From: an uncultured delta proteobacterium
GTDB lineage: Bacteria; Myxococcota_A; Polyangia; Polyangiales; Houyiibacteriaceae
Assembly: GCA_963699755.1 (NCBI GenBank)
Contig: CAVOVB010000001.1
Location: forward strand, 768,001-832,000
DNA length: 64,000 bases
Direction of reading: 5' to 3'
Shown: piece after piece, positions 1 through 64,000 of the stretch
Position numbering within the stretch: position 1 is the stretch's first letter
Layout of the letters: every line of letters starts with the position of its first letter
The notes under the pieces: generated by a model
Told to the model about the DNA's origin: nothing
Database searches by the model: none
What the model saw: the letters and a program-made list of their open reading frames with translations, nothing else
Program-made: the position numbers and the translations under genes

Positions 1-774
1 ACTGACTCTTTTTCGCCGGCACTTCGCTTCTGGTGGAAGAGCTCGGTCGGGTCGGCGTTTGCCGTGGAGATCGGTGCGTTTCCAGACACGACGCGACCGG
101 TTGATACCCTCGTCGGAGACGATTCCTGGCGCAGTTATGCGTACTGCTTGCCTCCTTGGACCCACGGGAACGTGCTCGATCTGGCATTCTTTCCTGCGAC
201 TGCAGACTCCACAATCGCAACTGAGCTCGTTGTCGAAGATGTGGAGCTGTTCTCAGACGATCGCTGCGGTGACTCCCCCGAGCTTCTCGACCCTGGTTTC
301 GACTCAGCCCCCAACCGCTGGCACGGGGTGTCAGACCTGGGCTCCCAGACCACCGGGGAGTCGATTACTCTGCGAGACGATGCGGAACTGGCGAGAACCG
401 GCCGCGGAGTTCTCGAGATGACCTACACAGCCAACGATCAGCTGCTACGGTTCGAAACCTGGCTGTTGGTCCCCGAGAGCTTCGAGAACCGCGGGCCGCA
501 GCTCGTGTTCTTCTCGAAGGTGCCGGCTGACGCGCCCATGGTCGTCTCGTCGTTCCTCGGGAAGTCCACGCGACCAACGGACGAACTATTGCCGGGCGAC
601 CTCTGGCGCTCCAACGAGGTTTGCCTGCCGCCGGAGTGGGCAGGTCGTTGGTTCCGATTCCAACTACGCATCGGCCCTTCCCGTTTCGAGCCTTTCACTA
701 CGTTCGACCCGCCCATGCGGGTGTTTGTCGATGACTTCGAGCTCAGGACTTCGGAAGCATGCAAGGCGGAGTAG
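1..774 (+). CDS. Hypothetical protein, 5'-partial (probable beta-sandwich/carbohydrate-binding-like secreted protein)
   Basis: Frame is open from position 1 (TDSFSPALRFWW...) to TAG at 774. Two similar 'W...(Y/V)CLPP.W' segments suggest internal repeats. Confidence 0.6.
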   Translation, partial: TDSFSPALRFWWKSSVGSAFAVEIGAFPDTTRPVDTLVGDDSWRSYAYCLPPWTHGNVLDLAFFPATADSTIATELVVEDVELFSDDRCGDSPELLDPGFDSAPNRWHGVSDLGSQTTGESITLRDDAELARTGRGVLEMTYTANDQLLRFETWLLVPESFENRGPQLVFFSKVPADAPMVVSSFLGKSTRPTDELLPGDLWRSNEVCLPPEWAGRWFRFQLRIGPSRFEPFTTFDPPMRVFVDDFELRTSEACKAE

Positions 775-822
775 CGGGTTTCCCTTGACCGGGTCGTCAG
801 AGCTGCATGACCATCCTCAGGG

Positions 823-3606
823 ATGTGTCGATCTCGTTTCTACTCGGTCAGTCGTTACCTCGCGCTCGTAGCAGCCACCGTGCCTGGCGTCGCTAGCGGG
901 GCGGTCGTCGACGCGGAGGGTGGCATCACGATTTGGATTTCATACGACAACCTAGATACTTGGAAAGGCAGCACGATCGATGCCTCCCCTGCGAGCAAGC
1001 GGCTAGACTTCGACGAGCTGGCCGGGATGGGATTGAATTCCTTGGGCCAGCCGGTGATGACCTGCGCGAGCACCGAAGACGCATGTAAGACGCACGACCC
1101 GAGCTCCCAAAGCCTCTCTTGCGCAGCAAGCACCACCTACGCCGACGCAAGGGAAAAAGTGAAAGCCGACATCCTGAAGCTCGCGAGATACATTCATGAC
1201 TCTACCGAGGGCCGACACTTCCTACGAAGGGTATATGTCGCGGACCAAGGACGTGGCTGGGATACAGCCGACGTTCAATGGAATGTCGGCAAAGGAGGCA
1301 TTGCCTATAGTCTGAATCCCGACGCACATCGAGCTGGTTGGAACTATGCCCAAATGCATGTGCACCTGCACAGCGCATGGCGGACCTGCAGTCCCGACGT
1401 GCTGCACCACGAGCTGGGTCACTATCTGTATGGACTGCTAGACCGCTACCCGAGGCCTGACCAACCCTACCCCGGCTGCTTTCCGGCCCCTCTCGACGGA
1501 GAACTGATCGAGGTCACGCTGCATCAAACGAACCCCGAATACGTCGAAGAGACGGTCATGTCGGGCACATTTCCCCATCGCTTCGTCGATGACTCAAACG
1601 TCAAACTGCGTGTCACGCACGCAGGGCTGGGCAACTACCAGGGAAGGAGCTCGCAAGAGCTCACCGGAGATGTGCTCAAAGACAGCGACTCAAGCAATGA
1701 TGGGCCCAATCGCTGGGCGGCTTGCACCTTGCCGTTTGCCCGAGGCGAATGGAGCATGCTTGGTGCTGCCCACATTGACCTCGAGGATGTGCATGTCGAG
1801 GGGGAGTTCCCCGACATGACTACGGAGCCCTTACCGAACGCCACGCCCGACATACGCTTCGTCAGCAGTAACGATCCCAACCCCGGGACGGTCCTTTTGC
1901 TGGACAATTCGAACAGCATGAACGCACCGGCGAACGATCCCGCGAGTCGGCATGTCCAAGAAGCCGCTTTGTTCTTCTACCATAGCTCAGCGCAGCCCAC
2001 GGTTTCGACGGCAGCCAATCCGCAGGCGAAACCAGGAGAATACGTAGGAGCCTTCTTGTACAACAACCAAGTGTCGACGCTGGTCGCGTACGGGGAGTTT
2101 GATTCAAACCATCCGATCGACGTCCCGGCGTTTCCGAACGCGTCTGGATCGACCAACATCAACTTAGCGTTCGCCTCTGCAATTGAAGCTCTCGAAGAGG
2201 CTCACGCGGGAACGAGCGGGGCGAACGGGGGTACGATCGTATTGCTCTCAGACGGCCAAGCCACAGCAGGAGGCGACCTCTGGAACGAGGTCCGTCGGGC
2301 CGGTGAAATGGGAATTAAGATTCACCCGCGAAGCTACGGGGTGGCGAACTCAGAAACGATGGAAGAAATCGCCGCTTACTCCTCCGGCAGCGACGAGATC
2401 CTCTCCGCGCCAAGCAGCCCCGCGGAGCTGAAGCTGGACCTATGCAGGGAAGTGACGATTCTCCGCGGAAGCACCTCGGTGTACTCGTGCAAAGGAAAAG
2501 TATCGGACGTCGCCAAGGATTCGATTGCCTGCGAAAGCGAGATTGAGCGAGGTTTCGATGGGTCTCGGGAGTTCGTACAGTCGACTTTCAACGTGCCGAA
2601 CGGTACGCGTGACTTGCTGTTCTATGTCTTTCTAGAGGACGGCAATGCTGCGGAGCTGACGCTCGAGTTGGGTCAGGGCGGGACTCTCGAGGAGATTCCG
2701 AGCGAGCCCTTGGCGAAGAAGGGCCGGTTTCACGGAGTCCGCATCCCCGACGTAGACCCCGGTGAGTGGACGTTTAGGATCAAGGCGCCGTCTTCACCAA
2801 GCGGAGCCCAGTCATTGCTGCCAGCCGATGACAACATCGAGATCGTGGCTTATGCGAATCACCCGGAATTGACGACCGATGTCTGGATCGAGGAGGCCCG
2901 GGGAGCGAAACCCGCGACTCTAAAGGCGCGGCTGACGTACCGCTACCCACTCTCGGGCATTCAGGCTCAGGCGGTCTTCTATGATGGAGGACGTCGCCTG
3001 CGACCGAAACCAACGCCGATGTGGCAAGGCAAGCCCGGTCCAGACAGGGACAAACATGATGGGGTCTACTCGACCCTCATTGACCTAGAGACGATGCGCA
3101 GTGAAGTTGGCGCGGAGCGAGTCAGAATCGACGTCGAGTTTGCCATTGGGCAGGACGCGATGCCGGCCCCAAATATAGCGTATGAACCTGGGACGGTTTG
3201 GAGTGATGTGAAGAGCGACTACATGACGCTCAAGAACACGACGGAATTCAAGGCATATGGAACGCTGGTGACGTCTCTCGACCGAACCGATCGAGCACCT
3301 CCGGCGATCCACAAGATCCACCGAATCCCACGCCGACTGCGCCGGCGACTGCCAGGAGGCGGACCGTACATCGGCGCAACGGTTCGGAACGCTCATCCCT
3401 TGAAAGAGCAAACGCGCGTGTCCCTTGGGCAGGGCGTTACGGGGAAGGTTATCGCTGCCCATCCGCACCGCTGCAAGTCCCGCACGACCTTGTGGATCGA
3501 ATATCAGATCGCCGACGCTGCTCGTCCGGGCCAACGCAATCTCGGGCTGCAGTTTGGCCGAACGATACTTTGGAAAGATGACGCCTTGGAGCTCGATGCG
3601 CCGTAG
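823..3606 (+). CDS. Secreted CLCA-like zinc metalloprotease with VWA domain and C-terminal beta-sandwich domains
   Basis: Signal-peptide-like N-terminus; HEXXH motif in DVLHHELGHYLYGLLDRY; MIDAS motif VLLLDNSNSM and IVLLSDG; late DKHDGVYS motif. Confidence 0.75.
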   Translation: MCRSRFYSVSRYLALVAATVPGVASGAVVDAEGGITIWISYDNLDTWKGSTIDASPASKRLDFDELAGMGLNSLGQPVMTCASTEDACKTHDPSSQSLSCAASTTYADAREKVKADILKLARYIHDSTEGRHFLRRVYVADQGRGWDTADVQWNVGKGGIAYSLNPDAHRAGWNYAQMHVHLHSAWRTCSPDVLHHELGHYLYGLLDRYPRPDQPYPGCFPAPLDGELIEVTLHQTNPEYVEETVMSGTFPHRFVDDSNVKLRVTHAGLGNYQGRSSQELTGDVLKDSDSSNDGPNRWAACTLPFARGEWSMLGAAHIDLEDVHVEGEFPDMTTEPLPNATPDIRFVSSNDPNPGTVLLLDNSNSMNAPANDPASRHVQEAALFFYHSSAQPTVSTAANPQAKPGEYVGAFLYNNQVSTLVAYGEFDSNHPIDVPAFPNASGSTNINLAFASAIEALEEAHAGTSGANGGTIVLLSDGQATAGGDLWNEVRRAGEMGIKIHPRSYGVANSETMEEIAAYSSGSDEILSAPSSPAELKLDLCREVTILRGSTSVYSCKGKVSDVAKDSIACESEIERGFDGSREFVQSTFNVPNGTRDLLFYVFLEDGNAAELTLELGQGGTLEEIPSEPLAKKGRFHGVRIPDVDPGEWTFRIKAPSSPSGAQSLLPADDNIEIVAYANHPELTTDVWIEEARGAKPATLKARLTYRYPLSGIQAQAVFYDGGRRLRPKPTPMWQGKPGPDRDKHDGVYSTLIDLETMRSEVGAERVRIDVEFAIGQDAMPAPNIAYEPGTVWSDVKSDYMTLKNTTEFKAYGTLVTSLDRTDRAPPAIHKIHRIPRRLRRRLPGGGPYIGATVRNAHPLKEQTRVSLGQGVTGKVIAAHPHRCKSRTTLWIEYQIADAARPGQRNLGLQFGRTILWKDDALELDAP

Positions 3607-3609
3607 CCG

Positions 3610-4056
3610 TCACGGCGCATCGTCGACGCAGGTGCTGACGCCGGTGTACGCGCAAACACACTCGCACCTGCCTTCCGTAAGGCAGAATGAGCTACGGACG
3701 TTTTGGCCCCCATCACAGACGTAGTCGGAGCACCAATCTACGCAGGATCGGTCCCCGGACATGTCGGGCTCGCAGTCCTTGTGTGCCGTGCAGTCGGGAA
3801 CAGCGCACACACCAGCGCTGCAGACACATAGGCAGCGATTGTCGTCCGGCAAGCAGTATCCTGCTCGCGTACTTTCGGGCCCGTTGCAATAGGAGTCCCT
3901 GCAAATCTCCAAGCATCTGTCCTGGTCGACACTGCAGGTGTCGGGGTACCCGCAGTTCATGCTGTCGCTAGGATCAGGCATGGTTTCGCACGAGTCTGCG
4001 CCACAGATCAGAATGCCGCAGAATACGGGGACGAAAAGGCCTCCTAGGATTCGCAT
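3610..4056 (-). CDS. Small secreted Cys-rich protein with two tandem Cys modules
   Basis: Start taken at MRILGG (ATG 4056), followed by a hydrophobic signal. Two repeats of C-x3-C...C.G...CL...RCxCVC. Confidence 0.65.
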   Translation of the reverse strand: MRILGGLFVPVFCGILICGADSCETMPDPSDSMNCGYPDTCSVDQDRCLEICRDSYCNGPESTRAGYCLPDDNRCLCVCSAGVCAVPDCTAHKDCEPDMSGDRSCVDWCSDYVCDGGQNVRSSFCLTEGRCECVCAYTGVSTCVDDAP

Positions 4057-4272
4057 TCGTAAACGGTATATCTCTGCCCGATGCCTTACAACATCGAAGA
4101 GCGCATGCCGGCACGCACCCGAGCGCAGGCGACGGCTGTTATTCCAGTCGAGTTTCTCCATGGACGCTCCGATGTCATCCAGATTCCTCTGCGGACGCGG
4201 CGCAACCCAGACCGATTAGCGACTTCCGGGCGCGCGTTGACGCGCAAGTGAGGACGAACTCCGAGCACGCCT

Positions 4273-4479
4273 TCAGCTGAGAACGCCTGGCTGAGACTGG
4301 ACAGTGAGCTGGTCCGAGGCCACCGGCGGCGACGGGCTCCAATGCACCTGTGTGAGCAGGACCGGGATCGCGACGAGCAAGATCGCGACGACCGGGTGCT
4401 TGCGGATGGACTTGCCGATGTACTCGGCGCGTTGTTGCTTGGCCTGTTCGATGATGGCGGAGATGTTTTGTGCTTGCAT
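4273..4479 (-). CDS. Small 68-aa single-TM hypothetical protein
   Basis: ATG at 4479 preceded by the RBS AAGAGGAG; hydrophobic stretch PVVAILLVAIPVLL; sigma-54-type promoter upstream. Confidence 0.6.
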   Translation of the reverse strand: MQAQNISAIIEQAKQQRAEYIGKSIRKHPVVAILLVAIPVLLTQVHWSPSPPVASDQLTVQSQPGVLS

Positions 4480-4516
4480 GGGGTCGCTCCTCTTGGATGT
4501 GTTGACTGACTTCTGA

Positions 4517-4532
4517 AGCACGACCCGTGCCA
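4517..4532 (-). promoter_or_regulatory. Sigma-54 (-24/-12) promoter for the 68-aa gene
   Basis: Minus strand reads TGGCAC-GGGTC-GTGCT (GG-N10-GC), about 40 bp upstream of the ATG. Confidence 0.6.
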
Positions 4533-4659
4533 ACCCAAAAGCTCAATGCTTTCGGCGCCGGCTGCCGGAGAGAACCGGCACGATGACGTCGTTGGTCGCC
4601 GTCTTCGACGTCGGGCGTCGTCGACGGGGACACGCCAGAGATGGACGAAACCTGGGTTC

Positions 4660-5619
4660 CTACCCGTACGAAGCCGCGAACGCGTCGATGAAGGCGTCGA
4701 GCTGGTCGGCCGGGAGCGCGTTGATCCCGGCGGCTGCAGCCCGGCCGCCACCGGTTGAGAACTTCCGGCAGAGCTCGTCGGCGCCCTTTCCGTCGTCGAG
4801 TGGTGCGCGGACGCTGACGAGGTAGGTGCCGTTGGCGCGTTCGGTGAGGACCGCATGTGCGCGACCCGGCGCGCCGTTGGCGAGTTCATTGCTGTAGACG
4901 CCGGATACGCGGCGCGCCCAGGCTTCGTTCGGTAGGATGACGACGGCGGTCTTCTCGGATTGCCGGATCGGTTTCACCGCGGCGGCCGCGGCCATATCGA
5001 CTCGGTAGCCCGACTCGAGCTTCTCGAAGGCGTCGGGCGCGTCTTCGATGAAGGCGAAGGGCGTCGGGTACGGGCGCACGAGCTCGAAGAGCTCCGCAGG
5101 GGCGAAGTGCAAATCATCGAGCGAAGAGCCGTAGCCGTTGTAGTTCATGTAGATGCCGAGGTTCTCGAGGAGGCCTAACTCTTCTTCGGTGAGGTCGAGG
5201 GGCCCTGCGATCGTCCGCGCGCTGGCTTTGAGATTGTCGCCAAAGGCGCCGGTCACTGCCCATTCGACGTGACGCCCCTCGAGATAGCCGTTGATGAGCA
5301 GGCTGGTGCAGACCTTGGGGTCCGGGTCGATGATCGTCGTGAGCAGATCGTTTTCGGGAATTTCACCCGCAAAGTGATGGTCGACGTAGAAGACCTCCGC
5401 GCCCGCTTCGAGTGCCCTGAGGACGCCATCGCGATTCTTGTCGAAGCTGAGGTCGAGGACGGTGACCCGATCGCCGGCGGCCACCTGGGCCTTTGCAACC
5501 AGGGCGATGTCTCGCTTCACTCCGGTGATGAGGTTGCTTTCCACGGGCTCGGCATTGCGCAGCTGGGCGAGCGCGCAGATGCCATCGGCGTCGCCGTTGA
5601 AAATGTCGATCTGACCCAT
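4660..5619 (-). CDS. DHH family phosphoesterase
   Basis: MGQIDIFNGDADGICAL, YVDHH and C-terminal GGGRAAAAG motifs. Start taken at ATG 5619, not the longer ORF call. Confidence 0.8.
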   Translation of the reverse strand: MGQIDIFNGDADGICALAQLRNAEPVESNLITGVKRDIALVAKAQVAAGDRVTVLDLSFDKNRDGVLRALEAGAEVFYVDHHFAGEIPENDLLTTIIDPDPKVCTSLLINGYLEGRHVEWAVTGAFGDNLKASARTIAGPLDLTEEELGLLENLGIYMNYNGYGSSLDDLHFAPAELFELVRPYPTPFAFIEDAPDAFEKLESGYRVDMAAAAAVKPIRQSEKTAVVILPNEAWARRVSGVYSNELANGAPGRAHAVLTERANGTYLVSVRAPLDDGKGADELCRKFSTGGGRAAAAGINALPADQLDAFIDAFAASYG

Positions 5620-5627
5620 GAGGGTTT

Positions 5628-6368
5628 CTAACCCGCGGACGGAAAACGCGCGAGCCCTCTTCGATGCGCGAATCTCCGGAACCAGGCGCGTGCGATCACG
5701 AATGGGATGGCGAAGAGCACGTGGCGGAGGCGGATCCCGCTCTTCTCCGAGCCGTAGACCGGACGCACCGAGACTTCGTGCATCCGCAATCCGCTGATCG
5801 TCAAGCAGCTGAGAAGATCGTTTGGATAGCCGTACGTCTTCCACAAGCGGTCCCAGTCGAGCGCTCGCTTGGCGCGACGATTCATCGCTACGTAGCCGCA
5901 CTGCGAATCCTGGATTTCGATGCCGATCGCGCGCCTCGTGAACGCTGAGAAGAGGCGATTGCCGAGCCATCGATGCCAGGGCATCGAGGCATTCGCGCCG
6001 GGCCAGCCGAGGCGATTGCCCTTCACATAGTCGGCTTCGCCGTCCAGGAGGGGCGCGAGCAAGCTGGGCAGATCGACCGGGTCCATTTGCCCGTCGGCTG
6101 CCATGACAGCCGTGATGGCCGCGCCGAGCAGGAGCGCGTGCCTGCAGCCGGTCGCAATTGCAGCGCCGACGCCTTGGTTGGTTTCGTGCCGCAGAAGCGC
6201 CACCGGACGCAAGCTCGCCTGCGCGATTTCGGAGGTCGCGTCGGTGCTCGCGTCATCGACGACGATCAGGTGATCGACAAAGCACGGAACGCTCTCTATC
6301 GCCGCGCCGATCAAGCGCGCTTCATTGAACGCCGGCATGACGACCGCGATTGTTCTGCCTGCAAGCAC
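5628..6368 (-). CDS. Glycosyltransferase family 2 (DPM-synthase-like)
   Basis: VVMPAFNE, VVDDASTD, AADGQMDP and DSQCGY motifs. Confidence 0.9.
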   Translation of the reverse strand: MLAGRTIAVVMPAFNEARLIGAAIESVPCFVDHLIVVDDASTDATSEIAQASLRPVALLRHETNQGVGAAIATGCRHALLLGAAITAVMAADGQMDPVDLPSLLAPLLDGEADYVKGNRLGWPGANASMPWHRWLGNRLFSAFTRRAIGIEIQDSQCGYVAMNRRAKRALDWDRLWKTYGYPNDLLSCLTISGLRMHEVSVRPVYGSEKSGIRLRHVLFAIPFVIARAWFRRFAHRRGLARFPSAG

Positions 6369-6423
6369 TGCCGCTCACTCAATCACTTGCCGGGCGCAGT
6401 CGCAAGGCGTAACCCCTGATCAA

Positions 6424-7452
6424 ATGGCCGAGGTCCTCTTCGTGTCCAAGCCGGTCGTCCCGCCTTGGAACGACAGTAGCAAGAATTTGGTCCGCGACAT
6501 CGCGGGACATCTAGAGCGCCACGAGCCCATCCTGGCGAAGAGCGCGGGTCGCATGGCCATCTTTGAGAAGCTGCTCCTGGGCCGCTCGCCCGAGGTTTGG
6601 CATTTCTTCTTCGCGCCAAACCTGAGGTCCTCGTCGGCGGCGCGCCTTGCTCGCGCGGTCCGCAGGGTACCGAGCGTGCACACCGTCTGCAGCCTGCCGG
6701 CCGAGGGCGTCGCAACGCGGATGCTCCTCTTCGCCGACCGGACCGTGGCCCTTTCTCGGTTCGCGTACGATCGCTTCATCCGAGAGGGCGTCAGCGAGAG
6801 CGCTCTTCGCCTGATTCCGCCCTGTGTGCCTGCGCTCGCGGCGCCAAGCGATCGCGAGCGTGCCGAGCTTCGCAACAAGCACGGGCTTCCCAACGGCGTG
6901 CCGGTTTGGATCTACCCGGGCGATGTCGAGTTCGGCGACGGGGCACAGATCGCGCTCGAAGGCTTCGCAACAGCGAACCGCCGCGACGCGATTCTCTTGA
7001 TGGCCTGCCGCCGAAAGACACCAGCCGCAGATGAGGCGCTTTCCCGGCTCCACGCCCAAGCCAAAGGCTGGGGCATCGACCGTCGGGTCCTCTGGCCAGG
7101 AGACACCGTGCACATTCAGGATCTGCTCGCGCTCAGCGACTTCGTGCTGATGGTGAACCGTACGGCCTACGCGAAGATGGACTACCCCATGGTTGCGCTT
7201 GAAGCGATGTGCCTCGAGCGGCCGGTGCTGGTCGCCGAGGGGACCCCATCTGCGGAGCTCGCCGAAATGGGCGGGGCGTTTGCAATCGAGCCAAGCGCGG
7301 ATGCCCTGGCCGAGGCGATCGAAACTCTCAGCAGCGACGACGCTCGCCGAAAAGCGCTCGGTGCGAAAGCCCACACCCTCGTCACCTCGAAGTTCTCTCC
7401 ACGAGAAGTCGCAGCAGCTTACGAGCTGCTCTACGAGGAAGTCCGTGCCTGA
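6424..7452 (+). CDS. Glycosyltransferase family 4
   Basis: GT-B C-terminal signature DYPMVALEAMCLERPV; start MAEVLFVSKP. Confidence 0.85.
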   Translation: MAEVLFVSKPVVPPWNDSSKNLVRDIAGHLERHEPILAKSAGRMAIFEKLLLGRSPEVWHFFFAPNLRSSSAARLARAVRRVPSVHTVCSLPAEGVATRMLLFADRTVALSRFAYDRFIREGVSESALRLIPPCVPALAAPSDRERAELRNKHGLPNGVPVWIYPGDVEFGDGAQIALEGFATANRRDAILLMACRRKTPAADEALSRLHAQAKGWGIDRRVLWPGDTVHIQDLLALSDFVLMVNRTAYAKMDYPMVALEAMCLERPVLVAEGTPSAELAEMGGAFAIEPSADALAEAIETLSSDDARRKALGAKAHTLVTSKFSPREVAAAYELLYEEVRA

Positions 7453-8167
7453 TTCGGGCGAAGCCGAAGCAAGGCGCTACTATGACGACTTCAGCGAGTC
7501 GTATGATCAGGCGCGTGGCCGCGGCTACCACCGGATGATCGATCAGCTCGAGCTCGATCTAACCGAGCCATACGCGCGCAACGCGCGTGTCCTCGAGCTA
7601 GGCTGCGGCACCGGCTTGATCCTCGAACGGGTGGCTGAGATTGCAAAGGAAGCGGTCGGCATCGACCTCTCGAAGAAGATGGCACAACGCGCGATGGATC
7701 GCGGCCTCGATGTACGCATCGGAAGCATCTGCGACCTCCCCTTCGAAGACGAGCGCTTCGACCTCTGCTACAGCTTCAAGGTGCTGGCCCACGTCCCCAA
7801 CATCGACGCAGCGATTCGCGAGGCCGCGCGCGTTACCCGGCGCGGCGGACACCTCTTGCTGGAGTTCTACAACCCTTGGAGCCTCCGCTATCTCGCCAAG
7901 AAGGCGACCGGGCCTCGACCGATCGGTCGCGGCCGCAGCGAGGCGGACATCTCGACGCGCTGGGACTCGCCTCCCTCCATTCGAAGGCTCTTGCCGACCA
8001 ACCTCGAGCTGGTGGACTACTACGGCGTCCGTGTGATCACGCCCTTTGCCGCCGTCCACCGCATCCCAGGCCTGGCGCAGGGCTTGAGCCGCGCCGAGCA
8101 GCTCGCGAGCCGTTCCCCGCTCCGATACTTCGGCGGCTTCCTGGTCGCGGTACTGCGCAAATCGTGA
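7445..8167 (+). CDS. Class I SAM-dependent methyltransferase
   Basis: VLELGCGTG, GIDLS and LPFEDERFD motifs; GTG start overlaps the end of the GT4 gene. Confidence 0.88.
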   Translation: MPDSGEAEARRYYDDFSESYDQARGRGYHRMIDQLELDLTEPYARNARVLELGCGTGLILERVAEIAKEAVGIDLSKKMAQRAMDRGLDVRIGSICDLPFEDERFDLCYSFKVLAHVPNIDAAIREAARVTRRGGHLLLEFYNPWSLRYLAKKATGPRPIGRGRSEADISTRWDSPPSIRRLLPTNLELVDYYGVRVITPFAAVHRIPGLAQGLSRAEQLASRSPLRYFGGFLVAVLRKS

Positions 8168-8183
8168 TGAGACGGGCTTCGGT

Positions 8184-8900
8184 CTAGGCGACGAGGCGCA
8201 CATCGACCTCGTGCGATCGCACGGGCCGATACTGCGCTGGGCGATCGACCCCGAGGTCGCGGCGTACGTCTTCAACGGGGCGCGCGAGCCATTGGTGCCA
8301 GGGCACTTCGAGAAACCACGACGCGCGCTTCGCACGGCGGCGACCGTTGAGGATCACCCCACGGGCATCGAGGTTGCGGTCGGTGACGCGGCCGATCTTG
8401 AACCAGGCCATCGACGCGATCATGCCGACGCCGATGTTCCCGGTTTGCCCGTGGGTGAACGCCAAGAGCGCCGCCTCCCCAACCAGGTCGCCTTCGTAGC
8501 CGAGGACTGCATGCCAGAGGTCGTGGCTGTCGCGTAACCAATTGCGAATCCAAAGGTACTCCGCCGCGGCATCACGCCGGCTTTCGACGTCCGACGCTTC
8601 GACCAGGCCGTCCGCGGTGATTCCCTCGGCTTCGACGAACGCCAAGTATTCACGGCCAAGGCTTCCCTCTGGCAAGGCACGAAGCGCGTCGCGATCTTGT
8701 AGCAGGGGAATCAAGTCCGGCTGTTCGGCAAGAAGCCGGCGCCCTTGCTCGCTCTTCTGAAGCCGATTGCGCATCCGAACCAGGGCGGGCCCTTGCATGG
8801 CTTCGATGATCTCGAAGACCTGTTGGGTGTCATCGGGATCCGCAAAGAGCTCTCGCATGGCGCGCGCTGCCTTCAGAGGCCGCATGGACCGAATGTTCAT
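8184..8900 (-). CDS. Coq4 family protein
   Basis: LPEGSLGREY and the HDxxH-x11-E zinc motif (RDSHDLWHAVLGYEGDLVGE). Confidence 0.85.
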   Translation of the reverse strand: MNIRSMRPLKAARAMRELFADPDDTQQVFEIIEAMQGPALVRMRNRLQKSEQGRRLLAEQPDLIPLLQDRDALRALPEGSLGREYLAFVEAEGITADGLVEASDVESRRDAAAEYLWIRNWLRDSHDLWHAVLGYEGDLVGEAALLAFTHGQTGNIGVGMIASMAWFKIGRVTDRNLDARGVILNGRRRAKRASWFLEVPWHQWLARPVEDVRRDLGVDRPAQYRPVRSHEVDVRLVA

Positions 8901-8960
8901 CGAGCGTCCCTATAGCCGGGATCCTGACTGCGATCATGCAGAACCAGGCGGCGGGGCGCT

Positions 8961-11900
8961 CTACTCGGAGGTCACTTGAATCTCGTCGAGCCCGATTTTC
9001 TCGCCGACCAGAACCACCCGCAAGGCGTGTGCGCCCTTGGTGAGCTTGACGCGCAGGGGTGCGGCCACGCCGTCTTCCATGGAGCCAAGCTCGATGAGTG
9101 GCTCGCCGTCGACTTCGAGAATCAGGCGACCCGTGCCGCTCCCTTTGATGCGAATCCCGAAAGTCCCCGTCTTGGGAGCGAGCAGCATCCAAGCGTGCCA
9201 CTCCTGACCGGCCTTGTTGAGGCAGGGCACGTATTGGCGCCAGCCGCTCACCTCGGCGCTGTGCGACCAATCCGTGTCGTCGATCCGAAGGGTGGCCGGC
9301 AGCGCCCGACCGTAGGTAGGCTCTGCGCGCAGCCGCTCCGACGCTGCTCGAAAGCTCCGCATGATCGGATAACTCGAGGCGCCGGCGAAGTCATAGCTCG
9401 GCCAGTAAGTGTACACACCCCAGACCGGAAGGAAGCTCCCCGATTGATCCCAAAGCATTATCGCCTGGTCGTTGATCTCGGTCGCACGGGGATCCCGAAG
9501 CTTGACCCAGTTCTGAATCGGCACCTGCCAGAAATCTCCGCCGAGCGACCAACCCGACTCATAGGCAACGACCTGAAGGCCGAACGCGCGCGCGTAACGG
9601 GCTTGCGAATTGAGCTGGTAGGCGAGGTCGGGAACGCCCTCCTGGCCCTGCGCCTCGCCCTTGGCAAATCCGCTCGTCAAGATTGCGTCGGCGCTCGCCA
9701 CTCGAACGGTGTCGATCACGAGGTAGTTCGGGTCATCGTCTCGACCGATGAACGTGATCCTATGCGTCCCCGGTTCTTCGATTTCAAAGACCGCGCTACC
9801 CCACTCTCCTTCGAGGCTGTTGATGTTTCGAAACCAGCCGCCGATCTCTGCGGTGTCCGGGCTTACTCGCGGGTCGCTCTGGTCGCGTGGGCTAATCTTC
9901 TGCTGGTCGAGAAGAATGTCGAACCGCGCGTATTGCGGCCAGCCTTCCGCGACGCCCGCTGCGCTGAACGCAATGGCGTACGAGCCGGCCTTCGTGAATC
10001 GGACCTGCTGGCTGATCGACCCCTTCCCGATCAAGAAGGCGGCCTGCTTACCGTCCACTGGCTTCGGAAGGTTCTTGAAACCGTCGATCTCTTTGCCTTC
10101 TTTCGGACGAATCAGCCCCGCTTCGCCTTCGAAAGCCCAAGCCGACCCCGAGGGCCGAGCCTTGCGCGTACCGGCGCCAATCGAAACCTGTTCGAAGCTG
10201 GGGTCCTCGAAGACAGCGCCCGATTGCTGCCCGGCTCTGTCCTCGAGCCCGTAGTACGCCGCGCCCCCGCCACCCCAGACGTAGTAGCTGACCGGGTGCG
10301 GGTCGCTCACGTTCTGACTGGAGCGGTTGTTGTAGTACGCGTCGATGAAGTCGAGGGACGCAAGCGCGGTCTCCTGGTAGTTGTCGTACTGATACTCGAT
10401 GAGGATTCGAACCCGTGAGCCCATCGCGGCGTCGCCCCAGATGCGCCGGAAGGTCTTGCTGGTCTGCACAGTCCGCGTTGCATGCCAGCGCCGCATTGCG
10501 GGCGCCCACTCGGGGTTGCCCGCCCGGCCATCGAAGTCGATCGCCTTCCAGGCGTCGGAACCGTTCTCATGTGCCTCGACCGTCAGCCGTTGCGCGGTAA
10601 TGGTCGACTCGAACCCCCAGTTCCAAATCTCATTGTCGGTCTCGACATAGAGACGCAAGTTGACATTGAGCGGTGGATAGACCGGGTTGGCGGTTGGCTG
10701 ACGATAGGGCTCGCGGCCATCACTCCCATAAAGCAGCAGAAGCGCCAGCTTTTCGAGGTACTCGTCGTTGGCACCGACCGGGATGGTGATGTAGAGGTCT
10801 GCCCCGGTTTCGTTGGCGAGCATCACCAGGTACTCCCAGTTCGGTTGGCCGCTCGCCCCGAGAATGAAGGGGTAGTCCGGCAGCGTGCGCCTGGACCATT
10901 CCCCGCCTACGTCCTTGTCCGAGATCACCCAGCGGATGAGGGTGTAGTGGTTCTCGACGATCCGTTTGAACGGGCGATAGACGATCTCGTCCGGTCGATG
11001 ATGCTCTGCACTGCCCTGTGCGATCGGCCGCATGAGCTTCACGCGTGCCACGCCATCATCGCTGCTTCCGGGTCGACGCTGAGTGTTGTTCAGTTGCAAC
11101 ATCGTCCGCGACCCATCGAGCGCCATCGTTGCGGTCGTCGTGTTCGTTGCCGCTTCGTACCCGGCGCCTTTTGGCAGGGTGTATTCGAACTTGCGCCCGT
11201 CGGCTTGAAAGATCGGATGAGTACAGCACTCCTGCTTGACCTCGGCTTGGCCCTCGAAGCTGAGCAGGTAGGTGCCCGACATTTCCGGCGAGCTCGGGTA
11301 GAACATTTCGCTCAAGACCAGCTCGACCCCCGAGCGGCTCGGCCAACCTTCTGCGTCGATCCCGGCCTCACCATCCGCGTAGCGCCTGCTCTTCATCAAG
11401 TCCGCCCAGACGTAGTCGTGCCAGATGTTCTGGTTGATGTTGATTCCCTGCTGACGAACCGGATCGATCACCTCCGGAGGAGTGCTCGCGCTCTTCCAAA
11501 GCAGTCGGCACTTCGCGCTGCCGCTGAGCTCGCGGTACTCGACCTCGATTTCGTAGAGCTCTCCCTTTCGCATGGGGAGCGTATTCGACTCGAACGCCCC
11601 CGATTCGTTCCATCGGTCGACGACTGTGCTCCACTCCGATGCGCCGGGTGCTCGCACCCTGACGCGAATGCCATCGTCCGCCTCGCCGAGGAACGTGTAG
11701 GCCTCGCCGAACCTCGGAATGATCTTACCTGCCCAACGAACCGAAAATCCGTCCCTGGGGAACGAACGGTACGGCTCTGCTGTGGAGCCTCCCACAGGCC
11801 GAAAGTCTTCCCAGTCGAAGTCGACACGCAAGTCGCGTCGACTGAACGAAGGCGTGCCTTCCAAGTTGGGGTTCGTGTAATAGCTGCCCTTCAACCCAGA

Positions 11901-13469
11901 GTCAGCAAAGCCGCCCCCCACCGCATCTGGCGCGGACGCGGCCACCGGACTCGCGAGGAGCAAGGCGACCACCGCTACCACGCCTGCCAGGTGCGGAGCC
12001 CCCGAGCTGCTCTTGGCTTGCTGCGCCGCAGCGATCCGCGCCTCCCTATTCTTGCGTCGCATCAGGGCAGCTTCCTGCAGAATCCCGGTCACGCAACCCA
12101 AGAGCGCGCCGCTCAAAACGAAAGCCAGTCCACTGAAGTCAGCATTGGGGATCATGTCGAAGGCCGCGAAGCCAATCATGAGCCCGAGCCCGGACAAGAG
12201 ACGCCGGTCGGAATCTCGCGGCACGAATCTCGCGCGCCGGAGCAACAGCAAGAGAGGAAAGAGCATCAGGCCGAACCTGCTGGCGAAGCCCACGATTCCG
12301 CTGTCGCCGAGCTGAATGATCCACTCGCCGTCGCGCGTCGACGAAAGGTGGCCGGACCAGGGCTCGAAGAGACAGGCGCGGCAATAGCTTCCCCAGCCGA
12401 ACCAGGGGCGCTCCATCGCGCGCTCGAGCAGGAGCTCTTCGTTCTCCAGTCTGAACATCATCGAGTGGGCCCGAGCTGGCCCGTACTCTTCTTCGGCCCA
12501 GGCTTTGAGATCATCGACGGGGATCCATTCGTTCGCGCGTGCGATTGGATAGGCTAGCAGGAGGCAAACCAAGACCGTACCCACCAGGACTTGAACCTTT
12601 GGACGCGCGAACAGGATGATCGGTACCGCCACGGTCGTGTAGAGAAGCGACGCTACGCTCTTGGTGGAAGCCAGGACGATCCAGAGGTACGCGGTGACCC
12701 CAGCCGCCGGAAATCGGAGGATTCTGACCCCGCCTTTGTGCATGGAAGCGGCCGCCAAAACCGACAGCGAGGTGAACAGAGCGACCGCGAGCCCGTGAGC
12801 CATGAACACCATGGGGCGATACCCGCCCGCGCGTATAGTCTGATTGAAACCGTGCTGATGGAAGCCGTAGACCCAGCGGTGAAGTTGAGGGCTCATGATC
12901 AGCTCGACGAACATGAGGAGCGAATAGAGCATTGCCGAAATGGCCATGATGCTGAGCAGAGTCCGGAGGTCTTTCGAGGTCCGGAACATCACGGAGCCCA
13001 AATAGAACGGAAGTATCGTGCTGAGCAGGGCAATTACGATCGCATGAACCGCATCGTAGGGCGCCTGTCCAGGCACGAATCGCGACCCGACTCGGAACCC
13101 ATCGAAGTTCAAGAAGATCGTGAGCACCGAGCCGACGAGAAACAGGCCGACGAGGAACCTGACCCCTTTGCTCTTGGGCCCCGACCTCAGACGCTGGCGG
13201 TGAAAGAGCAATGCGCCGATCAATATCCAGACGAAGATGATCTCGAGCTTCGCGAACTCGGGAAGCCCAGCCGGCTTGAAGAAGACGACCTCGGGAAGGA
13301 GCAAGAGCCCACCGAAGTAGAGCGTGGCCGTCGCCCTCGCGGGAGGCCACCGCCGCATCCCCCAGATCGCAATGGGAATCCAGATGAAGAAGGCGAGGAG
13401 GCTGAATATGTTACCGCCGGTATAATAAGACACGCTCGCTTCGCCTGATCCTCGATACGATCGTGCCAT
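8961..13469 (-). CDS. Fusion protein: O-antigen ligase/Wzy-polymerase-like multi-TM domain + PA14 + glycoside-hydrolase-like domain + beta-sandwich modules
   Basis: The first ~470 aa are polytopic (YRPMVFMAHGL; FRLENEELLLERAMERPWFGWG). Then come PA14 (FSVRWAGKI...EADDGIRV), a TIM-barrel-like region (WEYLVMLANE; YVETDNEIWNW; VAYESG) and a terminal LTKGAHALRV module. Single uninterrupted ORF. Confidence 0.75.
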   Translation of the reverse strand: MARSYRGSGEASVSYYTGGNIFSLLAFFIWIPIAIWGMRRWPPARATATLYFGGLLLLPEVVFFKPAGLPEFAKLEIIFVWILIGALLFHRQRLRSGPKSKGVRFLVGLFLVGSVLTIFLNFDGFRVGSRFVPGQAPYDAVHAIVIALLSTILPFYLGSVMFRTSKDLRTLLSIMAISAMLYSLLMFVELIMSPQLHRWVYGFHQHGFNQTIRAGGYRPMVFMAHGLAVALFTSLSVLAAASMHKGGVRILRFPAAGVTAYLWIVLASTKSVASLLYTTVAVPIILFARPKVQVLVGTVLVCLLLAYPIARANEWIPVDDLKAWAEEEYGPARAHSMMFRLENEELLLERAMERPWFGWGSYCRACLFEPWSGHLSSTRDGEWIIQLGDSGIVGFASRFGLMLFPLLLLLRRARFVPRDSDRRLLSGLGLMIGFAAFDMIPNADFSGLAFVLSGALLGCVTGILQEAALMRRKNREARIAAAQQAKSSSGAPHLAGVVAVVALLLASPVAASAPDAVGGGFADSGLKGSYYTNPNLEGTPSFSRRDLRVDFDWEDFRPVGGSTAEPYRSFPRDGFSVRWAGKIIPRFGEAYTFLGEADDGIRVRVRAPGASEWSTVVDRWNESGAFESNTLPMRKGELYEIEVEYRELSGSAKCRLLWKSASTPPEVIDPVRQQGININQNIWHDYVWADLMKSRRYADGEAGIDAEGWPSRSGVELVLSEMFYPSSPEMSGTYLLSFEGQAEVKQECCTHPIFQADGRKFEYTLPKGAGYEAATNTTTATMALDGSRTMLQLNNTQRRPGSSDDGVARVKLMRPIAQGSAEHHRPDEIVYRPFKRIVENHYTLIRWVISDKDVGGEWSRRTLPDYPFILGASGQPNWEYLVMLANETGADLYITIPVGANDEYLEKLALLLLYGSDGREPYRQPTANPVYPPLNVNLRLYVETDNEIWNWGFESTITAQRLTVEAHENGSDAWKAIDFDGRAGNPEWAPAMRRWHATRTVQTSKTFRRIWGDAAMGSRVRILIEYQYDNYQETALASLDFIDAYYNNRSSQNVSDPHPVSYYVWGGGGAAYYGLEDRAGQQSGAVFEDPSFEQVSIGAGTRKARPSGSAWAFEGEAGLIRPKEGKEIDGFKNLPKPVDGKQAAFLIGKGSISQQVRFTKAGSYAIAFSAAGVAEGWPQYARFDILLDQQKISPRDQSDPRVSPDTAEIGGWFRNINSLEGEWGSAVFEIEEPGTHRITFIGRDDDPNYLVIDTVRVASADAILTSGFAKGEAQGQEGVPDLAYQLNSQARYARAFGLQVVAYESGWSLGGDFWQVPIQNWVKLRDPRATEINDQAIMLWDQSGSFLPVWGVYTYWPSYDFAGASSYPIMRSFRAASERLRAEPTYGRALPATLRIDDTDWSHSAEVSGWRQYVPCLNKAGQEWHAWMLLAPKTGTFGIRIKGSGTGRLILEVDGEPLIELGSMEDGVAAPLRVKLTKGAHALRVVLVGEKIGLDEIQVTSE

Positions 13470-13566
13470 GGAAGCGGCGGAGCCACCAGGCCGGCCGCCG
13501 CGCTCGTGCGTTTACCCTTGCCCGTCGAGCGGGTCTTTGACGGCGATCTGACCTATAGTGACTTCG

Positions 13567-14742
13567 ATGAACCTGCTGGCGATCCCCATCGCTATCGCTG
13601 CTGCGATTCTGTTGATCCCCGCGCTGATCTTCTTCGTGGAATGCTTCGCGAGCCTCTTTTTGCCGGGCGGGAAGCCACGCCGGAGGCCCGAAGGCGTCTC
13701 GGCCGTGGTCATGATCCCGGCGCATGACGAGAAGGAAGGCGTCGGCCCCACGATCATCGGAGTCCAGTCACAGCTCGTGCTGGGCGACCGGGTCCTGGTC
13801 ATCGCCGACAATTGCACCGATGACACCGCCGACCGCGCTCGCGCCGCCGGCGCAGAGGTGATCGAACGCACCGATGCTGCTCGGCGCGGAAAGGGATACG
13901 CACTCGCCTTTGGCGTCGAGCACCTGGATGTCGATCCACCGGACGTGGTCATCGTGGTCGACGCCGACTGCCGGCTCACACCGGGTTCCATCGATGCGCT
14001 CCTCGAGCGAGCCACGCAGACCCAAAGGCCTGTCCAGGCCGACTACGTCTTCCAGCCCTCGGAGCGTTCCCCGCTCTCGATGATCTCGGCGCTTGCTACG
14101 ATGGTCCGCAATCGCGTCCGACCTCGCGGGCTCAGGCGCTTAGGCCAGCCCTGTCATCTGACCGGCACCGGTATGGCCTTTCCCTGGAAGGTCATGCGCG
14201 CGGCCCCCGAGCTTGGCGACAACATCGTCGAAGATCTCGCGATGGGTATCGAGCTCGCCATCCTGGGACATGAACCGCTGCTCTGCATCGAAGCGGGGAC
14301 CCGAAGTGAGTTGCCGACCGGACGCAACGCCGCGATTCAGCAAAGGCGGCGCTGGGAGCACGGGCACATCGCCACGCTGCTCGAGCACGGTCCGCGCCTC
14401 ATCCGCGAAGGGATCGTCCAGCGGAGGCCGGGCCTGATCGCGATGGGCGCCGACATCATCGTTCCTCCGCTGGCGTTGCTGGTCGGCCTCCTGCTCCTCA
14501 TTCTGGGGCTGTCCGGATTGCTGGTGCTCTTCGGTGCTCCGAGCTATCCGGTCTGGATCGCAGCAATCGCGTTCGTCCTAGTGGCCCTCGGCGTCGCGAT
14601 GGGCTGGGCTCGCTACGGTCGAAAGGCCGTCCCGTTCCGCTTTTTGCTACTCGTTCCCCTCTACGTGCTCTGGAAGATCCCTCTGTATGGATCGTTCTTG
14701 CTCGGGCGCCGCGAACGGAAGTGGCGACGTACCGAGCGCTGA
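13567..14742 (+). CDS. Glycosyltransferase family 2, CESA-like with QxxRW motif
   Basis: IPAHDE, ADNCTD, VVDAD, VEDL and QRRRWE motifs; N- and C-terminal TM helices. Confidence 0.9.
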   Translation: MNLLAIPIAIAAAILLIPALIFFVECFASLFLPGGKPRRRPEGVSAVVMIPAHDEKEGVGPTIIGVQSQLVLGDRVLVIADNCTDDTADRARAAGAEVIERTDAARRGKGYALAFGVEHLDVDPPDVVIVVDADCRLTPGSIDALLERATQTQRPVQADYVFQPSERSPLSMISALATMVRNRVRPRGLRRLGQPCHLTGTGMAFPWKVMRAAPELGDNIVEDLAMGIELAILGHEPLLCIEAGTRSELPTGRNAAIQQRRRWEHGHIATLLEHGPRLIREGIVQRRPGLIAMGADIIVPPLALLVGLLLLILGLSGLLVLFGAPSYPVWIAAIAFVLVALGVAMGWARYGRKAVPFRFLLLVPLYVLWKIPLYGSFLLGRRERKWRRTER

Positions 14743-14881
14743 GCTGAATTGGACCTCTGGCGCCTTCCCGCTTGGATTTGGTAGGGCCGATTCTGCGGGC
14801 TAGACTGAAATCGTCCGGAGGCCGCGGCCTCGACGAAGTCATGCTGTGTGAACGAGATACCGCTGCCACAGAGGATCGGGA

Positions 14882-16000
14882 TTGCTGAACGTGGGAGCCC
14901 CCATCGTAGGACGCATCTTGCGCGATGCGGTCGGGTCACATGCGCCGCGCCAAAGCCGCGAAGCGCATTTGCGATCAGCCGTCGATTGGCTCAAGCGGGC
15001 GGCCGCCGCAACACCCGACAACGGAGTGAGCTACGGCTACTCGATACGGGGTGGCTGGCGACCTTCCTACCGGGAGACTTCGGGCTACATCGCGGTCACC
15101 CTGTACGACCTCGCGCAACGGCTTGGAGATTCTGAATCCGCTCGCCTCGCCCGGTCGGTGTCCGACTGGCTTTGCGAAGTGCAAGAACCAGATGGCTCAA
15201 TCGCCAACCCCGAGTACCGTGTCGGCGAAGGGATCGTGTTCGACACCGGACAAGTTCTCCTCGGCTACGTTCGCGCCTACCGGGAAACCGGCGATGCTCG
15301 TTTCCGAGACGCGGGCGCTCGTGCCTGCACCTGGCTGGCCGACCGAGTCGATGACGACGGGGCCTGGCGGAGAAATACCCACCTTGGAAACCCACACACC
15401 TACAACACACGCGTCGCCTGGGCGATGCTCGAATTCAACGATGTTGCGGCCGACCCGGCGATCGAAGCAGCTGCGCGGAAGAACCTCGACTGGGCGCTCA
15501 CTCAAGAGAAGAACGGCTACTTCGAGAACTGTGCCTTCGAGCCGAATGTCGCGCCATTCACGCACACGATCGCTTACGCGATCCGAGGCTTCCACGAGGC
15601 CGGGCGACTTCTAGCCGATGCGCGCTACGAACAGACGGCAGTCCGAGCGGCCGACGCTGTTTTGGAGCACGTGCGGCATGACGGCTGGATCCCGGGACAA
15701 ATCGACGAACAGGGACGGGCGAGCGCGCGCTACTGCTGTCTCACCGGCAACTGCCAGCTCGCGATCATTTGGCTCAAGCTCTACCAATCGACAGGCGGGG
15801 CCCGCTACCTCGATGCGGCGAAGCGCAGTCTCGGCTACGTGATGGAGCAGCAGGATATCAGCACCTCTACTCTCGCGCTCCGGGGTGCCATCAAGGGCTC
15901 CCAACCGATCTGGGGACGATACGCGCCGTTCTCGTATCCGAACTGGGCAACCAAGTTCTTCATCGATGCGATGCTCCTCTGGGATGAGGTCGCATCATGA
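14882..16000 (+). CDS. (alpha/alpha)6-barrel protein (squalene-cyclase-repeat/epimerase-like) of polysaccharide loci
   Basis: Repeated 'WL...Q..DG' helical motifs; SYRETSGY, FDTGQVL and YPNWATKFF. Stop overlaps the next gene (ATGA). Exact start uncertain. Confidence 0.6.
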   Translation: MLNVGAPIVGRILRDAVGSHAPRQSREAHLRSAVDWLKRAAAATPDNGVSYGYSIRGGWRPSYRETSGYIAVTLYDLAQRLGDSESARLARSVSDWLCEVQEPDGSIANPEYRVGEGIVFDTGQVLLGYVRAYRETGDARFRDAGARACTWLADRVDDDGAWRRNTHLGNPHTYNTRVAWAMLEFNDVAADPAIEAAARKNLDWALTQEKNGYFENCAFEPNVAPFTHTIAYAIRGFHEAGRLLADARYEQTAVRAADAVLEHVRHDGWIPGQIDEQGRASARYCCLTGNCQLAIIWLKLYQSTGGARYLDAAKRSLGYVMEQQDISTSTLALRGAIKGSQPIWGRYAPFSYPNWATKFFIDAMLLWDEVAS

Positions 16001-16746
16001 AGACGGTTGAGATTCTGAACGGCGCGTTTGGCTGCGTCACCTTGGAGGACACCGTCGACTGGGCACGTGATTGGATCGCGAGCGGTCAGCGAGGCTATGT
16101 CTGCACCGTCAACGTTGCAATTCTCATGATGATGCGCGCAAACCCCAATCTACAGCGCTTCGTCGATGGCGCCTCACTCGTGGTGGCGGACGGCCAGCCC
16201 TTGATCTGGGCCTCGTATCTTCAGGGCGACGCTCTGCCCGAGCGGGTCACCGGTGTCGACCTCGTCGACGAGCTCTGCGAGCTGGCTTCTGAAGAAGGCT
16301 TCGGCGTGTACTTCCTCGGTGCCCGGGCTGAGGTCATCGAGACGGCAGTCGCCAACCTGAAGGCTCGTCATCCGGGGCTCGAGGTCTGTGGCGTTGCCGA
16401 CGGGTACTTCAGCGCCGCCGAGGCATCCGAACGCGCACGAGCCATCCGCGAGAGCGGCGCCAAGCTCCTGTTCGTCGGTATGGGCGTGCCGCGGCAAGAA
16501 GAGTTCCTCGAAAACCAGTGGGAAGAGCTGGGAGTCTCGCTCGCCATACCGGTGGGCGGCAGCTTCGACGTGCTCGCCGGAAAGGCACGCCGCGCCCCGG
16601 TCCTGCTACAGCGCCTTGGGATGGAGTGGGCGTTTCGCCTCGCTCAAGAGCCTCGCCGCCTTTGGAAGCGATACCTGCTCACCAACACGCAGTTCATTTA
16701 CCACGTACTTAGAAGTGCCACGCGCTCGGAGCCCGACTCCCGATGA
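15997..16746 (+). CDS. WecG/TagA/CpsF family glycosyltransferase (GT26)
   Basis: VVADGQP, ERVTGVDL, VGMGVPRQE and GMEWAFRLAQEPRRLWKRY motifs. Confidence 0.93.
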   Translation: MKTVEILNGAFGCVTLEDTVDWARDWIASGQRGYVCTVNVAILMMMRANPNLQRFVDGASLVVADGQPLIWASYLQGDALPERVTGVDLVDELCELASEEGFGVYFLGARAEVIETAVANLKARHPGLEVCGVADGYFSAAEASERARAIRESGAKLLFVGMGVPRQEEFLENQWEELGVSLAIPVGGSFDVLAGKARRAPVLLQRLGMEWAFRLAQEPRRLWKRYLLTNTQFIYHVLRSATRSEPDSR

Positions 16747-16765
16747 GGTCGGGGCGGAGACGGAA

Positions 16766-17863
16766 ATGACGTCGAAGAAGAAGCTCCTGATTGTCATGGG
16801 CACGAGGCCAGAGGTCATCAAGTTGGCTCCAGTGGTCATCGGCGCCCGAAATCGACCCGAGGAGTTCGAGACCGTCGTGGTCGCGACCAGCCAGCACCGA
16901 GAGATGCTCGATCAGATGCTCGAGACGTTCCAGATTGAAGTCGACTTCGACTTGGATATCATGAAGCCCAACCAAGACCTGCGTCACGTCACCAGCGCGG
17001 CGTTGAACGGCCTTCACGACGTCATCGGGGCGGTTCAACCCGATTGGGTCATCGTCCAAGGCGACACCACCACGACGTTTACCGGAGCCCTTGCGGCCTT
17101 CTACCATCAGATTCCGGTCGCCCACGTCGAAGCGGGGCTCAGGACCTACGACAAGCAGCACCCCTTCCCCGAAGAAATCAATCGAAGGATGACGGGCCAG
17201 ATCGCCGACGCACACTTTGCGCCGACCACCCTGTCGCGTGACAATCTCATTCGGGAAGGCGTGAGCCCAGATGCCATTTCGGTCACGGGCAATACCGGGA
17301 TCGATGCACTTTTTCTCACACTTGCTTCGACTCCCGGGGGAGCAGTAGCGTCGACCGGTGAGCGGCGTTTGCTCGTCACGGCCCATCGCCGAGAGAACCA
17401 CGGCGAGCCGATGGAGCGAATCTGCCGCGCCGTGCTTCGGCTGGTCGATGATTTCCCAGACCTTCGTGCCTACTATCCCGTGCACCTGAGCCCCAGGGTG
17501 AGGGACGTGGTCCTCCCTTTGCTCGGGGATCACCCTCGGGTCGAGCTCGGTGAACCGCTGGAATACCTTGACTTCGTTCAGGAAATGAACCGGTCCCATA
17601 TCATTTTGACCGACTCCGGCGGGATCCAGGAAGAAGCCCCTTCGCTCGGGAAGCCGGTCCTCGTCATGCGAGAGACCACCGAGAGGCCTGAGGGAATCGA
17701 CGCCGGGACCGTCCGTCTGGTCGGCACCGACGAAGACCGCATCTACGCGGAGAGCGCGCGTCTCCTTGGCGACGATGCGGCCTACGAAGAGATGGCCCAA
17801 GCGCGAAATCCCTACGGGGACGGGAAAGCCACCGAGCGGATTCTCTCGGTTCTCGCTGGCTAA
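16766..17863 (+). CDS. wecB: UDP-N-acetylglucosamine 2-epimerase (non-hydrolysing)
   Basis: GTRPEVIK, VQGDTTT, HVEAGLRT, TDSGGIQEEAPSLGKPVL and NPYGDG motifs. Confidence 0.96.
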   Translation: MTSKKKLLIVMGTRPEVIKLAPVVIGARNRPEEFETVVVATSQHREMLDQMLETFQIEVDFDLDIMKPNQDLRHVTSAALNGLHDVIGAVQPDWVIVQGDTTTTFTGALAAFYHQIPVAHVEAGLRTYDKQHPFPEEINRRMTGQIADAHFAPTTLSRDNLIREGVSPDAISVTGNTGIDALFLTLASTPGGAVASTGERRLLVTAHRRENHGEPMERICRAVLRLVDDFPDLRAYYPVHLSPRVRDVVLPLLGDHPRVELGEPLEYLDFVQEMNRSHIILTDSGGIQEEAPSLGKPVLVMRETTERPEGIDAGTVRLVGTDEDRIYAESARLLGDDAAYEEMAQARNPYGDGKATERILSVLAG

Positions 17864-17903
17864 GCTGGAGCTTCGAGAGCGAACGGGTTAGGCTTCGCCG
17901 ACC

Positions 17904-18611
17904 TTGGCAAGAACGCGCGTCACTTCACCAGCACTAGACGTCGTCAGCGAAGCCAGAGCGCTTCGCGTGCAAGTGCTCAACGTCTCGCTGCTCATCTCTG
18001 TCGTCGTCGGTGGCGCCGCGTTCGTGCGAACCTTGATCGATGCGATCGACCGGGGCGCATGGATCATCATGAGTGGATCGATCGCCATGTACCTCGGCTT
18101 GATCATTCTTCTCTTCGTCAAGCGTCTATCCTACTCGATTCGGGCTCGTGGTTTTCTCACCCTCCTTTACATCGTGGCGGTCCTCTCCCTGTTGGCGGTC
18201 GGCTACCTCGGAGCCCCCATGCTTATCTTGGCCGGTCAAAGCGTTCTTGCGTCCGTGCTGTTCGGGCGGCGAACTACCTTCTTCATCCTGGGCGTGAATC
18301 TTGCGACCCTGCTGATCGTGGGTGCCCTGCTGTCGAGCGGCGTCACAACGGTGGAGACGACCGCCTTCTACGATCCGGGTGTATTCATGAATTGGCTCCG
18401 CGTCACGGCGATCTTTGCAGTGTTTTGCGGAATCTCCGTCGTGAGCGTCGACGTCATCACCAATCATCTCAACCAGAGCTTGAGGGATCAGGCCGAGCTC
18501 ATCGAGAACCTCAAAGGCGCAATGCAACTGCGCGACGCCGCAGAAGACCAACGGCGCATGGCTGAGCGACGCCTTCGGGAATCGCAGCAGATGTCCAAGG
18601 TCGAAAGCTAG
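17904..18611 (+). CDS. Multi-TM membrane protein with C-terminal coiled coil (sensor-like, no kinase domain)
   Basis: About 6 hydrophobic segments, then a helical tail ending ...ERRLRESQQMSKVES*. Confidence 0.7.
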   Translation: MARTRVTSPALDVVSEARALRVQVLNVSLLISVVVGGAAFVRTLIDAIDRGAWIIMSGSIAMYLGLIILLFVKRLSYSIRARGFLTLLYIVAVLSLLAVGYLGAPMLILAGQSVLASVLFGRRTTFFILGVNLATLLIVGALLSSGVTTVETTAFYDPGVFMNWLRVTAIFAVFCGISVVSVDVITNHLNQSLRDQAELIENLKGAMQLRDAAEDQRRMAERRLRESQQMSKVES

Positions 18612-18663
18612 GAACGGCTGCCGAGCGGGGCGGGCCGCAGATCGACCGCCGGCACACCTGGCC

Positions 18664-20682
18664 CTATTCGACGACGACCTCGCAGGTCGCACTGCATCCC
18701 GACCCCGGGGCTCCGTTGTTCGGACCGGCGTCACAACCTTCACCGAGCTCGGGCTGCCTGATGCCGTCACCGCAGCTCGGGCCCGACGAACAGTCGGGGT
18801 TGCAGCCGCCAGGCCCACCTAGGTTGTCCCCGTCGTCGCATTCCTCGAAGCCAGCGTCGACGTTGCCATCGCCGCAGTGAGGACCGAGTGCCGTGCAGTC
18901 CGGCATGCATCGTCCATAGGCGCCGGTGTTTTGCGCAGCACCGTCGTCACAAAACTCGAAGCGGGTCACCACGCCATCGCCGCAGCTGTAGTCGCAGGTC
19001 GAGATTTGAGTGACAAAGCCGTCGAGCGTCAGTCTGAAGTTGGACGCGCCGGTGTGGCGTTCTGCGTGGAAGATGGATACTTCGTACACCTCGCCAACCG
19101 TCAGACGCGCCTTACAGGCGGCCACGATGGCATCCTGGGTTGGGCTACCGGCATCGTTGGGGTCTGCGAAGCTCATGACGTCGGTGACCCTCGGGTGCAG
19201 CCCGCCAACGTCCAGGCACAGGAACCCGTCGACGAACACCCAAAGGTCATCGTCGCCGCTAAACGTGAGCACCTCGTCACCCTGATAGACGAAGAAGTAG
19301 TGCACCTCGGTGGTGAAGCCGAAGTTGCTTGGCTCGCTTCCGCCGGAGGGAACATGCAGGGTCTCGCCGTAGGTCGGCTCAGAGGGCCAAGCCAATGCTG
19401 CCAGCACAGGGTCGTCCAGCGGAAAGAATCCTGGAGGGTGGTCCAGGCTATCGTACTCGTACTCGTTGTCACCGGTCTTTGGAAGGATGAGCTCTCCCAC
19501 CACTTGAAGGTTTCCGATCGGATCTAGCGACGAGCTGGTTCGGTACCACTGTGCGAACGATGCAGCGCTGTGTGGTGGGCCCTCATTGGAGCCGTAAACG
19601 TACGGGTTCTCCCCCGAGAGCTGGGGCTTGCCCTCTGCATCGAGCAGGTCCTCGGTGATATCGAATGCGATGCTTCCGTTGGAGTCGTCGGGGTTGTTGA
19701 AATCCCAGCTGAAATTGGTCGGTTCCGGATCGCTCGTGTCGTTGCTTCGGAAATCCCTGTAGATCACCGGGATCACGAGCTCATCGCCCAGGTCTACCGG
19801 AGAGAGCACGCATTCGAAGCCGTCCTCCTCCTGGCAGTTGCTCGAGCATCCATCCCCATCGTTCGTGTTCCCGTCGTCGCAGGCTTCGCTCGTGCCTGGC
19901 AGGATCACCCCGTCGCCGCACATCGCCTGGCAGACCCCCCCACTGCAGCTCGGCTCGTTTCTGCAAGCCGCATCGCAGCCGTCGAACGGTGTAGCGTTGC
20001 CGTCATCGCATTGCTCGGTGCCTTCGCGATTGCCGTCGCCACAGACGATCGGCACGCAGTCAGTATCAGGCGTATCGCACTTGTAGCCGTCCTCGAGCTG
20101 GCACGCATCAGAGCAGCCATCGCCGGCCATCGCATCGCCGTCGTCGCACTGCTCGAACCCGGCGACAATTCCGTCGCCACACTCACTGGCCGCGCATGCC
20201 ACGCCTGGAAGCGAGCAGGACCATCCGTCCTCCCGTTGGCAGCTCGCGCCACATCCATCGCCGGCGGTCGCGTTGCCATCGTCGCATGTCTCCGGCGGGT
20301 CGATGCGCGAATCGCCACAAACGATCGGCACGCAAAGGACGCCCGCCGTGGGGCATCGGTAGCCTTCTTCGACCATCATGCAGTCGGCCGCGCATCCGTC
20401 ACCGCTATTCCGGTTCCCGTCATCGCACGCCTCAATCGGGGCCCGCACCCGGTCACCGCAGTCCAGGAATATCTGGCCGCCGCTGCCGCCATCGCCACCG
20501 ACACCAGCAGCTCCGCCAGCGCCGCCGCCTCCAACACCAGCGTTGCCGCCAGAGCCAGCAGCGCCGCCGCTGCCTCCGCCGCCCCCCGAACCGGCAGGAT
20601 CCGGGTCACCCGAGCAACCCGGCGGAACCGACAAGGCGAGGCAAAGCCCCGCCACCCCCGTCAAAACATGAACACGCCCCAT
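18664..20682 (-). CDS. Fibro-slime domain lipoprotein with myxobacterial Cys-rich (DUF4215-type) repeats
   Basis: Gly-rich linker; repeated CGDG...E.CDDG; fibro-slime core IYRDF...NFGFTTE...FSGDDDLWVF...DVGGLH...FHAERHT. Confidence 0.9.
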   Translation of the reverse strand: MGRVHVLTGVAGLCLALSVPPGCSGDPDPAGSGGGGGSGGAAGSGGNAGVGGGGAGGAAGVGGDGGSGGQIFLDCGDRVRAPIEACDDGNRNSGDGCAADCMMVEEGYRCPTAGVLCVPIVCGDSRIDPPETCDDGNATAGDGCGASCQREDGWSCSLPGVACAASECGDGIVAGFEQCDDGDAMAGDGCSDACQLEDGYKCDTPDTDCVPIVCGDGNREGTEQCDDGNATPFDGCDAACRNEPSCSGGVCQAMCGDGVILPGTSEACDDGNTNDGDGCSSNCQEEDGFECVLSPVDLGDELVIPVIYRDFRSNDTSDPEPTNFSWDFNNPDDSNGSIAFDITEDLLDAEGKPQLSGENPYVYGSNEGPPHSAASFAQWYRTSSSLDPIGNLQVVGELILPKTGDNEYEYDSLDHPPGFFPLDDPVLAALAWPSEPTYGETLHVPSGGSEPSNFGFTTEVHYFFVYQGDEVLTFSGDDDLWVFVDGFLCLDVGGLHPRVTDVMSFADPNDAGSPTQDAIVAACKARLTVGEVYEVSIFHAERHTGASNFRLTLDGFVTQISTCDYSCGDGVVTRFEFCDDGAAQNTGAYGRCMPDCTALGPHCGDGNVDAGFEECDDGDNLGGPGGCNPDCSSGPSCGDGIRQPELGEGCDAGPNNGAPGSGCSATCEVVVE

Positions 20683-20725
20683 ACCAGCATCTTAGAGGCA
20701 GACGCGGGCAGCTGCCAAAAGCGGG

Positions 20726-22060
20726 CTATTGCTCCGCGCGACGGACCCTCACGACGATGATGGTGGCCGTCATCATGGCGCCAAAGGAGATGAGGGTTCC
20801 CCAGGCGGCGCCAACCTCGCCCATCTGTGGAACGAGGATGAAATCCGCGGCGAGGTTGAGGAGGGCTGCGGCCAGCGCGATGAGGGAAACGGTTTTGGCC
20901 TGCGTCGCCGCTAGGAGGGCCGATTGCCAGAGCAGGGAGATGCCAAGGCAACCGAGGCCGACCGCAAGGATTGGGATCGAACGAAGGACGCTTGGTGATG
21001 TGCGATACGATTCCTCCAAGAGCGGTGTGTACATGACGATCAAGGGTAGAACGACGACCAAGAGAGCGACCCAAGCTGCGATCTGAAGGCTGCTTCGCCG
21101 CAGGAGCTTCGCAGCGCCGTCTCGGTCGCCCTTTGCATAGGCCGAGTAGTAGAGCGGGTTGAATGAATGAAGGGTCACGAGGTTCACGGTGCTGACTAGT
21201 AGGGCGATGCGGTAGGCCGCCTCGTAGCGCCCCGCCGCAGCGACGCCATTCCAGAGGGCAACGTAGAGACGATCGGCGCTTTGGTACCCGACGTAGGCGA
21301 GCAGGGTGAGCACCATCGGAGCCGAAAATCGAAACGGAGCGCTCAGTGAAGCGAGCGACGGGGGCTGCTTGAACCAGCCTTGGTGACGGAGGATGACAAA
21401 GGCCGCGATCCCTGCGCCAAGCTGCGCGAGGACAAGCCCGCCCCAGCGCGCCTCCCAGCTCCAACCAAGCAGGAAGAAGAGCGAGATCGCGATGAACGGT
21501 CGAGTGCCTTCTACGAACTCCGACCAAAGCGCCGCTCGCGCGGGCTGGCTCTGCGCCTCGTGGATCGTCTGAGCCATGATGCGCGCCGTACTGATCGCCG
21601 CCGCGATGATCACCCCGCAGACGGCCCAGCGGGGCAGCGACTCGCCCCGAAGTGTGAAAATCGAATCCGGAAGGACAGCGACCCCAAGCGTCGTGAGGCC
21701 CCCGACGACGAGCGCCAACGCAAACATGCCTCCGAGGTCGCCCGCGAGATCGGAGCGCGGCTTCTTGTGAAGGTAGACCAGTATGTAGGTCTGGGGCGCC
21801 AGGGTCACCGTGGCGACTGCAACCCCGTACACCACGCCTTCCAGAATTGCGAAGCGACCGTAGTCGGCCTGGTCGAGCAGATGGGTCCAGAGCAAGTGCG
21901 CGAGCTGGACCAGGCCACCCATCGCGCTTGCCATCGTGTAAATGAGTACGTTCCGGCGGAACGTCTGCTTCTGTTCGGCTGCTGCGTCCAGAGGGACAGG
22001 AGGTACTTCAGCCTGGGGGTCGGCGCCAGTGGGAGCTGGCCGAGATCGGCTCAGCGCCAA
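20726..22060 (-). CDS. Wzx-type polysaccharide flippase
   Basis: About 12 TM segments; LLDQADYGRF, ADRLYV...AGRYEAA and LVPQMGEVGAAW patterns of the MOP/Wzx family. Confidence 0.85.
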   Translation of the reverse strand: MALSRSRPAPTGADPQAEVPPVPLDAAAEQKQTFRRNVLIYTMASAMGGLVQLAHLLWTHLLDQADYGRFAILEGVVYGVAVATVTLAPQTYILVYLHKKPRSDLAGDLGGMFALALVVGGLTTLGVAVLPDSIFTLRGESLPRWAVCGVIIAAAISTARIMAQTIHEAQSQPARAALWSEFVEGTRPFIAISLFFLLGWSWEARWGGLVLAQLGAGIAAFVILRHQGWFKQPPSLASLSAPFRFSAPMVLTLLAYVGYQSADRLYVALWNGVAAAGRYEAAYRIALLVSTVNLVTLHSFNPLYYSAYAKGDRDGAAKLLRRSSLQIAAWVALLVVVLPLIVMYTPLLEESYRTSPSVLRSIPILAVGLGCLGISLLWQSALLAATQAKTVSLIALAAALLNLAADFILVPQMGEVGAAWGTLISFGAMMTATIIVVRVRRAEQ

Positions 22061-22171
22061 GGATTCGCGATCTCCGCCTCACTTTACAGCGTGTTGCCTA
22101 GCGCCGTGCGCGAAACATCGTCAAGAAGAGGCTTGCGTGTCGGTGACATCCCTGGCTCGCTAGAAGTTCCG

Positions 22172-23044
22172 ATGCTCAGGTACGCCGCAGATCGACGCAC
22201 CCTTGTGTACATGGCCGTCACGACGGGGCTCCTCGTCGTTCAATGGAGCAGGGACACGTTCAGTCCCCTCTTGTTCGCTGCGTGCCTATTCATGGCAGTG
22301 TCCGTTTCGGTCATCGCGCATAACCACAATCACGTGACGATCTGGAAGTCGAAGCCTCTGAACACGCTCACGGACTACTGGATCACCTTGTTCTACGGAT
22401 TCCCTGCCTTCGGTTGGATTCCGACGCACAACCAGAACCATCACAAGTTCAACAATCGCGAGGGAGACTACACGCTCACCTATCGCTACACCGAGAGAAC
22501 CAATCTCTTCACGCTGCTCACCTATCCGAGCGTGAGCGCGTTTCATCAGCAGAAGCCGATTCGCGACTACCTCTCGAAGCAGTACCTGGTCAACAAGAGG
22601 CGCTTTTGGTTCTGCATCTCGCAGTACCTTCTACTGGTCGCCTTCCTCGCGGCGGCGTTCTTGATCGACTGGAAGAAGGCGCTGCTCTACGTTCTGATTC
22701 CGCAGCAGGTCTCGCTGTATGTCGTGATGATCTTCAACTACGTCCAGCACGTGCACGCCGACGAGAAGTCGGCCGTGAATCACTCGCGCAATATCGTCGG
22801 CCCGCTGATGAACTGGCTCTTGTTCAACAACGGTCTACACACCGTTCACCACGACAATCCTGGGCTGCACTGGAGCAAGGCCGCGGCAGCCCACGCGAAG
22901 ATTTCCGCCGACATCGACCCGCGACTCAACGAGCAAAGCTTCTGGTGGCTCCTGGCTCGCGTCTACATTCTCGGAATCTTCAATCGAAACGCCCGCGGCA
23001 GCTCGATGCGCCTCGAGCGCATCGCGTCCGCGCAAGAAATCTAG
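22172..23044 (+). CDS. Membrane fatty-acid desaturase family protein
   Basis: Three His boxes: HNHNH, HNQNHH and HTVHH. Start MLRYAADRRT. Confidence 0.88.
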   Translation: MLRYAADRRTLVYMAVTTGLLVVQWSRDTFSPLLFAACLFMAVSVSVIAHNHNHVTIWKSKPLNTLTDYWITLFYGFPAFGWIPTHNQNHHKFNNREGDYTLTYRYTERTNLFTLLTYPSVSAFHQQKPIRDYLSKQYLVNKRRFWFCISQYLLLVAFLAAAFLIDWKKALLYVLIPQQVSLYVVMIFNYVQHVHADEKSAVNHSRNIVGPLMNWLLFNNGLHTVHHDNPGLHWSKAAAAHAKISADIDPRLNEQSFWWLLARVYILGIFNRNARGSSMRLERIASAQEI

Positions 23045-24453
23045 CCACCCAGCATCGGCACCTTGCCGCGACGCAGTCGAATGCGAAGCCTGTCACCCTT
23101 GGGCAAGGGATAAGGGCTGTACTTCATCTCGAGAGGCAGCTCCGGATCGAAGAGCTCGATGTCCGCGAGCTCGAGGAGCAGCGCGAGGGTGGCGATGATC
23201 TGCACATCCGCCAGCGCCGCACCGAGGCAGGTGTGGGGGCCCATCCCGTAGGGGTTCAAGGTGCCAGGCTCGGGTCGAAGCGCATCAGGGCCCAGGAAGC
23301 GCATCGGGTCGAAGCGCTCCGGCTCATCGAAGTACTCGTCCATCAGGCCGTGCGCGCCAACGCTGATCAGCAACTGATCGCCCGCGCGAATTTGGTGTCC
23401 GGCGTAGACGAAGGGCACCCGAGCGTATCGGACCATGGCGAGGGTCACCGGATAGCGACGTGCGACCTCCAGCTTCACGGCTTCGGCCAGTTTCAATCGA
23501 TCCAGCCAATCGCGACCCGAGAGCGATGCAGAGCTCGCGTATTCGAGCTCCTTGCGAAGCTCGGCTTGGAGGTCCGGTAGCCGATAGACGGCGGAGAGCA
23601 CGAAGCTCAAGCTCGCGGCGACGGTGTCGATGCCGGCGAAGTACGGTGTGATGGCGAGCAGCGGAATGTCTCGTTCGCCCAGCAAGCCGTCCTGCACGCA
23701 GCGGCGCAGAATCGGGAATAAGCCATCCTCGGGATTGCTTTGTTCGACGGACCGAAACAGCTCGACCCCCATGTTCATGATGCGCTTCTTCGCCCTCCGA
23801 AACCGCGGGTCCCAGAGAAGAAACCTGGGCCAGCGCCGACCGACCGTGACCTCGATCGAGGTGTGCATCACGCGGAGCAAGTCTTCGTGGTATTCGTCAG
23901 GGTCGACACCCGCCATGTCCATCAGCGCGGCGAGCTCGTGAAAAACCAGGTCCCTCGTGAAACGTTCGACGTCCACGGCTTGACCGTCCCAGCGCCTCAA
24001 GCATCGCTGGACGACCTCGCGCAGCTCTGGCAACCGGTTTTCGAGCGTGCTTCGGGACATCGAGGGACGGAGGCGCTTGCGGAGCTCGGCGTGGAACTCG
24101 CCATCGGCGCTCACGAGGGCGCGCTCGCCGCCAAACAGCGTGACGAACTCGTGCCATACGGGCTTGGACTCCAAGAGTTGGCGGCCTTGCTTCGACAAGA
24201 AGCGCAGACCCTCGGCACCCGCCAAGACCAGCATCGGCCGGTGTACGAATCGCACCGAGAACACGGTACCCAAGCTCCGGTAGCCGCGGATGAACATCCC
24301 GTAAGGGTCGTAGAGGAACTCGGGGAGGTTGCCGAGGACAGGAGCACCAGAGAGCCGGGGCGGTCGTGGTGCCCCGAAATCACCCGCACGAACTTCGGGT
24401 TCTTTGCGCGTCGGCTGGTTCGCTGGAGGCGTGCTCTGGGCGCTCGGTGGCAT
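23041..24453 (-). CDS. Cytochrome P450
   Basis: I-helix AGIDT, ExxR (EVAR), PERF and heme ligand PYGMGPHTCLG. Confidence 0.95.
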   Translation of the reverse strand: MPPSAQSTPPANQPTRKEPEVRAGDFGAPRPPRLSGAPVLGNLPEFLYDPYGMFIRGYRSLGTVFSVRFVHRPMLVLAGAEGLRFLSKQGRQLLESKPVWHEFVTLFGGERALVSADGEFHAELRKRLRPSMSRSTLENRLPELREVVQRCLRRWDGQAVDVERFTRDLVFHELAALMDMAGVDPDEYHEDLLRVMHTSIEVTVGRRWPRFLLWDPRFRRAKKRIMNMGVELFRSVEQSNPEDGLFPILRRCVQDGLLGERDIPLLAITPYFAGIDTVAASLSFVLSAVYRLPDLQAELRKELEYASSASLSGRDWLDRLKLAEAVKLEVARRYPVTLAMVRYARVPFVYAGHQIRAGDQLLISVGAHGLMDEYFDEPERFDPMRFLGPDALRPEPGTLNPYGMGPHTCLGAALADVQIIATLALLLELADIELFDPELPLEMKYSPYPLPKGDRLRIRLRRGKVPMLGG

Positions 24454-26116
24454 TGGTCTGTGGGTCTATAGCAAGCTTTCTCGATTCCGAGAACGCTTCC
24501 CAGGCCGCCTCCGGCGCGAGGAACTGAAGCGGGTCCAGCTCCGGTTTCACCTTCTGATAGATCGTCGGGAAGGTGCCGTCCGCCTGGTACTTGGCGCGCA
24601 TCGCACGCCAAAGCGTGTGATCGAACATCTCGGTGAATTCTTCCTCTGTGCTGAAGACGTCACAATAGGTGTGCAGGAAGCCGCCAAGCGATCGCGCTTT
24701 TCGCTCGAGCTCACGGACCTTGGTTACCGCAGGGTACCGCTGATCGCCATCTTTGACCCTCTGGGGAAATCCGTACACCCCGATGTCCAGAAAGGCCGCC
24801 GTCTCGCTTCGCCCTGAGTACGGCTTTCCGCGATTGGCTGGCAGCCTGACCATTCCGCCCCTGTCGATGACTTTGCAGGGATAGGCGAGCAATGGATAGA
24901 TCTCGAAGTTGTCGTGCACGTGCGTAACCATTTCCGCGAAGTGCTCCGCTGGGAATGCGTACTCCTGCCAGACTTGTCTGCGGATCGTATTCTCACGCTC
25001 GGCCTCGGGCCTGGTGCCCTTGAGGAGCGTGGTGTTCGGTGGGAGCATCCAACCCATCGTGTAGCGGAACCAGGGTTCGTTGGCCGTCGGCAGAATCTGC
25101 GCCAGGCACATGCACATGCTTCGGTCGTGGCGCATCAGATAGTCGTGCGTCGGAACGAGCTCTTCGTAGCGTTGGCCCTCGCCCAGCTTCAGCATGCTCT
25201 CGACGTGCTTGTAAAAGAGCGGCTTGAACCAGCGGTTGACGGGATTCACCGGCAGCTTGGAGCTGGCCGCCTCATCTTCGTCAGCGAGGTGCCCTTCCAT
25301 GATCACGGCCAAGCCTTTTCCAAAAATGATCGTTTCGACGAAATGGGGTGACTCGTCCGCGCTGATCAGTCGCTGATACTCCTGTGCATAGGCAGCCAGC
25401 GAATAGAACGGACGGTACACCATGCGGACGTACGCTGTGGCAGGAATGACGCGCATTTCGAGTGCCACGAGCAGTCCGAGCGTACCGTGGCTCCAAGGGA
25501 GCGCTCGAAAAAGGTCGGCATGCTCGTTGTCTGTGGTGGCGCGGACGACATCGCCGTTCGCAGTGACGATTTCATAGGCGGTCACGGTGTCGTGGACTAG
25601 TCCGCAGATGTGCGAGTGCGTCGTCATGCCGAGCGCCATCACCAGGCCACCCATGGTCGCATCCTTCATTTCGATGGTGGCTTCGAGCTGGAGTCCCATT
25701 TGGTCGAGGTGCTTCGCAACCTCGCCTACAGTTACAAACGGCTCGAGCCGGACCACGCCCTTTTCCTGGTCGACGCTCAAGATCGCAGTGAGGTCGCTCA
25801 TGTGCACGGTCTGCGCTCGTGATTTGTCTGCCATCCGGGTGTTGAGTGACGCTGCGGGATTTCGATCCGTGCGGAGCGGCTTCTGTGCCCAAGCCTCCCC
25901 GTTACGGCGGGCCTTTGCATACCTCTGTACGTCCGCTCTGACGCGCGCCAGCCGCGCATCGTGCTCTTCTGGGGCGCTCTCTTCGACGCCGAAGCTCTTG
26001 AATCGCTGCCAGGTGGTGGCCGCCGTGCTCAAAGGAAGCGCAACGCCGACGATGACCAGCTCACGATGCTCGTCAGCCCAACGCTTCGCTGCCTCGACTG
26101 CGCGACTGAAATTCAT
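24380..26116 (-). CDS. FAD-binding oxidoreductase, Delta24-sterol reductase (DHCR24/DWF1)-like
   Basis: VRLEPFVTVGE, ATMGGLVM, YEIVTANG, DLFRALPWSHGTLG, DYLMRHDRS and FDHTLW...FPTIYQKV match DHCR24-family blocks. Confidence 0.8.
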   Translation of the reverse strand: MNFSRAVEAAKRWADEHRELVIVGVALPLSTAATTWQRFKSFGVEESAPEEHDARLARVRADVQRYAKARRNGEAWAQKPLRTDRNPAASLNTRMADKSRAQTVHMSDLTAILSVDQEKGVVRLEPFVTVGEVAKHLDQMGLQLEATIEMKDATMGGLVMALGMTTHSHICGLVHDTVTAYEIVTANGDVVRATTDNEHADLFRALPWSHGTLGLLVALEMRVIPATAYVRMVYRPFYSLAAYAQEYQRLISADESPHFVETIIFGKGLAVIMEGHLADEDEAASSKLPVNPVNRWFKPLFYKHVESMLKLGEGQRYEELVPTHDYLMRHDRSMCMCLAQILPTANEPWFRYTMGWMLPPNTTLLKGTRPEAERENTIRRQVWQEYAFPAEHFAEMVTHVHDNFEIYPLLAYPCKVIDRGGMVRLPANRGKPYSGRSETAAFLDIGVYGFPQRVKDGDQRYPAVTKVRELERKARSLGGFLHTYCDVFSTEEEFTEMFDHTLWRAMRAKYQADGTFPTIYQKVKPELDPLQFLAPEAAWEAFSESRKLAIDPQTNATERPEHASSEPADAQRTRSSCG

Positions 26117-26169
26117 CTCGACTGTCTAGCCCATCGCAGGGGCAAAGTCGCGCCAACTCTGCCAGGCGA

Positions 26170-28962
<2,793 letters not shown>

Positions 28963-28975
28963 GGCGATCCGCCCT

Positions 28976-30601
28976 CTAGGGCATTGTGTCTTCCTGGATC
29001 AACGCCGCGGCCCGTTCGCCAATCATCATGCTGGGGGCATTGGTGTTGCTGCCCGTGATCTCAGGCATGATCGATGCATCGACGACTCGCAGCCCTTCGA
29101 TGCCGCGCACGCGTAGACGCGGGTCGACGACCGCCATCTCGTCGACGCCCATTTTGCAGGTGCCGACCGGGTGGTACACCGTGCCCGCTCGGAGCCTGAT
29201 TTCTTGGATGAGGTCTTCGTCGCTCACGCGATCGACACCCGGCGACAGCTCGTCTCCGAGGTGCTCGGCCATCTCCGGATGGCTGCAAATCTCTCGACAC
29301 TTGCGAATCGCGTCGAGGAGGAGCTGCATGTCCTCCGGCTCGCGGAGGTAACCGGGATCGATGTGTGGCGCATCCGCGGCATCGGCGGAGCGGAGCAGCA
29401 ACTCGCCTCGGCTCTTCGGGTAGAGCAGCGTTGGCAGCACTGAGAAGCAGTGTCCGGGATCGACGTATGCGCGTTCGGGGCCGTCCTGATTCGGATCCGG
29501 GTAGCCCCAGGGGAGCGTGTGGAGCTGCAGATCCGGAATCCGCAGGTCCGGACGACTCTTGATGAACGCGCAGGCCTCGAAGACCGTCCGTCCGAACCAG
29601 TTGTTACCGAACATGTACTCCTTGAGCATGCCGCCCAAGAAATGCGCCGCCGTGCCACGGTGAAGGCTGGTTCGAGCCCGGAACACCAGCGGCACCAAAA
29701 TGTGATCGTGGAGGTTCTGGCCGACCCCCGGAAGGTCGAGCTTCGGTTCGATGCCATGCTCCCGAAGATGATTCGCAGGGCCGACTCCGGAGCGCATGAG
29801 CAAGTGCGGCGAACCGATCGCCCCGCCGGACAGAATCACCTCGCGTCGCGCCAGGGCCAGCAGCCGCTTGCCGGACTGCTCGTACTCCACAGCCGTCGCA
29901 CGACCGTTCTCGATGACGACTCGGTGAACCAGGGCACGAATCTCCAGATTGAAATTGGGCTTCGAGAGACTCGGTTGCACATAGGCTTCGCCCGTTCCGC
30001 TGCGAAGACCGTCGCGGCAGGACATCTGCATCACGCTCGCGCAGTGTTGATTCTCGGCATTGAAGTCATCGAGAATGGGGACGTCGCAGACTTTCGAAAC
30101 CGCCGTCATGAACGCGATGGAGACCGGACTGAGCTCATTCTCGGGGTGGCGGCTCACCCGAATCGGACCATCGGCGCCGTGATACTCGGTTTCGCCGTCT
30201 TCGTGGTCCTCGAGCTTCTTGTAGAACGGAAGAACATCCGCGAAGCTCCAGCCCTCGCAGCCACGCGCAGCCCAGTCGTTGTAGTTCTGCTTGTTCCCAC
30301 GGAGGTAGATCATGCCGTTGACCGAGCTGGAGCCGCCGACGACTTTTCCGCGCGTATAGGTGATTCGGCGACCGTTGAGATTCGGCTGCGGCGCGGTACT
30401 GAAGCCCCAGTCAACCTTCTGCTTGAGCTGCTTGACCTGCTGGACGAGGCTGATCATTCCCGGCTTGCGCACCAGAGTGGTCCGGTCGCTCCCCCCTGCT
30501 TCGAGCAGAAGGACGCTGACCTTGGGATTCTCTGCCAGACGGGCGGCAACGATGGCCCCGGCGGATCCGGATCCGACGACGACGTAGTCGTATTCAGCCA
30601 T
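28976..30601 (-). CDS. GMC family oxidoreductase
   Basis: YDYVVVGSGSAG, RGKVVGGSSSVNGM, YHPVGTCKMG and GLRVVDASIMP...NTNAP motifs. Confidence 0.95.
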   Translation of the reverse strand: MAEYDYVVVGSGSAGAIVAARLAENPKVSVLLLEAGGSDRTTLVRKPGMISLVQQVKQLKQKVDWGFSTAPQPNLNGRRITYTRGKVVGGSSSVNGMIYLRGNKQNYNDWAARGCEGWSFADVLPFYKKLEDHEDGETEYHGADGPIRVSRHPENELSPVSIAFMTAVSKVCDVPILDDFNAENQHCASVMQMSCRDGLRSGTGEAYVQPSLSKPNFNLEIRALVHRVVIENGRATAVEYEQSGKRLLALARREVILSGGAIGSPHLLMRSGVGPANHLREHGIEPKLDLPGVGQNLHDHILVPLVFRARTSLHRGTAAHFLGGMLKEYMFGNNWFGRTVFEACAFIKSRPDLRIPDLQLHTLPWGYPDPNQDGPERAYVDPGHCFSVLPTLLYPKSRGELLLRSADAADAPHIDPGYLREPEDMQLLLDAIRKCREICSHPEMAEHLGDELSPGVDRVSDEDLIQEIRLRAGTVYHPVGTCKMGVDEMAVVDPRLRVRGIEGLRVVDASIMPEITGSNTNAPSMMIGERAAALIQEDTMP

Positions 30602-30669
30602 GCTCTCGCCGAAGTGGAACGTGTTTCACTGTTGCCGATATAGCGGGCAGGGGCACGTCTTGCCAGCCC

Positions 30670-31455
30670 TCAGGCGACACCTAGCTCGAGGCGAGCGCAT
30701 TGGTACTCGGGACTGATCGCTCCGGCGGCGTCTCGTACCGAGCATCGGAAGCGATGAGGCGCCTCGACCGGTGCTCGTGAGAACTCGAAGACGGTAAGAA
30801 ACGGATCTGGCTTGTCGGCTCTCATGGAGAAGTCGGCCCGGCCGTTGAGATGCAGCTCGTGTCGCGCAGCCGCGGCGATGACGCGCTCGGTCCAGCGCGT
30901 TTGAAATACGATGTAGAGCCGTCCTGTTTCGCTCAAGGCCCGAGCGGCGGTCTCCATGTACGCCTCTACGCCGCCACGTTCTTCGAAGCGGCAGGCGCGT
31001 CGTTGTGGATCGTTCGGAAGCACGCCAGCAGCGAGGGGGAAATAAGGCGGCGAGGCGGTCACCAGGTCGAAGCGCTCGCCTCCGAAGTCGACGTCGCGAA
31101 AGTCCGCGTTTCGCACTTCAAATTGGCTTCGATCCTGCGGAAGCTCGGCGATGGCGCGGGCGGCCATGGCTACCGATTGAACCTGCGCTTCGATGCCGAC
31201 GGCCCGCTCCGGCCTGAGCTTGTGGCTCACCATCAGCAGAACCGACCCCACCCCGCATCCGAGATCGAGGTATTGCCGTGGCGGCTTTGGATTTCGGTAG
31301 ACCGCGTACCAGGCGGTGATCAGGTCGTCGGTACCGGTCCGATGTCCTCCGCTGCGCTGGTAGATGTGCCAGTTGCCGATGAGACGCTCCCGCGCCGCGT
31401 CCTCGGGCCAGGCGCTGAGGTCCGGTTTGCCCGGCTGTACCGGATTGCCATCCAT
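30670..31455 (-). CDS. SAM methyltransferase, tRNA m6A37 (TrmN6/YfiC)-like
   Basis: LDLGCGVG and amino-methyltransferase motif ASPPYF. Confidence 0.75.
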   Translation of the reverse strand: MDGNPVQPGKPDLSAWPEDAARERLIGNWHIYQRSGGHRTGTDDLITAWYAVYRNPKPPRQYLDLGCGVGSVLLMVSHKLRPERAVGIEAQVQSVAMAARAIAELPQDRSQFEVRNADFRDVDFGGERFDLVTASPPYFPLAAGVLPNDPQRRACRFEERGGVEAYMETAARALSETGRLYIVFQTRWTERVIAAAARHELHLNGRADFSMRADKPDPFLTVFEFSRAPVEAPHRFRCSVRDAAGAISPEYQCARLELGVA

Positions 31456-31488
31456 CTGGGGAAGCTAGCACCCGGGCGCCGGGGAGCA

Positions 31489-32238
31489 CTAGGCGCTCGC
31501 GGGTTTGATCACGCCGATCATTGCGCCGAGCGGGTCGCGGAGTATTCCGAAGCGCCCCACACCCTCGGCGTCCATCGGCTCGGCGATGACCGTGGCTCCG
31601 TTCTTCTTGGCGCGCGCAAGCGTTTCGTCGCAATCGTCTACGGTGATGTACTGAAGCCACATCGTCGGAATGTCGGAGCTGGGTGCTTGCAACATGCCGC
31701 CGCGCATCTCGTCTCCGTTTTTGAAGACGTAGTACGTGCCATTGGGCATGCTCATCTCTTCGTGCGTGTACCCGAGCGCTTTCTTGTAGAACGCGAGGGA
31801 TGCCTGGGGGTCTTGTGTCCAAAGCTCGTTCCAGTGGAGCGAGCCTGGCCCCTCGACGCGTGGCGGGTCGCCCGTCTCCCCTTTGAAGAGGCAGAACATC
31901 CCGCCCTGCGCATCGCTCACGGGCTGCATCCGGCCAACGCCAGGCACGTCGAATGCGTCCATCTGCGCGGTGCCACCTGCGGCGACGACTTTCTTCGCCG
32001 TCGCATCGACGTCAGCGACCGAGACATAGCTCACCCATGCCGTCGGCACTTCACCCTGAGGCGACGTGACGCCGCCAATGCCGGCTTCGCCCGCCTGGAT
32101 CAACCAATAATCGGGTCCGGCTTGCATCTTGGTCGGCTCGATTCGCCATGGCAGGGTCTCGGGATAAAACGACGTGGCTCGATCGATGTCCTTTGTGAGT
32201 AACTCGAACCAAACGAATCTTCCGTGTTCGTAGCTCAT
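31489..32238 (-). CDS. VOC/glyoxalase family protein (two domains)
   Basis: GRFVWFELLT...YVSVADVD...GRMQPVSD, repeated as LHWNELWT...YITVDD...GRFGILRDP. Confidence 0.92.
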   Translation of the reverse strand: MSYEHGRFVWFELLTKDIDRATSFYPETLPWRIEPTKMQAGPDYWLIQAGEAGIGGVTSPQGEVPTAWVSYVSVADVDATAKKVVAAGGTAQMDAFDVPGVGRMQPVSDAQGGMFCLFKGETGDPPRVEGPGSLHWNELWTQDPQASLAFYKKALGYTHEEMSMPNGTYYVFKNGDEMRGGMLQAPSSDIPTMWLQYITVDDCDETLARAKKNGATVIAEPMDAEGVGRFGILRDPLGAMIGVIKPASA

Positions 32239-32281
32239 GAGGGCTCCTTTCGTAGCGGGGCGATCGCCCCGTCACTCCCCA

Positions 32282-32308
32282 GTCGACCCGGGAGCCGTGA
32301 ATTCGACA
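32282..32308 (-). promoter_or_regulatory. ECF42-type promoter for the VOC gene
   Basis: Minus strand TGTCGA (32308-32303), N17, CGAC (32285-32282). Confidence 0.75.
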
Positions 32309-32335
32309 CCCGCTGAGGATTTTTTTCCAGCGTCA

Positions 32336-32362
32336 TGTCGACAACGGCCGGCCTCACTCGAC
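32336..32362 (+). promoter_or_regulatory. ECF42-type promoter for the YciI-sigma operon
   Basis: TGTCGA (32336-32341), N17, CGAC (32359-32362). Confidence 0.8.
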
Positions 32363-32436
32363 TAATTCGCAGAAGACGGGCAATTTCGGGCTCTCCGCGT
32401 TGTCCAGACCCCGAAGCAAACCTCCGGAGGTGATTC

Positions 32437-32787
32437 ATGAACTATCTGTTGTTGATTTACGAGGACGAGAAGGCACTCCACGAACGAGACGAGAAGACCC
32501 GAAATCAGGTCTTTCAGGAATACGGTGCGTTCACCGCTTCGGTTCGCGAAGGCGGCCATTTCATCGCGGCCGATGCGCTGCAACCCACGACCACTGCAAC
32601 GTCGGTCCGCGTACGCGATGGAAAAACGATCACTACCGACGGCCCTTTCGCCGAAACCAAGGAACAGCTCGGTGGGTTCTATCTCGTGAGCGCCAAGGAC
32701 TTGGACGAAGCGATCTCGATCGCGGCGCGCATTCCTTCCGCGCGGTTTGGGACGATCGAGATCCGGCCGATCTGGAACTACGAGTGA
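32437..32787 (+). CDS. YciI/DGPF family protein
   Basis: TDGPFAETKEQLGGFY motif; RBS GGAGG. Confidence 0.93.
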   Translation: MNYLLLIYEDEKALHERDEKTRNQVFQEYGAFTASVREGGHFIAADALQPTTTATSVRVRDGKTITTDGPFAETKEQLGGFYLVSAKDLDEAISIAARIPSARFGTIEIRPIWNYE

Positions 32788-32810
32788 GCTAGATTCGGAG
32801 GATCGCGCGC

Positions 32811-34055
32811 GTGCAAGCCTCTGCTTACGAGCTACTGCAGGCGGTCCTACTGGCGGACCGCGCGCGGATTCTGTCATCGTTGATTCGGACCTGCGGAGGC
32901 GACTTCGATCTCGCGGAAGAAGCGCTGCACGACGCGGTGTTTGCGGCCACGACACAATGGCCTCGAGGAGGGCTGCCCGATGCTCCCGACGCATGGCTCC
33001 TTCAAACCGCGCGACACAAGGCGATGGACTCGATGCGGCGAGATCGGCGCGCGCGGACGAAGCTGAACGAGCTCGGTCAGTGGGCCGAGATTCCGCGTCA
33101 GGAGGAAGAGTCGACGCAGATCCCATACGACATGCTTCGGCTGATCTTCACCTGTTGTCATCCAGCGCTAAACGAAGAAGCGCAGCTGGCGTTGACCCTG
33201 CGTACGGTGGCCGGGCTCCCCACCATCGAGATCGCGCGCGCGTTCCTGGTGAGCGAACGGACCATGGCGCAGCGCCTCGTTCGCGCGAAGCAGAAGATCC
33301 GCGAAGCCCGCATCCCCTATCGGGTGCCGGAGCGAAGCGAGATGCCCGAGCGCCTGGAGGCGGTCCTGCTGGTCATCTACCTGCTGTTCAACGAAGGCTA
33401 CAGCGCGTCGAGCGGTGAACAGCTGGTGCGCCACGAGCTCTGCGCCCATGCGATTCACATCGCCCGCGTGTTGTCGGACTTGATGCCCGAAGAAAGTGAC
33501 GTTCGAGGTCTGCTCGCCTTGATGCTGCTACAGGATTCGAGGCGTGACGCCAGAACCGACGCCGAAGGCGATCTGGTGCTTCTTCGAGATCAAGATCGAA
33601 CGCGTTGGAACCAAGAGCAGATCGAGGAGGGGCTCCGGCTGTGCGACGAGGCGCGTCAGACCCCATCGCGCACTGGGTACAGCATTCAAGCCGCGATTGC
33701 AGCCGAGCACGCGCGGGCCGCTGTCGCCAACGACACCGATTGGAGGGCGGTCGCCCGACTCTACGAAGCACTACTGACGGTGCGCCCAACCCCGGTCGTC
33801 GCGCTGAATCATGCCGTCGCGATTTCCATCGCCTACGGCGCAGAAGAAGGGCTCCAATTGCTCACGCCACTGGCCAAAGACCTCGATGGTTACGGGCCGT
33901 TCCATGCCGCGCACGCCGATTTCTGCCGAACGACCGGGCGTCGACAGGAGGCCGAAAGCGCGTACCTGCGGGCCATCGCGCTTGCCACCAACGACCCCGA
34001 GCGTCGCTTCCTCGAAGGCCGGCTCCGCGAATTGCAGGGTTTTGCGAACTACTGA
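32811..34055 (+). CDS. ECF sigma factor with C-terminal DUF6596/TPR extension (ECF42)
   Basis: [36 protein letters not shown] and QDRTRW motifs; adjacent DGPF gene. Confidence 0.92.
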
Positions 34056-34080
34056 GCTTCCTCGGCACGACGAACCCCGA

Positions 34081-34446
34081 TTGACCTTTCCGATCGTCGC
34101 GGACCCCGATCGGGAAGTCGCGGCTCTCTACGAAATGATTCATCCGGAAGCCGATGCGAAGCTCACCGTGCGCTCGGTCTTCCTCATCGACCCAAACAAG
34201 TAGGTTCGCGCAACGATCACCTGTCCACCGGCCACAGGCCGCGACTTCGAGGAGGTGCTGCGCGGGCTCGGCGGGCTGCAGCTGACCGATGACTACCAGG
34301 TTGCAACGCCCGCCAACTGGAACGATGGAGACGACGTCGTCATCGTGCCGTCGATCACCGACGCGAAGGAGATCGCGAAGAAATTCCCGAAAGGGCAACG
34401 GGAGCTACGACCCTACCTTCGGATGACACCTCAGCCGAACGAATAG
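34081..34446 (+). pseudogene. 1-Cys peroxiredoxin (Prx6-type) remnant
   Basis: LTFPIVADPDREVA...TVRSVFLIDPNK*VRATI...LQLTDDYQVATPANW...PYLRMTPQP. The N-terminal half with the catalytic Cys is missing, and there is an in-frame TAG at 34201-34203. Confidence 0.85.
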
Positions 34447-34518
34447 CTCGCAGCGATTGCTGCCCTTGTGCGAAAAGGCCCCTTCCCCTACGGCGCCGAA
34501 GGGGGCAGAATGGTCAAT

Positions 34519-34794
34519 ATGCCACGTCAACAGTTGAACCAGGCGTTGGTCGCGCTTCGTCGAGAGCTCGAGTCCGGCGCGAAGATCGAGACGGAGGACC
34601 GTGAGGCGCTGCTGCAAGCGGCGCGTGAAATCGAGGAGGCGCTTGACCGAGCCGAACCCGGCGAGAAGCCCGCTGAGGGCGGGCCGCTGAGCAGACGCAT
34701 CACCGCGCTCATCGAAGACTTCGAGACCTCACATCCAAAGTTCGCCGAGATCCTCAGCAGCGTTTCGGAAAGCCTTGCCAACTTGGGCATCTAG
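34519..34794 (+). CDS. DUF4404 family protein
   Basis: C-terminal FETSHPKFAEIL...SLANLGI* signature. Confidence 0.85.
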   Translation: MPRQQLNQALVALRRELESGAKIETEDREALLQAAREIEEALDRAEPGEKPAEGGPLSRRITALIEDFETSHPKFAEILSSVSESLANLGI

Positions 34795-34809
34795 ATGACG
34801 AGCGCTTGG

Positions 34810-35211
34810 TCAACGGTCGGGCGGCTCGTCGGTCATGCCGTCGCAGTCTTCGTCGACAGGAGCTTCTCCCTCCGGCGTAGGCACCTCCGCGCCCGGGAGG
34901 ACCTCGCCGATGCATGCACCAAAAGCACTGCCCTCGTCGTTGCACTCTTCGGAGCCGACTGTGCAGGCCCCGACGTTCGCGGTGCCAGGTGGACCACTGT
35001 AGCAATCGCGCATGAATCTGGGCTCGCACTCCGTGCCGACCGCGCCGCCGAGACCGCCGTTGCCGCCGTCGCCCATTCCCGCATCGACGCCCGCGCTGCC
35101 GCCGGCGCCACCCAAGCTCCCGGTACCTCCATTCCCGCCGTCGCCACCGCCTTTGCAGGAGAGGGCTAGAACGCACAAACAAATGCAAGAGAGACCGGTA
35201 AATCGCCTCAT
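34810..35211 (-). CDS. Gly-rich, Cys-rich lipoprotein
   Basis: Lipobox LALSC, Gly linker and CYSGPPGT..VGAC..G...C...DEDCDG module. Confidence 0.7.
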   Translation of the reverse strand: MRRFTGLSCICLCVLALSCKGGGDGGNGGTGSLGGAGGSAGVDAGMGDGGNGGLGGAVGTECEPRFMRDCYSGPPGTANVGACTVGSEECNDEGSAFGACIGEVLPGAEVPTPEGEAPVDEDCDGMTDEPPDR

Positions 35212-35343
35212 GGCGAGACTATACGCTTGCGCTGCGTTGGCGAGAAACTCCTGCGCCGCAACGACCCAACCCAGACCCATCACCTAGCGGGGACTGCCGT
35301 CGTGGCCCGGAGCGGGTGTATAGGAACGCTATGGAGGTGCATC

Positions 35344-37029
35344 ATGACTGCGCCACTTCGCCTGGTCGCCTATTTCTTCGTCCTAACGTTCGCGTTCGCT
35401 TGTGCGTCGTCTCCCAAGGGGGAGCCCACGGGCACGGCGCCGCTCGAGGCCAAGAATGCCGAGCGGACGGCACCGCTTCTCGAAGGCATGGGGGATTTGC
35501 ATTGGCGGATATCGTCTGATTCGGAGCTCGCGCAGCAGTACTTCGATCAGGCACTGACGCTCGCCTACGGCTTCAATCATCTGGAGGCCGAACGTTCGTT
35601 CCGAGAGGCTGCGCGGCTCGATGACGATTGTGCCATATGTTTTTGGGGGGCTGCACTCGTGCTTGGCCCAAACATCAACGACCCCGTGCCGACCGCCGAC
35701 CGCGAGTTGAAGGCGTACGAGACGCTGGGCGAGGCGGTCGCACGCTCGGAGCACGCAAGCGAGAAGGAACGCGCACTCATCGAGGCGCTGCAGGCTCGCT
35801 ACGCCGCAACGCCACCGGAGGATCGCTCTTCGCTCGACCTCGCGTACGCCGACGCCATGCGTGCGGTCGCCAAGGGATTTCCAGACGACCTGCAGATCCA
35901 AACGCTCTTCGCGGAGGCGATGATGGACACGATGCCCTGGGCCTACTGGACCAAAGACGCGCAACCCAAACCGCTCACCGAGGAGGTCTTCGTCACGCTG
36001 GATTTCGTATTGGAGCGTGACCCCGATCATCCGGGCGCCAACCATTTCTACATTCACGCCGTGGAGCAAGAGCAGCCGGAGCGTGGTGTGAAGCCGGCGG
36101 ACAATTTGCGGCGCGTGGTCCCGGGCGCAGGGCACCTCGTACACATGCCTTCACACATCTACATCCGAGTGGGGCGATATCACGATGGTTCGTCAGCCAA
36201 CGAGCTCGCGATTGAAGCCGACAACGACTACGTCACGCAATGTCGGGCCCAGGGAACTTATCCGGTGGCGTACGTGCCGCACAACCATCATTTCCTCTGG
36301 GCGACCACCACGATGGAGGGACGCAGCGCGGACGCACTCGACGCTGCGCGGCACACGGCCCAACACGTCGATCGCTCGCTGATCCGTGAGCCGGAGATGG
36401 GCATGCTGCAGCATTTTTCCGCGATTCCGTACTACGCCCTGGTGCGCTTTGGAAAGTGGGAAGAGATCCTCCGCGAACCCGCTCCGGACGCCGACTTGCT
36501 CTACCCGACTGCGGTCTGGCATTACGCCCGCGGCATCGCATTCGCACGCGACCGAAGGCTCAAAGAGGCGAATGAAGAGCTGCGGCGCGTGCGGGCAATC
36601 GCGTCCGATCCGCGCCTAGAGGAGATCAAGATTTGGGGCCTCAACCCGACGTCTTCGTTGGCGGCAATCGCGGAGGCCGTGCTGCGAGCCGAGATCGCCG
36701 CTGCGCGCAAAGAGGTGAAGACGGCGGTTACCCAGCTCCGCAAGGCCATCGCGATCGAAGACAGCCTCATCTACGGCGAACCACCGGACTGGTTCTACCC
36801 CGTGCGGCACAATCTCGGCGCGATCCTGCTCGAAGCCGGCCGTGCCCGCGCGGCAGAAAAAGTATACCGCGAAGACCTCGCCCGTTTCCCCGACAATGGC
36901 TGGTCGCTCTTCGGGCTCGCCCAGAGTCTGCGCGCGCAAGGCAAGAAGCAAGAAGCCGCTGAGGTGCAACAGCGCTTCGAGAAGGCCTGGCAACACGCCG
37001 ACGTCGAGATTACCGCCTCGCGCTTCTAG
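35344..37029 (+). CDS. TPR-like lipoprotein with conserved His-rich core
   Basis: Lipobox AFAC; AQQYFDQAL...FNHLEA, HPGANHFYIH, GHLVHMPSHIY and NGWSLFGL motifs. Confidence 0.85.
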   Translation: MTAPLRLVAYFFVLTFAFACASSPKGEPTGTAPLEAKNAERTAPLLEGMGDLHWRISSDSELAQQYFDQALTLAYGFNHLEAERSFREAARLDDDCAICFWGAALVLGPNINDPVPTADRELKAYETLGEAVARSEHASEKERALIEALQARYAATPPEDRSSLDLAYADAMRAVAKGFPDDLQIQTLFAEAMMDTMPWAYWTKDAQPKPLTEEVFVTLDFVLERDPDHPGANHFYIHAVEQEQPERGVKPADNLRRVVPGAGHLVHMPSHIYIRVGRYHDGSSANELAIEADNDYVTQCRAQGTYPVAYVPHNHHFLWATTTMEGRSADALDAARHTAQHVDRSLIREPEMGMLQHFSAIPYYALVRFGKWEEILREPAPDADLLYPTAVWHYARGIAFARDRRLKEANEELRRVRAIASDPRLEEIKIWGLNPTSSLAAIAEAVLRAEIAAARKEVKTAVTQLRKAIAIEDSLIYGEPPDWFYPVRHNLGAILLEAGRARAAEKVYREDLARFPDNGWSLFGLAQSLRAQGKKQEAAEVQQRFEKAWQHADVEITASRF

Positions 37030-37206
37030 CCCGACGCGCGCAGACTCCGGGCGAGCCCGAAGATCCGCAGCAGCCAGACTACTGCATAGCTCTTGCGAGC
37101 AGGTAGGCGTCTGGCCCTAGAGCTCGGGGGGTCGCGGGTTTTCGCGCTGCGCCTCTTAACCAGCTGAGATCACAGGTGTCTTAAGGGGCTAGCGTGTCCC
37201 GGACAT

Positions 37207-37611
37207 TCAGCGCTGGCACTCCGGATGAGACGCACAATCGGCGCAAACGCATCCCTCCACGAAGGCCTGGCAGTTGCCGTTGTCGAAGCAGTTGGCCGGA
37301 TTGCTGCAGAAGCTGTCCTCGTCGCAATCGACGCACACACAGTACTCGCCGTCATTGCAGACGCCGTTGTAGGTGCAGAACTCGCTACTACCCCCCGTCG
37401 CGCCCATGCCACCCATTCCACCGTTGCCGGCCAGACCACCGGTCCCGGCTTCACCGCCGCTTCCGCCCGTGCCGGTCGTTCCGCCGGTGCCGCCGCTTCC
37501 ACCGGTTCCACCCGTCCCCGTGCCACCAGCTCCGCCTGCGCTTTCGCCCGTGCCACACGCCGCCAATGCCAGCGCCAACACGATACCCAACACTCGAATC
37601 GAAGTGCCCAT
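37207..37611 (-). CDS. Gly/Thr-rich, Cys-rich lipoprotein
   Basis: Lipobox LAAC, (GGTG)n linker and two C..NG.C...E.CVC.DC repeats; RBS GGAGG. Confidence 0.75.
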   Translation of the reverse strand: MGTSIRVLGIVLALALAACGTGESAGGAGGTGTGGTGGSGGTGGTTGTGGSGGEAGTGGLAGNGGMGGMGATGGSSEFCTYNGVCNDGEYCVCVDCDEDSFCSNPANCFDNGNCQAFVEGCVCADCASHPECQR

Positions 37612-37814
37612 AGTGCCTCCAGTCGTCGGACTCGAGAGTCCACTATAACCGTCGGCGCGATTCCTTGATAGGGGTCGGCGTTAGCCCACTGACGAGCAGG
37701 ATCGACTGGCCGCCCAGCAACCTGGGTCCACTGATTCCTCTCGGATCGTGGAGGCGCGCAACGACGGCTCCAGCTTCATAGAAGCTCAGAAGCAAGGGAA
37801 AACGGGAATCGTTC

Positions 37815-37966
37815 GGCCGATCGAACGCTAAAAACTGAATCGGAATCGTGCAGAGCTCAGCGAGCTGAGACCGCCTAGGTATTACTCGGATATGACCATA
37901 TACAATTCTCCTTCGAGCAAACGCTCCTTAGAAAGGAGGTGATCCGGCCGCAGGTTCCCCTACGGC
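37815..37966 (-). repeat. Displaced copy of the 16S rRNA 3' end plus 3' trailer (direct repeat of 43090-43241)
   Basis: Gapless 152-bp hand alignment, 129/152 identical. Includes the helix-45 and anti-SD sequence. Confidence 0.95.
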
Positions 37967-38094
37967 GAAGGAGCACTCTACCCCAGCCGTCCGATCTTGC
38001 CGCGACTCGTGGGACCCGTTCACATAAGCGCGCTTCAGAGCCTTCGAAGCGCGAAGAACACGTCTCCCGCGACGCGCAAACCGTAAGAAATGAC

Positions 38095-38897
38095 ATGAGC
38101 ATCTCAGCGGCAGCACGCAAGGTGCAAATGGTTGGGCCGTCCAACGAGCGCATGGCCTCTCGAAGCACGATGAAGGTCTTTTGGACCTGCACCGCGCTCG
38201 TCTGGGGTGGCGTGGGTGTCTGTGCGGGCCTGTTCTTCGTGGGCGTCCTGGAGTTCACCACGAGCACCAAGATCGGGCCCTACGGGATCAGCATCTGGTT
38301 GAACGTGTGGATGCTCGTGTTCGTGCTGCCGCAGGACAAAGGTCGGTCGAAGCTGGACCTCCACCACGGCGCCCTGGTCCTGTGGATGCTCTCCTATATG
38401 CTGACCAACGCCTTATGGGAGATCCCCTGGGTGGTGTTCTCCCCCTTCGTGTTCGACAACCTCCACACGCTCGACGACGTGGTGGCGCATACCGGGTTCA
38501 TGCGCGAGAGCGTGCTCAACATGTACTGGTGGGTGCTGGCGTCTTTCAGCTCCGTGGATCTACGCACCGTCAACCACAACTCTACGTTCTACACGCTGGA
38601 GCTCTACGCCTTCGTGAACGTTCTGTCGGTCATCTGCTTCTTCTACCTGAACAAGAAGCGTTCGCGCTATCGCTACCTGATCCCGGTGCTCGGAAGCGGC
38701 GAGCCCGTGGCATCGACATTCATCTTCTCCTTCTCTGAGGTGTTCGCCGGCTTTGAAAACATGCCGGGCGGAGTGGCCGACACCCTGCTCGCCCTGGTCT
38801 GGACGCAGTCCAGTACTTCCTGTTCCCTCTCATCTTCGGATACTTCGGCGTGAAGCTGCTGATCGGAGATTGGCGTCAGTGCCACGTCGGAGGATAG
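38095..38897 (+). pseudogene. EBP/EXPERA-like membrane protein with a frameshift near the 3' end
   Basis: Polytopic; LWEIPW and SVDLRT...FYTLE motifs. A 1-nt loss at ~38810 (TGG ACG CAG T-C CAG TAC TTC) cuts off the last TM helix QYFLFPLIFGYFGVKLL, which ends at TAG 38897. Confidence 0.6.
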
Positions 38898-38920
38898 GGG
38901 CGTAGCCACTCAACAGAGCT

Positions 38921-38979
38921 CTCAGAAATCTAATTCGGAATCGCGCATAGCTGGAACAGCGGTGCCGGTGTTGCTCCGA
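38921..38979 (-). repeat. Decayed 16S-trailer copy
   Basis: 38921-38960 matches 43101-43140 at 30/40 without gaps; GGTGTTGCTCCGA resembles GGTATTACTCGGA. Confidence 0.75.
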
Positions 38980-39004
38980 CGGGAAGCCGGGGGGATGATC
39001 GAGT

Positions 39005-39781
39005 ATGCAACGGCTCATCACCCTCGCCTTTTCGCACTACAATGAGAAGGCTCGATGGGTGCTTGAGCGATTTGCCCTGCCCTACCAAGAGGAACCGTAC
39101 CTGCCGTTCTTCTGCTCGATGGCAGTCGCCGTATCCACGCGCGGTCGAGGAGGTGCAGCCGACCGAACGTCGTCGCGGTACTCGACCCCGGTCCTCTTCA
39201 CGGAGGACGGGCGCGTGCTCACCGATTCGACGGAGATCGTGAGATTCGCTTCAGGTAGCGAAGCTTCATCGTTTCTGAGCCCTGAAGTAGACGCTCTGGT
39301 CGATCACTACGGCGACCGGCTGGGTCCATACACGCGCGTACTCGCGTACTGGCATGTGCTCCGACATCCCGGGATGATCGAACAACTCGCCAAGGCCAAC
39401 GTGAGCCGCCGGCAAGCGCAGATCTTTCGGAAGCTGCTTCCACTGGTGAGGTCAAACCTGGAACGTTTGTTGAATCTCAGCGAAGCCAGTCGAGACGAGG
39501 CGGTGTCACGTCTGCGCGAAGAGCTCGACACGACCGCGGCGAGGCTCGAAGGGGACCGGTACTTGTGCGGCGATCGGTTCACCGCCGCCGACCTCACGTT
39601 CGCCGCACTCCTCGCGCCAGTCCTATGCGTCACGCCCGAGGAGGGCTACGGCGCGGTACTGCCGTCGATCGACGCTCTGGACGGGGAAGCGAGAGAGCTG
39701 GTCGAAGAGACCCGGGCCCATCCCGCAGGACAGTTCGCACTCCGCATGTATGCGGAAGAGCGCCGCCGAATCGTCCGCTGA
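39005..39781 (+). CDS. Glutathione S-transferase family protein
   Basis: FSHYNEKARW, TPVL...LTDSTEI and YLCGDRFTAADLTFAAL motifs. Confidence 0.9.
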   Translation: MQRLITLAFSHYNEKARWVLERFALPYQEEPYLPFFCSMAVAVSTRGRGGAADRTSSRYSTPVLFTEDGRVLTDSTEIVRFASGSEASSFLSPEVDALVDHYGDRLGPYTRVLAYWHVLRHPGMIEQLAKANVSRRQAQIFRKLLPLVRSNLERLLNLSEASRDEAVSRLREELDTTAARLEGDRYLCGDRFTAADLTFAALLAPVLCVTPEEGYGAVLPSIDALDGEARELVEETRAHPAGQFALRMYAEERRRIVR

Positions 39782-39789
39782 GAACTGAA
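39765..39789 (-). repeat. Short 16S-trailer remnant overlapping the GST stop codon
   Basis: 39770-39789 ATCGTCCGCTGAGAACTGAA vs 43095-43114 ATCGAACGCTGAAAACTGAA is 17/20, preceded by GCCGA. Confidence 0.65.
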
Positions 39790-39790
39790 C

Positions 39791-40310
39791 GTGACTGAGA
39801 ACGTCGAAATCCGAGAGAGCGCGGCGGACGACTTGGCTGTGATCGAATCACTCTACCCGGAAGCATTCCCGGATGAGGATCTGTTGTCTCTGGTACGAGA
39901 GCTATTGAGGGGATTGTCGCCCACCCTTTCGCTCGTCGTGGTGATCGATGGCTTGCTCCTTGGACACGCGGTCTTCACGGGGTGTTACGTAGCCGAGAGC
40001 TCCGGCGCGGATGCTCTTCTTGGACCGGTTGCCATCGCACCCGCCGGGCAGAGAAGAGGAGTCGGCAGCGCGAGCCGGATTGCAACGCCTCGAAGACGCA
40101 GGCGTGACCCAAGTGTATCTATTGGGCGATCCCAGCTACTATGGACGTCTTGGTTTTAGGGCCGAGACTCGCGTCGCGCCACCCTATGAGCTGCCGCTTG
40201 ACTTGGTCGGTGCCTGGCAGTCACAGAGCCTGTTCGGTGCTGCAGAGCCACGTTCGGGAAAGCTCGTGCTACCCGGCCCGTGGCTTAGTCCGGCTTTGTG
40301 GGCGCCGTGA
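39791..40310 (+). pseudogene. GNAT acetyltransferase (YhbS-like), frameshifted
   Basis: Frame 1 ...LGPVAIAPAGQRRGVGSA continues in another frame as RAGLQRL...VYLLGDPSYYGRLGF...WAP*. Small deletion at ~40070. Confidence 0.85.
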
Positions 40311-40350
40311 GAGCGATGACGAGGGATCTGAGCGCGTCGGCTCTGTACTG

Positions 40351-40421
40351 TCGGTCGAACCTTTCCCGAAACATCGGTACGAGGAACCGAAGTCCGATAT
40401 GATCGGTTACATCTCTCTTTC
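40351..40421 (-). repeat. Decayed 16S-trailer copy
   Basis: 40390-40421 vs 43158-43189 is 22/32; 40351-40360 TCGGTCGAAC vs CCGATCGAAC is 8/10; the blocks are in the same order. Confidence 0.55.
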
Positions 40422-40423
40422 TC

Positions 40424-41086
40424 CTAGGAGCTCCCGGAAGGAATCGCGGGGCCGCCCTGGGCCTCTGCGCGTTGGTAGGCGGGGCGACTCGTCACTCGGT
40501 CCCGCCAAGCCGACATGTTGGGGCGCTCACCTTTCGCTCGGGATAGTGCGGCCTCGACCGGATAGAACATTTGGATGTCGGCGATCGAGAAGGTCTGGCC
40601 TGCGAAGTACGGTCGCTCAGCGAGAGTCTTTTCCACGAAGCCGAGGTGCAGGTCGAGCGCAGGCGTGGTGTAGCTCTCGTCCACTTTGTCCGCGATGCCG
40701 CGCGCGATGGGCTTGATGAAGAAGGGCATGGGCGCAGACCGCATCCTGTCGAAGATGAGTCGGACCAAGAGCGGCGGCATCACGGACCCCTCGGCGTAGT
40801 GCAGGAAGAACGTGCACTCCAAGTTCTCCGCCTTGTCGGTAGGCCTCAGCTTCCCCTCGCGACCGGCGAAGTATTCCATCACGGCCCCCGACTCGGCGAG
40901 CACGCACCCGTCGACCTCCACCATTGGAAAACGTCCAAGCGGATGCACTTCAGTCGCCGCCGCTGGCGCTCGAAAGTTCTTGTCACGCTCCCAGGATTGG
41001 ATGCTGTACTCCAGCCCGAGCTCCTCGAGGAGCCACAGCACGCGCAGCGAGCGAGAGTAGTTGAGGTGGTAAACTTTGATGCTCAT
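40424..41086 (-). CDS. Glutathione S-transferase
   Basis: SRSLRVLWLLEELG, HPLGRFP, LAESGAV and FSIADIQM motifs. Confidence 0.93.
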   Translation of the reverse strand: MSIKVYHLNYSRSLRVLWLLEELGLEYSIQSWERDKNFRAPAAATEVHPLGRFPMVEVDGCVLAESGAVMEYFAGREGKLRPTDKAENLECTFFLHYAEGSVMPPLLVRLIFDRMRSAPMPFFIKPIARGIADKVDESYTTPALDLHLGFVEKTLAERPYFAGQTFSIADIQMFYPVEAALSRAKGERPNMSAWRDRVTSRPAYQRAEAQGGPAIPSGSS

Positions 41087-41117
41087 CCACAGACTCTACC
41101 ACCGTTGCCAAAGGGGG

Positions 41118-41562
41118 ATGGTATCGGAAGACAGACGGCGTTGTGGCCGAGCTGGGCGAACACGCCCTGAAGCCGTGGCGCGTGTCCGCGAGCGTGCCGA
41201 GGAGCTCGGAGAGCCGCTTGCGCTCGCAATCATCGTCAAGCAGCCTCGAGCGACCCAGCGAAGAGATCCGAGAAGACATTCGGCAGGCATTCGATGAAAT
41301 ATCGCCGATGCTCGTATGCAACGCGATCGCCATCCTAGGCCCGGGCTTCTTCGCGAGCTTCTTCATCAGCATCATCTCGCAGACCGTGCGCCTCACCCGA
41401 AAGCTAGGAGCCAGTTACCGGATCCACTCTAGCCTCGAATCGGCCGCGTCATGGATGCACGAGCAGCTGGACGACCCGAACATCACGAGCGAAGAAGCTC
41501 TAGAGACCTTGCAGTGGGCGGTCGATCAGACGCCGACGCCACATGCGGGCGACACGGATTGA
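41118..41562 (+). pseudogene. Myxobacterial hypothetical protein, probably frameshifted
   Basis: GRTRPEAVARVRERAEELGEPLALAIIV in one frame joins plausibly to SLERPSEEIREDIRQAF...GPGFFASF in another at ~41238. Start uncertain. Confidence 0.5.
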
Positions 41563-41617
41563 ACGTCAGGTCGTAGAAGTTCTCCGCCGGGCCGAGACGA
41601 GCCATGACAGAAGCACT

Positions 41618-41655
41618 GATCGCTCGATGAATCGCATCTCCTGAGATAGTTACTA
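41618..41655 (-). repeat. Possible highly decayed 16S-trailer copy
   Basis: 41618-41631 vs 43094-43107 is 11/14; 41646-41655 ATAGTTACTA vs 43150-43159 ATAGGTACTA is 9/10; collinear with an internal deletion. Confidence 0.45.
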
Positions 41656-41659
41656 GCGG

Positions 41660-42203
41660 GTGCGTCGAATCGTTCGCGCCGCCGTTCTCGCCGTCGCCGC
41701 AATTTCTTCGACCGCGCTCGCGCAGCCGGAGGCGGTAGACTCGGACGCTGATTCGTCGATCGTGGCGACCGTTGCCGGGCGCTCCAGACGTAGCGACCGC
41801 GCCAGACCTGGCGACCAAACCGGACGCTTCGCCGTGTGCAGATGCCTTCTTTCAGTGGGAGCTCGAGGACGCGAAGGCTCGGAGCAGGCGCGCGCGCAAC
41901 GCATTGATCGGGACAAGTGCCGCCGTCGGCGTAGGAGTTGCGTTCATCGCACTTGGCAATTCCCAGTGCCAAGTCGTCTCCCCGGCTGGTCGAGACGATG
42001 CGCTCCTGTGCAACAACACGGGCGACCTGCTCTGGGGCTTGGGGGTCGGCATGACCGTGACCGGCGGCATTGGCATGATTACCTCGGCCATCATCCTCGG
42101 TGTGGCCAACAAGAGAGTCCGCCAGACCAAACGTGACATCCGGAACCGCTACTACAGCCGGAAGGTCCGCTGGGACGCGCCTTCCGGCGGCTTCACGTTT
42201 TAG
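41660..42203 (+). pseudogene. Exported 2-TM hypothetical protein, frameshifted
   Basis: Signal peptide MRRIVRAAVLAVAAISSTALAQ is in one frame; the TM-containing body ending ...GGFTF* is in another. Shift lies before ~41775. Confidence 0.65.
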
Positions 42204-42229
42204 TAGTCGTCGTGATTCAACGCCCTTGG

Positions 42230-42259
42230 TGAAAGCTGAACTGGAATCGAGCAGAGCTC
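42230..42259 (-). repeat. 16S-trailer copy (processing-stem core)
   Basis: TGAAAGCTGAACTGGAATCGAGCAGAGCTC vs 43104-43133 TGAAAACTGAATCGGAATCGTGCAGAGCTC is 26/30. Confidence 0.85.
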
Positions 42260-42279
42260 GAAAGGCTTGCGACTGCACC

Positions 42280-42783
42280 CTATTCGTCGTCGATGGCCGC
42301 CCTACGTCGGTCTCTCACCGCGCGTAGCTCTTCTTCGAGGATTTTGTCCTTGCCTCTTCCGACGTATGCTTTGACCTCGATCAACGCATCGAGATCGATG
42401 ACGTCGAATAGCCTCTCTGGCAACAAAGGCAGTCGCACCGTGGGTAGATCCGACACCTTAGCGAAGGGCTCGACTTGGGAGAGAACGTCGAGTCGGCCGA
42501 GCTCGGTCTCCACGAGCAGCAAACGGAACGTGGCGAGCGACTCCGCGTTCTCGGCAACGAGGGGAAGATCGGGCCGCGTGAAATGGACCGGCTCAAAGGG
42601 AGCCAACGCGGCGAGGAGCGTCCGGATCTTGTCAGCGTCCAGCTCCATCGCGATGTCGAGATCCTGAGTCGCTGTCGTCGCGCCGTGCGCGATCGCGGCC
42701 ACGCCTCCTACAACGACGAAGCTGAGCCCGGAGTCTGCCAGAACCTGGAGCAGGCGCTCGGTTTGCTGCTGGGGACTCGTCAC
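42280..42783 (-). CDS. Pol-beta-superfamily nucleotidyltransferase (DUF6036/AbiEii-like), putative toxin
   Basis: FVVVGGVAAIAHG...TQDLD, LGRLDVL and K...GRGKD motifs; GTG start overlaps the upstream TGA. Confidence 0.8.
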   Translation of the reverse strand: MTSPQQQTERLLQVLADSGLSFVVVGGVAAIAHGATTATQDLDIAMELDADKIRTLLAALAPFEPVHFTRPDLPLVAENAESLATFRLLLVETELGRLDVLSQVEPFAKVSDLPTVRLPLLPERLFDVIDLDALIEVKAYVGRGKDKILEEELRAVRDRRRAAIDDE

Positions 42784-43016
42784 TGCGGAACCGACTCGCC
42801 CCAGCGACGAATGGCCTCGTCGACTTGGGCCTTTCGCAGTGAGGCGCGCTCGCCCTCGCTTAACGTGCGTGCCTGCATGCGTTGATACATCCGAACACGC
42901 TCGAAGTGGCGCCGCATTCGTTCTTCGACGGAAAGTCGAAGGTTCTCTTCGATCAGCCGGGTATCTACGCCAAAGTCGGCCACCTGATCCCGAACCTGGT
43001 CCGCGCCCCGAGTCAT
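42780..43016 (-). CDS. Small helical protein, putative partner/antitoxin
   Basis: 78 aa containing GVDTRLIEENLRLSVEER; translationally coupled (GTGA) to the nucleotidyltransferase. Confidence 0.7.
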   Translation of the reverse strand: MTRGADQVRDQVADFGVDTRLIEENLRLSVEERMRRHFERVRMYQRMQARTLSEGERASLRKAQVDEAIRRWGESVPQ

Positions 43017-43070
43017 GCTGGTCTGCAGAATAGCACGGGCGCCAGACCTCTAAGGACAGGGAGAGACCCG

Positions 43071-43094
43071 AAAAAGCGGCCATTCCATGGGCCG
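43071..43094 (-). terminator. Intrinsic terminator of the 16S transcript
   Basis: Minus strand CGGCCCATGGAATGGCCG-C-TTTTT: GC hairpin plus U-tract directly after the trailer. Confidence 0.65.
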
Positions 43095-43103
43095 ATCGAA
43101 CGC

Positions 43104-43122
43104 TGAAAACTGAATCGGAATC
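43104..43122 (-). repeat. 3' arm of the 16S processing stem
   Basis: Exact 19-bp reverse complement of 44982-45000; flanking CGATCGGC also pairs. Confidence 0.85.
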
Positions 43123-43198
43123 GTGCAGAGCTCAAACAACGTTCTCTGCATAGGTACTACTCGGATATGACCAGAACTATTTCTCTTTCGAGAAATTG

Positions 43199-44756
<1,558 letters not shown>

Positions 44757-44981
44757 AACTGTTGAGCTGGTTATCCTGTTGTCCCAAGCCAGCCCTGGTG
44801 AGGTCTCCGAATCGCTTGCGCGATTCACCTCACCGCCTCTTTCGAGAAGCTGCCTCAGGAACAGAGCATCACATTTGTTTATTGCGTGTTGCTCTCGGAT
44901 TGCGGTCATTTAGACCGCCTCTTGAATTGACCCTAGTCGCGCGTTTTGTTGCACGACTCGGGACCCGAGTACGTAACTATT

Positions 44982-45012
44982 GATTCCGATTCAGTTTTCA
45001 ATGATCGATCGG
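44982..45012 (-). repeat. 5' leader arm of the 16S processing stem
   Basis: GATTCCGATTCAGTTTTCA...TCGATCGGC is inverted relative to the trailer at 43090-43122. Confidence 0.85.
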
Positions 45013-45047
45013 CGGAATGCCCGCAGACCCCCTGCAAAGGGACGCCG

Positions 45048-45075
45048 AAGTTAGCGCGGAACGGGGGGTGGTCAA
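45048..45075 (-). promoter_or_regulatory. Sigma-70-type rRNA promoter
   Basis: TTGACC-N16-TAACTT followed by GC-rich discriminator CGGCGTCCC, with AT-richer sequence upstream. Confidence 0.7.
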
Positions 45076-45177
45076 GCAGGAATGTCGACTTTCCTGAGAA
45101 CTTGCTAACCAACTGTAATCCTGACGTTTTTAGGGTTCTCATTCGGTGAAATCCGCGATTTCTGCGCCCGACTCTGC

Positions 45178-46584
45178 TCAGAGACGGTTTCGATCTCGAT
45201 CTATCGCGACCAGGAGATGCCCGTCGACGTCGTCGGTGGCGGGGTCGGCGATCCAGGGGCTGAGGCATTCGCGGTCGAGCACGCAGGGGTCGGTGAGCGT
45301 CTCCAAGAATGCCACGAGGTCTTCGACGTCTTGCTCGCTGTGCTCGATCGGAGCTCGGAGTGAGTCGATGCCTCTGCCTGAAACCTCGAGGAAGTCCAGC
45401 ATGTCCTGCGTGTTGCCGTCGAAGTCGGCTGAGGCGGCGTCGGGGACGCTGCCCGGGTCGAAGCGATCGATGGCGGCCTGCGGATCCAAGTGGTGCCGAA
45501 CGACTTCGGCGAGCTCGTCGTATGCGCCGGCGTGTAGGTACGGACCAGTGGCCGAGACGTTCAAGAGCGTGGGCGTCCGGAAGGAGAAGCGATAGTTGCG
45601 GTCGTCGTTCTCTCGCGCGCGCCCGTGGTCGTTCGTCCCCGAGAAGCCGTCGCCCTTCCCCCGGCCGATTTGCGGCGCGCAGATCGAATGGAAGTCCTCG
45701 TCGGTGAAGAAGTCGCCGGAATGACAGCCCGCACAACCTGCGCCGCCTTCTGCGCGGGTTTGAAAGAAGAGAAGCGCACCGCGTTTCGCGGATTCCCCGA
45801 TCGCGTCGAGGTCACCTTGGACGTACGCGCGCCAGGGCGTCTCGGTGAAAACCTGAGAATCCTCATACGCCCCAATCGCTTCGGCGATGCGCTCGTAACT
45901 GAGCTCCGAAGAGCCGAACGCTGCTTCGAATTCCGCGGCCCAGCCACCATCGTCGATCAGTCGTTGTTCGAGCGCCGCACGGAGCTCGATGTTGGTCCCA
46001 CCCGGGACGAAACGAAAGCCGCGCATCTCCTGGGCCGATGTGACCGGGAAGCGCGACTGCGCCTCGGAAAGGCTAGCCCCCGCGTCGGGGTCTGCTGTTC
46101 CAAAGGCGCTGTCTGGAGTCCGGATGCCGCCCTCTTCGAGGTTCTCGACTCGTGAATCCCAGAACAGACCCTGGTCCCAGAGCGCGAGATTGAACGTCGT
46201 CGGGGCATTCCGCGGGACCGTGAGGTCACCGTCGGGATGGGTGCGGCCCGGTCCGAGCATGTCGGGTTCGTCGGCTCCAACGCCGATCGACTGCGGCAGC
46301 CCGTCGCCGCCGCCGAGGGCCGGGTGGTGACAAGAGCCGCAAGCCGTATCGAGGTCGCCACCGAGGCTCTTGCTGAAGAAGAGCTTGCGTCCCAACTGGG
46401 CGAGCGGTTCATCGATGCTTGGAGTCTCGTGGCCCGCGGCTGGATCGCCGCGCAGCCCGTGCTTCTGAATCAAGCCTCGGAGGGCGATATCGGTTTCACT
46501 ACTGAGGTCTCCGTTGGGGCCATCGCAGGCTTGCAGAACGAATATCCAAAGACTCAAAGCAAGCCAAGTTCTAATCATGCACAT
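45178..46584 (-). CDS. Di-heme cytochrome c peroxidase/MauG family lipoprotein
   Basis: Two CxxCH motifs (CGSCH, CAGCH); RNAPT, FWDSR and FRTPTLLNV; lipobox LQAC. Confidence 0.92.
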   Translation of the reverse strand: MCMIRTWLALSLWIFVLQACDGPNGDLSSETDIALRGLIQKHGLRGDPAAGHETPSIDEPLAQLGRKLFFSKSLGGDLDTACGSCHHPALGGGDGLPQSIGVGADEPDMLGPGRTHPDGDLTVPRNAPTTFNLALWDQGLFWDSRVENLEEGGIRTPDSAFGTADPDAGASLSEAQSRFPVTSAQEMRGFRFVPGGTNIELRAALEQRLIDDGGWAAEFEAAFGSSELSYERIAEAIGAYEDSQVFTETPWRAYVQGDLDAIGESAKRGALLFFQTRAEGGAGCAGCHSGDFFTDEDFHSICAPQIGRGKGDGFSGTNDHGRARENDDRNYRFSFRTPTLLNVSATGPYLHAGAYDELAEVVRHHLDPQAAIDRFDPGSVPDAASADFDGNTQDMLDFLEVSGRGIDSLRAPIEHSEQDVEDLVAFLETLTDPCVLDRECLSPWIADPATDDVDGHLLVAIDRDRNRL

Positions 46585-46783
46585 CTGGAGACCCGCAAGA
46601 GAAAGCTCAGGTCAGTCAACATATCACAGGAGGCCTGTCAACTGCCCCCTGACGAAAATGACAGCCCATGCTGGCTGAGCTGTCATCAGTGGCGCTAGAC
46701 TGGTTGCCCGGTGCGAGATCTCCCCAAGCAAGCCCCGGAGCTGCCAGGCGTCGCCCAAGCTCGGGCACGATCGATGCTTTGCA

Positions 46784-47953
46784 GTGTCGCATGGGTGCCA
46801 GAGCCCCTGCGATGAGAACGGTGAGCGTTGCCCGCTCCGCGACTGCCTCTCGTCCAGGCGAAACGAGCGCGTCGTTCACATTCATCACGGGCGGGGCGGC
46901 GCCGAATACGTCGACGTCGAGCTTCGGCCGCTGCTCGACGAGGATGGAGAGATCGAGGGCTTCGTGGAGCTGATTGCGCCGATCCAACACGCGAGCGCGC
47001 GAGCCGGCGGCTCGTTCGTCGGGCGATCGAAGGCGTTCACCGCAATGCTCGAGTTGATCCAGCGCGGGGCTCGAAGCGAAGTGCCGATCTTGTTGTTGGG
47101 TGAGTCGGGGACTGGCAAGGAACTGGCCGCCCAGGCGATCCACGACGCAAGCGCGCGAAGCAGGGGCGCGTTCGTGCCGGTCGAGTGTTCTGGGCTTGGC
47201 GAGGCCTTGTTCGAGTCTGAGCTCTTCGGGCACGCGCGCGGCTCGTTCACTGGCGCGCATGCGCGCAAGCCAGGCCTGGTGGAGGCTGCGACCGGTGGAA
47301 CGCTTTTCCTCGATGAAATTAAGGATGTCCCGCTTTCGTTGCAGGTGAAGCTTCTGCGGGTGCTGGAGTCGGGCATGTTTCGGCCGGTCGGCGATGTCGA
47401 AGCGCGGAGCGCGGACTTTCGGCTGGTCTGCGCGACGCATCGGGATCTCGATTGCATGGTGCGGGAGAGCTCTTTCCGGAGGGACCTGTACTTCCGGATC
47501 AACACCTTTCCGATCGCGATGCCGCCGCTGCGGGAGCGGCGACAAGACATTCCTCTGCTCTGCGACACGCTGCTTGCGAACGGCGCAAAGCGGCTTTCGG
47601 CCAAGGCTCTGACTCTGCTGCAAGAGCACGACTTCCCAGGGAACATCCGCGAGCTTCGGAACATCGTCGAGCGTGCGGTTCTGCTCACGGATGGAAACGA
47701 GATCGAGGCTAGGCACCTGCCCGCGTACCTCCGAGGTGACAGGAATGCGGTGCCGAGCCCGCCAGCGGCGAGCGAAGGCTGGCCCTGGGGCGCCGAGCTA
47801 CTGCCTCTCGAAGAGGTGGAACGCCGATATCTGCGATGGGTGTCCGCCCTGCACCGGGGCGATCGCAAGGCGCTTGCCAAACGGCTGGGCGTGAGTGAAC
47901 GGACCCTCTATCGAAAGCTCCGCCAGGCGATTGACTCCGAGGAGCCTGGCTGA
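46784..47953 (+). CDS. Sigma-54-dependent Fis-family transcriptional activator (N-terminal PAS apparently incomplete)
   Basis: [37 protein letters not shown] and C-terminal [14 protein letters not shown]. Confidence 0.9.
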
Positions 47954-48048
47954 CGCTGACGGCGGCGGTGACATGCCTGGCTGCCAGATCCGTCAGCTCC
48001 GCCGCGAAAGACATCACGAAATCGTTGGGGAAATGAGTGCATACACTT

Positions 48049-48064
48049 TGGTCCGGCTCTTGCT
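48049..48064 (+). promoter_or_regulatory. Sigma-54 promoter of the DUF1641-sqr-pdo operon
   Basis: TGGTCC-GGCTC-TTGCT (GG-N10-GC), about 27 bp before ATG 48091 and next to an activator gene. Confidence 0.65.
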
Positions 48065-48090
48065 GATAGAGTCGCCGCGGAGGCGAGCGG

Positions 48091-48807
48091 ATGGATCCTA
48101 AGGTGGCCCCGGCGACGGGATCAACAAGTCCAGGCGAACACTGGTCTGAGCTCGAAGCAACGTTACGTCGCATCGAAGCGCGGCTGGAACGGCTCGAGCA
48201 GGCCATTGAACCTCTCACCGAGGTCACCGCCGCCGCCCCCGCATTGACTTCGACGGCGATCGACGTTCTCGATGACTGGGCCAAGCAGCATGGAGACCTC
48301 GATACGCGGTTGCGAACCCTGTCCGAGCTGCTCGAACGAATGACGCGGCCTGAAGCGCTCGCACCGCTGATGATGGTGGTGGAGCTGAGCGAGCAAGCGA
48401 AGCCCGCGGTGGCGACGTTCACGGACATCGTCGACGAGACGATGGCTCGGGCCGCGTCGGAGGGAATGGAGATCGAGCGCCTCGTCGAGTCGTCCAAGAA
48501 CGCGATCCTGAAGCTCGCTCACCTCGCGACCGCGCACGAAGTCCAGGCCTTGCTCGATTCGGGCATGCTCGACCCGGCCGCCCTATCGACACTCGGCATG
48601 ACTGCACGCGCCGTAGCTGACGCGAGCTCAGAGCCGGCGCCGCGCATGGGATTGCTTGGTGCGCTCCGGGCGGCGCGGCAACCTTCGGTACAGCGCGCGC
48701 TCGGCTTCCTGATTCGGGTCGCGGAAAACGTTGGTGAGAACCTGGCGACCGCTCCCGCGCTCCTGCTGAATAGCACCGGAAATTCCAAATCAGAGAGAAC
48801 TCCATGA
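48091..48807 (+). CDS. DUF1641 domain protein
   Basis: C-terminal MGLLGALRAARQPSVQRALGF; overlaps the sqr start (ATGA). Confidence 0.8.
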   Translation: MDPKVAPATGSTSPGEHWSELEATLRRIEARLERLEQAIEPLTEVTAAAPALTSTAIDVLDDWAKQHGDLDTRLRTLSELLERMTRPEALAPLMMVVELSEQAKPAVATFTDIVDETMARAASEGMEIERLVESSKNAILKLAHLATAHEVQALLDSGMLDPAALSTLGMTARAVADASSEPAPRMGLLGALRAARQPSVQRALGFLIRVAENVGENLATAPALLLNSTGNSKSERTP

Positions 48808-49991
48808 GTGAACAACACGACGTGCTCATCGTTGGCGGCGGAACCGCCGGCATCACGGTAGCGGCTCAGCTCCTCCAACAGGAAGCGGCGCCGAAGGTCA
48901 CCATCGTCGATCCGTCGACGACGCACGACTACCAGCCGATCTGGACTTTGGTGGGCGGCGGCGTGTTTCCCCGAGAGGTGTCGCGGCGCGCGATGGCGGA
49001 CGTGATGCCGCGCGGGGTCAACTGGATCCGCGATCGGGTGACCGCATTCCGCCCGGAAAAGAACGAGATCCAGACCGAGGGCGGGAAGACGCTCAGCTAC
49101 AACGAGCTCATCGTCGCGGCTGGGATTCAGCTCAACTGGAACGCTGTGAAAGGCTTGCCCGACGCGATCAACAAGGGCGGGATCTGCAGCAACTACGGCT
49201 ACGACAAGGTGTCGTACACCTGGGAGACCATTCAGGCCTTCCAGGGCGGCAACGCCGTGTTCACGTTCCCGGCGACACCGATCAAGTGCGCGGGCGCACC
49301 GCAGAAGATCATGTACCTCGCCGAGGAGACTTTTCGGCGACGCGGAATTAGGGAGCAGGCCAATGTGATCTACGCTTCGGCCACCGCGGGGATCTTCGGG
49401 ATCCCGAAGTACGCCGAGGCACTCGACAAGATCATCGAAGCCCGGAACATCCAAACGCAGTTCTCGAAGAACCTCGTCGAGGTCCGGCCCGAAACGCGCG
49501 AGGCCGTGTTTCGCGATGTCAATGGCGCCGAAGAGCTGGTCTTGAAGTACGACATGATGCACGTCACCCCTCCCCAGGGCTCACCGAGCTTCATCAAGGA
49601 CAGCCCGCTGGCGAACGCCGAGGGCTGGGTCGATGTCGACAAGCACACGCTCCAACACACGAAGTTTCGGAATGTCTTCTCGCTAGGCGATTGCAGCAGC
49701 TTGCCCTGCTCTAAGACGGGCGCCGCAGTTCGGAAGCAGGCGCCGGCCCTGGTGCAGAACATCGTCGCATTTCGAGCGGAGAAGCCACTCACAGGTCACT
49801 ACGACGGCTATGCCTCCTGTCCGCTCGTCACCGGCTACGGCAAGGTGATCCTGGCGGAATTTGGCTATGATGGGGTGCTCATGGAGACCTTCCCATTCGA
49901 CCAGGCGCAGGAGCGATACAGCATGTACGCGCTCAAGGCGTACGGTCTGCCGAACCTGTACTGGCACGGGATGTTGCAGGGACGGATGTAG
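48804..49991 (+). CDS. sqr: Sulfide:quinone oxidoreductase (type II-like)
   Basis: [27 protein letters not shown] and [12 protein letters not shown] (two catalytic Cys); KVILAEF. Confidence 0.9.
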
Positions 49992-50018
49992 TCCGAACCA
50001 AAAGAAAACGAGGAATAG

Positions 50019-50909
50019 ATGGAAGTCAAAGCCTTCTTTGATGCACCCACGTTCACGCTGACCTTCGTGGTCTGGGACGAAGAAACCAAAGATGCGGTCG
50101 TGATCGACTCGGTCTTGAACTACGACCCGCTCTCGTCGCAGACCAGCACCGAATCGCTCGACGAGCTCTCGGACTACGTCCGGCAAAACGGTCTGAGGGT
50201 TCACTACGCGCTCGAGACGCACGCGCATGCCGATCATCTGTCCGGTGCGCAGCTCCTCAAGAAGCGTTTCGACGCGAAGACCGCGATCGGCGAGCACATC
50301 ACGGCCGTGCAGGAGGTGTTCAAGGGCGTCTTTGACCTCGGCGATGACTTCCCGACGGATGGACGCCAGTTCGACAAGTTGATTTCGCACGGCGAGACAG
50401 TTCAGGCGGGGAGCCTCGAACTGAAAGCGATCGGGACGCCGGGACACACACCGGCATGCCTGACCTTCCAGATCGGTGATGCTCTGTTCACGGGCGATGC
50501 GCTCTTCATGCACGACTACGGCACGGGCCGTTGCGATTTCCCGAAGGGAAGCGCGAGCGACCTCTACGACTCGATTCAGGATCGACTCTACTCCCTGCCT
50601 GATGAGATGCGGGTCTTCCCGGGCCACGACTACATGCCGAACGACCGGGAGCTCGCTTGGGAGACCAGCATCGGTAAGTCCAAGGCCGAAAACCCGCACC
50701 TTCGCCCCGAAACAGCCCTCGAGGAGTTCGTGAGCCTTCGGCAAGCCCGAGACGCGGAGCTCGATGCGCCCCGACTGCTCTTCCAGAGCGTGCAGTTCAA
50801 CATCAACGGCGGCCAGCTTCCTCCGACCCGGGCCAACGGCCTGCGCTACTTCAAGATCCCGGTCAACATGCGCGAACCCACCGACGATATCGGCGATCCC
50901 ACGGGGTAG
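50019..50909 (+). CDS. Persulfide dioxygenase (ETHE1-like MBL fold)
   Basis: [27 protein letters not shown] and GHDY motifs; follows sqr. Confidence 0.9.
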
Positions 50910-50963
50910 CGGCACCGGTCCCTGCGCTTGTGAGCCCGTCGACTTGATCGTAAGCCTCTTCGC

Positions 50964-51866
50964 ATGGGGCTGATCTACTACGCTATCCCCTTTTTCCTGA
51001 TGACGATCGGTCTCGAGCGCTGGCTAGTGGCTCGAAAGGAGCGGGAGGGCGGTGCGGGAACGAAGCTCGCCGGCTTCGCGCCCAAGGATTCATTCGCGAG
51101 CCTCGCCATGGGCCTCGGCTTCCTGCTCATCGAGATCGCGCTTGCCCTGCTTCCCTTTGCAGGGCTCGCCTGGCTCTACCGGTTCCGGCTCTTCGAGATT
51201 CCGGTCGTCTGGTGGTCTTGGATCCTTCTGCTCTTTGCAGAGGACTTCTGTTACTACTGGTTCCATCGGCTTCACCACGAGGTGCGGACGCTTTGGGCCG
51301 CGCACGTGAATCACCATTCGAGCCGGCACTACAACCTGACGACGGCACTCCGGCAGTCCTGGACGACTCCGTTCACCGGCTTTCTCTTCTGGGCGCCGCT
51401 GCCTCTGCTCGGTTTTCCGATCGAGATGATCCTCGTTCAGAAGTCGATCAGCCTCCTCTATCAGTACTGGCTACACACGGAGCTCATCGATCGCATGGGC
51501 TGGTTCGAGCTCGTGTTCAACACGCCTTCACATCACCGGGTCCATCACGGACGCAATCCGATCTACCTCGACCGCAACCACGCCGGCATCTTCATCATTT
51601 GGGACAAAATGTTTGGGACCTTCGAGCCTGAGACCGAAGCGGTCGACTACGGGCTCACCAAGAACATCCAAACCTATAATCCCGTCCGAATCGCCTTTCA
51701 CGAGTGGGCCTCGATGCTCAGAGACGCCTGGAATGCCAAGAGCTGGCGGGGGCGTCTGGGATATCTCGTCATGCCACCGGGCTGGACCGAAGACGGCGCT
51801 GGAAAAACCTCCACCGTCCTGCGACGAGAGTACCTGCAGGCCACGGTGAGGGACGCTCCGGCCTGA
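50964..51866 (+). CDS. Sterol desaturase/fatty-acid hydroxylase family (alkylglycerol monooxygenase-like)
   Basis: [29 protein letters not shown] and [10 protein letters not shown] motifs. Confidence 0.88.
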
Positions 51867-51917
51867 GCGGCGGACCGTTTTGCCGACAGACGCTCCGTTT
51901 TCGATAATGCTAGGCAG

Positions 51918-52877
51918 ATGAAGGTCCTCGTCGTCATGGTGAACTTCCGCACGCCGAAGCTGGCGGTTCGCTGTCTGCGGTCGCTGGAACGCGAGGTCGA
52001 AGAGGTCGGCGCGATGCATGTCGTCGTCGCCGACAACGACTCGGGCGACGACTCGCTGCAGGTTATCGGAGAGGCGATCGAGGCCCATGGCTGGGACTGG
52101 TGCACCTTGATGCCAGTGCCCCACAACGGCGGATTCGGCGCGGGCAACAACGCCGGCATGAGGCCTTACCTCGATGCCAAAGACGCACCCGAGTACGTGA
52201 TGCTCGTGAATCCCGATGCGCATGTGCGCCAGGGCGCGATCAGCGCTTTGCTCCGGTTCATGGAAAGCCGGCCGGACGTGGGTATGGCCGGCGCTAGAGT
52301 CGAGGACGAGAACGGCGTGCAGTCGCAATCGGCGTTTCGGTTTCCGAGCGCGTCGAGCGAGCTGGTCGAAGGCTTCAAGCTGGGCCTGCTCACCAAGCTT
52401 CTCGATCACCGACAGCTTCTGGTGGAGCTCGGAGACGAGCCGATGCCGGTGGACTGGGTCACCGGCGCCGCGGTGATGATCCGCAAAAGAGTGCTCGACC
52501 AGATCGGGCTCTTCGACGAGGGCTTTTTCCTTTACTTCGAGGAAGTCGACCTCTGCTACCGTGCTCAGCAAGCCGGCTGGAAGGTGTACTACGTGCCGGA
52601 CAGCGTCGTCGTGCACCTGCAGGCTCAGGCCACGGGCATCACCGACGATCGCGAAGAGAAACGCCGCTTCCCGGCGTACTGGTTTGATTCGCGGCGACGC
52701 TTCTTCGTGAAGAACCTGGGCAAGGCGCACGCCCTGCTCGCGGACCTCGCGTTTCTCGGCGGCTACAGCACGTATCGGGTTCGGCAGGTAGTCCAGCGCA
52801 AGCCCGATCGGGAGCCGCCCCGGTTCTGGGTCGACTTCCTGCGGAACAGCACCCTTGTCAAGGGGTTCGACGTTTAG
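51918..52877 (+). CDS. Glycosyltransferase family 2
   Basis: VNFRT, DNDSGD, NGGFGAGNN, LVNPD and FFLYFEEVD motifs. Confidence 0.92.
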   Translation: MKVLVVMVNFRTPKLAVRCLRSLEREVEEVGAMHVVVADNDSGDDSLQVIGEAIEAHGWDWCTLMPVPHNGGFGAGNNAGMRPYLDAKDAPEYVMLVNPDAHVRQGAISALLRFMESRPDVGMAGARVEDENGVQSQSAFRFPSASSELVEGFKLGLLTKLLDHRQLLVELGDEPMPVDWVTGAAVMIRKRVLDQIGLFDEGFFLYFEEVDLCYRAQQAGWKVYYVPDSVVVHLQAQATGITDDREEKRRFPAYWFDSRRRFFVKNLGKAHALLADLAFLGGYSTYRVRQVVQRKPDREPPRFWVDFLRNSTLVKGFDV

Positions 52878-55003
52878 CGCAGGAACTCGTCGACCGGGTC
52901 GTGAATCCCGCGTTTGATGAGCACTTCGCGGGACGACTCCGGGGACCAGCCAAGCCGCTCTCGCGTCTTGGTCGGGTCGAAGGTCGAGGCGAAGGTCCGC
53001 CCGCGCCAGTCCGAATAGGCCGGCCGAAGCTCCTGGCCAGCGAGGCGCTTGATCGCCCACTTTGCCATCGCCTCGCCATAGAGACGCGGCGCCGAGCTTG
53101 CCACCCTGCGGAGCTTGATCCGGGCGTGATGCTCGAGCTCATCCAGGTACTCGTTGGCTGTGATGCACGGGTCGCTCGCGAGATTAAACGACTCGCCTTC
53201 GATGCCGGGGACGTCCATAGCTCTGACCATTGCATCGGCGACATCCTCGACGAGCACGATCGGAAGCGGGTTGTTGCCATCACCATAAAGACGCGCCACC
53301 GAGGGGTACGGCCATGCGGCAATGCCCCAGTGCCGAGGCGGCCCGCCTTTGCCGAGCACGATGCCCGGCCGGAAGATCACCACAGGCAGGCCCGCAGACT
53401 TCCAAAGGCCGAGGAGCTGCGCTTCGTTTTCAGTCTTCGATCGCGCGTACACGTTCGCGCGCAACATCGACGAGACGGGCTTGGTGTCCTCGGTGATCGA
53501 TGCACCGGGTTTGCCGGCTTCGTAGATCGCGATCGAGGAGGCGTAGTAGAGTCGCTTGACGCCGGCCTCCAGACAGAGCTCAGCGACGCGGCGCGTCGGC
53601 TCGACGTCATACTTGAGATACTCCTCCCAAGTCTTGCCCGTTCCACGAGCCAGGTGGAAGACCTGCTCGATGCCCCTGAGCGCCTCCCGAATCGAATCTT
53701 GGTTGAGGAAGTTGCCTCGAAACAGCTCGACCCCGAGCTCGGCCAGATCAGAAGCGCTGCTCGGGTCACGGGCGAGCACCCGGACCCCGTAGCCCTCCTC
53801 TACGAGGCGCCGGACCAACGAGCGGCCGATGAAGCCGGTGCCTCCGATGACCAGAACGGTTGGCGTGCGCTCGACCGTAGCCGACGGCTCGTCTTCGGCC
53901 TGCGCGTCGGCTTCTTCGGCGGCGCTCAAGTCGGCTGATGCCGCGACCTTCTCGGCCAGCTCGACAGCAGCCAGACCCATCTGAGGGCTCACGCCCTCGT
54001 CGATGATGCCCCCGCGCGAGTCGTAAAAGGCACGCACAGCCCGGGCGATGCTTCGGCCGAACGGTTGGCCCTCCGCTTTGTTCACGCCGGCCTTCGCGAG
54101 AACGAACTTCGCGAGGGTACCGGTCGCTTGCACAAGCGCATCTTTGGCCGAAGAGCTGACATCGATGTAACGATCCACGTCGAGCAAGTGCGGCGAGTGT
54201 TCGTGGATGACGTAGGTGCTGCGTTCGAGATCCACGGTGGCCGACGCGACGCTGCCGCGGACGTGAATGTAGTGCTCCGGATACCCTTCGATGAACGAGA
54301 ATCGGATCCGCACGCTGGTATTGCCTGCCCAGCCCATGATCTCCCAGCGTCGAAAGAAGCGGAGTCCCCCAGGCAGGGTCACTGGATCGAAGGGCCGCGC
54401 CTCTACCGAGTCGAGCTCTCCGATCAGGTGGTGGCAGTGCGCAAACGAATGCGGCGCGACCTCGAAGAGAATATTCTGCGGAGCTTGGAGCATCCAGACG
54501 TTGAAGGGCCCGCCGGACAGTTGGCCGAGCTCCTTGTTCCAAACGATGTCGACCTGATCGACCTGCCCCAGGCGCCCCTGCCGGAGGTCGGAAACGAGAC
54601 GCTCGTACACTTCGTAGTAGAGGAAGTTGTGGCTCGTGCCGAAGGCGCGGCCTTGCTCGTCGGCGACCTGAGCGAGCTTGCGGCAAAGCTCCGATGAATG
54701 CGCCATGGGCTTTTCGACCAGCACGTCGACACCCCCGCGGAGGGCCTGCTCGACCGGATCGGCATGAAGATGCGGCGGCGTGAGCACGTGCAAGACGTCG
54801 ATCTGCTCGGCTTCGAGCAGCCTACCCAAGTCCGAGTACGCGGAGTCGATCCCGGCAGCCTCGGCAAATCGCTCGGCACGCCCGAGGTTCAGATCGCAAA
54901 CCGCACGAACGGTGACCCCTGGAACGGCTCGAGCAGCGTTCAAGTGATAGTCGGCGATGTACCCCGCGCCGACGATGGCTGCGGTGATTGGCGTTTCGTT
55001 CAT
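52874..55003 (-). CDS. Gfo/Idh/MocA oxidoreductase fused to NAD-dependent epimerase/dehydratase
   Basis: N-terminal VGAGYIA...LVEKP; C-terminal IGGTGFIG...YARSK...FRPGIV. Confidence 0.88.
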   Translation of the reverse strand: MNETPITAAIVGAGYIADYHLNAARAVPGVTVRAVCDLNLGRAERFAEAAGIDSAYSDLGRLLEAEQIDVLHVLTPPHLHADPVEQALRGGVDVLVEKPMAHSSELCRKLAQVADEQGRAFGTSHNFLYYEVYERLVSDLRQGRLGQVDQVDIVWNKELGQLSGGPFNVWMLQAPQNILFEVAPHSFAHCHHLIGELDSVEARPFDPVTLPGGLRFFRRWEIMGWAGNTSVRIRFSFIEGYPEHYIHVRGSVASATVDLERSTYVIHEHSPHLLDVDRYIDVSSSAKDALVQATGTLAKFVLAKAGVNKAEGQPFGRSIARAVRAFYDSRGGIIDEGVSPQMGLAAVELAEKVAASADLSAAEEADAQAEDEPSATVERTPTVLVIGGTGFIGRSLVRRLVEEGYGVRVLARDPSSASDLAELGVELFRGNFLNQDSIREALRGIEQVFHLARGTGKTWEEYLKYDVEPTRRVAELCLEAGVKRLYYASSIAIYEAGKPGASITEDTKPVSSMLRANVYARSKTENEAQLLGLWKSAGLPVVIFRPGIVLGKGGPPRHWGIAAWPYPSVARLYGDGNNPLPIVLVEDVADAMVRAMDVPGIEGESFNLASDPCITANEYLDELEHHARIKLRRVASSAPRLYGEAMAKWAIKRLAGQELRPAYSDWRGRTFASTFDPTKTRERLGWSPESSREVLIKRGIHDPVDEFLR

Positions 55004-56004
55004 TCCGTCCTCTTGTGCTCGATGATCTCGGGTGTACGTTCCCGCAAAGCGTCCAAGTGAAACCTAGCAACCCCGGCCGCCTCGGGAAATGACGAAAGGG
55101 CGCAGGAGACTCCCCAAGCAAGCGAGTGCGCCCAAGGAAAACCTCGCTTGCGCGTTTGCAGGGCCACGCGCGCGCCAACCACCGGGTAGCGGGCGAGCGC
55201 AAGGCAAGAGGCACCCAAGGTGGGCGGGGCCATCAGGAGCGCACCTACGGGCACGGCAAAGCCCCACAGCAGCGCTCTTCGCTTCTCGCGGACGAACTTT
55301 CGTTCCGGTGTCGTCGCACCGTGCATACCGGAGACCTGCGCATAGGCGTATCCCGTCCTTTTCTGGCGCCGCCACCACTGCCAAACGTGGTGCATGTCGA
55401 CGTCGTGGATCATGCTTTCGTAGTCGAGTCGAATGAGCTCGTAACCCTCTTTGCGGAGGCGCAGCGCAAGCTCATCATCCTCCGCAGCGATCACTTCGGG
55501 ATTCCAACCGCCGACTTTCTCGAGGGCATCCATTCGGATCATGACATTGCCCCCGAAGCTCGTCGTCGGTCCGACCGGACCGAGGTGCCATTCAACGTCG
55601 CAGATCTTGTTGTACACCGACTGTTCCGGATGCCGCTCCTTCAAGTAGCCGCAGACCGCTCCGACACTCGGGTGGGAGTCGAGCTCCGCGGTGGCGGTTT
55701 CAATCCAGTTGGAGTCGACCTCACAGTCGCCGTCGACGAACTGAACATACTTCAGCTCGGGGTGCTCCTCGCGCAGTCGCTCGAAGCCGGCGTTCCGGGC
55801 GCGCGCCGCCGTGAAAGGCTTGGACATATCGAGGTCGACCAGAACGGCGCCATGCTCGATCGCCCGATCGCAACTACCGTCGGTCGAGCCCGAGTCGACA
55901 TAGACCAGCGGTCTCGACCCATCGGAGACCGACTCGAGGGCACGCACGAGACGCTCGCCCTCGTTTCGACCGATCAGCACGACACCAGCCCGCGATTCGC
56001 CCAT
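55000..56004 (-). CDS. Glycosyltransferase family 2
   Basis: IGRNEGERL, YVDSGSTDGS, FTAARARNAG, FVDGD and AAED motifs; start MGESRA. Confidence 0.9.
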   Translation of the reverse strand: MGESRAGVVLIGRNEGERLVRALESVSDGSRPLVYVDSGSTDGSCDRAIEHGAVLVDLDMSKPFTAARARNAGFERLREEHPELKYVQFVDGDCEVDSNWIETATAELDSHPSVGAVCGYLKERHPEQSVYNKICDVEWHLGPVGPTTSFGGNVMIRMDALEKVGGWNPEVIAAEDDELALRLRKEGYELIRLDYESMIHDVDMHHVWQWWRRQKRTGYAYAQVSGMHGATTPERKFVREKRRALLWGFAVPVGALLMAPPTLGASCLALARYPVVGARVALQTRKRGFPWAHSLAWGVSCALSSFPEAAGVARFHLDALRERTPEIIEHKRTE

Positions 56005-56033
56005 GGGTCTCAAAATACTGATGAACGGGCCAG

Positions 56034-56058
56034 GAAAAAGGGGACCAACCCCTTTTTC
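56034..56058. terminator. Perfect palindrome (bidirectional terminator or REP-like element)
   Basis: GAAAAAGGGG-ACCAA-CCCCTTTTTC, 10-bp arms. Confidence 0.6.
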
Positions 56059-56219
56059 TAAGTAGAGTCGTTTTTTGCTGATTTTCGACCTCCTGCCGAA
56101 GCTCACGGTGCGACCTCGAACCGTTCGCCCGCGAGAGCCGAATCGCTGGCCGCAGGGCGAAATAGAACGCCGGGTGGATCCGCTGATCCACCCGGCCTGT
56201 AGCAAGCAAGCTTGAGTCG

Positions 56220-59200
56220 CTAATTGCGCCTATAGCGACGAATCGCCAAGCCAAAACCAAGCATCAGTAAAAGAAGAGCACCCTTCGGTCCCCCTTGGCC
56301 AGGCGCCCCGATACTGCAACCAACGCCGCGTCCGCCCATAAGAAGGAGGCGGCCGGGGCCTTGCGGCTCACCGAGCTCTTCCAAGTAGTCCGGAACGCCG
56401 TTGCCGTTCTCGTCCCCTGCCTCGTCACCGTCGTCGGTGCCATCACCATCGCTGTCGGTGTCGAGCCAGTTGACCAGTCCATCGCCGTCCGGGTCATTGT
56501 CGCCGAGCGTGTTCGAATCCTCGAGCTCGACAGCCGTATCGATGCCGTCACCGTCATCGTCTTTGTCCAAGTAATTCGGCGTGCCATCGCCGTCCGTGTC
56601 GTCATCCGTCGGATCCGAATCCCCGTCTGGGCTCTCGTCCGCCGTGTCGATGCCGTCACCGTCATCGTCCTCGTCGTTGAAGTCCGGCGTCCCGTCCTCG
56701 TCCGTGTCCGGACAGCTCGAAGGCTGGAGTGGGCTTCCGGGCGCTGGGCATTCCACCGCATCGGGAATCCCGTCACCGTCGGAGTCGGGGACGTCGGACT
56801 CACGACGGCAGCTGCTGTTGCAGCCATCGCCATCGACCGCATTTCCGTCGTCACACTCCTCCCAGCCGGAGGCGAGGTCGATCACGCTGACCCTGTCGTC
56901 GCCGCAAACATCGAGGTAGTCGGGCCGTCCGTCGCCGTCGCTGTCCGGGCAACCGGCTCGAAAGTCCGGGCACTCGTCGAGCGTCGGCGCTCCGTCGTCG
57001 TCGTCGTCGGGGTCGAGGTAGTCGGGCGTGCCATCACGATCGGAATCCTCGTTCGTCGGGTCGCGGTCCCCGTCATAGTTTTCGTCGGCGGTGTCAATGC
57101 CGTCGTCGTCGTCGTCCGGGTCTTCGAAGTTGGGGTCCCCGTCGCCGTCCGTGTCGGGACAGCTCTCGGGGGTGCCAACCGGGTCACTGGGTGCCGGACA
57201 TTCGATGACATCGGGAATCCCGTCGCCATCGGTGTCCACAGGCGTATTGTCGGCATCTAGGTAGTCCGGCGTCCCGTCGTTGTCTCCGTCCGGACAAGGA
57301 GCGCCTGGATCGGTGCATTCGAACACCGTGTCCACGCCGTCGGCGTCATCGTCGGCGTCCTGGTAGTCGGGAACCGAGTCCCCGTCCGTGTCTTGGGTGG
57401 GCGCGCTGGTGCCGCCGTTGTCGGTGTCGAAGGCGTCGTCGAGGCCATCACCATCGGTGTCGAGGTCGAGCGGTGCCCGATCTGCGATGCCACTCATGTC
57501 CGCGTCGTGGCCTTCAACCGAGTCGACGATGCCGTCGCCGTCCGAGTCCTCGTCGAGGTAGTCGGGCGTGCCGTCCGAATCCGATGTCTCACAGCTCGTG
57601 CCCGTGCTGCACTCGACCACGTCGGTGATGCCATCGCCGTCGCTATCGATATCGCGGTGGTTTGGAACGCCGTCCCCATCCGCGTCACAGGCATCCGGAT
57701 TGACGCCGCATTCGGTCGCCGTCGGGATCCCGTCGTCGTCGTCGTCAGGATCCATGTAGTCCGGGCTTCCGTCGTCATCGGTGTCGACGCATCCCGCGAC
57801 GTTACCCGCGCATTCGACCTCGTCAGGGATCCCGTCCCCGTCCGTATCAGTTGGGAGATTGTCCGGGTCCAGGTAATCCGGTGTCCCGTCGCTATCGCCA
57901 TCGGGGCAGCCCGACAGGGCGTCGGGGCATTCGAAGGCCGAGCCAACGCCATCTCCATCGTCGTCCGGATCTCGATAGTCAGGCGTACCATCACCGTCGT
58001 GGTCCGGAAGCGTTGCGGGAACGCCGCCGGCCATGTCGAGGTCGTAGGCGTCATCGAGGCCGTCTTCGTCGTCATCCATGCCAAGCGGCGCGAAGTCAGG
58101 CTCGCCGTCGGCGTCGCCGTCATGGCCTTCAACCGCGTCCAAGATGCCGTCGTCGTCGGAGTCCGTGTCGAGGAAGTCGGGGGCGCCATCGCCATCCGAA
58201 TCTGCGCATGCGGTGGGGTTCTCGCACTCCACACGATCGGCTATTCCGTCGCCGTCGCTGTCTTCATCGATGTAGTCGGGCCGATCGTCGCCGTCGCGAT
58301 CTTGCCCCGTGGCGCCGATCCCGCCCTGATCGATGTCGAAGGCATCGTCGATACCGTCTCCATCGGCGTCCACGCCGCTCGGAACGGCCTCAGGCTGCCC
58401 ATCGGCATCGCCATCGAAGCCTTCGACGCGATCGAGCAAGCCGTCGTTGTCGCTGTCGGCGTCCAGGTAGTCGGGCGCGCCATCGCCATCACGGTCGGGC
58501 ACGGGCGCCACGATCCCGTCCGCAACGCAGGCTCCCGGCATGCCGGCACAATCCGCGTCGAAGGCGTCGTCGAGGCCATCACCGTCCTCGTCGTTGCTGA
58601 CCGAAACCGAATCCGCGATGCCGTCCGCGTCCGCGTCGTGTCCTTCGGTGCTATCCGGAAGGCCGTCTCCGTCGCTGTCGAGGTCCAGGTGGTTTGGCAG
58701 GCCGTCGCCATCCGCGTCCACATTCGTCGGCAGAGAGTCACAGATCCCGTCGGGCTCCGCGTCGCTGCAGGTCACCGCATCGGGGTCTGTATAGTCTGGG
58801 ACGCCATCGCCATCATCGTCGAGCGACCAATCGGTGCCGTCGCCTTCCTCGGTGTCGACGATGCCGTCGGCGTCATCGTCGATGTCGACGTCGTCGCGGA
58901 TCCCATCGCGATCGCTGTCCGGGTAGTCACAGGCATCGTCATCGGTGCAGACCTTGAGACCAGGGCAGTCCTCGTCCGAGAGACATTCGACGCAGGCACC
59001 GCCAGCGACCGAGGTGTCACAAAGAGCCATCCCTGCCGCGGTGCAGCCACTGTCCATCGCGCCGCCGCTCATGTCGTCGAGGCACAAGACGCAGGCACTT
59101 CCCGCCGCGCCGGTCGCCCCGTTGCAGACGGGCAGTGCCGGGTTCGTGCAGCCCTCGTCCGGATTCGCTCCGGCCTGGTCGTTGACGCAGGCCACGCAGG

Positions 59201-61328
59201 CGCCCGGGCTCGACACCGAGGTGTCGCAAACCGCCGCATTGCTGTCGGGGCAGTCGGAATCGTCGAAGCAGCCGGCAACACAGCTGTCCGTCGCTACATC
59301 ACAAGCGTCGCCGGAGCCGCAGTCGGCAGATTCGGTGCAGTCGACGCAGATCGGATTGCTCCCGCTCTCGTCGCAGGCATTGTCACCGCCCGAGCAACCG
59401 ACGTCGGTCGCTCCCGAGCCGCTATCCACGCATCCCGCAACGCAGAGCGGAAACACACCGCTCGCGTCGCAGTAAGGGGCGACGCCCCCACATCCGGCGT
59501 CGATATTCGTTCCAGTCTGGTCATCGAAGCAGACGACACAGCCCAATCCGCCGGCGTCGCACTGACCGGTGGCGCACTCCGAGCCGAGCGTACAGCCCGA
59601 GCCTTCTTCGAGGAGGCAGATGCTATTGCAGCCATCGAGGGCGTCGGTATTGCCGTCGTCGCAAGCCTCGCCCGATTCGACCGTGCCGTTGCCGCAGGTG
59701 TCGGCTGGCTCGCAGACCGCTGGAACCTCGTTGAGATCGCAGACGCCGCTCGCGCACTCGGCACCGGCCGCGCAGCTCTCATCGAGCTCTTTCAAGCAGC
59801 TGTCGTCGCAGCCGTCGCCAGTGGCCGTCCCGCCATCGTCGCAACCTTCCCCTGATTCGACAGCGCCGTTTCCACAGATGTCGGCGGGCTCGCAGCTGTT
59901 GCTTCCAAGGGTATCGCAAACGCTGCTCTCGCACTGGGCGCTTGCGGTGCAGGCCTCATCGTCTTCGAGCAAGCAGGTGGTTCCGCAGCCATCGCCGGCG
60001 TCAGTCGAGCCATCGTCGCAGGCTTCCCCCCCCTCGACCTTGCTGTTGCCGCAGCTGCCCGCCGCCTCGCAGACGGGCGGAAGCTCCGTGGAATCGCAGA
60101 CCCCGCTCTCGCACTCCCCATCGTCGGTGCAACCCTCGAAGTCCTCGAAGAGGCAGTTCGGGCTACAGCCGTCGCCCGACGCCGTGTTGCCATCATCACA
60201 GGCTTCACCCACCTCCCGTTTTCCGTTGCCGCAAACCGGTTCGGTGAAGAGCACCAAGGGACAGGTGCCCGTGATGTTTTGGGCGTTGGTGAAGTTCACC
60301 TGCATGAACGTCGTCGTGCCGCTGTCCGAGATCTGTGGCGTCCAGCTGAACGTCGTGTTGAAGGGGCTCGCGCCGCTCGTTCCCTCGGCGGGGTTGAACG
60401 TCGCGGTGGTGGGCTTTCCGGTCACGCTGAGCGTGAGGTTGTTGCCAGGGTCCGTGGCGCTCAGGACCTGCGAAAACGGAACACCGATCGGCAAGGTGAA
60501 GACGCCGCCGTCGGGACAAGTCGGGACGGGTTCAGACACGATCTCGACGAGAAGGTCGAGCGCCGTTCTGCTCGCCAAGGGCGGAGACCCGTGCGTCGAT
60601 TCGAGAACGACGTGAACGACATATTGCTGGCCGCCGACCGCGTTGGTCAGATCCCAGGTCATGCGGCATTCGTTGGGACTTGGCGTCGTCACGGAGGGCT
60701 GTGCCCCACCGTTCGGGACGGTTGGAAGCTCTTGCCCGGCGGGCAGGCCAGATTCCGCGCTCGTCGCGAAGCGACAGCTGACCGGATCACCGTCGGCGTC
60801 GAACGTCAGAAAGTCATGGGTGCGGACCCCTCCACGCTCCAACTGCACGATGGCCGTGGACCCGGTAGCAAGTGGCGCCGTATTGCCGTCGCCGAGGCCG
60901 ACGGTAGCCTCCACGCGAAAGTTGGCGTTGGCGCCGTTCTCGAGCCCTGCGACACGACAGCAGGAATTGAAGAACGCCGTGTACTCTCCCTCGCCTGGGT
61001 AGTCGTGCGTCACGACGTACTGACTCGTGCTGTACGCGTTGCCGACGGTGTCGACCCCGCTTCCTATCACCGTGCCGAGAACGGGGCCGTTCGAGGTGCC
61101 GTCACCGAAGTTGAGGTTGGTGCTGTCGAGCGCTCCGTCCCGCCAACTGGTGGTCACGGTGAACTCGACGCGAAGCGGAAAATTATCCGGATCGGGCGTT
61201 CGCCAGTTGATCGTTCCGTGGCGGAAGTGGCTTGCGCTGGCGTCAGCCGACCAACCCCAGGTGCAAGCCAGTGCGACACATGCGACGAGCGCGTGATTCA
61301 AGACTCTATTTCCCACAGCTTCCTCCAA
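56220..61328 (-). CDS. Giant surface protein: N-terminal 'HFRHGTINW' domain, Cys-rich DUF4215-type repeats, many DxDxDG Ca-binding (TSP type-3-like) repeats, MYXO-CTERM-like tail
   Basis: Signal peptide; repeated CGNG..E.GE.CDDG and D.D.DG.PDY.D.D.D.DG; tail GCSIG...LLLLMLGFGLAIRRYRR. Exact start uncertain. Confidence 0.85.
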   Translation of the reverse strand: MEEAVGNRVLNHALVACVALACTWGWSADASASHFRHGTINWRTPDPDNFPLRVEFTVTTSWRDGALDSTNLNFGDGTSNGPVLGTVIGSGVDTVGNAYSTSQYVVTHDYPGEGEYTAFFNSCCRVAGLENGANANFRVEATVGLGDGNTAPLATGSTAIVQLERGGVRTHDFLTFDADGDPVSCRFATSAESGLPAGQELPTVPNGGAQPSVTTPSPNECRMTWDLTNAVGGQQYVVHVVLESTHGSPPLASRTALDLLVEIVSEPVPTCPDGGVFTLPIGVPFSQVLSATDPGNNLTLSVTGKPTTATFNPAEGTSGASPFNTTFSWTPQISDSGTTTFMQVNFTNAQNITGTCPLVLFTEPVCGNGKREVGEACDDGNTASGDGCSPNCLFEDFEGCTDDGECESGVCDSTELPPVCEAAGSCGNSKVEGGEACDDGSTDAGDGCGTTCLLEDDEACTASAQCESSVCDTLGSNSCEPADICGNGAVESGEGCDDGGTATGDGCDDSCLKELDESCAAGAECASGVCDLNEVPAVCEPADTCGNGTVESGEACDDGNTDALDGCNSICLLEEGSGCTLGSECATGQCDAGGLGCVVCFDDQTGTNIDAGCGGVAPYCDASGVFPLCVAGCVDSGSGATDVGCSGGDNACDESGSNPICVDCTESADCGSGDACDVATDSCVAGCFDDSDCPDSNAAVCDTSVSSPGACVACVNDQAGANPDEGCTNPALPVCNGATGAAGSACVLCLDDMSGGAMDSGCTAAGMALCDTSVAGGACVECLSDEDCPGLKVCTDDDACDYPDSDRDGIRDDVDIDDDADGIVDTEEGDGTDWSLDDDGDGVPDYTDPDAVTCSDAEPDGICDSLPTNVDADGDGLPNHLDLDSDGDGLPDSTEGHDADADGIADSVSVSNDEDGDGLDDAFDADCAGMPGACVADGIVAPVPDRDGDGAPDYLDADSDNDGLLDRVEGFDGDADGQPEAVPSGVDADGDGIDDAFDIDQGGIGATGQDRDGDDRPDYIDEDSDGDGIADRVECENPTACADSDGDGAPDFLDTDSDDDGILDAVEGHDGDADGEPDFAPLGMDDDEDGLDDAYDLDMAGGVPATLPDHDGDGTPDYRDPDDDGDGVGSAFECPDALSGCPDGDSDGTPDYLDPDNLPTDTDGDGIPDEVECAGNVAGCVDTDDDGSPDYMDPDDDDDGIPTATECGVNPDACDADGDGVPNHRDIDSDGDGITDVVECSTGTSCETSDSDGTPDYLDEDSDGDGIVDSVEGHDADMSGIADRAPLDLDTDGDGLDDAFDTDNGGTSAPTQDTDGDSVPDYQDADDDADGVDTVFECTDPGAPCPDGDNDGTPDYLDADNTPVDTDGDGIPDVIECPAPSDPVGTPESCPDTDGDGDPNFEDPDDDDDGIDTADENYDGDRDPTNEDSDRDGTPDYLDPDDDDDGAPTLDECPDFRAGCPDSDGDGRPDYLDVCGDDRVSVIDLASGWEECDDGNAVDGDGCNSSCRRESDVPDSDGDGIPDAVECPAPGSPLQPSSCPDTDEDGTPDFNDEDDDGDGIDTADESPDGDSDPTDDDTDGDGTPNYLDKDDDGDGIDTAVELEDSNTLGDNDPDGDGLVNWLDTDSDGDGTDDGDEAGDENGNGVPDYLEELGEPQGPGRLLLMGGRGVGCSIGAPGQGGPKGALLLLMLGFGLAIRRYRRN

Positions 61329-61396
61329 AACAACTCGCCGAGGCCCCGACCAGCGGCGAGAGACTTGTATAGCTTATTGCTGTGTAACTAGAAAAA

Positions 61397-63385
61397 TCAA
61401 GTATTTGTGGGTGCTGCTCGTCGCCAAATGAGGCCCACCGCACAGACGAGCAGGAGCCAGGCTTCTCTTGGCGCCGATGACTCACCCATAGGGCTTGCCT
61501 CGCAGCGAGATCCGGAGACGGGCGCCGCCGGCACGGGCGGGCGGGAGCGTGGCGGAGCCTGTTCGGGCCCGAGACAGCGTCGGCCGTCCGTGTCTTGCAC
61601 GCAGCGAGGAGTCTCGGAGCTGCAGCCAGAGTCGAGGGAGTCATCGGCCTCGTCGTCGACGCAGTACACGCAGCGCCTGAATACCAGATCACAGATCGGT
61701 TCGGGCATGGAGCAATCGGCTCCGCTGGCGCAGGCACCCGGCCCCGGGGCTTCAGGATTGAGATCCAACGAGTCGGAGAGCTCGGACGTGTGTCCCGCGA
61801 CGGTGGCAGTCAGCACGATCAAATCGACCGACTCCTCAATCGGAAGCGTCAGCGCGAAGGCTGCTTCGTTGTGCTCGCTGCACGCATCCGAAGCGTCACC
61901 GTCTTCTTCGCTGCCCTCGACCGCACTCGCGAGGGGCCGTAGGGTTCCCGGCGTTCCACCCGGAACCGTGAGCGCCTCGTACACGTCGATGACCGCGCCA
62001 GGTGAAACGCATGCGTGGATGTGCAGCTCGCCGGGCTCCAGCTCGAAACCGGTGACTTCGGGATAGTTCGTCGGCAGCAATTCGTCCGACACGTCATTGT
62101 CGGTACGGCCCGTGGGCCCAGCGTCGATTGCTAGGCCTTCGTTCAGAAAAAGGGCGTTTCCCTGAACCAGTGCAGTGCCGTCCATCGCGCGGATTCCGAC
62201 GCCTCCGTTGTGTGCGATCAGGTTGCCTTGGTTTGGATTCTCGCTACCGATCAGCGCGTCGGAGCACCCCGATTCGAGGTGGATCCCGTCCCCTTCATTA
62301 GGGAGAACATCACCTTTCGCGATATCGACTCCGATCAGATTGCGCTTCATGGTCAGGGGGCCGAGCGTGCCGTCTAGACAGGAAATTCCATGCCCTGCAT
62401 TGGCCGAGATGACGTTGTCGAAGATGATCATTCCGTCCGAATCCGAGCCAATCGTGAGCCCGGGGCCCGCGTTGCCGAGCCCTAACCGGCCGGTGGCATC
62501 GACACCGATCTTGTTCCTCTCTACCGAAGTCCCGGTCACATTCCTCAGACGAATTCCGCCTCCAAGATTCGAGGCGATCGCGTTGTCCCAGACTTCGCTC
62601 CGATCGGAACTGTCGATGTCGACGGCAAACGCGAGCGGGTTCTCGAGGGCGTTTGGCCGTGCTTCGAGCCCCGCTGGATCGAGGCCGATATAGTTGCCAT
62701 GAAAAACGAGATTGTCCGACCTCTCGACGAGAACCGCTTCGGCACCGGCCCCGGAGATGAGATTTCGCGAGAGCTCGTCCGGACCTCCGATCCTCGGTCG
62801 GTACGTGTCTCGGACGTGGATCGCATGGGACCCAAAAGCCGGCTCGCTCGAACCGGGGGGCATGGCTTCGCCCGTGAGAGGATGGACGCCGAGGTAGCAG
62901 CCTCGGACCAGGAGGTAGTCGGCGCTCTCTGCGTCGATGCCGGAGACCGCAGCGTTCGTGATGGCGATCGCGAGAACGAGGGTATTCTCAGCACGAACGC
63001 GGAGCACTTCGTCGACCCCGTCTCCGTCGACGATGATCACTGGCAGGTGCTCCGTTCCAACGATGTACCGTGGCTCCGTGCTACCATTGATGATCAGGCT
63101 TTCCGTGATCGACGGAAGCGGACTCTCGAGGAGAATCGTAAAGGGCGGAACTTCGATTTCCCCGAAATCGAAGGCGATGACGTCCGGTGCATCGGGATGA
63201 TCGTTGATCAGCACGTTGGCGGTATCGATAGCCTCGCGGAGGCTGCAGTCTCCCACCGGCGGCTCGTCGCAACTTCCGTCGTCCGTGTCGGCCGTCGTGT
63301 TGACGACGAAGTAACCGTGAGCATTGGCCGTCTGGTTCCATCCAGAAACCAAGACCAGCGAGGCAAGGGCCAAGACAAACCGCAT
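61397..63385 (-). CDS. CSLREA-domain, parallel beta-helix surface protein with MYXO-CTERM-like tail
   Basis: VVNTTADT.DGSC...DCSLREAI; repeated GNYIG/NKIG/NLIG; tail RC...WLLLVCAVGLIWRR. Confidence 0.85.
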   Translation of the reverse strand: MRFVLALASLVLVSGWNQTANAHGYFVVNTTADTDDGSCDEPPVGDCSLREAIDTANVLINDHPDAPDVIAFDFGEIEVPPFTILLESPLPSITESLIINGSTEPRYIVGTEHLPVIIVDGDGVDEVLRVRAENTLVLAIAITNAAVSGIDAESADYLLVRGCYLGVHPLTGEAMPPGSSEPAFGSHAIHVRDTYRPRIGGPDELSRNLISGAGAEAVLVERSDNLVFHGNYIGLDPAGLEARPNALENPLAFAVDIDSSDRSEVWDNAIASNLGGGIRLRNVTGTSVERNKIGVDATGRLGLGNAGPGLTIGSDSDGMIIFDNVISANAGHGISCLDGTLGPLTMKRNLIGVDIAKGDVLPNEGDGIHLESGCSDALIGSENPNQGNLIAHNGGVGIRAMDGTALVQGNALFLNEGLAIDAGPTGRTDNDVSDELLPTNYPEVTGFELEPGELHIHACVSPGAVIDVYEALTVPGGTPGTLRPLASAVEGSEEDGDASDACSEHNEAAFALTLPIEESVDLIVLTATVAGHTSELSDSLDLNPEAPGPGACASGADCSMPEPICDLVFRRCVYCVDDEADDSLDSGCSSETPRCVQDTDGRRCLGPEQAPPRSRPPVPAAPVSGSRCEASPMGESSAPREAWLLLVCAVGLIWRRAAPTNT

Positions 63386-63482
63386 CGCATTCCCCCCCAA
63401 CCGAGCGCGCGAAGCACCTCGGCGGAACGCTTAGACTCTAGAGGAATTGATAGACCCACCCCAAACGCCGGGGAGCTCGCCC

Positions 63483-64000
63483 TTAGTCTGGCGCCGAGAG
63501 GTCCGAGCTACCCATGAGGAAGGTGTCGACAGCCTTGGCAGCGCCCCGGCCCTCGGCGATGCCCCAGACCACCAGGGACTGGCCGCGGCGGCAGTCGCCG
63601 GCAGCGAAGACGCCTTCGGTGCTGGTCGCATATTTGCCGTACTCCGCCTTGAAGTTGCTGCGCGCGTCGCGCTCGAGGCCGAGCTGCTCGGCAAGCGTAT
63701 CTTCTGGTCCGAGGAAGCCCATGGCGAGAAAGACGAGGTCGGCTTCGAAGATCTCGCCGGAGCCCGGCACTTCACCCATCCGCCACTTTCCGTCTGCATC
63801 CTTGGTCCATTCGACGCGCACCGTTTCGACTCCGGCGACGTTTCCGTTGCCATCGTCCAGGAAGCGCTTGCTGAGCACGCGATACTCGCGAGGGTCGTTC
63901 CCAAACTTCGCGGCGGCCTCCTGGTGGCCATAGTCCACCCGGAAGATCACCGGCCATTCGGGCCAGGGGTTGTCATCGGCACGCTCCGCCGGGGGTTTCG
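63483..64000 (-). CDS. gltD: Glutamate synthase small subunit, 3' part
   Basis: [16 protein letters not shown] and [22 protein letters not shown] motifs; frame open to the window edge. Confidence 0.95.

Follow-up and report, generated by a model that had tools for sequence, protein, structure and literature searches.

The closest described relatives of the locus reported here are islands at tRNA and tmRNA genes. In islands of the Islander type, an integrase is required, the target gene is regenerated, a displaced 3' fragment of it is left, and tandem arrays occur; the available part of that account does not mention rRNA (PMC4383910). The accessible text of PMC10872708 describes additive islands in which repeats of a tRNA-Lys end serve as marks. 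In what is available of PMC4033161, rRNA genes are proposed as anchors of replacement flexible islands, including the rRNA-flanked island of Pelagibacter. Transformation generates duplications through repeats, according to the accessible part of PMC3784515.

Another relative is homology-facilitated illegitimate recombination. It is said to be a laboratory process, attributed to de Vries and Wackernagel in 2002 and Meier and Wackernagel in 2003, that uses engineered anchors and usually deletes recipient DNA. Homology-facilitated recombination is also cited in the available text of PMC13344027 and PMC2884548. A literature search, conducted largely outside subscription papers, found no published description of displaced rRNA tails that bound cargo.

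The window analysed here, a stretch of 64,000 nucleotides of a delta proteobacterial genome (G000), contains a stand-alone 16S rRNA gene and, behind it, a second 16S 3' end. Between the resident trailer and this displaced copy lie cargo segments and decayed trailer remnants, here called scars. The features, in the direction of 16S transcription, are:

44955..45020, minus strand: arm of the 16S leader that pairs with the trailer to form the processing stem (inverted match of 44982-45024 with 43122-43076; co-fold)
43205..44756, minus strand: stand-alone 16S rRNA gene (Rfam RF00177 at 43207-44756), the proposed long homology anchor
43071..43204, minus strand: resident trailer with two hairpins, two leader-pairing arms and a terminator-like hairpin, nearest to the G060/G020 type
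42280..43016, minus strand: cargo 1, a small open reading frame and a nucleotidyltransferase-like gene (DUF6036, E 0.0024, below the cut-off)
42229..42274, minus strand: scar 1, a decayed 3' part of a trailer (E 3.6e-4)
41308..42203, plus strand: cargo 2, two open reading frames without known family, common to G060
40424..41086, minus strand: cargo 3, glutathione S-transferase
40390..40435, minus strand: scar 2, a decayed 5' part of a trailer (E 2.6e-3), preceding a module found behind the live trailer of G060
39791..40310, plus strand: cargo 4, a GNAT-like remnant (PF00583, E 0.006, below the cut-off)
39762..39846, minus strand: scar 3, a decayed outer arm recognisable at about 39762-39792 (E 3.5e-3)
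39005..39781, plus strand: cargo 5, a second glutathione S-transferase-like gene
38918..38967, minus strand: scar 4, a decayed 3' part of a trailer (E 2.9e-3)
38090..38853, plus strand: cargo 6, a gene without known family
37967..38021, minus strand: left flank of the copy, with G060 homology (40/55); marginally 16S-like, possibly an older remnant
37950..37966, minus strand: helix-45 5' part of the copy, the final stretch in common with the G060 block (15/17) and the presumed crossover zone
37799..37966, minus strand: displaced copy, comprising helix 45 and the anti-SD (the terminal 37 nt of 16S) and a decaying trailer of the G004/G005/G019/G022/G023 hairpin type
26170..28587, minus strand: monomeric isocitrate dehydrogenase (TIGR00178), the conserved far boundary of the variable region

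The 16S gene is complete (positions 1-1533 of the Rfam model) and is the single full 16S detected by BLAST in the whole assembly; the tRNA-Ile/Ala-23S-5S unit is located 156 kb away. Compared with 15 congeners, it shows 30-69 differences in 1,550 nt (95.5-98% identical). By the names found in an rpoB cluster, the genus belongs to the Polyangiales/Myxococcales. Cargo 1, judged from its gene content, is a putative toxin-antitoxin pair.

In a search within the window, the displaced copy (37815-37966) matches 43090-43241 without gaps over 152 nt, with 129 of the 152 sites equal (84.9%; 23 mismatches; E 2e-42). It lies on the minus strand, the same as the 16S gene, 5,275 bp behind it, and extends through the anti-SD and the trailer, which confirms the displaced 16S 3' module reported in the first-pass annotation. 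The clustering of mismatches noted there is reproduced as well: five fall in 37905-37899 and 11 in 37872-37860, that is, 16 of the 23 in two short blocks, and the block of 11, which lies in a variable hairpin, distinguishes lineages. In the 37 nt of its 16S part the copy has a single change, of a kind that still allows pairing, and the near-palindrome at its start is helix 45, found in all 16S genes aligned here. The single change previously counted in the processing-stem arm is correct for the outer arm (37830), but the inner leader-pairing arm has additional changes at 37882 and 37875. The terminal hairpin is weak, as had been stated (-5.4 kcal/mol), and a terminator scan gives no call there. 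Immediately behind the copy, 37207-37611 encodes a Gly-rich, Cys-rich putative lipoprotein, an orthologue of which is absent from the relatives' regions.

The two trailers come from different lineages. In a comparison with 32 live trailers from the genus, the copy comes closest to that of G004 (13 differences), followed by those of G019, G022 and G023 (15), with which its second hairpin is in common, and the resident is nearest to that of G060 (9 differences); thus two lineages are joined at this locus, as the first-pass annotation had proposed. The copy is dead and decaying. Eight of its states are absent from all 32 live trailers, five of them in the 88 invariant columns, while leave-one-out analysis of the live trailers gives at most four private states, and none in 26 of the 32; the resident has three. 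The first trailer hairpin has a folding energy of -5.6 kcal/mol in the copy versus -12.9 in the resident, and co-folding with the leader gives -78 for the copy, -96 for the resident, and -91 and -90 for foreign live trailers. The rRNA-like divergence described at first sight is therefore not confirmed, and because of the eight private changes the view that the copy was a functional 3' end until recently is unsupported. In G050 (L196) the live trailer carries ~25 inserted nt at the second hairpin's foot, where several scars begin.

In anatomy the block is like the known additive and tRNA islands, to the extent that these are covered by the available sources: the target gene is intact, a same-strand displaced 3' fragment lies downstream, cargo lies between, and the units are stacked. 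Target, integrase and fixed site are unmatched. The target here is the place where an rRNA transcript ends (16S, 5S) and the window has no tRNA; no integrase is found in or near the block; the left ends vary, with one cluster of about six; and the tails are of two lineages. Neither an excised circle nor an empty-site joint was found among the joints listed from four low-depth contig sets. The block resembles homology-facilitated illegitimate recombination in having one long anchor, here 16S, a short second joint at variable places and no dedicated enzyme. It differs in that the anchor would be a cross-species rRNA gene, the recipient retains its tail and scars of earlier events are used again. 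With the replacement islands, as presented in the accessible text of PMC4033161, it has in common that rRNA genes are proposed as recombination anchors for variable gene blocks, but in those islands entire blocks are exchanged, with a conserved flank on either side, whereas here cargo is also added and tails are left over. Integrons differ in two ways: no PF00589 integrase is found within 300 kb of this block, nor any tyrosine recombinase on the 16S contigs of G015, G051, G054 and G059, and the separators here are rRNA-trailer remnants, not attC, Rfam detecting only 16S in the window. An rRNA intron or intervening sequence differs in that the 16S gene here is unsplit. The block is best read as an integrase-free additive island at free rRNA ends, a variant of the additive islands.

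The region behind the 16S gene is highly variable in the genus. The distance from the 16S end to the isocitrate dehydrogenase gene ranges from 1.2 to 19 kb in ten genomes, and the first 1.2 kb behind the trailer form 33 clusters among 36 regions. Several cargo segments of this block directly adjoin a live trailer elsewhere: cargo 1 in G004, the glutathione S-transferase module (cargo 3) in G005 and in a relative on a contig of run X2, cargo 4 in G060, and cargo 6 in G015 and G042. G060 has five cargo segments of this block, four of them in the same order. G023 has a truncated piece of cargo 6, its trailer being joined to the middle of that segment. Short homology is seen at second joints in the genus, namely the 15/17 stretch that ends the G060 block and a 6-nt common word at the G023 junction.

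A model derived from 18 live trailers picks up four same-strand scars between the resident tail and the copy (E 4e-4 to 3.5e-3), in agreement with the older internal scars supposed earlier; in the 24-37.7 kb part of the window its best match has an E of 0.9. Same-strand displaced 16S trailers are present in 5 of 36 genus regions (G000, G015, G051, G054 and G059), or 5 of the 22 having at least 10 kb, and the other 31 of the 36 show no scar at E 1e-4. Controls gave one E 1.8 match in each of two. A 16S-side match in G061 (E 0.05) was left out of the counts, and a match on G042 C141 (E 0.002) overlaps two coding regions and was taken as chance. In 33 genomes from other genera of the family, three short matches were followed up and proved to be contaminating 18S, a chance similarity and a foreign 16S. 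The left ends of the displaced tails spread over ~280 nt in the numbering of the present gene: that of G059 is at 16S position 1364 or earlier, that of this copy at 1516, and the farthest at ~1643. In the G059 scar, deletions have brought together three pieces, namely 16S 1364-1387, a portion of helix 45 and the outer arm. About six scars begin within ~20 nt of one another (~1605-1628), where the second trailer hairpin has its foot; this cluster could reflect a preferred site, and shared ancestry may account for some of its members.

The same layout is found at the 5S gene. Displaced tails lie behind 5S in three of the 36 genomes with a 5S match (G000, G016 and G061), with three different left ends. 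In this genome (C1:647475-647561; L269 11476-11552) a decayed 5S 3' half with its terminator, 74% identical and beginning mid-gene, lies 3.5 kb behind 5S. A whole displaced 5S is present in G016 (C39; 95.5%, 7.6 kb behind 5S) and in G061 (C3; 92%, 7.8 kb behind 5S). These two displaced genes have different starting points, the cargo in between is unrelated, and the same three core genes follow beyond. Between the 5S copies, G061 carries a DabA/B-type carbon-uptake cluster and purK/purE homologues (L259 4525-11915), and G016 a fatty-acid-synthase-like cluster (L258 4973-11522). Since the relatives show the same layout behind 16S and 5S with no integrase nearby, free rRNA ends are likely landing pads for ordinary recombination.

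The first-pass annotation placed the start of the copy precisely at helix 45. The high-identity part does open at the first base of that helix, but the 55 nt upstream of it also match the G060 block (40/55). Homology to G060 runs over this flank into helix 45 (15/17) up to 37950, 55/72 ungapped in all, and then diverges; beyond the 17-mer, the G060 sequence is possibly a far more decayed trailer (p 0.07, weak alone). Among 55 genomes the flank is seen in no other besides G060. It is marginally 16S-like (p 0.02-0.075), with a p of 0.004-0.016 for a 25-nt window that was picked after the match had been seen. Because the homology crosses the flank into helix 45, the junction region must be older than the present copy, and the fresh tail was likely joined inside a pre-existing helix-45-like stretch. 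In keeping with this, the copy has 8-13 changes where one of the flank's age should, by a rough estimate, have ~23. The proposal of a last crossover in helix 45 thus stands, since homology to the G060 block ends there. The palindrome as a dedicated crossover core does not: left ends in the genus are scattered, no recombinase is near, and because older homology lay at this place the palindrome needs no special role.

The polarity of the last event is less clear-cut. The backbone on both sides of the block is 81-87% identical to G060/G020 versus about 77%; the gene just upstream of 16S, 16S itself and one gene downstream show no preference or incline towards G005/G023. As the backbone is mostly closest to G060/G020, which have the resident type of trailer, this suggests a native resident and a copy that came in later, overwriting an old scar. 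The original proposal was the reverse, that the copy is the host's old end pushed 5.3 kb outward; the backbone speaks against it, and the 5S cases of G016 and G061 favour such displacement. Which partner was the chromosome, and which trailer is native, is about equally likely either way. A long foreign tract behind the copy was rejected, the genes at 34.5-34.8 kb and 31.5 kb grouping with G020/G060, and rpoB cannot serve to indicate the host lineage, since two rpoB genes are present in the bin.

Taken together, the copy is dead, a 16S 3' end and trailer displaced to the outer margin of a stack of accessory genes, and this stack was probably built by repeated homology-anchored recombination at the free end of a stand-alone 16S gene, with no integrase close by. 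DNA of a congener, probably taken up by transformation, would pair through the nearly invariant rRNA gene as the long arm and would bring its own trailer and downstream genes. The other end would close at a short homology or an old scar; with the second join in or before the recipient trailer, the recipient tail would be displaced behind the new genes. Displaced tails would erode by point changes and deletions and later be reused as joints, RecA-type recombination being the likely builder of the island. In the last swap the crossover probably fell within the 17 nt of helix-45-like sequence at the end of a G060-type block, which it joined to a then-functional tail of another lineage, and such a crossover would explain both the helix-45 start and the freshest state of the most distal copy. 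Homologues of comEC, dprA and comM are present in this genome; most control genomes have them too, so competence is putative.

A wider reading seems possible, although on balance doubtful. Free rRNA ends, once operons are unlinked, may be universal enzyme-free platforms of gene capture in bacteria and archaea, with the rRNA gene as a cross-species anchor. Each capture would leave a tail, and the tails would be joints for adding and reshuffling modules between species and for trading with tRNA islands, in an integron-like manner in which the att sites are rRNA processing arms. If this is true, the most conserved gene of the cell is also an entry point for foreign genes that requires no mobile-element enzyme, wherever its transcript ends freely. 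It would also give a testable reason for the variable DNA beside rRNA genes and predict more stacks in lineages with unlinked rRNA genes. As a caution, 16S ends, spacers and whole 5S copies in genome bins may be mosaic or orphan.

Pieces of rRNA also occur away from these sites. Seven of nine off-site fragments examined lie within a tRNA island or no more than 2.5 kb from the 3' end of a tRNA (G000 C10, G014, G022, G044, G046, G059 and G068), compared with 5 of 28 other two-copy repeats in G000, and four are beside recombinase genes or their remnants. Thus integrative elements do carry rRNA pieces. Two of the off-site fragments are internal rRNA pieces, for which tail-anchored insertion does not account, and the fragment in G046 may be an assembly effect, since no 16S is assembled in that genome. 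In G000 (C10:155504-155565; L031) a 62-nt internal 16S piece (helix 44 region, 94%) lies upstream of a broken tyrosine integrase, beside tRNA-Arg. Fragments of 16S trailer or 5S are found at tRNA islands of six relatives in both orientations (L032 6861-6925, L182 3798-3876, L199 14804-14864, L201 2856-2904, L265 1913-2067 and L270 5748-5821).

Among the alternatives, site-specific accretion fares best, although it is unlikely. Here, integrative elements, or integrase-less derivatives served in trans, would insert at a fixed site (in helix 45 or where the second hairpin has its foot) and regenerate the tail in the manner of tRNA islands. The regenerated target and displaced 3' fragment are the anatomy of tRNA islands, as given in the available part of PMC4383910, about six scars begin near the second hairpin, and rRNA fragments lie beside recombinases at tRNA islands in G000, G022, G059 and G068. 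The left ends vary, however, at both the 16S and the 5S sites, and two of the integrase-adjacent fragments are internal pieces, unable to restore a gene. A Pfam scan of 25 + 74 + 40 proteins (this block, the relatives' blocks and the 5S sites) gave just two recombinase or transposase matches, both at tRNA sites, and among the 39 serine recombinase matches listed none is at a 16S locus. The serine recombinase of G068 was rejected as the agent, as it abuts tRNA-Met, and 33 other loci (serine recombinase matches, viral loci and one further locus) hold no credible trailer. The genus has a family of ~570-aa serine recombinases (L201 439-2133 and loci L203-L215), the G068 member of which ends in tRNA-Met.

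Pattern searches bear on the same alternative. The first-pass annotation had suggested looking for 16S 3' fragments that start at helix 45 beside integrases; searches of genome, metagenome and viral collections established no such island among the matches listed. Of 123 matches listed from the genome collection, 120 are preceded by normal 16S sequence and three are contig ends, and helix 45 as a general integration site was rejected on this pattern. Normal archaeal 16S genes dominate these matches; one displaced case begins ~20 nt before helix 45. The exact-junction pattern yielded four metagenome contigs, none established as an island, three of which resemble divergent small-subunit genes, and the viral scan found one ordinary 16S. 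In the fourth metagenome contig (L175 2127-2161) 16S begins one base before helix 45 and is followed by a spacer and a tRNA, and the 2.1 kb upstream are non-16S; this upstream DNA may be an intron, though Rfam detected none.

Insertion that duplicates a long stretch of the target is a good deal less probable. Long duplications of variable length, with no mobile genes, are known from the accessible text of PMC2853133, and the present repeat (152 nt, against more than 30 bp there) and insert (5.3 kb, against less than 20 kb) are within their range. An archaeal contig filed under a bacterial bin (L081, 794-854 and 1615-1675) has a perfect 61-nt duplicate of a 16S end around a two-gene module, which by eye looks like a RelBE-type pair. 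The known cases in that text carry restriction-modification genes, but none were found in this block or in the relatives' blocks; rRNA is absent from the available part of that paper, and the repeats here are 85% alike. The tails are of different lineages, so a second event would be needed, and the G060 homology ends inside helix 45.

It is very improbable that selection maintains the copy, whether for a small RNA (a decoy for the anti-SD or the processing stem) or for a terminator that serves the cargo. The copy has changed less than its flank would lead one to expect, with ~23 changes expected at the flank's age and 8-13 seen (Poisson p 0.0003-0.017, a rough estimate); its 16S part is nearly unchanged, and a TAnnnT hexamer lies 8 nt upstream. 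On the other hand, its changes hit invariant columns and break the first hairpin, its fold z-score is -0.7 versus -2.3 for the resident, neither a promoter nor a terminator was called at it, and the G060 counterpart is heavily decayed.

Hardly any likelihood is left for RNA-templated capture, in which read-through pre-rRNA would be reverse-transcribed and then inserted. Many left ends at the 5' feet of hairpins, internal rRNA pieces off-site and one reverse transcriptase in the assembly are in keeping with it. Against it, blocks of 3-13 kb move together with genes on both strands and upstream regions, the scars join mature-rRNA and trailer sequence, and the reverse transcriptase gene is 800 kb away.

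That the copy is an assembly artefact from a co-binned congener is the least credible of all: the bin is mixed, one of its two rpoB genes is 99% identical to that of G023, whose trailer has the hairpin type of the copy, and none among the read-contigs listed spans 37966/37967, but the copy differs from the G023 trailer at 15 of 152 sites, its flanks are 74-82% like G023, a contig of run X1 (possibly the source study) covers 37643-37917 with zero differences, the G060 homology crosses the junction, and the mixed segment is 760 kb away. The X1 contig joins the 3' 103 nt of the copy to unique downstream DNA. With a single 16S in the assembly, a second rRNA locus or a collapsed assembly, raised earlier as a possible source of the copy, falls away. 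The sole X1 contig over part of the resident trailer has five differing sites and is apparently from another strain; runs X5-X10 hold small shares, X5 as short pieces only. About 350 kb are duplicated at ~82% between C1 (1.57-1.95 Mb) and C7 of this genome, with two rpoB genes, and the bin or contig C1 mixes two congeners. Elsewhere in the window, 56400-60250 contains long imperfect internal repeats (65-80%), probably belonging to a gene for a repeat-rich protein.
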